Notes under the pieces: model-generated
What the model was told of the DNA's origin: nothing
What the model saw: only the letters and a program-made list of their open reading frames with translations
Databases searched by the model: none
Part shown: piece after piece, positions 1-13,590 of the stretch
Position numbering within the stretch: position 1 is the first letter of the stretch
How the letters are laid out: each line of letters opens with the position of its first letter
Source: an uncultured archaeon
GTDB taxonomy: Archaea > Iainarchaeota > Iainarchaeia > Iainarchaeales > CSSED10-239
Length of the DNA stretch: 13,590 bases
Assembly (NCBI GenBank): GCA_964468895.1
Contig: CAYXWT010000019.1
Span: 1-13,590, forward strand
Direction: 5' to 3'
Position numbers and translations under genes: made by a program

Positions 1-84
1 TTCTTTGTACTATCTTTTGTTTTCTTTGTACTATCTTTTAATTTCTTTGTATTACCTTTTAATTTCTTTTTAAGCTTTTTAAGA
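1..84 (-). repeat. Imperfect 21-bp tandem repeat (about 4 units) within the TBP 3' end, encoding a Lys-rich heptad tail
   Basis: The units are 1-21 ttctttgtactatcttttgtt, 22-42 ttctttgtactatcttttaat, 43-63 ttctttgtattaccttttaat and 64-84 ttctttttaagctttttaaga (degenerate). On the coding strand they translate in frame to ...KKLKKKLKGNTKKLKDSTKKTKDSTK. The array is still open at position 1, so the total copy number is unknown. Confidence 0.85.
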
Positions 85-581
85 CCTTTAACAATATCTT
101 CTTCGTTTTTTGCACCAGCACATATTAATTTACCATTTTTAAAAAGTAACATAGTCAATTTAGGATCATAAATTCTAACTATTGCACCAGGAAATTGTTC
201 AGGTTCATATTCTATATTATCTAAGTTTATAGCAATATTAAATAAATCAATTTCTGTATTTAAACTTGATGTAGCTACAAGATTTACAATTTCATAAGAA
301 ATATTTCTTTTTATTTTAACATCTTTTTGAACTTCATTAATTATTTTCATAGCTTTTTTTATTGCGATTTTAATATCTTTTTCGTTAGAAGCACCAGAAA
401 CAATTATCTTACCATTTTTAAAAAGTAATAAAGAAACTTTTGGTTCACTTATTTTTAAAATTGCACCAGGGAATTGTTCAGGTTCATATTCTACTTCAGG
501 AATTGCTGTTGCTAAATTATATAAATCTAAGCCATCTCCAATTCTACTTGAAGCAACTAAATTAACTATTTTATAATCCAT
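1..581 (-). CDS. tbp: TATA-box-binding protein (TBP); 3' end runs off the window
   Basis: Absent from the supplied track because it is open at the window edge. The reverse complement from 581 reads ATG GAT TAT AAA ATA GTT AAT TTA GTT GCT TCA = MDYKIVNLVASSRIGDGLDLYNLATAIPEVEYEPEQFPGAILKISEPKVSLLLFKNGKIIVSGASNEKDI. A second repeat follows: YEIVNLVATSSLNTEIDLFNIAINLDNIEYEPEQFPGAIVRIYDPKLTMLLFKNGKLICAGAKNEEDI. Two ~93-codon direct repeats with the IVN-VA(S/T) and EYEPEQFPG signatures are diagnostic of TBP. A GAGGT Shine-Dalgarno-like motif (plus-strand acctc, 591..595) lies 9 nt upstream of the ATG. A TATATAAAAA element (627..636) lies about 46-55 nt upstream. Confidence 0.92.
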   Translation of the reverse strand, partial: MDYKIVNLVASSRIGDGLDLYNLATAIPEVEYEPEQFPGAILKISEPKVSLLLFKNGKIIVSGASNEKDIKIAIKKAMKIINEVQKDVKIKRNISYEIVNLVATSSLNTEIDLFNIAINLDNIEYEPEQFPGAIVRIYDPKLTMLLFKNGKLICAGAKNEEDIVKGLKKLKKKLKGNTKKLKDSTKKTKDSTK

Positions 582-782
582 TTATAACCAACCTCTTAAT
601 ATTTTTTAAATAATTTCAAAAATATCTTTTTATATACAATATATTATAATTAAAAACAAAATATATATAAACCCGTTTAAAATGTAAGATAATTTGCAAT
701 TACTAACTAAAAATTAAACCATACTAAAAATGAGGTTGTTGTTTGATAAACTAATTATACTGTTAAGTACAGTTAGCAATTA

Positions 783-799
783 TTAGTTAAATTAACTAA
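783..799. promoter_or_regulatory. 17-bp perfect palindrome TTAGTTAA-A-TTAACTAA in the tbp/rpl21e divergent intergenic region; possible operator
   Basis: ttagttaa (783-790) and ttaactaa (792-799) are exact reverse complements around a single central a. Related half-sites taactaa (704-710) and agttag (771-776) lie nearby. The function is inferred only from the dyad symmetry and the position between two divergent promoters. Confidence 0.3.
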
Positions 800-944
800 A
801 TATTTAAACTTTACTATACAACAATTATAATATATTTGAAGATTATTTGAATTACTTTTAAATATTTTTTTAGTAACACAATTATTTAAAATCTAAAAGA
901 TAATCTTTTAAAAAATTTAAAAAAAATATAAAGGTTAGAATATT

Positions 945-1259
945 ATGGCTAATAAAAGAGCAAAAGGAATAAGATCAAGAACAAGAAGAAAATTAAAAAG
1001 AAATGTTAGAGCAAAAACAACTGTAAATGAAATTATAAAACCTATATCTATTGGAGATGCTGTTCAAGTTAAAATTAATAGTTCATTCCATCCTGGTTTA
1101 CCACACCCTAGAATGCACGGAAAAGGTGGATTAGTAATTGGATTTCAAGGAAATTGCCCAATAATACAATTAAAAGATGGAAATAAATCTAAAAAAGTAA
1201 TTGCACATAGAGCACATATTAAAAAATTATTACAAATTCCAAAAGAAGTTAAGGAGTAA
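945..1259 (+). CDS. rpl21e: 50S ribosomal protein L21e
   Basis: 104 aa with a basic N-terminus (KRAKGIRSRTRRKLKRN) and the SH3-like core ...GDAVQVKINSSFHPGLPHPRMHGKGGLVIG... typical of L21e. It is followed by rpoF, DUF655 and ksgA, the conserved archaeal gene order. TAA stop. Confidence 0.9.
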   Translation: MANKRAKGIRSRTRRKLKRNVRAKTTVNEIIKPISIGDAVQVKINSSFHPGLPHPRMHGKGGLVIGFQGNCPIIQLKDGNKSKKVIAHRAHIKKLLQIPKEVKE

Positions 1260-1264
1260 ATAAT

Positions 1265-1591
1265 ATGAATGATATAAAACATGTTGATGATTTAAGTTTA
1301 GTTGAAGTAAAACAAATACTTAAAGAAAAAAAGAAAATTAAAGAACTTAATTATGAACAAAAAATGTGCTTAGATCATGCAAACTTATTTTCTAAATTAA
1401 CTGTTGCAAAACTAGAGAAAATGACATTAGAACTTTTGGAAAAATGTGAAATTACAAACGAAGTTGCTAAAAAAATTGCAGATATATTACCTAATAAAAT
1501 TGAATTAGATTTAATTGCAGAAAAAAATAAATGCATAACAAGTGAAAATAAAGATTCAATTCTAGAAATTGTTTTAAAATATAAAATATAA
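1265..1591 (+). CDS. rpoF: DNA-directed RNA polymerase subunit Rpo4 (RpoF)
   Basis: 108 aa, helical, Lys/Glu-rich with an HRDC-like C-terminal half (EVAKKIADILPNKIELDLI). It sits immediately after rpl21e, as in most archaea. A strong AAGGAG Shine-Dalgarno (1251-1256) lies 8 nt upstream of the ATG, inside the rpl21e 3' end. The call rests partly on conserved synteny. Confidence 0.75.
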   Translation: MNDIKHVDDLSLVEVKQILKEKKKIKELNYEQKMCLDHANLFSKLTVAKLEKMTLELLEKCEITNEVAKKIADILPNKIELDLIAEKNKCITSENKDSILEIVLKYKI

Positions 1592-1604
1592 AAAAAGTAA
1601 ATAT

Positions 1605-2126
1605 ATGTTAAAAGAAGCAATTGTTTTAGATAAAACACAAAGGGAAATACAATTTAAACAAACAAACATCATACAATGTTTAGGTATTTCTAACTTTGCT
1701 TTATTAGAATTGTATAGTAATACATCAGTTAAAATTATGGATAAAATATCCACAGAAAATGAAATTGTAAAAAGAATTAATTATAAAAAACTTACAAATA
1801 CTGCTAAAAAAGAATTAGAAAGAGCTGTAGAAAATATAGTTTTAGAAAATGAAACTAGATTTGTAAATTTCTTTAATAATGCAAAACCTATTAGTATCAG
1901 AAGACATCAACTAGATCTTTTACCAATGGTTGGTAAAAAACACAAATTGATGCTATTAGATTACCTTAAAATAAAAGGTAAATTTAATAGTTTTGAAGAT
2001 ATTAGAAACATAGATATGATGCCTGATCCAGCACATATAATAGTAGGTAGAATTATAGACGAAATTGAAGGCGGGCCTGATATTAAGTATTATTTATTTA
2101 TTATGCCTCAATTTAAAAAATACTAA
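1605..2126 (+). CDS. DUF655-family protein (putative nucleic-acid-binding protein with helix-hairpin-helix motif)
   Basis: 173 aa. The segment FVNFFNNAKPISIRRHQLDLLPMVGKKHKLMLLDY...FNSFEDI matches the DUF655 signature (F-N-A-P-I-(S/T)-R-H-L-L-LP-GIGKK...F-SFEDI). Its position between rpoF and ksgA is the conserved archaeal context. Confidence 0.85.
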   Translation: MLKEAIVLDKTQREIQFKQTNIIQCLGISNFALLELYSNTSVKIMDKISTENEIVKRINYKKLTNTAKKELERAVENIVLENETRFVNFFNNAKPISIRRHQLDLLPMVGKKHKLMLLDYLKIKGKFNSFEDIRNIDMMPDPAHIIVGRIIDEIEGGPDIKYYLFIMPQFKKY

Positions 2127-2178
2127 AAATTTCTATTTTCTGTATTTATATTCAAAAAAAATAAAAGTGTTAATTATT

Positions 2179-2973
2179 ATGTTAAGTAGACTTTATTCTT
2201 TAATGTTAAGATATTCATTTAAACCAAATCCTAAATTTAATCAAAATTTTATAATTAATAAAAAAATTATTGATAGAGTTATAGAAATAACAGATATTAG
2301 CAAAGAAGATATAATTTTAGAAATAGGACCAGGGATTGGCTTTTTAACATCAGAATTACTAGATAAATCTAAAGAAGTAATTGCAGTTGAAAAAGACATA
2401 AATATGGTTAATATTCTTAAAGATATATTTAAAAACAAAGATCAATTAAATATAATAAATGAAGATTTTCTTAATACAAATTTAGATCAATTAAAATTTA
2501 ACAAAATTGTTGGATTTATACCTTATTCAATTTCTCAAAAAATAATTTATAAAATAAACAATATTTGTCAGTCTGTACTAATAGTGCAAAAAGAATTTGC
2601 TAACAAATTACTATCTCAAGAAGGATTTGAAAATTATAATGCAATATCAGTAATTTCTCAAACATATAATAATATTAAAGTACATAATAAAATTGGTAAA
2701 AGTTCTTTTTTTCCAGCACCAAAATGTGAATCTGTTATTATAGAATTAACTCCAAAATCATTTAAACTAGATGCTAGATATAACTTGTTTGTAAAAGAGA
2801 TATTTAGATATTCAAATAAAGATCTATCAAAAGCAATTAAATTATCTAATAAAATTTTAAAAATAGACTTAAAGTTTTTTGAAGAAAATATATCTGATAA
2901 TTTAAAAAGTAGAAAAGTAAAATTATTAAATGTAAAAGAAATAAAAGATATTTATTCTAAACTTTACAAATAA
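2179..2973 (+). CDS. ksgA: 16S rRNA (adenine1518/1519-N6)-dimethyltransferase KsgA/Dim1
   Basis: NQNFIINKKIIDRV (consensus GQNFL), SAM motif I LEIGPGIGFLTSELL, VAVEKD, and the catalytic (N/F)(L/I)PY-type motif GFIPYSIS. The track ORF starts at 2065, overlaps DUF655 by 62 nt and adds a non-conserved hydrophobic extension. The in-frame ATG at 2179 (MLSRLYSLMLRYSFKPNPKFNQNF) is preferred, and the ATG at 2203 is also possible. Confidence 0.9.
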   Translation: MLSRLYSLMLRYSFKPNPKFNQNFIINKKIIDRVIEITDISKEDIILEIGPGIGFLTSELLDKSKEVIAVEKDINMVNILKDIFKNKDQLNIINEDFLNTNLDQLKFNKIVGFIPYSISQKIIYKINNICQSVLIVQKEFANKLLSQEGFENYNAISVISQTYNNIKVHNKIGKSSFFPAPKCESVIIELTPKSFKLDARYNLFVKEIFRYSNKDLSKAIKLSNKILKIDLKFFEENISDNLKSRKVKLLNVKEIKDIYSKLYK

Positions 2974-4485
2974 TTATTCTATTTCTTCAATAACTGATTT
3001 TTTATACTGTACTAATTTAGATATGTTTTCTTGAGCATATTTATATGCATCTTCTAATTTATCTTCACTATCAGAATAGATTTCAAACAAAGGTGTTTCA
3101 AATTCTATTTTTTCACCAATATCTTTTAAGACTAACATGCCAGAAGTTTTATTTATTGGAGCACCTGCAATTCTAGAAATATGTGTTAATTTAGAAACAT
3201 CCATATCTGAAATAATACCTGTATCTACAGAATTTATTTTTTTTGTAAATTTAGCTAAAACAACATCGCTAGAACAAAAAATTGAACCTTTTTGAGCAGT
3301 AATAATTTCTTTAAATTTTTTTAGAGCATTTCCATTTTCAAGTTCTTTTTTAGCAATATTAAAACCAGCTCCATTTTCACAATGACCTGCAAGTTCTAAC
3401 AATTCACCTGTAAGTTCACAGGATTTTTCTGCAAGATTATTAAAATATTTGCATTCTAATATTTCTAAAACTTCTTTTGCTTCTAATGATGCTCCAAAAG
3501 AGTGCCCACAAGGTGTTTCAGCATCTGTTAAAACAACTTTTATTTTTAAACCTAAAGCCTTACCAACTTCGATAAATTTTTGAGCCCATCTATCTCCATC
3601 TTCTTTTGTAATTACTTTTACTTCTCTACCAACAGGTACATCTATAAGTACATGTGTAGCTCCAGCACTAACTTTTTTAGAAAGAACAGATGCAATAACA
3701 ACCCCTTCAGGATCTAATCCTAAATCATGTCTCACTTTTATGAGTTTATCATCTACTGGTGATAGATCTAATTTTCCATTCCAAGCAACAATACCATTTG
3801 TTTTTTCAACAATGTCTTGAAACTCTTCTAAAGAAAATGATACTCTTGCTAAAACTTCCATAGCATCAGCAGTTCCAGCAGCACTACTTATTGAACGAGA
3901 AGCAGTTTTTGGAATTGTATAACCTAATGATGCAATAATAGGTACCACAATCATAGATACTCTTCCATTTATACCACCTATAGAATGTTTATCTAAAACC
4001 ATTTCTTTATTAAAATGCAATTTTTTTCCAACATTTACAAGTGCTTTTGAAAAGTAAATTGTTTCATTTAAATCTAAATTATTAATATAAGTAGCAGTCA
4101 TAAAACCACTAATTTCTGCGTCTGATAATCTATCTTCAAATATATCTTCTATAATTTCATAAATTTCTTGTTCATTTAAAGAATTATTTCTAATTTTTTT
4201 AATAATATATTCTACAGATTTAGGATAAGGCATAACACTAACTTCTACGTCTTGATCATTACTTAATTTTAATTGGTTAGCAACATTTTTAAATAAACCA
4301 ACATGCTCCATATCTACAAGATTATTAGAAATATTTGTAATACAGATTTCAGATATATCTTTATTTTTAATACTAATTCTTGTATTAGTAGGAATTTTTA
4401 ATTTTGCAGAATTTTCATTATTTAAAACAACTATTGATTTATCTGAATCTAAGTCTAATATCTTTACTTTTAAGTTTATACTCAT
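2974..4485 (-). CDS. deoA: AMP phosphorylase (archaeal thymidine-phosphorylase-family enzyme, DeoA-like)
   Basis: 503 aa. It has the extra N-terminal domain typical of archaeal AMP phosphorylases (LKVKILDLDSDKSIVVLNNENSAKLKI). This is followed by the glycosyltransferase-family-3 core (ISGFMTATYINNL, VLDKHSIGGINGRVSMIVVPIIASLG, SRSISSAAGTADAME) and a C-terminal alpha/beta domain. A GGTG Shine-Dalgarno-like motif lies upstream of the ATG. Confidence 0.85.
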   Translation of the reverse strand: MSINLKVKILDLDSDKSIVVLNNENSAKLKIPTNTRISIKNKDISEICITNISNNLVDMEHVGLFKNVANQLKLSNDQDVEVSVMPYPKSVEYIIKKIRNNSLNEQEIYEIIEDIFEDRLSDAEISGFMTATYINNLDLNETIYFSKALVNVGKKLHFNKEMVLDKHSIGGINGRVSMIVVPIIASLGYTIPKTASRSISSAAGTADAMEVLARVSFSLEEFQDIVEKTNGIVAWNGKLDLSPVDDKLIKVRHDLGLDPEGVVIASVLSKKVSAGATHVLIDVPVGREVKVITKEDGDRWAQKFIEVGKALGLKIKVVLTDAETPCGHSFGASLEAKEVLEILECKYFNNLAEKSCELTGELLELAGHCENGAGFNIAKKELENGNALKKFKEIITAQKGSIFCSSDVVLAKFTKKINSVDTGIISDMDVSKLTHISRIAGAPINKTSGMLVLKDIGEKIEFETPLFEIYSDSEDKLEDAYKYAQENISKLVQYKKSVIEEIE

Positions 4486-4574
4486 TTAAAACACCATTTT
4501 ATCTTTTTCAAAAAAAGTTATTAATTTAAACATAATATAGATACTTTACTATCATAAGTATTATAAATATAGTA

Positions 4575-5381
4575 TTAAATTATAATTATTAAAATATAAA
4601 TAAAAGCAATAATAAAGCAAATGTATGAGAAATTAACTTTTTTAACAAACCTCATTACTAAATCAATAGTAATATAACCTACAACAAAAGCAACAATTAA
4701 AGAAATTAATATATAATAATTAAAAGTAATATTGCTAAATAATAAAATAAATAATTCAGCTGCAAAAACAGTAGGAATAGATAATATAAAACTATATTTA
4801 AAAGAATTTTCTGCATTAAATTTTTCTAAAAGTAAAACAGAAGTTGTAATTCCACTTCTACTAATACCTGGAAGAACTGCAAGACCTTGACAAAATCCTA
4901 GGAAAAAAGAATTTTTAAAAGAAAAATCAGAACTAATTTTATTTTTAGTGTTTTTCTTTAATTGTAATACACCTGTAATAATAAGTAATATTGCAATAAT
5001 CAAAGTTACAAAATTAAGATTTAATGAATCTAAGTAATTATCTAAAACTAAATAAATTGGTAAAGATACAATAATAGTAATAATAAACGCAAAAAACAAA
5101 AATCTTAATATTTTTGTAGATTCATCTATTTTTTTCTTTTTAAAATTAAATAAACTTTTTAAAGAATTAATATTTATAATTTTAAAAATTTCTTTTCTAA
5201 AATAAATAAATGCTGCAAAAACAGTTCCTAAATGTAAAAATATAGAATAATCTAAAGCTAAAGATGGAGATATATTTAAAAAATTACTAAAAATAATAAA
5301 TAGACTTCCTTGCGAACTAATTGGCAACCATTCAAAAACACCTTGAATTACTCCTATTAATATAAAATCAAAAACATTCAT
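4575..5381 (-). CDS. uppP: Undecaprenyl-diphosphatase (UppP/BacA family)
   Basis: 268 aa polytopic membrane protein carrying both family signatures: GVFEWLPISSQGS (consensus E-x-LP-(I/V)-SSSGH) and LPGISRSGITTS (consensus PG-x-SRSG-x-T). Confidence 0.9.
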   Translation of the reverse strand: MNVFDFILIGVIQGVFEWLPISSQGSLFIIFSNFLNISPSLALDYSIFLHLGTVFAAFIYFRKEIFKIININSLKSLFNFKKKKIDESTKILRFLFFAFIITIIVSLPIYLVLDNYLDSLNLNFVTLIIAILLIITGVLQLKKNTKNKISSDFSFKNSFFLGFCQGLAVLPGISRSGITTSVLLLEKFNAENSFKYSFILSIPTVFAAELFILLFSNITFNYYILISLIVAFVVGYITIDLVMRFVKKVNFSYICFIIAFIYILIIII

Positions 5382-5467
5382 AATAAATATTAGAAACCAT
5401 TTATTTTAAAATAAGAACTTTACTTAAAGAATATATAGACTAAATATCAAAAATAAATTGATTAAAT

Positions 5468-5914
5468 ATGGATAAATTTCATCACTTATTATGGGGTGCA
5501 ATATTTTTTTTAGTAATTTACTTCTTTACAGAATCACTTATATTTAGTGATGGGCCAAATGTTTTTTTATCTTTATTAATTTGTTTAGTATATTCTTTAT
5601 TACCTGATTTAGATTTAAAAAGTTCTTGGATAAAAAATCAGTTCAACAGTATTGTATTATACTTAATAGTTATGAGTATAATTTTATATTTTGCAACATC
5701 AATAATTGCATTTTTAATAACAACAATTATTTTAATTGTAATAGAAATTATACTACAATTATTAAAACATAGAGGTATACTTCATTCACCAGTATTTGGA
5801 ATCATACTTGCAATACCATTAATATTTATTAATTATCCATCATGGTCTTATTTTATTGCTGGCTGTATAGGAATTATATCTCACTGGATAGTAGATAAAG
5901 TTAAAAGCAAATAA
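5468..5914 (+). CDS. Membrane-bound metal-dependent hydrolase, YdjM/DUF457-like
   Basis: 148 aa with 4-5 TM segments and the His/Asp pattern of the family: N-terminal FHHLLWG, LLPDLDLKS, KHRGILHSP and ISHWIVDKV. Confidence 0.65.
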   Translation: MDKFHHLLWGAIFFLVIYFFTESLIFSDGPNVFLSLLICLVYSLLPDLDLKSSWIKNQFNSIVLYLIVMSIILYFATSIIAFLITTIILIVIEIILQLLKHRGILHSPVFGIILAIPLIFINYPSWSYFIAGCIGIISHWIVDKVKSK

Positions 5915-5924
5915 TTTTAAAAAT

Positions 5925-6902
5925 CTATTTTTGAGGTTTAATAAATAACAATAATACAAAAATAATTAAAATACCAACTAGTAAATATTTAAAATTAAAT
6001 TTACCTTTATTAAAACTAAACAAAGCACTTATTTTTGATAAATTAGAGTCTACATTAGTTTCTGATTCTACAGATAAATTGAGATCTATATTTTTGCTTA
6101 TAGGAATAAATCTTAAAGTAATATCTTTTAATTTATTTTTTTCAAAACCATCTTGAGCATAACAAGAAATAACATATAAATCTTTAGTTAAAGTTTTATT
6201 ATTATCTACTGAAACTATTAAACTAGTAGTATTATAAGAAGAATCTACAATTTGATTTAAACTTAAGTTTTCATCAGTATCACAACTTAAAGAAAAGTAA
6301 TAATCATCAGAAGTAGATTTTAAAGTAATATCTATCACATCTTTATCGTTAACGCTATTTAATATAAAAAAGTCTCTAGAATAATTATAACCTACAAATT
6401 TAGGTTTTGAATGATCTTTAGTATTAGAAAAATATATTGGAGAATTATTATATTTAAGATTTAAATAAATTCTATCAGTATCTAACAAATTATCATATTC
6501 ATCATACAAATCAATTTGAAATTTAAGTTTAGTATTTTTATCAAAGTAATTATTTGTAGAAATATAAATATAAAAGTTATTTGAAAACGCATTTTCAAAA
6601 TAAATTATTGAATCTGATAAATCAAGATCAACATTATTATTTTTAGAACCAAAAACTTCATAAGACAATTCAATTCTAGGATTTTTATAAGTTTCAATAT
6701 CTTGTTTATTAAAATTAACAATAGAATTGAAACCTATACTTAAATCTGTATTTTTAGATAAATAAAAAGTATTACCAGCAGCATCAGAGTTATCTATTTG
6801 ATTTATTTCCAATAAATTGTTGTTTGCAAATATATTTAATGATATTAAAACTAGAAATAATAATGATAATAAATTAAATATAAATCTTTTTTTAAATAAC
6901 AT
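5925..6902 (-). CDS. Asn-rich secreted surface protein with N-terminal signal peptide and C-terminal TM anchor (no recognisable family)
   Basis: The track ORF begins at GTG 6911. The first ATG, at 6902, gives MLFKKRFIFNLLSLLFLVLISLNIFA-NNN, a canonical signal peptide. The C-terminus YLLVGILIIFVLLLFIKPQK is a TM helix plus a basic stop-transfer. The body is beta-rich and Asn/Asp/Ser/Tyr-rich, with at least seven N-x-S/T sequons and only two Cys. TAG stop. Confidence 0.7.
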   Translation of the reverse strand: MLFKKRFIFNLLSLLFLVLISLNIFANNNLLEINQIDNSDAAGNTFYLSKNTDLSIGFNSIVNFNKQDIETYKNPRIELSYEVFGSKNNNVDLDLSDSIIYFENAFSNNFYIYISTNNYFDKNTKLKFQIDLYDEYDNLLDTDRIYLNLKYNNSPIYFSNTKDHSKPKFVGYNYSRDFFILNSVNDKDVIDITLKSTSDDYYFSLSCDTDENLSLNQIVDSSYNTTSLIVSVDNNKTLTKDLYVISCYAQDGFEKNKLKDITLRFIPISKNIDLNLSVESETNVDSNLSKISALFSFNKGKFNFKYLLVGILIIFVLLLFIKPQK

Positions 6903-6959
6903 AGCTTTCACTATATAATTAAGGAGAGTTAAGTTATTTAAATAGATTTATTTTTTAAA

Positions 6960-7337
6960 TTAAGATGTTAATTTACCTGCATTATCACTTGGTGAAGAAT
7001 TATAAATCTTCATAACACTTAAAACCAAAACACCTTTAATAGGATAATTCTTGTTATTATCTTTAATCCATTTTTTAGCAACATCAAAATAATCTCCAGA
7101 TATATAATATTCTGAATTACAAATATATTGATAACTATCATAATCTTTAGTAACTAATAAACTTACAATTTTATTACTTTGAACATTATCATAAGTCTTA
7201 TTAAAATAATTATCAATAATTATGATTTTATCATTATAAATAAATTTCGCAGCAACAGTACACACATTTGGTATTTTCTCTATTGAACAAGTTCCTAATT
7301 GAACACATTTAACAGAATTAATAAAATTAAAATTCAT
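6960..7337 (-). CDS. Pyridoxamine 5'-phosphate oxidase-like (split-barrel FMN-binding) family protein
   Basis: 125 aa. The pattern LGTCSIEKIPNVCTVAAKFIYNDKIIIIDNYFNKTYDNVQSNKIVSLLV...EYYISGDYFDVAKKWIKDNNKNYPIKGVLVLSVMKIYNSSP fits the small PNPOx-like family. That family reads (LATvd-G-PN-v...dd-i-I-DN-m-KT--N---N--VSl-V ... G-f.....KG-i-i-V-ki) from memory, not from a search. AAGGAG Shine-Dalgarno (plus-strand ctcctt, 7345-7350) lies 7 nt upstream of the ATG. Confidence 0.6.
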   Translation of the reverse strand: MNFNFINSVKCVQLGTCSIEKIPNVCTVAAKFIYNDKIIIIDNYFNKTYDNVQSNKIVSLLVTKDYDSYQYICNSEYYISGDYFDVAKKWIKDNNKNYPIKGVLVLSVMKIYNSSPSDNAGKLTS

Positions 7338-7361
7338 ATCTAGACTCCTTATTTACAAAAA

Positions 7362-7448
7362 CACAGAGGATGGGATTTGAACCCACGGACAAGTTTCCCT
7401 GCCACTTAGTTTCGAACCAAGCACCTTAAACCACTCAGTCACCTCTGC
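7362..7448 (-). tRNA. tRNA-Ser (anticodon CGA), class II with long variable arm; CCA not encoded
   Basis: The reverse complement reads GCAGAGG-TG-ACTGAGTGGTTTAAGGT-G-CTTGG-TTCGAAA-CTAAG-TGGCAGGGAAACTTGTCC-GTGGG-TTCAAAT-CCCAT-CCTCTGT-G. It has a 7-bp acceptor stem (one G:U) and a D-loop with GG. The 5-bp anticodon stem carries the loop TT-CGA-AA (U33, purine 37). The variable arm is 18 nt with a CAGG/CTTG stem, and the T arm has the TTCAAAT loop. A T5 tract (7357-7361) follows directly. Confidence 0.9.
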
Positions 7449-7771
7449 AAAATAACATCATTAATAATACATAAAATGAATTTTAAAATTTGTGTAGCAC
7501 TATCTTCTTCGTTTATGTTTTTAATTATAATTTTTAAGGATGAGAATATAGTTACTTCTGAATCTTTATGTTTAATAGTTATAAAAAAAGGTATACTTTC
7601 TTTTTCAACAAATATTTTTTTAAGTTTAAATTTATTTAATAATTTTTCCAAGTCTATTTTTTTAGTAAATTTAGGGAAAAACTCAAAACCAGGAGTAGCT
7701 TTACAGGGATCTAAAATAAATTGATCTACAGTTATTTCTTTAAATTTAGCACCAAGCATATTTAACATCAT
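7439..7771 (-). CDS. Hypothetical 110-aa protein (small alpha/beta module); stop codon lies inside tRNA-Ser
   Basis: ATG-initiated ORF starting 20 nt downstream of the ATPase gene on the same strand. Its C-terminal half (FFITIKHKDSEVTIFSSLKIIIKNINEEDSATQILKFI) has a beta-beta-alpha pattern. It has no obvious Shine-Dalgarno, it is the only CDS in the window ending in TGA, and its last 10 nt overlap the tRNA 5' end. Coding status is therefore moderate. The antisense ORF 7476..7724 is judged a shadow. Confidence 0.5.
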   Translation of the reverse strand: MMLNMLGAKFKEITVDQFILDPCKATPGFEFFPKFTKKIDLEKLLNKFKLKKIFVEKESIPFFITIKHKDSEVTIFSSLKIIIKNINEEDSATQILKFILCIINDVILQR

Positions 7772-7791
7772 GAAAATTTATTTTTTAAAAA

Positions 7792-10533
7792 TTATATTAT
7801 TTGATTTACCACACCATCAACCAAAACTGGTCTTTCTTTAAATTTAGGATCTACTAACACTATTTTCCAAACTGGCCAATATATAGATTCTACACCTACA
7901 AACTCTAATTTACCCCATAATTTTTGTAAATTACCCTTAATATCAGATATATTGTTTTCAACTTCAAAAATACTACTAGTAGGCAATTCTTTCTTTCTTA
8001 AAGGTAAAATATTTAAAGAACCAATAATATTATGATTTGCTGAAAAAGGTACATCAAAATTACTAGATAATTTATAAATTTCAACATCGTGCTTTTTAGT
8101 AATGTTTACTAACAAATTTTGTTTAAAGAATTTAATTCTTTCAACAATTAATGTTTCATCTAAATCAATTTCTTGAGTTAAAGAATAGATTGTACTTTGT
8201 TTTTTTAAGAGATATAATAAATCTAAATCAGATTCTGAAAACAAAGGTAATTTTGTTAAGCCTTTAGATGCTCTAAAATTATTATTTACAAAATGTAATA
8301 GTTCACCAGTAATTGAATCTGCATAACAAACATTTCTTTTAAAATTATCATTATTATCATAAAGATTAAAATAAATTTTATATACAAGTCTATGATATAA
8401 CGAACTTTCATTAACAGTTTCTTTATTTTTAAAAAATAAATAAGATTTAGGAATTGTAGTTTTAGCTTTTTTTTCAGCAAGCTCTTTACTTATTCTTAAT
8501 GGAAAACATTCACAAATTTTATTATTTTCTTTGTCTACTTCTTCTAATTCTTCAGCAATTTCTAAAGCATCTATATCTTTAAGTTTAACTTTTTCTTCAA
8601 CATTATCATCGTTAGGAACAGTATCAAAAACATTATCATCTTCATCTACAACTTCATGATTAGAAGGATTTTCTAGTTTATCAATTTCTTTTTTAATTTC
8701 TTCAACATTATCAATATTAGATATATTTTCTTCTCTAATAAACAACTCTTTATTTTTTAAAATAATATTTAGTTCATTTAATTTTTTAAGAACTTTTTTC
8801 CAAGAAACTTTACTACGATATTTAATATTTATAATATCAAGAATATCCTGAGCATAATTTTCTTTAATTGTTCTTGTTTTTTTAATTTTATTAAATATTA
8901 GATTACTAGCCCTTTCTATCACTTCTTCATCACTTATGTCTTCTACTTGTCTAATAGTTTCTGCATCTCTACCTTCATGTTGAGAAGCACGAGGCTTAAT
9001 TTTTAAAATAAAAGCTCTACTACTTTCTTCTCTTCTATCACCTATAAGTGCAACACCTACAGGAAGTGTTTTAATAAAATTAGGCTTTTTATATTCTTCA
9101 GGAATTATTGCAGGCATTCTTTTATGAATTGCTTTAATATCATCATTAAAAACTAATTTATGACTTATAAAAATATCTACTTGACTTAAAACTTTACTAT
9201 TTATTGCAGAAGGTTGTTGAGTTGCAAATACTAATGAACAGCCTGGTCTTCTACCTTGTTTAACATATTCAACAACAGCTACAGTTGCAGGAGTTTGTGT
9301 ATTTCCTGAAGGTATTAAGGTGTGAGCTTCATCAATATATAACCAAGTAGGTGGAATTTCTATTTCTAATAATAAATCTGGATTTTCTTCTTTAGTTTCA
9401 AATTTTTTAATAGCATCTTGTCTAGTCACAAGCTTTCTAGCAGAAAGTATTCTTCTAGCTAATATTCCTATAACTAAAGCTGTAATATTATCATCTAAAA
9501 AACTAGTATCTAAAATTGTTAATTGACCTTCTCTAGAAAGTTTAGTTAAAGGAGTTCCATGGTCACTAAAGACACCCCAAGACTTTGCAGCTTCGAACCT
9601 AGATACTAATGCTCTAATAGAATCTGGTTTATAACCTTTTTGTGAAGATTTAAATTCAGTATTATTCTGTAAACAATAAATAATATCACCTAAAGTAAAT
9701 TGACTACCTTTTGGTAATATTTCTTTAAGTTCGCTATCAGATTTAGGATCTCCAGCTATATAACCATTTTTAACAAAACTTAAAGTTTTTTCTAAAAGAA
9801 GACCTGTTGGATTAAATCTATCTATTGCAAAAGTTAAACACCAATCTTCTGATTCTAACATAGAAGGAAATAAAGAAAATGTCTCATCATAAGTATCTTT
9901 AGATATTTTATCTACCATACCATCTGGTACAAATACTTTTAAATTATCTAAACCTTTTGGTTTTAAATTCCATTTTTCTAAAATTTCAAGTTCTTTTTTT
10001 TCTTGATTTGGAAATCTCATTGACCAGAAAACACCAACTGGATCAACAACGATTTGGCCTATAAAAGGATTAGTAACTGCAAGTTCTTCAGCAATAACCC
10101 CTAAACCATAACTTTTACCAGATCCACGTGATCCATCTATAAAAACAATATGTGGGTTTAGACCATCCAACCTTATATTTTTATCTTTTAAATCATCTTC
10201 ATAAACCTTACCTAAAAAAGCAGAAGATTTAGAACCATATTGTTTCAAAATGGATTTTTTTCTACCAATATATACAACAGATTTATCTTCTAAATCTTCT
10301 AATAATTTTAATTTAGGTTTAATTGTAGTATCTATTTCTTTATTATCATTATTTTTAACGATATGATCTGGTACATATTCTTTAGAACCTAAAGGTACAT
10401 TAGAATTATCTAAATCTTTAGAGTTCTTTGAATGTTCTGAACTTTCTAAAACTTTATTTTTAGAATCATCTTTAGATTCCATTTCTTCAAAAAAATCTGA
10501 TTTTTCAGAATTATGTTCTTTAATCACACTCAT
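7792..10533 (-). CDS. HerA/FtsK-superfamily P-loop ATPase (DUF87-like core) fused to a disordered N-terminus, an acidic linker and a C-terminal winged-helix-containing module
   Basis: Walker A is FIDGSRGSGKSYGLG (GSRGSGKS = 10111..10134). Walker B is WLYIDEAHTLIP (LYIDEAH = 9322..9342). The HerA-type segment GRRPGCSLVFATQQPSAINSKVLSQVDIFISHKLVFNDDIKAI is present, as is the helical insert ALVIGILARRILSARKL. The track ORF starts at TTG 10656 and adds 41 junk-like residues. The first ATG, 10533 (MSVIKEHNSEK), is preferred, with a TTTTATATAT element about 45 nt upstream. This gives 913 aa. Confidence 0.85.
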   Translation of the reverse strand: MSVIKEHNSEKSDFFEEMESKDDSKNKVLESSEHSKNSKDLDNSNVPLGSKEYVPDHIVKNNDNKEIDTTIKPKLKLLEDLEDKSVVYIGRKKSILKQYGSKSSAFLGKVYEDDLKDKNIRLDGLNPHIVFIDGSRGSGKSYGLGVIAEELAVTNPFIGQIVVDPVGVFWSMRFPNQEKKELEILEKWNLKPKGLDNLKVFVPDGMVDKISKDTYDETFSLFPSMLESEDWCLTFAIDRFNPTGLLLEKTLSFVKNGYIAGDPKSDSELKEILPKGSQFTLGDIIYCLQNNTEFKSSQKGYKPDSIRALVSRFEAAKSWGVFSDHGTPLTKLSREGQLTILDTSFLDDNITALVIGILARRILSARKLVTRQDAIKKFETKEENPDLLLEIEIPPTWLYIDEAHTLIPSGNTQTPATVAVVEYVKQGRRPGCSLVFATQQPSAINSKVLSQVDIFISHKLVFNDDIKAIHKRMPAIIPEEYKKPNFIKTLPVGVALIGDRREESSRAFILKIKPRASQHEGRDAETIRQVEDISDEEVIERASNLIFNKIKKTRTIKENYAQDILDIINIKYRSKVSWKKVLKKLNELNIILKNKELFIREENISNIDNVEEIKKEIDKLENPSNHEVVDEDDNVFDTVPNDDNVEEKVKLKDIDALEIAEELEEVDKENNKICECFPLRISKELAEKKAKTTIPKSYLFFKNKETVNESSLYHRLVYKIYFNLYDNNDNFKRNVCYADSITGELLHFVNNNFRASKGLTKLPLFSESDLDLLYLLKKQSTIYSLTQEIDLDETLIVERIKFFKQNLLVNITKKHDVEIYKLSSNFDVPFSANHNIIGSLNILPLRKKELPTSSIFEVENNISDIKGNLQKLWGKLEFVGVESIYWPVWKIVLVDPKFKERPVLVDGVVNQII

Positions 10534-10714
10534 AATAATCTTCTCAAAATTATTTCTACAAAAATATATTTTATTAATATAATATATAAAAGAAATAGTA
10601 TTTAAATAGTTAATTGTTAATCTATCTAGAATATATCTCAGAATGTACAAAAACAATTAAACTATATATGAAAAACATAAGATACAAGCTTTAAACTCGC
10701 ATAGTCTTAAGACT

Positions 10715-11608
10715 TTAGCTTTGAATCAATTTTCTATTTGTACAGATATTTTTTATACACACACAATTTTCTTGGGTTGCAACAAAAGGATTTGAATATG
10801 AAGGACAATTAGATGATGATTTCACATTATAAAATGGAACCCATTTTTTATTAATACAAACAGTTTCTGTTGATGAACAGGAACTAGGTTGTGGGACACA
10901 TTCATTATTATTATTACAAACTTTTTGTTCAATTACAGTTGGCGCATTTATATGTTCAGGATTTATAAAAGTTAAATTAAGATATTTACAATACTCTGGA
11001 TAACCATGCATAACAATTCCAAATTTTGTAGATGTACATTCTTCAAAAGTTGTTGGTTCTTCAGCTATACGTCGACTCGTAGAAACAGTTATTGTATCTA
11101 AGTCTATTGACATTATTCTGGGGTTATAATTTTCAGAATTCATACCCACAATAATCATAATAGTTAGCCCTATAAAAAAAATTACAATGCCAAATATTAA
11201 ATTAGATACCATCCTAGCTTCATCTTTAGAAAGTTCTTTAGTCTTATTGTATGTAACATTATACTCTAATTTCTTATGCTTTAATAGATATCTAATTATT
11301 ATTATAGGTATGATTGAAAAAGTAACTACTGCCCCTAAACTACTTAGAAAATAATATCTAGAATTAAACGAAATTAAAAAAAGACTAGCTACAATTAAAT
11401 AGAATAAAAGAAATATAGTTCCAATTCTGGCCCAATTATATAATTTAAATAGACCAATTCCTAAAATAAAGCAAGCTATTACAAATATAAGATTAATTAT
11501 TATTAAAAATATACTCTTCCAAACTCCTATAAGTAATAATGCAAGTGCAATTACACCTAAAAAAATTAGATATATAAAAATTAATCTAATTACATCCCGA
11601 AGTTTCAT
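10715..11608 (-). CDS. Five-TM membrane protein with C-terminal Cys-rich extracellular domain (no recognisable family)
   Basis: From ATG 11608 the protein reads MKLRDVIR, then four closely packed TM helices and a basic loop (KHKKLEYNVTYNKTKELSKDEAR). A fifth TM follows, then a ~140-aa tail with 10 Cys (EEC, EYC, KVC, NEC, SSC, TVC, NCP, NCVC, NIC). Positive-inside logic puts the tail outside the cell. The track start (11695) is TTG, and alternative ATGs are at 11686 and 11608, so the start is uncertain. Confidence 0.7.
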   Translation of the reverse strand: MKLRDVIRLIFIYLIFLGVIALALLLIGVWKSIFLIIINLIFVIACFILGIGLFKLYNWARIGTIFLLFYLIVASLFLISFNSRYYFLSSLGAVVTFSIIPIIIIRYLLKHKKLEYNVTYNKTKELSKDEARMVSNLIFGIVIFFIGLTIMIIVGMNSENYNPRIMSIDLDTITVSTSRRIAEEPTTFEECTSTKFGIVMHGYPEYCKYLNLTFINPEHINAPTVIEQKVCNNNNECVPQPSSCSSTETVCINKKWVPFYNVKSSSNCPSYSNPFVATQENCVCIKNICTNRKLIQS

Positions 11609-11841
11609 TTTAATCCAAATTAAATTATTGTCAAAACTCTTTAAATAACTAACTGTTAGATTATAATTTTGGTAAACTACTAGCATTTGGCTCAACAGAA
11701 AGGCTAGAAATGTCTAATCCAAAAGAATTATGAAACATATATAAAAACAGACTTAATACCAACAATTTTTACTAGTAACAATAAACTTTAAAACAAGACC
11801 TAATCATAAACCATTAACAGTAGAAAGTCCTAAAAATATTA

Positions 11842-12525
11842 TTATTTAATTAAAATATCTGGATAATTTGAATAAACACCATCTACTTTAATTTTATCAA
11901 GTTTTAAAATTTCAGATTTATTATTAGCAGTAAAAACAAAAACTTTCAACCCAAATATATGATAAAATACTACCCAAAATCTATTTATAAATTTATAATT
12001 AACATGTACAGAATATATGTTTTTAAAACCAAAAAATTTAATTAAATTAGCTGGATATGCCTCAAATAAAAGTCCAACTTTAACTTTTGGAAATAACTTG
12101 TTAAATTTTAATAATTCTTTTATAAGAAAAGAAGAAACAATAAAATCAGAATAATCAAATCTACCTTTTTTAATATATTTGGACAATAACTTTACAAGTG
12201 GTTTTGCAGAATTTTCTGATTTTAATTCTATATTTAATTTACATTTACCTTCAATTAAATCTAAAACTTTTTCTAAAGTAGGTATTTTAGAATTGTCTTT
12301 TAATCTAATTTTATTAAGATCTTCAAGATTTGTTTCTGATATTTTTAAAGCCTTGTTTGAAACCCTTTTAGTAGTAGAATCATGAATTACAATAAGTTCT
12401 CCGCTTTTACAAACCTGTATATCTAATTCAATATATTCTACATTTAGTTCTAAAGCCTTTTTAAAAGACGAAATTGAATTTTCTAAACAATAGGCACTAG
12501 CGCCTCTATGTGCAAAAATTATCAT
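11842..12525 (-). CDS. ugpQ: Glycerophosphodiester phosphodiesterase (GDPD/UgpQ family)
   Basis: MIIFAHRGASAYCLENSISSFKKALELNVEYIELDIQVCKSGELIVIHDSTT matches the GDPD N-terminal catalytic signature (HRG...ENT...A...G-d-iE-D-----dg--v--HD). The track start 12534 is GTG, and the first ATG is at 12525. Confidence 0.88.
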   Translation of the reverse strand: MIIFAHRGASAYCLENSISSFKKALELNVEYIELDIQVCKSGELIVIHDSTTKRVSNKALKISETNLEDLNKIRLKDNSKIPTLEKVLDLIEGKCKLNIELKSENSAKPLVKLLSKYIKKGRFDYSDFIVSSFLIKELLKFNKLFPKVKVGLLFEAYPANLIKFFGFKNIYSVHVNYKFINRFWVVFYHIFGLKVFVFTANNKSEILKLDKIKVDGVYSNYPDILIK

Positions 12526-12681
12526 CACAATCACAATTTAAATGAAATAACCAACATACATTCTAAATAGTATTATTATTAGAAAAAAATATAAACAAAT
12601 AGGCAAAATTAACAATATTCTTTAATTACAAAAACAGCCTTTAAAAATCATATTTTTAAAATTATTGTTTAATAAAATATT

Positions 12682-13539
12682 ATGATTATTATGAAAATAC
12701 AAAAAGTAAAAGATATTAAAAAATCTGTGAAAAAATATTATGATAAGTCTACAGAAGAAGAGTGGGACAGATTATTTGTAAATCCATACCATAAATTAGA
12801 ATGGGATACAACCCAAATATTTTTAAAAAAATATTTACCTAAAAAAGGTTTAATTTTAGATGCAGGAGCAGGACCTGGAAGATATTCTATTGATTTAGCT
12901 AAAAAAGGATATAATATGGTTATTTTAGATATTGCTAAAGAAAATATAAATTTAGCTAAAGAAAAAGTAAAAATTAAAAAACAAGAAAACAAAATAAAAG
13001 AATTTGTTTTAGGAACTATTGTTAATTTATCTAAATTTAAAAATAATTCTTTTGATGCTGTAATTTGTTTAGGAGGACCATTGTCCCATGTAAAAGAAAA
13101 AAATAGAAAAATAGCAATTAATGAACTTATAAGAGTTGCAAAAAAAAATGCACCTATATTTATTTCAGTTATGGGAAGATATGCCATACTTTTAAATGCA
13201 ATAAAATATTGGCCTAGTGAAATTAGGAATTCAGCTCATTTCAATAAAATATATATTAACGGAGATGATTTCAATTGGGGTTACAAAAAACAAGGTTTTG
13301 GAACATACTGCCATTTCTTTACAGTTGAAGAATTAAATAATTTGTGGCCTAAAAATAAAATTGAAATATTAGATGTTGTTGGATTAGAAGGTCTTACATC
13401 TACACAAAAAAAAGAATATAATAAAATAAAAGATAAAATTATTCTAAAAAATTGGTTAAAAGCTCACAAAAAACTGTGTACAACAAGAATAATTGCAGAT
13501 ATTTCTACACATATACTTACAATAATGAAAAAGAAATAA
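12682..13539 (+). CDS. Class I SAM-dependent methyltransferase (substrate unknown)
   Basis: 285 aa. Motif I is ILDAGAGPGRYSIDLAKKGYNMVILDI, followed by FDAVICLGGPLSHV (motif III/IV region). The fold assignment is secure, but substrate specificity cannot be read from the sequence. Confidence 0.85.
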   Translation: MIIMKIQKVKDIKKSVKKYYDKSTEEEWDRLFVNPYHKLEWDTTQIFLKKYLPKKGLILDAGAGPGRYSIDLAKKGYNMVILDIAKENINLAKEKVKIKKQENKIKEFVLGTIVNLSKFKNNSFDAVICLGGPLSHVKEKNRKIAINELIRVAKKNAPIFISVMGRYAILLNAIKYWPSEIRNSAHFNKIYINGDDFNWGYKKQGFGTYCHFFTVEELNNLWPKNKIEILDVVGLEGLTSTQKKEYNKIKDKIILKNWLKAHKKLCTTRIIADISTHILTIMKKK

Positions 13540-13556
13540 AAAAATAATTTAAAAAG

Positions 13557-13590
13557 CGCAGGAGACGAGATTTGAACTCGCGTAGTCGTA
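13557..13590 (-). tRNA. Partial tRNA gene (3' half only; isotype undeterminable in this window)
   Basis: The reverse complement reads ...TACGACTAC-GCGAG-TTCAAAT-CTCGT-CTCCTGC-G followed by CTTTTT. This gives a T stem-loop with the canonical TTCAAAT loop, a 7-nt acceptor 3' strand, a discriminator G and an oligo-T tract. The anticodon lies beyond the window edge. Confidence 0.75.

Follow-up and report, generated by a model that had tools for sequence, protein, structure and literature searches.

A HerA-clade ATPase and a single-domain TBP protein form a conserved gene pair in Iainarchaeota

Introduction

Do three neighbouring genes on a contig from an uncultured archaeon of the Iainarchaeota (DPANN) encode one machine, and what might that machine do? 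The genes lie in a stretch of 13,590 nucleotides (the window, meaning the whole stretch of DNA that was analysed) and encode a Cys-rich membrane protein, a large P-loop ATPase and a small protein of 110 aa. The first-pass annotation grouped all three into a membrane-associated translocation module and considered an envelope machine that takes up or transfers DNA or nucleotides an attractive hypothesis. To our knowledge most archaea lack FtsK, and we know of no account of chromosome segregation or repair in the DPANN archaea with their small genomes, which gives a large conserved DNA motor in this lineage a wider interest.

Results

Locus organization

An ORF check found three consecutive minus-strand genes exactly where they had been placed: the membrane protein at 10715..11608 (297 aa; open frame reaching a TTG at 11695), the ATPase at 7792..10533 (913 aa; open frame reaching a TTG at 10656) and the small protein at 7439..7771 (110 aa). 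The spacers also have the lengths given originally, 181 nt between the membrane protein and ATPase genes and 20 nt between the ATPase stop and the start of the small ORF (7772..7791, minus strand). The ATG at 10533 is taken as the ATPase start because an N-terminal motif (D13) is conserved in homologues. A TATA-like element reported in the 181-nt spacer is indistinguishable from background in DNA of ~78% A+T, with 40 promoter-like matches against 32 ± 5 in shuffled sequence. A canonical two-repeat TBP is encoded on the minus strand at the edge of the window (1-581), 7 kb from the ATPase and the small gene, and does not co-localize with the ATPase in other loci.

The membrane protein does not belong with its neighbours. 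The ten Cys described for its ectodomain are present (residues 191-289), with one more inside a TM segment, but the count of five TM segments is not fixed; hydropathy gives 4-5 segments within residues 9-155, in four peaks of which the first (residues 9-54) is wide enough for two helices. None of the 94 related loci has a homologue within ~6 kb of the ATPase. In the closest relative (L095), which is otherwise collinear, the gene is missing and a 356-nt gap stands in its place, and the protein was seen only in strain-level contigs that are 91-100% identical. Searches of PADLOC, PHROGs and NCBIfam with the membrane protein and the small ORF returned nothing useful. The gene for the Cys-rich protein was inserted recently, at the strain level, and is unrelated to the other two. 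Synteny with the ATPase, the feature by which the proposed module could be judged, is lacking for the membrane protein and present for the small ORF. Thus, the linkage of the ATPase and the small ORF holds, the membership of the membrane protein does not, and the conserved unit is two genes and not three.

The ATPase

The ATPase had been assigned broadly to the HerA/FtsK superfamily and falls specifically within its HerA clade. Pfam returns DUF87 (38.4 bits; cut-off 23.2) and HerA_C (22.1 bits; cut-off 22), the matches among PDB sequences are HerA chains, and the top 50 Foldseek matches are all HerA, the best being the Thermococcus kodakarensis HerA-NurA complex (9x1m; E 2.8e-18). The target-normalized TM-score of Sulfolobus solfataricus HerA (4d2i) against the ATPase model is 0.59-0.62, and Foldseek aligns ~450 columns of the ATPase to this 458-464-residue protein, a figure that describes the length of the alignment only and not the correspondence of individual residues. 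The elements that define the clade, a RecA-like core, Walker A, Walker B and a HerA-type C-terminal region, are all present, with GxRGxGKS and DEAH invariant.

The conserved core (aa 78-525; 8959..10302, minus strand) begins with a short beta element (aa 78-123), after which comes the RecA-like domain, and AF2 pLDDT exceeds 90 over most of its length. Column conservation in 30-residue blocks across aa 91-510 ranges from 0.55 to 0.93 and is mostly 0.6-0.9, with ~120 residues of the ATPase invariant across 66 sequences. The invariant residues of the Walker A P-loop, G134-S-R-G-S-G-K-S141 (10111..10134, minus strand), are G134, R136, G137, G139, K140 and S141; those in the region of Walker B, W397-L-Y-I-D401-E402 (9328..9345, minus strand), are W397, D401, E402, A403 and H404. 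Four homologues carry inteins of ~435 aa, placed exactly at residue 141 in the Walker A loop.

The resemblance to archaeal HerA (4d2i, 9x1m) encompasses the RecA-like core, the Walker motifs and an 'ATQ(Q/R)PS' region, and by homology the ATPase is presumed to be a hexameric translocase of double-stranded DNA. Unlike archaeal HerA, it has no recognizable HAS barrel (no Pfam HAS-barrel match at E <= 0.1) and instead has only ~45 structured residues ahead of the RecA core, modelled by AF2 as three short strands and one helix. The scores against the curated NCBIfam equivalogs are also far below threshold, at 23.6 bits for HerA_Thermprot (threshold 800) and 33-34.5 bits for the HerA_antiphage models (thresholds 800-850). 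No TM segment is present in the ATPase.

A further departure from archaeal HerA is the addition of ~390 C-terminal residues. The first winged-helix domain (aa 535-600; 8734..8931, minus strand), with a pLDDT of ~97 in a fragment model, is built from helices at 535-553, 558-572 and 578-587 and a subsequent beta hairpin at 590-599. An acidic linker (aa 603-669; 8527..8727, minus strand), predicted to be disordered (pLDDT <50) and poorly conserved (0.15-0.33), leads to a C-terminal module (aa 671-913; 7795..8523, minus strand; pLDDT ~97) in which a TrmB-like winged helix sits between two PepSY-like domains. Among 16 family members, Pfam identified PepSY in eight (best E 5.4e-7) and TrmB in eight (best E 3.8e-7), and a profile of the module matched the MecI, AdcR and MarR winged helices in PDB sequences. 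Foldseek matched ArsR/SmtB-type winged helices, without reporting which of the two winged helices was aligned, and a fold search of PDB and BFVD with the C-terminal fragment gave just generic winged-helix matches of ~65 residues and none to the PepSY-wHTH-PepSY module as a whole. The DNA-binding-like C-terminal domain suspected at the outset is real and comprises these two winged helices. At the opposite end, the low-complexity N-terminal tail (aa 1-66; 10336..10533, minus strand) is predicted to be disordered (pLDDT <50) and has low conservation, and in some homologues the order of Pfam matches places a TrmB-type winged helix apparently at the N-terminus.

The TBP-domain partner

Judged from profile comparisons, the 110-aa protein (7439..7771, minus strand) consists of one TBP domain and corresponds to half of a TATA-binding protein. 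All 35 matches of the family profile in PDB sequences are TBPs (best Methanocaldococcus jannaschii TBP, 2z8u; E 8.4e-7), and Pfam identifies TBP in 13 of 17 members (best E 9.3e-6) and DUF3378, the RNase HIII N-domain, in five; the 110-aa protein alone reaches 19.2 bits against Pfam TBP, under the cut-off of 22.9. A canonical TBP contains two tandem repeats in ~180 aa, and the 110 aa here contain one. The possibility that the C-terminal module of the ATPase supplies the other TBP-like half was rejected (hhalign against the small-protein profile, probability 0.2%). The small ORF had been described as an orphan, but no fewer than 77 close homologues and 263 representative clusters are known for it, and an invariant Cys23/Glu30 motif characterizes the family.

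Its link to the ATPase, originally proposed from this one locus, recurs widely. TBP-domain proteins are the most common neighbour family of the ATPase; of the 81 loci with enough flank to be counted, 25 have the gene directly beside the ATPase and a further 6 have it no more than 6 kb away, and on the ATPase tree the adjacent arrangement turns up in three or more deep branches. Distant homologues (22-35% identity) are found directly downstream of a DUF87 ATPase of 941-1437 aa in four of four cases examined. The two genes are separated by ~3-60 nt in related loci or overlap by a few bases, spacing that argues for co-transcription, and the ATPase and TBP-domain genes are probably transcribed together here as well. 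The linkage is not obligatory, as 50 of the 81 loci have no TBP-domain gene within ~6 kb of the ATPase. It also holds for the closer TBP-domain subfamily only, because a distant relative (P0260; E 1e-9) has Fe-S and cysteine-desulfurase genes around it and lacks an ATPase in its vicinity.

Monopartite TBP-domain proteins of unknown function have been described in the Thermococcales (Brindefalk et al. 2013, PMC3597702), and TBP domains are also known in contexts without DNA binding (PMC3597702). The family described here is likewise stand-alone, ~95-110 aa in length, with one TBP domain and distinct from canonical TBP, a likeness of form; no named Thermococcales match was among the small-protein homologues recovered. 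It differs in its Cys23/Glu30 motif and in its linkage to a HerA-clade ATPase, a context unreported in PMC3597702.

Distribution and genomic setting

The ATPase family is very conserved and chromosomal. More than 720 homologues share 43-80% identity over >90% of their length, and family signature peptides occur in at least 585 species-representative genomes, mostly Iainarchaeota; the 80 ATPase loci kept for comparison each derive from a different assembly. The gene has conserved synteny with the housekeeping genes for GDPD, YdjM, UppP, AMP phosphorylase, KsgA and L21e. The absence of known HerA partners, first noted for this locus, extends to its relatives: no NurA, Mre11, Rad50, Sir2 or nuclease was found near the ATPase in 12 neighbourhoods with Pfam annotation, and NurA, Mre11 and Rad50 are absent from the recurrent neighbour clusters of ~85 loci. 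A neighbour of the SMC superfamily in L083 was considered as a Rad50 and rejected (SMC 533 bits, Rad50 124 bits). SMC is encoded 2.5-5 kb downstream in one ATPase subclade, and Orc1/Cdc6 and SepF are encoded upstream of the ATPase in L001; the nearness of SMC, Orc1 and SepF is a weak hint at chromosome maintenance, since it represents subclade synteny that may be coincidental. In one sister subclade the ATPase/TBP-domain pair is followed by a DUF3566 gene (2 TM), which is not present in the window. On the basis of this gene, membrane tethering is conceivable for some members of the family.

Phage and viral collections contain no member of the family. The ATPase had no tblastn match in 50,697 phage records, no family member was detected in the 2.9 million contigs of IMG/VR, and no plasmid provided a full-length match. 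Capsid, portal, relaxase and integrase genes are not recurrently adjacent to the ATPase in the neighbour clusters; in a single locus (L092) an integrase is encoded upstream. The best plasmid match, which covers 44% of the query, is a Haloplanus homologue (30.7% identity over aa 122-524; E 4e-45) adjoining PD-(D/E)XK genes, a gene whose product weakly matches a PglZ profile and another that carries the annotation 'BREX system ATP-binding domain-containing protein'. The setting of this plasmid homologue resembles a defence island.

Discussion

On balance, we lean towards a two-gene operon, inherited on the chromosome of Iainarchaeota, that would encode a hexameric translocase of double-stranded DNA with a role in chromosome maintenance, targeted by its winged helices and its TBP-domain partner. 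By homology, the ATPase would be a hexameric ring through whose central pore double-stranded DNA is pumped. The winged helices, together with a TBP-domain protein that putatively contacts the ATPase and is possibly a dimer mimicking the TBP saddle, would recruit the motor to chromosomal DNA or set its orientation there. DNA translocation by the motor may then serve to segregate or resolve sister chromosomes when the cell divides, in analogy to FtsK, or alternatively to process DNA ends or stalled structures. A core function for the ATPase is argued by its length of 900-1100 aa, its extreme conservation, the targeting of the gene by inteins and its retention in genomes of ~1 Mb.

By analogy with FtsK/SpoIIIE, a role in chromosome segregation is plausible. 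The proteins belong to the same ATPase superfamily, and the C-terminal winged helix of the ATPase may be viewed as a functional analogue of the FtsK gamma domain. Unlike FtsK/SpoIIIE, the ATPase has no N-terminal membrane domain and no Pfam FtsK_SpoIIIE or Ftsk_gamma match, no FtsK occurs in its top 50 fold matches, and its winged helices are of the ArsR/TrmB/MarR type.

Several other functions have to be weighed against this one. An envelope machine for DNA or nucleotide uptake or transfer, built from all three genes in the manner of CedA/CedB or type IV secretion, would account for their adjacency on one strand and for an ATPase from a translocase superfamily, and the DUF3566 gene of the sister subclade makes tethering of some members imaginable. 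With the Cys-rich protein as a component, such a machine is refuted by the synteny result (0/94 related loci, the gap in L095 and the confinement of the protein to 91-100% identical contigs), and the 181-nt spacer also separates its gene from the ATPase. The Ced system (CedA, CedA1, CedA2 and CedB) similarly combines a HerA/VirB4-like ATPase with membrane proteins whose genes lie close by, but here no polytopic membrane protein, pilin or channel is conserved with the ATPase, the window encodes no pilin-like or CedA-like partner and no DUF3566 protein, and the ATPase, which has no TM segment, matches the fold of HerA and not that of VirB4, VirD4 or FtsK. Uptake at the envelope finds no support in the window and is very unlikely. 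A defence function, in which the pair would be an anti-phage HerA and effector system of the Sir2-HerA, DUF4297-HerA, TdpAB or MADS type with the TBP-domain protein as sensor or effector, appears quite unlikely. The best curated profiles are the anti-phage HerA models and PADLOC mad8, the minimal HerA-like ATPase of MADS, which the ATPase core matches over the whole 314-position profile (5.5e-19); solved anti-phage HerAs are among the close fold matches from Foldseek; the closest plasmid homologue adjoins the BREX-annotated, PglZ-like and PD-(D/E)XK genes; and Sir2-HerA (Nezha), DUF4297-HerA and TdpAB also combine a HerA-type ring with a small dedicated partner gene. However, the partner here has no enzymatic effector domain, PADLOC matched the ATPase alone and none of the four neighbours tested, TBP-domain protein included, and neither a nuclease nor a Sir2 or methyltransferase gene adjoins the ATPase in the annotated neighbourhoods. 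A patchy distribution and fast evolution are usual for defence genes, whereas this family is broad (at least 585 species genomes and 80 loci from 80 assemblies), very highly conserved and, in the clade to which the window belongs, stably syntenic with housekeeping genes, and it contains P-loop inteins, which are typical of conserved core genes.

It is unlikely that the ATPase is simply the divergent canonical HerA orthologue of the lineage, acting in double-strand-break end resection with NurA, Mre11 and Rad50 encoded elsewhere. The fold matches, headed by the T. kodakarensis HerA-NurA complex and then S. solfataricus HerA, and the DUF87 and HerA_C matches are consistent with such an orthologue, and herA, nurA, mre11 and rad50 are often unlinked in mesophilic archaea. 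Set against these are equivalog scores of tens of bits where hundreds are required, the lack of a Pfam HAS-barrel match and the short structured stretch ahead of the RecA core, a C-terminal extension of two winged helices and PepSY-like domains that is foreign to HerA, the 12 annotated neighbourhoods without NurA, Mre11 or Rad50 (the L083 neighbour being SMC), and a TBP-domain protein as the partner in place of a nuclease. Descent from a plasmid or viral ATPase for DNA packaging or conjugation is extremely improbable; weak PHROGs matches to phrog_7035 (unknown function; 2.3e-16) and, over aa 392-587 only, to a terminase large subunit family (1.2e-9) point that way, as does the integrase of the one locus, but the phage records gave no match and IMG/VR no family member, the plasmid match is partial, no capsid, portal, relaxase or integrase gene recurs nearby and the gene keeps its place on the chromosome throughout the clade. 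An ATP-driven remodeller of transcription or chromatin, with the TBP-like subunit and the winged helices binding promoters or displacing TBP, is an improbable alternative for which we know of no precedent. Its partner is indeed homologous to TBP, multiple winged helices of the TrmB/MarR type are typical of archaeal transcription regulators and a canonical TBP gene is present in the same window, albeit 7 kb away; but that TBP does not accompany the ATPase elsewhere, and all HerA-clade functions known to us are DNA translocation, helicase activity or nuclease scaffolding.

The readings as defence, mobile element or DNA uptake are weaker than that of a housekeeping translocase. The explanation as a housekeeping translocase assigns no role to the PepSY-like domains in the ATPase tail; PepSY domains are usually extracytoplasmic. 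It also does not require the DUF3566 gene, which leaves room for a membrane function in one subclade.

A broader and more doubtful proposal, offered tentatively, is that Iainarchaeota and possibly other DPANN possess a phylum-wide, probably essential HerA-derived motor with a dedicated TBP-domain subunit and, in some lineages, a DUF3566 anchor. If true, a machine that handles chromosomes, for segregation, dimer resolution or the import of DNA at the membrane, would have gone unrecognized until now. Stand-alone TBP-domain proteins feature in scenarios for the origin of TBP, and the consistent linkage of one such protein to the ATPase supplies a testable partner and context for the class. Should the proposal hold, stand-alone TBP domains, described in 2013, would gain their first functional context. 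No published description of the ATPase family or of the ATPase/TBP-domain pair was found in the literature searched on HerA-type ATPases and monopartite TBP.

The locus also offers a caution for annotation, in that adjacency in one genome was misread as a module and the appearance of a translocon came from a strain-specific insertion. A scan for terminators, uninformative in 78% A+T DNA, returned a sole 'terminator' that is the T-arm of a tRNA. This tRNA is a tRNA-Ser(CGA), encoded at 7361..7449 and missed in the first-pass annotation; its gene shares 11 nt with the 3' end of the 110-aa ORF.

A HerA-clade ATPase with a novel tail

The 913-aa ATPase (7792..10533, minus strand) is a HerA-clade enzyme with a novel tail of winged-helix and PepSY-like elements, and its initial description as a HerA/FtsK-type ATPase was borne out by both Pfam, with DUF87 and HerA_C spanning residues 132–503, and the predicted fold. 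A PDB sequence search with the ATPase returned HerA-type chains only (best E 1.5e-7). The Walker A (G134–S141) and Walker B (D401–E402) motifs are both invariant, and the protein has no TM segment. In the full-length AF2 model (66 input sequences, pLDDT 82), a disordered N-terminus (residues 1–66) and a short beta element (78–123) precede the RecA-like core (129–512), which is followed by a winged helix (535–600), a disordered acidic linker (603–669), and a compact C-terminal module (671–913). All of the 50 best Foldseek matches to this model in the PDB were HerA structures, led by T. kodakarensis HerA-NurA (E 2.8e-18); S. solfataricus HerA had a target-normalised TM-score of 0.59–0.62, and FtsK, VirB4, and TrwB were absent from these 50. 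A separate model of residues 530–913 alone reached a pLDDT of 87.5 across its whole length and about 97 where it is folded. Based on this model and Pfam matches in 16 family members, the tail is ordered as winged helix, linker, PepSY-like domain, TrmB-like winged helix, and a further PepSY-like domain, with PepSY (best 5.4e-7) and TrmB (best 3.8e-7) each matched in eight of the 16 members, while fold searches with the tail recognised the winged-helix parts alone. The HerA clade is already known and the ATPase falls within it; the literature searched contains no description of the ATPase's architecture, partner, or core-gene distribution.

Conserved neighbour of the ATPase: a monopartite TBP-domain protein

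The partner is the 110-aa ORF (7439..7771, minus strand) located 3' of the ATPase. The first-pass annotation had considered it an orphan, but it belongs to a TBP-domain family of 263 representative clusters (E ≤ 1e-3), nearly all of which are stand-alone proteins of 85–105 aa. A 17-member profile of the family matched TBPs in 35 of 35 PDB matches (best M. jannaschii TBP, E 8.4e-7). Pfam identified TBP in 13 of the 17 members and DUF3378, the RNase HIII N-domain family, in five, and some members carry database names such as ‘ribonuclease HIII’ or ‘ArsR family metal-binding transcriptional regulator’. Residues Cys23 and Glu30 are invariant. The canonical TBP, with two repeats and a Lys-rich C-terminal tail, is encoded separately (1–581, minus strand) by an ORF that runs off the end of the window, and was the only other match, albeit weak (E 8.8e-5), to the small-protein HMM in the window. 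Stand-alone TBP-domain proteins without known function have been reported from Thermococcales (PMC3597702), and a literature search for later work on such proteins found none.

Linkage of the ATPase to this protein is conserved. The small ORF is the most frequent neighbour family of the ATPase: of 81 non-redundant loci with sufficient flanking sequence, 25 carry it directly downstream and 6 others within 6 kb, and the flanks of the remaining 50 lack it. On a neighbour-joining tree of the ATPases, adjacency is found in all but one member of the window's clade, in a second deep clade (L004, L052, L055, L057, L060, and L088–L090), and in L092, with the ‘nearby’ cases scattered over a third region. 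Look-ups starting from the small protein placed four of four distant homologues directly 3' of a DUF87 ATPase of 941–1437 aa. An even more distant relative, a stand-alone TBP-domain protein of 95 aa (L091 6001–6288), matches the family profile at E 1.3e-9 and lacks a neighbouring ATPase; its gene is situated between an aminotransferase gene and genes for NifU, TusA, and cysteine desulfurase. This context, combined with the invariant Cys of the family, may point to another role or a further one.

Distribution of the ATPase family

More than 720 homologues of the ATPase were identified. The best 120 share 43–80% identity over >90% of the length, are 800–1460 aa in size, and carry the names archaeon, Diapherotrites, Iainarchaeum, or Micrarchaeota. 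At least 585 GTDB species genomes contain signature peptides of the family. The 80 loci retained represent 80 different assemblies, mostly Iainarchaeota, including the complete genomes of Forterrea multitransposorum and AR10. Conservation of the core per 30-residue block is 0.55–0.93, mostly 0.6–0.9. Inteins of about 435 aa (Pfam Intein_splicing and LAGLIDADG_3) interrupt four homologues (L074, L078, L080, and L090) at a common site, residue 141 in window numbering, inside the Walker A P-loop.

On plasmids, the relative closest to the core is a minimal DUF87 ATPase of 389 aa (30.7% identity, E 4e-45), located in a defence-island-like setting on the Haloplanus sp. HW8-1 plasmid NZ_CP098519.1 (114950–117258). 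Its gene overlaps by 4 nt the gene for a 380-aa protein with a weak PglZ-like match, and a BREX-associated ATPase gene as well as PD-(D/E)XK and helicase genes are also near. This plasmid cluster is a candidate defence module.

Possible function and alternatives

The ATPase would translocate dsDNA as a hexamer, recruited to DNA by its winged helices and TBP-domain partner, and the pair may serve chromosome maintenance. Five other explanations, each judged less likely, were weighed, and specific evidence stands against each. A defence system is suggested by the top PADLOC match, the minimal HerA-like mad8 (5.5e-19, whole profile length covered), and by the plasmid relative. Against this and against a mobile-element remnant, the ATPase was shown to be inherited chromosomally, with a very highly conserved sequence and a gene order that is stable within the window's clade; searches of phage genomes and IMG/VR recovered no family members, and plasmids yielded partial core matches only. 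A divergent canonical HerA would share the fold, but the NCBIfam HerA equivalogs scored only 24–35 bits against cut-offs of 800–850. A transcription or chromatin remodeller could likewise employ a TBP-domain partner, but has no known precedent.

Membrane-associated uptake had its origin in the proposal of a three-gene module that included the Cys-rich membrane protein (10715..11608, minus strand) 5' of the ATPase. The three minus-strand ORFs and their spacers of 181 and 20 nt were all confirmed in the window, as were ten Cys in the membrane protein (residues 191–289), which has four to five hydrophobic segments (residues 9–155). Of all these alternatives, only the uptake version with this protein is ruled out, by the lack of a homologue in any related locus (phmmer and tblastn). 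In the closest relative, L095 (ATPase 76–80% identical), the genes run GDPD, ATPase, small ORF, 338-aa protein, YdjM, UppP, AMP phosphorylase, KsgA, DUF655, and L21e, otherwise collinear with the window, and a 356-nt gap stands in place of the membrane gene. A metagenome scan detected the membrane protein only in contigs of 91–100% identity, and it is outside any conserved unit with the ATPase. Similarly, a 125-aa PNPOx-like protein (6960–7337, minus strand) has no counterpart in L095 or any other related locus, and both genes seem to have been inserted recently, and in this lineage specifically, into an otherwise conserved array.

Genomic context of the pair

The window is archaeal DNA of about 22% G+C and encodes L21e, DUF655, KsgA, AMP phosphorylase, UppP, and the canonical TBP. 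The first-pass annotation overlooked a tRNA-Ser(CGA) (7361–7449, minus strand) that covers the final 11 nt of the small ORF, including its stop codon. An overlap of 10–11 nt also occurs in L095, L001, and L002; in L008 and L013 the tRNA is instead placed upstream, beside two other tRNA-Ser genes. Co-transcription of the tRNA with the small ORF would mean that cleavage by RNase P strips the latter of its stop codon.

Among neighbour families over the related loci, no recurrent conserved gene occurs upstream of the ATPase. Downstream, the pair in the second deep clade is followed by a two-TM DUF3566 protein roughly 110 aa long, with Pfam matches over threshold (E 3e-11 to 3.5e-5), at L004 8519–8869, L055 8862–9209, L088 5949–6275, L089 6343–6666, and L090 6365–6706, and also in L052, L060, L066, and L080. 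In loci with a displaced TBP-domain gene, it is this gene that DUF3566 follows. Elsewhere, DUF3566 is an uncharacterised membrane domain of bacteria. In one subclade an SMC gene lies 2.5–5 kb downstream of the ATPase (L083 7003–10047, L092 from 11059, and about eight further loci); the locus tested, L083, matched the chromosome-segregation SMC TIGR02169 at 533 bits. Orc1/Cdc6 and SepF are located just upstream in L001. The proximity of SMC, Orc1/Cdc6, and SepF may be plain synteny. A 328-aa protein (5925–6911, minus strand) without a family match begins with a signal-like segment and ends in a TM anchor; 12 related loci of the window's clade share it 3' of the pair.

Follow-up and report, generated by a model that had tools for sequence, protein, structure and literature searches.

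HerA- and FtsK-type ATPases and the archaeal relative described here

Canonical archaeal HerA (MlaA) is an ATPase with a RecA-like P-loop core, a helical insertion and a HAS barrel, the latter being the face onto which NurA docks in the structures of HerA-NurA complexes. HerA-type proteins also serve in defence systems (Sir2-HerA, DUF4297-HerA, TdpA and mad8 of MADS), and the bacterial FtsK/SpoIIIE proteins, among which FtsK possesses a membrane domain, belong to the same superfamily. We know of no recognised FtsK in archaea that divide with FtsZ; Iyer and colleagues reportedly proposed in 2004 that HerA-like pumps take the FtsK role in archaea, a question that is said never to have been settled.

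We analysed a stretch of DNA of 13,590 nucleotides (referred to as the window in the following) from an uncultured archaeon of the Iainarchaeota. It encodes a DUF87 ATPase that is a member of the FtsK/HerA superfamily, and whose gene can be subdivided as follows:

7792..10533, minus strand: whole gene, 913 amino acids plus stop; HerA-clade ATPase without a HAS barrel, with a C-terminal module of DNA-binding type (translation, homologues)
10339..10533, minus strand: residues 1-65, disordered, acidic, low-complexity N-terminal tail (pLDDT <50)
10474..10497, minus strand: residues 13-20 (DFFEEMES), short linear motif, candidate partner-docking peptide (conservation)
10294..10323, minus strand: residues 71-80 (IKPKLKLLED), strand motif leading into the core (conservation, pLDDT)
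8971..10278, minus strand: residues 86-521, HerA-like P-loop ATPase core (Pfam, Foldseek, PADLOC)
10111..10134, minus strand: residues 134-141, Walker A, GSRGSGKS (motif position, invariance)
9322..9345, minus strand: residues 397-404, Walker B, WLYIDEAH (motif, invariance)
9208..9225, minus strand: residues 437-442, ATQQPS, equivalent of the FtsK/HerA-type 'TQRPS' (motif, invariance)
8734..8931, minus strand: residues 535-600, winged-helix-like domain WH1 (predicted topology only)
8527..8733, minus strand: residues 601-669, disordered acidic linker (pLDDT 30-48)
8263..8526, minus strand: residues 670-757, first PepSY-like domain (AlphaFold2, hhalign to the second copy)
8062..8262, minus strand: residues 758-824, ArsR/MarR/TrmB-type winged helix-turn-helix WH2 (family profile, Foldseek, Pfam)
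7795..8019, minus strand: residues 839-913, second PepSY-like domain (Pfam PepSY in relatives, AlphaFold2)
7439..7771, minus strand: single TBP-domain-like protein of 110 amino acids, probable operon partner (starts 20 nt past the ATPase stop)

The reading frame translates into 913 amino acids without an internal stop, and a public protein (P0001) of equal length deviates from it by a single difference (V86I). Since the motif at residues 13-20, which is common to homologues, lies downstream of it, the ATG at 10533 is supported as the start codon. Together with the AlphaFold2 model, these data bear out the open reading frame and the five-part layout that a first-pass annotation of this DNA had drawn. 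No transmembrane segment is predicted anywhere in the protein, whose peak hydropathy over 19 residues (Kyte-Doolittle) is 1.37.

When compared with canonical HerA (PDB 4d2i from S. solfataricus and 9x1m from T. kodakarensis), the protein has in common the RecA-like core, the helical insertion and the Walker A, Walker B and 'TQxPS' motifs. These HerA proteins are its best structural matches (E 4e-18 to 1e-15), yet share only ~16% identity with it, and the NCBIfam model HerA_Thermprot (NF040937) reaches no more than 23.6 bits, its cut-off being 800. In contrast to canonical HerA, the protein carries no HAS barrel and adds ~390 residues after the core (WH1, the acidic linker and the C-terminal module); the departure from HerA that had been noted at first pass is supported, with ~470 extra residues in all.

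The defence HerA proteins are closer by sequence. The mad8 model, which with its 314 positions is shorter than HerA models of 532-686 positions, spans the whole core and reaches 1e-21 to 1e-25 in relatives, and anti-phage HerAs are the nearest PDB sequences. However, the scores of mad8 and other defence HerA models on the protein itself are at the level of remote homology, the NCBIfam models HerA_antiphage (NF042943/4) reach 34.5 and 33.4 bits where 800 and 850 are required, and the C-terminal module is not seen in defence HerA-type proteins. With FtsK/SpoIIIE the protein shares a parallel order of a localisation element, a low-complexity linker, a motor and a C-terminal winged helix. In contrast to FtsK, it is devoid of a membrane domain, its core is nearer to HerA (FtsK is absent from the top 50 Foldseek matches), and its winged helix is ArsR/MarR-like and positioned between PepSY-like domains, unlike that of FtsK. 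A search for Pfam FtsK_SpoIIIE and Ftsk_gamma yielded no match at E up to 1. The resemblance to FtsK is one of layout only and not of membership.

A HerA-like ATPase core without a HAS barrel

AlphaFold2 predicts a confident HerA-like core at about residues 71-521 (pLDDT >90), and a Foldseek search with this model places HerA chains at the top (4e-18 to 5e-13, probability 1.00; 9x1m at 4e-18), the best of them being from HerA hexamers at 4e-18 to 1e-13. Pfam DUF87 (PF01935; 1.8e-9, 38.4 bits, cut-off 23.2) and Pfam HerA_C (6.8e-5, 22.1 bits, cut-off 22) match the same region, and the PADLOC mad8 model is matched end to end by residues 105-526 (5.5e-19). In general, sequence models of defence ATPases match the core more strongly (1e-18 to 1e-25) than canonical HerA does. 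An alignment of 111 relatives contains ~110 invariant columns in the core. Among these are G134, R136, G137, G139, K140 and S141 of Walker A, W397 together with D401, E402, A403 and H404 (the DEAH of Walker B, 401-404), and A437, T438, Q439, Q440 and P441 of the ATQQPS segment, whose aligned counterpart in HerA 8xau is ASQRPS. All three motifs occupy the core to which they had been ascribed at first pass (134-141, 401-404 and 437-442). In at least four relatives the P-loop is interrupted by an intein, whose breakpoints map to K140|S141 within Walker A.

In the model, only three short strands (86-89, 104-110, 119-123) and one helix (93-99) precede the P-loop strand. A HAS barrel is hence absent, and the suspicion that a full barrel is unlikely can be replaced by a high-confidence model showing none.

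The C-terminal module combines two PepSY-like domains with a winged helix

Residues 670-913, a ~240-residue region to which no motif could be assigned at first pass, form a compact and ordered module (pLDDT 94-98 overall, 91-98 in the first and 92-98 in the second outer domain) that we now assign as PepSY-like / wHTH / PepSY-like. The two outer domains are, as judged from their sequences, an internal duplication (hhalign probability 94%, E 1.3e-7). The first copy consists of a strand, a helix and four strands with the motif DS-x-TGE, and its G743 and E744 recur in 92-98% of the wider family; P887, D906 and G910 of the second copy are conserved family-wide. Pfam PepSY (PF03413) matches six of 18 relatives (best E 6.4e-8), in each case through the C-terminal copy, while the first copy is tied to PepSY only via its hhalign match to the second. 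The window's own module has no match to Pfam PepSY at E up to 0.1, and PepSY structures do not appear among the top 50 Foldseek matches of the module.

WH2, the domain enclosed by this pair, is a winged helix-turn-helix of the ArsR/MarR/TrmB type. Its family profile finds HlyU (5.3e-5), CzrA, AdcR and MecI in the PDB, Foldseek finds HlyU and SmtB (rmsd 1-2.6 Å over ~65 residues, E ~5e-3), and Pfam TrmB matches 11 of 18 relatives; the window sequence of WH2 on its own has no Pfam match.

Known PepSY proteins (PF03413; YpeB, M4 protease propeptides) have the helix, the antiparallel sheet and a 'D-x-x-T-G' turn in common with the domains described here. In contrast to them, the PepSY-like domains of the window protein are cytoplasmic, duplicated, arranged around a winged helix and fused to an ATPase, a new combination of domains without a counterpart among solved structures. 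PepSY domains are classically extracytoplasmic and bind proteins, and for this reason the module could bind protein rather than DNA.

A variable middle cassette links the motor to the C-terminal module

Between core and C-terminal module lies a basic segment that had been put forward as a first winged helix. The AlphaFold2 model (pLDDT 82-93) agrees with this in topology (helix, strand, helix, helix, beta-hairpin; helices at 535-553, 558-572 and 578-587, hairpin at 590-599), and N569 and Y572 are conserved among the 111 aligned relatives. Sequence methods, however, lend no support: the WH1 profile finds nothing significant in the PDB, Pfam returns weak MCM-WH hints (0.012-0.14), and hhalign gives a probability of 13% for a relation between WH1 and WH2. 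The basic character is not a family trait, since the net charge of +10 found here stands against a family median of 0.

The acidic linker was recognised correctly at first pass: residues 601-671 consist of D and E to 38%, carry a net charge of -20 and are disordered (pLDDT 30-48). In the family it measures 21-78 residues and is net negative in 97% of the members. The middle cassette as a whole is variable, while core and C-terminal module are constant; protein P0170 is missing the cassette, and in P0181 it is swapped for DUF835 plus SAP, both proteins having kept the core and the C-terminal module. SAP is another DNA-binding motif.

The N-terminal tail carries a conserved short motif

As had been described, residues 1-85 are of low complexity (S, K, D, E and N make up 65% of the composition), and residues 1-65 have a pLDDT <50. 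Tails of relatives range from 32 to 278 residues and are net negative in 93% of the cases. Within this otherwise unconserved region, D13 is conserved to at least 90% in the alignment of 111 relatives. It opens a motif at residues 13-20 with the pattern D-x-F-[DE]-[DEK]-[VLIM]-[FE]-G (shorter form D-x-F-[DE]-[DE]-[VLIM]), which is present in 69 of 112 relatives and, among ~1000 neighbouring ORFs, confined to the ATPase family. We surmise that it probably docks the motor to another protein. Acidic tail and motif are almost restricted to Iainarchaeota-type members, and are absent from the non-DPANN members in Methanofastidiosa, Theionarchaea, Hadarchaeota and MSBL1.

A second motif, I-x-P-x-L-x-[FL]-L-x-D at residues 71-80, leads into the core where the pLDDT climbs above 90. 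Its L75 and L78 are conserved to at least 90%, and the non-DPANN members carry this strand motif at their N-terminus.

A widespread archaeal family, present in about one copy per genome

Hundreds of archaeal proteins can be aligned with the window protein from end to end. They come from Iainarchaeota/Diapherotrites, Micrarchaeota, Methanofastidiosa, Theionarchaea, Hadarchaeota, MSBL1 and other lineages; a Methanofastidiosa protein, for instance, covers residues 78-906. The C-terminal module is found in 413 representative clusters, and in nine of ten that were scanned it is C-terminal to a DUF87 ATPase. The first-pass view of the architecture as atypical, in the sense of rare, accordingly does not hold, since a large archaeal family is built in this way as a rule. 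Measured against the first-pass alternative of a common and already annotated architecture, the layout is common but has no assigned function: the relatives are named 'DUF87' or 'ATP-binding' in the databases, and some carry the label 'predicted transcriptional regulator' from JGI annotators. The concern that the extensions might be lineage-specific filler can be dropped for the C-terminal module and for region 535-600, which none of the 111 aligned relatives lacks, but not for the sequence and length of tail and linker, which vary; what is kept in these two segments is their acidity and the one short motif in the tail.

GTDB species-representative genomes contain 271 matches from 274 matching stretches, and therefore about one copy per genome. 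The gene is kept even in very small genomes. The conservation across several archaeal lineages is, as far as sequences can tell, consistent with long-term vertical retention.

We surveyed the genomic surroundings in the window, in 14 loci with gene tables and, for 86 loci, in the clusters of neighbouring genes that recur. The gene neighbours are housekeeping genes, and synteny is stable within the clade. The sole recurrent same-strand neighbour in the 86 loci is a gene for a TBP-domain-like protein of 100-110 amino acids. It lies directly downstream of the ATPase gene in 28 of them, in several subclades, at an offset of -109 to +56 nt.

Proposed role and alternatives

We consider it somewhat probable that the protein, a HerA-clade member of a widespread archaeal family that is devoid of the HAS barrel and possesses a PepSY-like/wHTH/PepSY-like tail, is a housekeeping ring ATPase that acts on DNA. 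By homology to HerA/FtsK ATPases, with ~16% identity to its structural relatives, the core would form a ring and may spend ATP on travelling along double-stranded DNA or on remodelling it. The winged helix domain or domains, together with the flanking PepSY-like domains, would serve to hold on to, or to select, either the DNA or a partner that is bound to it. The Iainarchaeota lineage would have gained two acidic disordered segments, namely the N-terminal tail and the linker between motor and C-terminal module. The role appears to be one in chromosomal housekeeping and not in defence or in mobile elements; segregation, repair and the remodelling of chromatin or transcription are candidate processes. 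The earlier proposal that the surplus sequence serves substrate recognition or partner recruitment fits the DNA-binding-type winged helix and the conserved N-terminal motif. Proteins, too, can be moved by ATPases of the FtsK/HerA fold, EssC-type enzymes being an example.

The family is a HerA-clade motor in which the NurA-docking barrel has been lost and a DNA-binding-type tail of its own gained. Some of the smallest known genomes of archaea, as well as several uncultured lineages of euryarchaea, keep it at about one copy, and inteins have repeatedly invaded its P-loop. Barrel loss, tail, retention and inteins make it a concrete candidate, amenable to testing, for a core DNA transaction of archaea that is still unassigned.

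Among the alternatives, the protein could use ATP to regulate or remodel complexes of protein and DNA in transcription or chromatin; its winged helix would target promoters and its motor would load, remove or chaperone the TBP-domain-like protein, loosely as Mot1 acts on TBP. The recurrent TBP-domain-like gene, the regulator type of WH2 and the JGI label speak for such a function. We nevertheless regard it as unlikely, given that the similarity of the small protein to TBP is weak to moderate (Pfam below cut-off, hhalign 62%) and that its gene is not beside the ATPase gene in two thirds of the loci, nor in the non-DPANN lineages. None of the HerA-clade ATPases is known to serve as a transcription factor.

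Equally improbable in our view is a replacement of canonical HerA in the resection of double-strand-break ends or in recombination, with the nucleases encoded elsewhere. It would agree with the nearest solved folds, which stem from HerA-NurA complexes (9x1m, 4d2i), with the housekeeping distribution and with the P-loop inteins, since inteins favour indispensable genes of DNA metabolism. Against it, no NurA, Mre11 or Rad50 gene is found near the ATPase gene in any of ~90 loci, which also sets the family apart from HerA-NurA systems, the NurA-docking barrel is missing, and the match to HerA_Thermprot falls far below its cut-off.

There is likewise a small chance that archaea dividing with FtsZ use the protein as a functional analogue of bacterial FtsK/SpoIIIE. 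Its N-terminal peptide would tether the motor to the divisome via a long flexible linker in place of the FtsK membrane domain, the motor would clear or segregate the chromosome, and the winged helix would play the part of FtsK gamma. The layout (tether, long variable linker, motor, wHTH) and the retention in very small genomes suit this idea, as do the genes for SepF and Orc1/Cdc6 that one relative (locus L004) carries upstream at a distance of no more than 5 kb. Moreover, the acidic/aromatic motif form D-[LI]-F-[DE]-[DE]-V-F-G bears a loose resemblance to the FtsZ tail to which SepF binds in M. smithii, NEDQLDDFIDGIF (PMC8178401). The spacing of Phe in the motif is, however, unlike that in the FtsZ tail, the proximity to SepF is restricted to this single locus, and the Pfam FtsK models do not match. 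Because the non-DPANN members are missing tail and motif, tethering cannot be the general mode of the family. A bolder version, to which we give little credence, sees in the protein the archaeal FtsK counterpart, a HerA-derived chromosome translocase whose winged-helix tail reads DNA, which in Iainarchaeota and some other DPANN is tethered to the FtsZ/SepF ring by an FtsZ-tail-like N-terminal peptide on a long acidic leash, and for which the half-TBP would be a DNA-bending accessory.

A role as an anti-virus defence ATPase like Sir2-HerA, DUF4297-HerA or mad8 of MADS is suggested by the sequence models, as defence ATPases (mad8 and several HerA defence models) are the best matches and anti-phage HerAs the nearest PDB entries, and by a plasmid of Haloplanus, on which a stand-alone homologue of the core (389 residues, core only) resides inside a BREX-like island. 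We judge it to be highly unlikely, because effector genes (Sir2, DUF4297, nuclease, methyltransferase) are found neither in the loci examined nor in the recurrent clusters of the 86 loci, the housekeeping synteny is stable within the clade, and the gene is near single-copy in the species-representative genomes. The low scores of the NCBIfam anti-phage models point in the same direction, and the end-to-end conservation from Iainarchaeota to Methanofastidiosa, together with relatives in several further archaeal lineages, argues against island-borne spread.

A mobile-element ATPase, such as a VirD4/TraG/VirB4-like coupling protein of conjugation or an enzyme that packages viral genomes, has a negligible probability despite weak Pfam/PHROG matches to Zot, TrwB, the TraG P-loop and a terminase family, as the protein has no transmembrane segment, the window and the examined loci contain no secretion, T4SS, Ced/Ted, capsid or integrase neighbours, a collection of 50,697 phage records contains no match, IMG/VR contains a single partial match of 38 residues and no full-length homologue, and plasmids contain no full-length homologue either (coverage at most 49% and identity 22-31% among the matches listed).

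Even if the protein were merely an accessory ATPase, the assignments made here would provide a name and a domain map for several hundred 'DUF87 / ATP-binding' annotations.

Reading Frame and Domain Organization of the ATPase

The reverse-strand reading frame at 7792-10533 translates into 913 residues with no internal stop codon, and a public protein of equal length (P0001) differs from it at one position (V86I). Because homologues have a conserved motif in common just downstream of the ATG at 10533, we take this codon as the start of the ATPase; the TTG at 10656 was rejected, as the 41 residues that it would add resemble AT-rich non-coding spacer and public gene calls begin at ATG 10533. The G+C content of the window is about 22%, its nearest genomes are those of Iainarchaeota/Diapherotrites (Candidatus Forterrea among them), and its housekeeping genes encode L21e, an Rpo4-like subunit, DUF655, KsgA, an AMP/thymidine-phosphorylase-type enzyme, UppP, TBP and a GDPD esterase. 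The KsgA (RrnaAD) frame is listed at 2065-2973 (+) with a TTG start and a 62-nt overlap with the DUF655 gene; its Pfam match starts at residue 53 and the true start therefore probably lies further downstream.

An AlphaFold2 model built on 111 homologues (mean pLDDT 83.5) and a second model of residues 530-913 (mean pLDDT 88.9) delimit the parts of the protein, which are listed here together with three motifs that are invariant in its relatives.

Parts and motifs of the ATPase (7792-10533, reverse strand; residues numbered from ATG 10533)
Residues 1-65: disordered segment (AlphaFold2 models)
Residues 71-80: conserved strand motif (AlphaFold2 models)
Up to residue 521: ATPase core (AlphaFold2, pLDDT >90)
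Residues 134-141: Walker A, invariant in relatives
Residues 401-404: Walker B, invariant in relatives
Residues 437-442: ATQQPS, invariant in relatives
Residues 535-600: helix, strand, helix, helix, hairpin (WH1; AlphaFold2 models)
Residues 601-669: disordered linker (AlphaFold2 models)
Residues 670-913: compact C-terminal module (C-module; AlphaFold2, pLDDT 94-98)

The segment layout proposed in the first-pass annotation is borne out by these parts, by the three motifs, which lie where it had placed them, and by composition: S, K, D, E and N make up 65% of the N-terminal 85 residues, and the acidic linker has a D+E content of 38% and a net charge of -20. It had also judged the HAS barrel, the N-terminal barrel of canonical HerA, to be unlikely; the AlphaFold2 model indeed contains none, because the P-loop is preceded by just three short strands and one helix. 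No transmembrane segment was found in the protein.

A HerA-Clade Core Fused to a Conserved C-Terminal Module

Our data demonstrate that the core, which is devoid of a HAS barrel, is a HerA-clade ATPase. Pfam assigns it to DUF87 (E = 1.8e-9) and HerA_C, and the best 50 Foldseek matches in the PDB were all HerA proteins (4e-18 to 5e-13, about 16% identity), including those of T. kodakarensis, S. solfataricus and Deinococcus as well as those of anti-phage complexes (Sir2-HerA, DUF4297-HerA). A basic cluster in the core (R360/R361/R366/K367/R371) is invariant. The curated equivalog models of HerA and anti-phage HerA were missed widely (23-35 bits against cut-offs of 800-850).

The conserved tail proved to be an ArsR/MarR-type winged helix placed between two duplicated PepSY-like domains. 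While the window protein's own C-module sequence gave no Pfam match, a TrmB-type winged helix was detected in 11 and PepSY in six of 18 aligned relatives (best E 6.4e-8). A C-module profile matched ArsR/MarR-type regulators in the PDB over the central 60 residues (HlyU, 5.3e-5), and Foldseek agrees with a winged helix of this type at the centre of the module. Comparison by hhalign revealed homology between the two flanking domains (94% probability, E = 1.3e-7); the module is therefore composed of a PepSY-like domain, a winged helix-turn-helix and a second PepSY-like domain, with an internal duplication. Searched as a unit against the PDB and BFVD, it returned winged-helix matches only. The ATPase is a member of the HerA/FtsK superfamily whose C-module lacks both a counterpart among solved structures and a curated Pfam or NCBIfam model.

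The C-module residues conserved family-wide (G743, E744, G758, P887, D906, G910) are structural ones only, which argues that the module binds rather than catalyses. The 111 aligned relatives of the Iainarchaeota-type set share an invariant E744, H747 and S756, which were considered as a catalytic site, but the conservation of H747 and S756 does not extend to the wider family and the candidate was dropped. WH1 is winged-helix-like by its predicted topology only; neither a PDB profile search nor Pfam scans of 17 members nor an hhalign comparison with the wHTH of the C-module (WH2, residues 758-824) gave anything significant.

Distribution and Variants of the Family

A first homologue search recovered more than 720 relatives. 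Among the best 120, lengths range from 797 to 1462 aa and query coverage is mostly 85-100%; these belong to Diapherotrites/Iainarchaeota, Micrarchaeota and unclassified archaea. GTDB species-representative genomes yielded 271 relatives from 274 matching stretches, about one per genome, with complete genomes (Forterrea, AR10, an Iainarchaeum) among them. A Hadarchaeales-seeded search added full-length relatives of 720-870 aa from Hadarchaeota, MSBL1, Theionarchaea, Methanofastidiosa, a Methanomicrobia MAG and Hodarchaeaceae, and a Methanofastidiosa protein shares 34% identity with the window protein in an alignment that spans residues 78-906 of the latter (E = 9e-156). The C-module profile found 5 fragments only in a word-indexed search and 413 clusters in an exhaustive search of representatives; the module lies C-terminal to a DUF87 ATPase in nine of the ten clusters scanned. 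This fusion is kept in P0170 (667 aa, core 49% identical), from which the middle part is absent, in P0181 and others, where DUF835 and a SAP motif take its place, and in the Nanoarchaeia protein P0172 with its shorter, divergent core. Collectively, these data show that the core-tail fusion is family-wide and that its distribution is of the housekeeping type. The first-pass annotation had called the architecture atypical: it is non-canonical, multi-domain and conserved, but with more than 720 relatives and 413 C-module clusters it is common in archaea rather than rare.

DUF835 sits between core and C-module in P0181, P0188 and P0190 (about 1200-1300 aa) and at 2329-6249 of locus L089; in the three proteins its site is that of WH1 and the acidic linker of the window protein, and P0181 carries its SAP DNA-binding motif in this interval as well. 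At least four relatives (P0117, P0185, P0141, P0400) contain inteins at the identical P-loop site between K140 and S141 (GSGK/S), and P0151 and P0166 probably bring this number to six; the inteins are of the LAGLIDADG type where Pfam-scanned or named by the source, in hosts annotated as Diapherotrites and Micrarchaeota. Three contigs with the ATPase gene (L030, L040, L071) are assigned to MAGs of bacteria (Falkowbacteria, Chloroflexi, Peregrinibacteria) and are most likely binning contaminants.

The annotations of relatives do not go beyond "DUF87", "ATP-binding", "HerA-like" and "predicted transcriptional regulator". The literature on HerA/DUF87/PepSY with DPANN lineages, on FtsK in Diapherotrites and on archaeal dark matter yielded no description of the family; arCOG00280, "HerA-like helicase", is mentioned there as virus-associated only.

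Acidic Tail, Linker and a Model of Function

In the Iainarchaeota-type set (n = 111), the N-terminal tail spans 32-278 residues of unconserved sequence and the inter-domain linker 21-78 residues; the tail has a net acidic charge in 93% of members and the linker in 97%. The tail contains the motif D-x-F-[DE]-[DEK]-[VLIM]-[FE]-G (DFFEEMES, residues 13-20, in the window protein), which is exclusive to the ATPase family among about 1000 neighbouring ORFs. That the extensions might be unconserved filler, as the first-pass annotation had envisaged, does not apply to the conserved C-module; tail and linker vary in sequence and length and yet keep their acidity and, in the tail, the short motif, and are neither plain filler nor conserved domains. 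The N-terminus of P0181 has a similar acidic/aromatic peptide (DLWDEL).

We lean, by a modest degree, towards a housekeeping ring ATPase acting on DNA. The core would form a ring working on double-stranded DNA, the C-terminal tail would select the DNA or a partner, and the N-terminal motif may serve as a docking site. FtsK-like segregation of chromosomal DNA would agree with the order of the parts (tether, linker, motor, winged helix) and with a loose resemblance of the tail motif to the FtsZ tail that binds SepF (NEDQLDDFIDGIF; PMC8178401), but the tail is absent from the non-DPANN members examined, which begin directly at the strand motif, and we consider this role improbable. The apparent mimicry of FtsZ is a resemblance between short peptides only; no FtsZ gene was present in the fetched loci.

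Gene Neighbourhood

The neighbours of the putative housekeeping ATPase are themselves housekeeping genes, differing between lineages. In the fetched loci and the clusters from 86 loci, no gene for NurA, Mre11 or Rad50 recurs beside it, and none for an effector, secretion or a capsid. HerA-like repair that dispenses with NurA strikes us as doubtful. Other conserved neighbour clusters were set aside as antisense or low-complexity ORF artefacts or as plain synteny (PGM/GlmU/GlmS). The sole recurrent same-strand neighbour is a gene for about 100-110 aa, positioned -109 to +56 nt from the ATPase stop codon in 28 of 86 loci and represented in the window by:

7439-7771, reverse strand: half-TBP gene, 110 aa, 20 nt downstream of the ATPase gene

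Judged by sequence comparison, its product resembles a single TBP domain: the match to Pfam TBP is under the cut-off (1.1e-3), the HMM of its family finds the true TBP of the window at 3.7e-6, and hhalign gives 62% probability. Monopartite TBP-domain proteins exist in some Euryarchaeota (PMC3597702). Residues C23, E30, F31, D40, P61, F62, K67, S77, K80, A92 and N104 are invariant. The ATPase might cooperate with this protein; that it remodels TBP-like/DNA complexes is unlikely. The true two-repeat TBP of the organism (Pfam TBP, 3.9e-52) is encoded at 3-581 (-), near the left window edge and about 7 kb from its half-TBP paralogue. A tRNA-Ser gene (anticodon CGA; 7361-7449, reverse strand) overlaps the final 11 nt of the half-TBP frame, and the minus-strand order is therefore ATPase, half-TBP gene, tRNA. 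At the Methanofastidiosa locus L092, a 505-aa DUF8179 gene (8430-9947) follows the ATPase homologue on the same strand after 2 nt and may be a lineage-specific partner.

A defence role is suggested by the kinship of the core: the PADLOC "mad8" model, which is short and barrel-less, matches it end to end (5.5e-19; relatives, 1e-21 to 1e-25), an alignment that points to a remote relationship. Gene context contradicts this role, which we rate as distinctly unlikely. A stand-alone core homologue of 389 aa (31% identity, 4e-45) on the Haloplanus sp. HW8-1 plasmid NZ_CP098519.1 (L095, 5947-7116) adjoins a BREX ATP-binding protein, a PglZ-like protein, a PD-(D/E)XK nuclease and a helicase, a BREX-like defence-island setting that the fused family does not have. 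A mobile-element role is very unlikely indeed: the family is absent from phage records, IMG/VR holds one 38-residue fragment and nothing more, and plasmids carry no full-length copy, the Haloplanus protein being their top match to the window protein.

Further downstream of the ATPase gene, 5925-6911 (-) encodes a protein of 328 aa that is predicted to have a signal sequence and a C-terminal anchor and that gave no Pfam match; its position is kept in 13 related loci, which is synteny within the Forterrea-like clade.

Follow-up and report, generated by a model that had tools for sequence, protein, structure and literature searches.

A 13,590-nucleotide stretch of DNA from an uncultured archaeon of the Iainarchaeota (contig CAYXWT010000019.1; hereafter the window) encodes on its minus strand a 913-amino-acid ATPase of the HerA/FtsK superfamily (DUF87) at 7792..10533, including the TAA stop at 7792-7794. 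The last 242 residues of this protein, 672-913, form a tail beyond the motor, and the question raised by the locus is what this tail is built from and what it might do for the ATPase that carries it.

The ATPase and its tether

A program-made list of open reading frames begins this gene at TTG 10656, but the start at ATG 10533 is supported by a database protein (P0001) that is identical to the 913-residue product. Walker A and Walker B motifs and a family HMM place the protein among the P-loop ATPases of the HerA/FtsK superfamily. Against Pfam, residues 132-362 match DUF87 with 38.4 bits (gathering threshold, GA, 23.2) and residues 393-503 match HerA_C with 22.1 bits (GA 22). Column conservation across 120 homologues delimits a highly conserved core at residues ~70-545 (8899..10326, minus strand), in which the Walker A motif GSRGSGKSY, the Walker B motif WLYIDEAH, RRPGCSLVFATQQPSAI, and SQHEGRDAET occupy columns conserved at 90-100%. 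The solved structures nearest to the core are HerA chains (8xau, E 1.5e-7). In the conservation profile, the core is followed by a moderately conserved post-ATPase region at residues 546-597 (8743..8898, minus strand), into which HerA_C matches reach in some homologues (e.g., 510-742 in P0054). The ATPase is 45-76% identical across phylum-level groups. Because its core is extremely conserved, some orthologues carry inteins, and its neighbors are housekeeping genes in conserved synteny, the ATPase has the character of a core gene.

The P-loop core of DUF87 plus HerA_C is shared with canonical archaeal HerA and with anti-phage HerA, and the PADLOC HerA and mad8 models both match it (mad8, 5.5e-19). 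By contrast, NCBIfam HerA equivalog models score only 24-35 bits against cut-offs of 800-850 (HerA_Thermprot, 23.6 vs. 800), and a NurA-like gene was found neither in the window nor at any of eight related loci. By equivalog score and neighborhood, then, the ATPase is not an orthologue of the canonical HerA of the HerA-NurA pair. Nor does it appear to belong to an anti-phage system such as MADS (mad8) or HerA-Sir2, as no NurA, Sir2, DUF4297, or mad genes were found nearby and the neighbors had no PADLOC match. We also rejected an origin in a defense island or virus, given that PADLOC matches only the generic ATPase core, PHROGs has nothing for the tail, and the synteny is of the housekeeping kind.

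Between the motor and the tail lies an acidic, low-complexity linker of variable length (residues 598-671; 8521..8742, minus strand), delimited by its composition and gappy alignment. The window copy has 27 D/E vs. 8 K/R in 74 residues, while the family has a median linker length of 43 residues (range 22-83) and a median net charge of −8. This linker is a disordered tether that carries the C-terminal module.

The internal repeat and its PepSY-like units

The sequence-only reading of the window had proposed an internal repeat in the tail, aligning residues 712-748 (8290..8400) with residues 882-913 (7795..7890), and both placements are exact with M1 at 10533. In the window sequence alone, the repeat is weak and barely above chance. 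The two segments score 22 in a Smith-Waterman alignment, where shuffled sequences average 15.2±3.1 (p=0.042), and a comparison of the N- and C-terminal thirds of the module without hand-picking gave p=0.64. Such marginal values would suit a chance or convergent likeness of two β-hairpins rather than a duplicated domain. However, when homologue profiles of residues 672-760 and 825-913 were compared, hhalign returned a probability of 95.2% (E 2.8e-8) over 54 aligned columns, and the score of 43.75 stood ~19 standard deviations above 100 column shuffles (9.7±1.8, maximum 15.2). A reversed-profile control scored 12.4, and controls pairing the repeat units with the middle part came out at 3-7% probability. 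With 96 remote relatives as an independent set, each sharing 12-24% identity with the window module, the probability was 97.3% (E 2.2e-11, 57 columns; controls <4%). The repeat is also longer than the two segments first noticed: the aligned spans, residues 678-743 and 857-910, include an upstream helix in which PLRISKELAEKKAK aligns with NISDIKGNLQKLW. Moreover, AF2 places the secondary-structure elements of both units in an identical order, and both units indicate the same Pfam family. A chance likeness is therefore extremely improbable, and the repeat in residues 672-913 (7795..8520, minus strand) is real, with its support coming from the profiles of homologues. Judged from these profiles, the two units appear to be homologous and to stem from an ancient internal duplication.

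The first unit (residues 672-757; 8263..8520, minus strand) is defined by its AF2 model, its hhalign match to the second unit, and sub-threshold Pfam PepSY matches. Modeled at pLDDT 86-99, it runs through a β-strand, an α-helix, a basic loop (family consensus RKKKxLGxFG), a β-hairpin, and two further strands, ending in the near-invariant motif S-x-TGEF-x-HF...F-x-ES-x-G. Its median charge across the family is +4. Pfam PepSY matches this unit in 3 of 10 homologues over the whole model, although below threshold (E 0.07-0.22).

The second unit (residues 846-913; 7795..7998, minus strand) is defined by Pfam PepSY matches in homologues, a PDB match, and AF2. It comprises a strand, a helix (862-873), a hairpin with Y-W-P-V-W, a further strand, and a terminal hDGVxG motif. 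Pfam PepSY (PF03413; gathering threshold 24 bits) matches 21 of 55 homologous modules at E≤0.01, with a best E of 6.5e-8. In many homologues the second unit exceeds the threshold across the full model, as in P0095 (29.1 bits; residues 803-858 of 859, model positions 1-58 of 60), and it also exceeds the threshold in P0058 (26.4 bits), whereas the window copy has no match at E≤1. The best PDB sequence match to this unit is a PepSY propeptide (9vy3, E 0.04).

These matches bear out the earlier suggestion that the units are PepSY-like. Their description as β-hairpin units was only partly right, since a hairpin is present but is part of a full β-α-β-β-β domain, ~70-85 residues long and with a helix, in each unit. 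The further suggestion of a PH-like identity was dropped, as no tool returned a PH-type match.

Like the M4 peptidase propeptides, YpeB, and YpmB of PF03413, the units have a helix followed by strands that end in a motif of the form hDAxTGxh, and the β-α-β-β-β order in the AF2 models is common to PepSY and both units. Classical PepSY is an extracytoplasmic protein-protein or inhibitor module rather than a DNA binder, and PepSY propeptides inhibit their own peptidases. Whereas classical PepSY domains occur in the periplasm or are secreted, the two copies here sit in a cytoplasmic ATPase on either side of a winged helix, and the basic loop of the first unit is an addition not seen in classical PepSY. 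Every 20-residue segment of the ATPase has 14 or fewer hydrophobic residues, so the protein carries no TM-like segment; with this and the fusion to a P-loop ATPase, the extracytoplasmic location usual for PepSY does not apply. The units would extend the PepSY fold from secreted inhibitor domains to a cytoplasmic setting that appears to be associated with nucleic acid.

A winged helix within a single module

The segment between the two units had been read as a helix-turn-helix with a β wing, and this proved correct. Residues 758-823 (8065..8262, minus strand) form a winged helix-turn-helix (wHTH) of the MarR/TrmB/ArsR type, as indicated by AF2, Foldseek, PDB profile matches, and Pfam matches in homologues. 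The AF2 model (pLDDT ~97-98) has a helical core with helices at 759-764, 767-775, 782-788, and 793-805, the last being the recognition helix, and a two-stranded wing at 809-814 and 817-822. Foldseek aligned this part to HlyU, CzrA, and SmtB over 63-66 columns (rmsd 1.5-2.6 Å, probability 1.00, E ~3e-3), and the module profile matched MecI (4e-6) and AdcR (2e-5) among PDB sequences. In homologues, Pfam TrmB, HTH_27, and IclR score above GA on the wHTH, with TrmB matching 21 of 55 modules; the window wHTH itself has a weak NCBIfam ArsR/SmtB match (E 0.038). The position first given for the middle segment needed a small correction, as SESDL...EIYKL (residues 766-822) lies at 8068..8238 rather than at about 8089..8241, a difference of 3-21 nt.

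Residues 758-823 match MarR, TrmB, ArsR-SmtB, and BlaI-MecI regulators in both fold and sequence profile. However, these regulators are free-standing dimers, whereas the wHTH here occurs once, as an insertion in a larger module, has no dimerization helices of the MarR/ArsR kind, and is only weakly basic. Its median net charge across the family is +1 (range −11 to +10), and that of the window copy is about −1 by hand count. Two positions on the recognition helix, occupied by K/R in 73% of family members, are V797 and E798 in the window protein. The wHTH core has no near-invariant residues, and the only one in this span is G758, at the junction with the first unit. Beyond the wHTH, alignment conservation and AF2 define a connector (residues 824-845; 7999..8064, minus strand) with the motif D-[LV]-P-x-x-P-x-H-x-x-L-x-S-L-x-x-L-P and a short helix at 835-842 (AF2 module residues 164-171). 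Within it, P829 (module P158) is invariant and S839 (module S168) is kept in ≥90% of alignment A1.

Taken as a whole, the module was modeled by AF2 at pLDDT 96.8 and pTM 0.90, its elements running β-α-ββ-β-β, wHTH, β-α-ββ-β-β. When the second unit was modeled alone, confidence was lower (pLDDT 78.5, pTM 0.52) and one strand was lost, which fits the three parts packing together. Foldseek with this lower-quality model of the isolated unit returned cyanase (E 0.75) and YpmB (2gu3, E 4.6). The models therefore predict that residues 672-913 are one rigid accessory module, a PepSY-like pair with a wHTH inserted between its members. Conservation across the module is strongest at E705, G743, E744, H747, S756, P829, S839, P887, D906, and G910.

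The combination had not been recognized as a named domain, and we agree: Pfam, NCBIfam, and PHROGs lack a model of it, and neither PDB nor BFVD yielded a match to the entire module; there, Foldseek of the whole module matched the wHTH alone. The six solved HerA chains that were found by sequence were all missing from the PDB sequence and Foldseek matches of the module. We also found no description of a PepSY-wHTH-PepSY module in the HerA/DUF87/FtsK, PepSY, or winged-helix literature covered, a body that did not include Iyer et al. 2004. The module is a new domain architecture made from known parts.

A word-indexed search with the C-terminal 242 amino acids alone returned no match, while the full-length query found relatives; a single-protein scan for related loci gave 4 close loci. 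Among full-length relatives, the module was kept in 118 of 118. It matches 456 representative proteins at E≤1e-3, and full-length matches nearly always cover profile positions ~3-247, i.e., the intact triad. Its hosts are DPANN archaea, Thermoplasmatota, and Hadarchaeales, and it is almost always C-terminal to a HerA-like (DUF87/HerA) ATPase, in forms that range from a short one of 650 amino acids to ones of 1200-1300 amino acids with an added SAP DNA-binding motif and DUF835. In one family (P0236), the module is instead fused to a PLD-family nuclease domain, and this fusion gene is the last in a VWA-FHA-FHA-kinase-PP2C signaling operon. Candidate stand-alone module genes did not hold up, as the 250-330-amino-acid representatives inspected were contig-end fragments or split ATPase genes.

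What the module may do for the motor

We predict that the module probably directs the HerA-type motor either to DNA or to a protein partner. A link to DNA handling is suggested by the company the module keeps (DUF87/HerA ATPases, SAP-bearing forms, a PLD nuclease fusion, and a neighboring TBP-domain gene), as well as by the K/R at two recognition-helix positions in most of the family and the positive median charge of the first unit. In the mechanism that we propose, the wHTH would recognize DNA, possibly aided by the basic RKKK loop of the first unit, while the PepSY-like pair would fix the orientation of the wHTH and offer a protein-docking surface along the near-invariant TGEFxHF...ESxG edge. 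The module could then load or orient the motor on its substrate as a presumably hexameric translocase, with both the hexamer and the translocase activity assumed from superfamily membership. The acidic tether may keep the module covered as long as no DNA is engaged.

The best functional analogy for this arrangement would be the γ domain of FtsK, which reads KOPS sites and contacts XerD. In both cases, a flexible linker ties a C-terminal wHTH to a P-loop motor of the FtsK/HerA superfamily. Still, the wHTH here belongs to the MarR/TrmB/ArsR type and has a PepSY-like domain on each side, the motor is a soluble HerA/DUF87-like protein that lacks a membrane anchor, and FtsK_gamma had no match in Pfam scans of the window protein or the 55 modules. 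The proposed resemblance is thus functional and architectural only. Whether the rigid, tethered module serves the motor as an FtsK-γ-like targeting or regulatory device seems to us evenly balanced. If the analogy holds, it would be a pointer to chromosome handling in minimal archaea.

The sequence-only reading had conjectured that the duplicated unit around the wHTH could serve as a clamp or sensor for nucleic acid. Counting against a DNA-reading role are the near-neutral charge of the wHTH, V797 and E798 in the window, and the fact that classical PepSY domains are not DNA binders. The module could instead be a protein-protein adaptor or autoregulatory plug, with a protein-interacting wHTH and a PepSY-like pair that binds or inhibits either an enzyme partner or the ATPase ring. 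Protein-interaction winged helices occur in MCM, ESCRT-II, and cullins, and PepSY is a known protein-binding and inhibitory domain. This would also suit the concentration of conservation in the PepSY-like units and connector rather than in the wHTH core, the near-neutral wHTH with its basic pair absent from the window copy, and the position of the PLD-fusion member at the end of a signaling operon. Yet every sequence relative of the wHTH is a regulator that binds DNA, the family as a whole has a K/R pair on the recognition helix, and SAP motifs and a nuclease fusion co-occur with the module. An adaptor or plug is therefore possible but on the doubtful side.

We think it quite unlikely that the module senses a small molecule or signal and thereby gates the ATPase, with a ligand held between the PepSY-like units and the wHTH transmitting the signal as in TrmB or MarR. 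Near-invariant polar residues (E744, H747, S756, and D906) do cluster at the unit ends, and the wHTH relatives MecI, AdcR, CzrA, SmtB, and HlyU are ligand- or metal-responsive regulators. However, no match to known ligand-binding domains was found, metabolic genes were not consistently linked at the related loci, and to our knowledge PepSY has no known ligand pocket.

For the steering role that we prefer, a second nucleic-acid-binding partner is likely in the lineage of the window. The co-transcribed gene at 7439..7771 (minus strand) encodes a 110-amino-acid protein that has just one TBP domain, as indicated by Pfam TBP (E 1e-3 for the window copy; 10 of 17 homologues matched), by a match of its profile A4 to archaeal TBP (2z8u, E 8e-7), and by gene order. 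The gene occupies the same position at loci L001, L003/L008, L005, and L007, and was not found next to the ATPase at L006, L011, L012, and L013. This neighbor is confined to an Iainarchaeota-like sub-clade, which counts against our preferred reading, and we rejected it as a universal feature because it is missing beside more distant orthologues.

In its fullest form, our reading is of a widely conserved, essential-looking, and previously undescribed archaeal family of DNA translocases, centered on DPANN but extending to Thermoplasmatota and Hadarchaeales, with PepSY-wHTH-PepSY as an FtsK-γ-like loading or orientation reader and a monopartite TBP-domain partner in some lineages. We offer this combination tentatively and consider it rather unlikely as a whole; if true, the family would be a candidate motor for chromosome segregation or resolution in reduced-genome archaea. 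The host ATPase is among the best-conserved large DPANN proteins, and the triad in its tail gives a concrete, testable handle on it. Monopartite TBP-domain proteins have been without a known function since 2013 (PMC3597702), and gene order now links them to a motor ATPase.

Internal repeat of the C-terminal module

The module studied here forms the last 242 codons (residues 672–913, 7795..8520) of a 913-aa ATPase ORF on the minus strand (7792..10533). Pfam placed DUF87, the HerA central domain, at residues 132–362 of this protein and HerA_C at 393–503, and it returned no match within residues 672–913. In a mechanical ORF list, the frame ran 41 codons further upstream to a TTG at 10656 (10534..10656, minus strand), and this stretch, LFLYILRYILDRL..., has the look of non-coding AT-rich DNA that the frame happens to run through. 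We favored the ATG at 10533 because P0001, from a public protein collection, is identical at 913 aa; database homologues use this same start.

A sequence-only reading had proposed that two segments of the module, A (residues 712–748) and B (882–913), are copies of each other, and on recheck their residue numbers and coordinates were exact. As judged from one sequence alone, the repeat was not convincing. Local alignment of A with B scored 22, against 15.2 ± 3.1 for shuffles (p = 0.04), and comparison of the N- and C-terminal thirds of the module, with no segments chosen, gave p = 0.64. Support for the repeat came at the profile level. Among 8,000 candidates scored, 721 relatives of the full-length protein were found at E ≤ 1e-3, and 118 of the 120 best kept the C-terminal region of ~245 aa (P0008 and P0042 had only part of it). 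With profiles from these 118 sequences, window protein included, hhalign matched residues 672–760 to 825–913 over 54 columns (probability 95.2%, E = 2.8e-8), compared to 3–7% for either flank against the middle part. The real C-terminal profile scored 43.75, against 9.7 ± 1.8 for 100 column shuffles (maximum, 15.2) and 12.4 for a reversed profile. In a second, independent set of 96 remote representatives, only 12–24% identical to the window module, the match was again recovered (97.3%, E = 2.2e-11, 57 columns; controls <4%). Because both sets show the repeat, the duplication within the module is real and ancient, predating the radiation of the family, and chance resemblance can in practice be ruled out. 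The repeat also extends beyond segments A and B, opening with an α-helix (PLRISKELAEKKAK aligned to NISDIKGNLQKLW) and continuing via an aromatic hairpin (LVYKIYF aligned to YWPVWKIV) up to an hDSxTG/hDGVxG turn.

Predicted fold and identity of the parts

An AlphaFold2 model of residues 672–913, built from a 55-sequence module alignment, was very confident (mean pLDDT 96.8, pTM 0.90). Counting from residue 672 as 1, unit 1 (residues 672–757) was modelled with β2–5, α12–20, a hairpin at 35–54, β60–68, and β74–84. The middle part (758–823) had helices at 88–93, 96–104, 111–117, and 122–134 and a two-stranded wing at 138–151, and unit 2 (846–913) had a short helix at 164–171, β175–178, α191–202, a hairpin at 205–223, β229–235, and β241. 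Both flanks share a β-α-β-β-β(-β) topology in this model. When unit 2 was modelled by itself, confidence dropped (pLDDT 78.5, pTM 0.52) and one hairpin strand was lost, which we read as mutual dependence of the three parts. The module is a tethered, rigid triad of PepSY-like unit, winged helix (wHTH), and PepSY-like unit; no PDB or BFVD entry matched it as a whole, the wHTH being the most that any entry matched.

The PepSY-like nature of the repeat units, also suggested earlier, was borne out across the family, as 21 of the 55 modules, each scanned singly, matched Pfam PepSY (PF03413; best E, 6.5e-8). In two homologues (P0095 and P0058), the region corresponding to unit 2 covered the full PepSY model and passed its gathering score, and the top match of the unit 2 profile among PDB sequences was a PepSY propeptide protein (9vy3, E = 0.04). 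Matches of unit 1 to PepSY were sub-threshold only, yet they spanned the full model, and the profile comparison links unit 1 to unit 2. The window copy of the module reached no Pfam threshold. The flanks are PepSY-like at the family level, yet they lie in a cytoplasmic setting, which is atypical for PepSY; nowhere in the window protein is a hydrophobic stretch long enough to anchor it in a membrane.

The middle part is a winged helix of the ordinary MarR/TrmB/ArsR type. Among PDB sequences, the module profile matched MecI (4e-6) and AdcR (2e-5), as well as HlyU, Lrs14, CzrA, and SmtB, while Foldseek aligned the middle part with ArsR/SmtB-family structures over 63–66 columns (rmsd, 1.5–2.6 Å), and Pfam TrmB, HTH_27, and IclR passed threshold in several homologues. 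The sequence-only reading was largely right about the structure, including a wHTH between the repeats; its coordinates for that segment (residues 766–822) were off by 3–21 nt. PepSY-wHTH-PepSY combines known folds into a new domain architecture, here in a conserved ATPase of archaea. Neither Pfam (2025), NCBIfam (2026), PADLOC, nor PHROGs contains a model dedicated to the combination, which that reading could not name, and the literature that we could search did not describe it.

Distribution and possible role

An exhaustive HMM search with the 55-sequence alignment returned 456 representative proteins at E ≤ 1e-3, with named sources including Diapherotrites/Iainarchaeota, Micrarchaeota, Thermoplasmatota, and Hadarchaeales. 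Almost all full-length proteins matched profile positions ~3–247, indicating that the triad travels as one piece. It is constantly associated with HerA/FtsK-type motors and occasionally with SAP and a PLD nuclease. The ATPase core was detected by HMM in 90 of 156 module sequences (146 new representatives plus cluster members), most of the others being short fragments. Two apparently stand-alone modules were inspected; one proved to be a fragment at a contig end, and the other belonged to an ATPase gene that is split. Further architectures were a short ATPase plus module (~650 aa), DUF87 + DUF835 + SAP + module (1,200–1,300 aa), DUF835 + SAP + module, and one 436-aa family with an N-terminal module and a C-terminal PLD-family nuclease domain. 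The long forms, in Thermoplasmatota and others, carry DUF835 and a SAP motif inserted after the HerA-like ATPase and ahead of the module, and some genes were called with DUF835 + SAP + module only (homologues P0187, P0199, P0201, P0198, and P0221 across the two kinds). In the PLD family (P0268/P0236, L014:5001-6311), the module lies at residues 22–250 and the nuclease domain at 308–429; this gene ends a zinc-ribbon/VWA/FHA/FHA/Ser-Thr kinase/PP2C operon, and a TFIIB gene adjoins.

The window protein belongs to the HerA/FtsK superfamily but is not an orthologue of canonical HerA (NCBIfam equivalog, 24 bits vs. a cut-off of 800; no NurA). Its core, at residues ~70–545, was extraordinarily conserved across 120 proteins from several DPANN phyla, with Walker A, Walker B, RRPGCSLVFATQQPSAI, and SQHEGRDAET at least 90% identical. 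LAGLIDADG inteins interrupt the ATPase of several orthologues, and P0117, P0140, and P0186 reach 1,200–1,500 aa owing to LAGLIDADG or intein insertions, which are typical of highly conserved nucleic-acid-handling ATPases. The core-to-module linker was gappy, variable in length, and strongly acidic (family median net charge, −8), with 27 D/E vs. 8 K/R among the 74 residues of the window linker.

Within the module, near-invariant residues marked the end of PepSY-like unit 1 (TGEFxHF...ESxG), the connector at residues 824–845 (DLPxxPxHxxLxSLxxLP), and PepSY-like unit 2 (P887, D906, and G910). Unit 1 was basic (median charge, +4), and its RKKK loop is missing from unit 2. The wHTH varied more and was about neutral in net charge. 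At two recognition-helix positions, 73% of the family has K/R, where the window protein has V797 and E798 (8140..8145). Binding by this helix may be weakened or changed in the window lineage.

We give an even chance to the module targeting or regulating the motor in the way of the FtsK γ wHTH, of which it is not a homologue. The wHTH would contact DNA, perhaps aided by the basic loop in unit 1, the PepSY-like pair would serve as scaffold and docking surface, and masking of the module might fall to the acidic linker. The main rival, which we consider less likely, is that the module serves only as a protein-protein adaptor or in autoinhibition; the known biology of PepSY and the neutral, variable wHTH speak in its favor. 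A ligand sensor is possible but unsupported, and we regard it as improbable. Overall, the finding is of moderate interest, which would rise if either the FtsK-γ-like role or the TBP-domain protein's link proved true.

Genomic setting

The window is very AT-rich (~22% G+C), and its closest genomes are Candidatus Iainarchaeum/Diapherotrites MAGs (DPANN). Archaeal housekeeping genes in it encode ribosomal protein L21e, DUF655, KsgA/RrnaAD, a nucleoside (AMP) phosphorylase-family enzyme, UppP/BacA, YdjM, GDPD, and a methyltransferase. A 125-aa ORF (6960..7337, minus strand) matched PNPOx_N just over threshold (29.4 bits vs. GA 28.1), which places it in the pyridoxamine 5'-phosphate oxidase-like split-barrel family, and is missing from the syntenic loci L001 and L003. 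Apart from the TBP-domain gene, neighbours at ATPase loci were housekeeping genes in conserved synteny. In PADLOC, only the generic ATPase core matched (mad8 at 5.5e-19 and HerA models); partner defence genes were not found nearby, and PHROGs gave no match for the module. We therefore rejected a defence or mobile element and treated the ATPase as a chromosomal core gene.

In the window and closer relatives, the ATPase gene is followed after ~10–40 nt by a gene for a ~100–114-aa protein, which in the window encodes 110 aa (7439..7771, minus strand), 20 nt downstream. Pfam TBP was found in 10 of 17 homologues, and the profile matched archaeal TBP 2z8u (E = 8e-7); these matches identify the protein as a single TBP domain. 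The pair is kept in Iainarchaeota-like relatives (L001, L003/L008, L005, and L007). It is not universal, as four more distant loci have another downstream gene. Monopartite TBP-domain proteins have been described in Thermococcales, where their function is unknown (PMC3597702). The 5' end of tRNA-Ser(CGA) (7361..7449, minus strand; Rfam, 49.3 bits), the sole tRNA noted in the window, overlaps the final 11 nt of the TBP-domain ORF, stop codon included.
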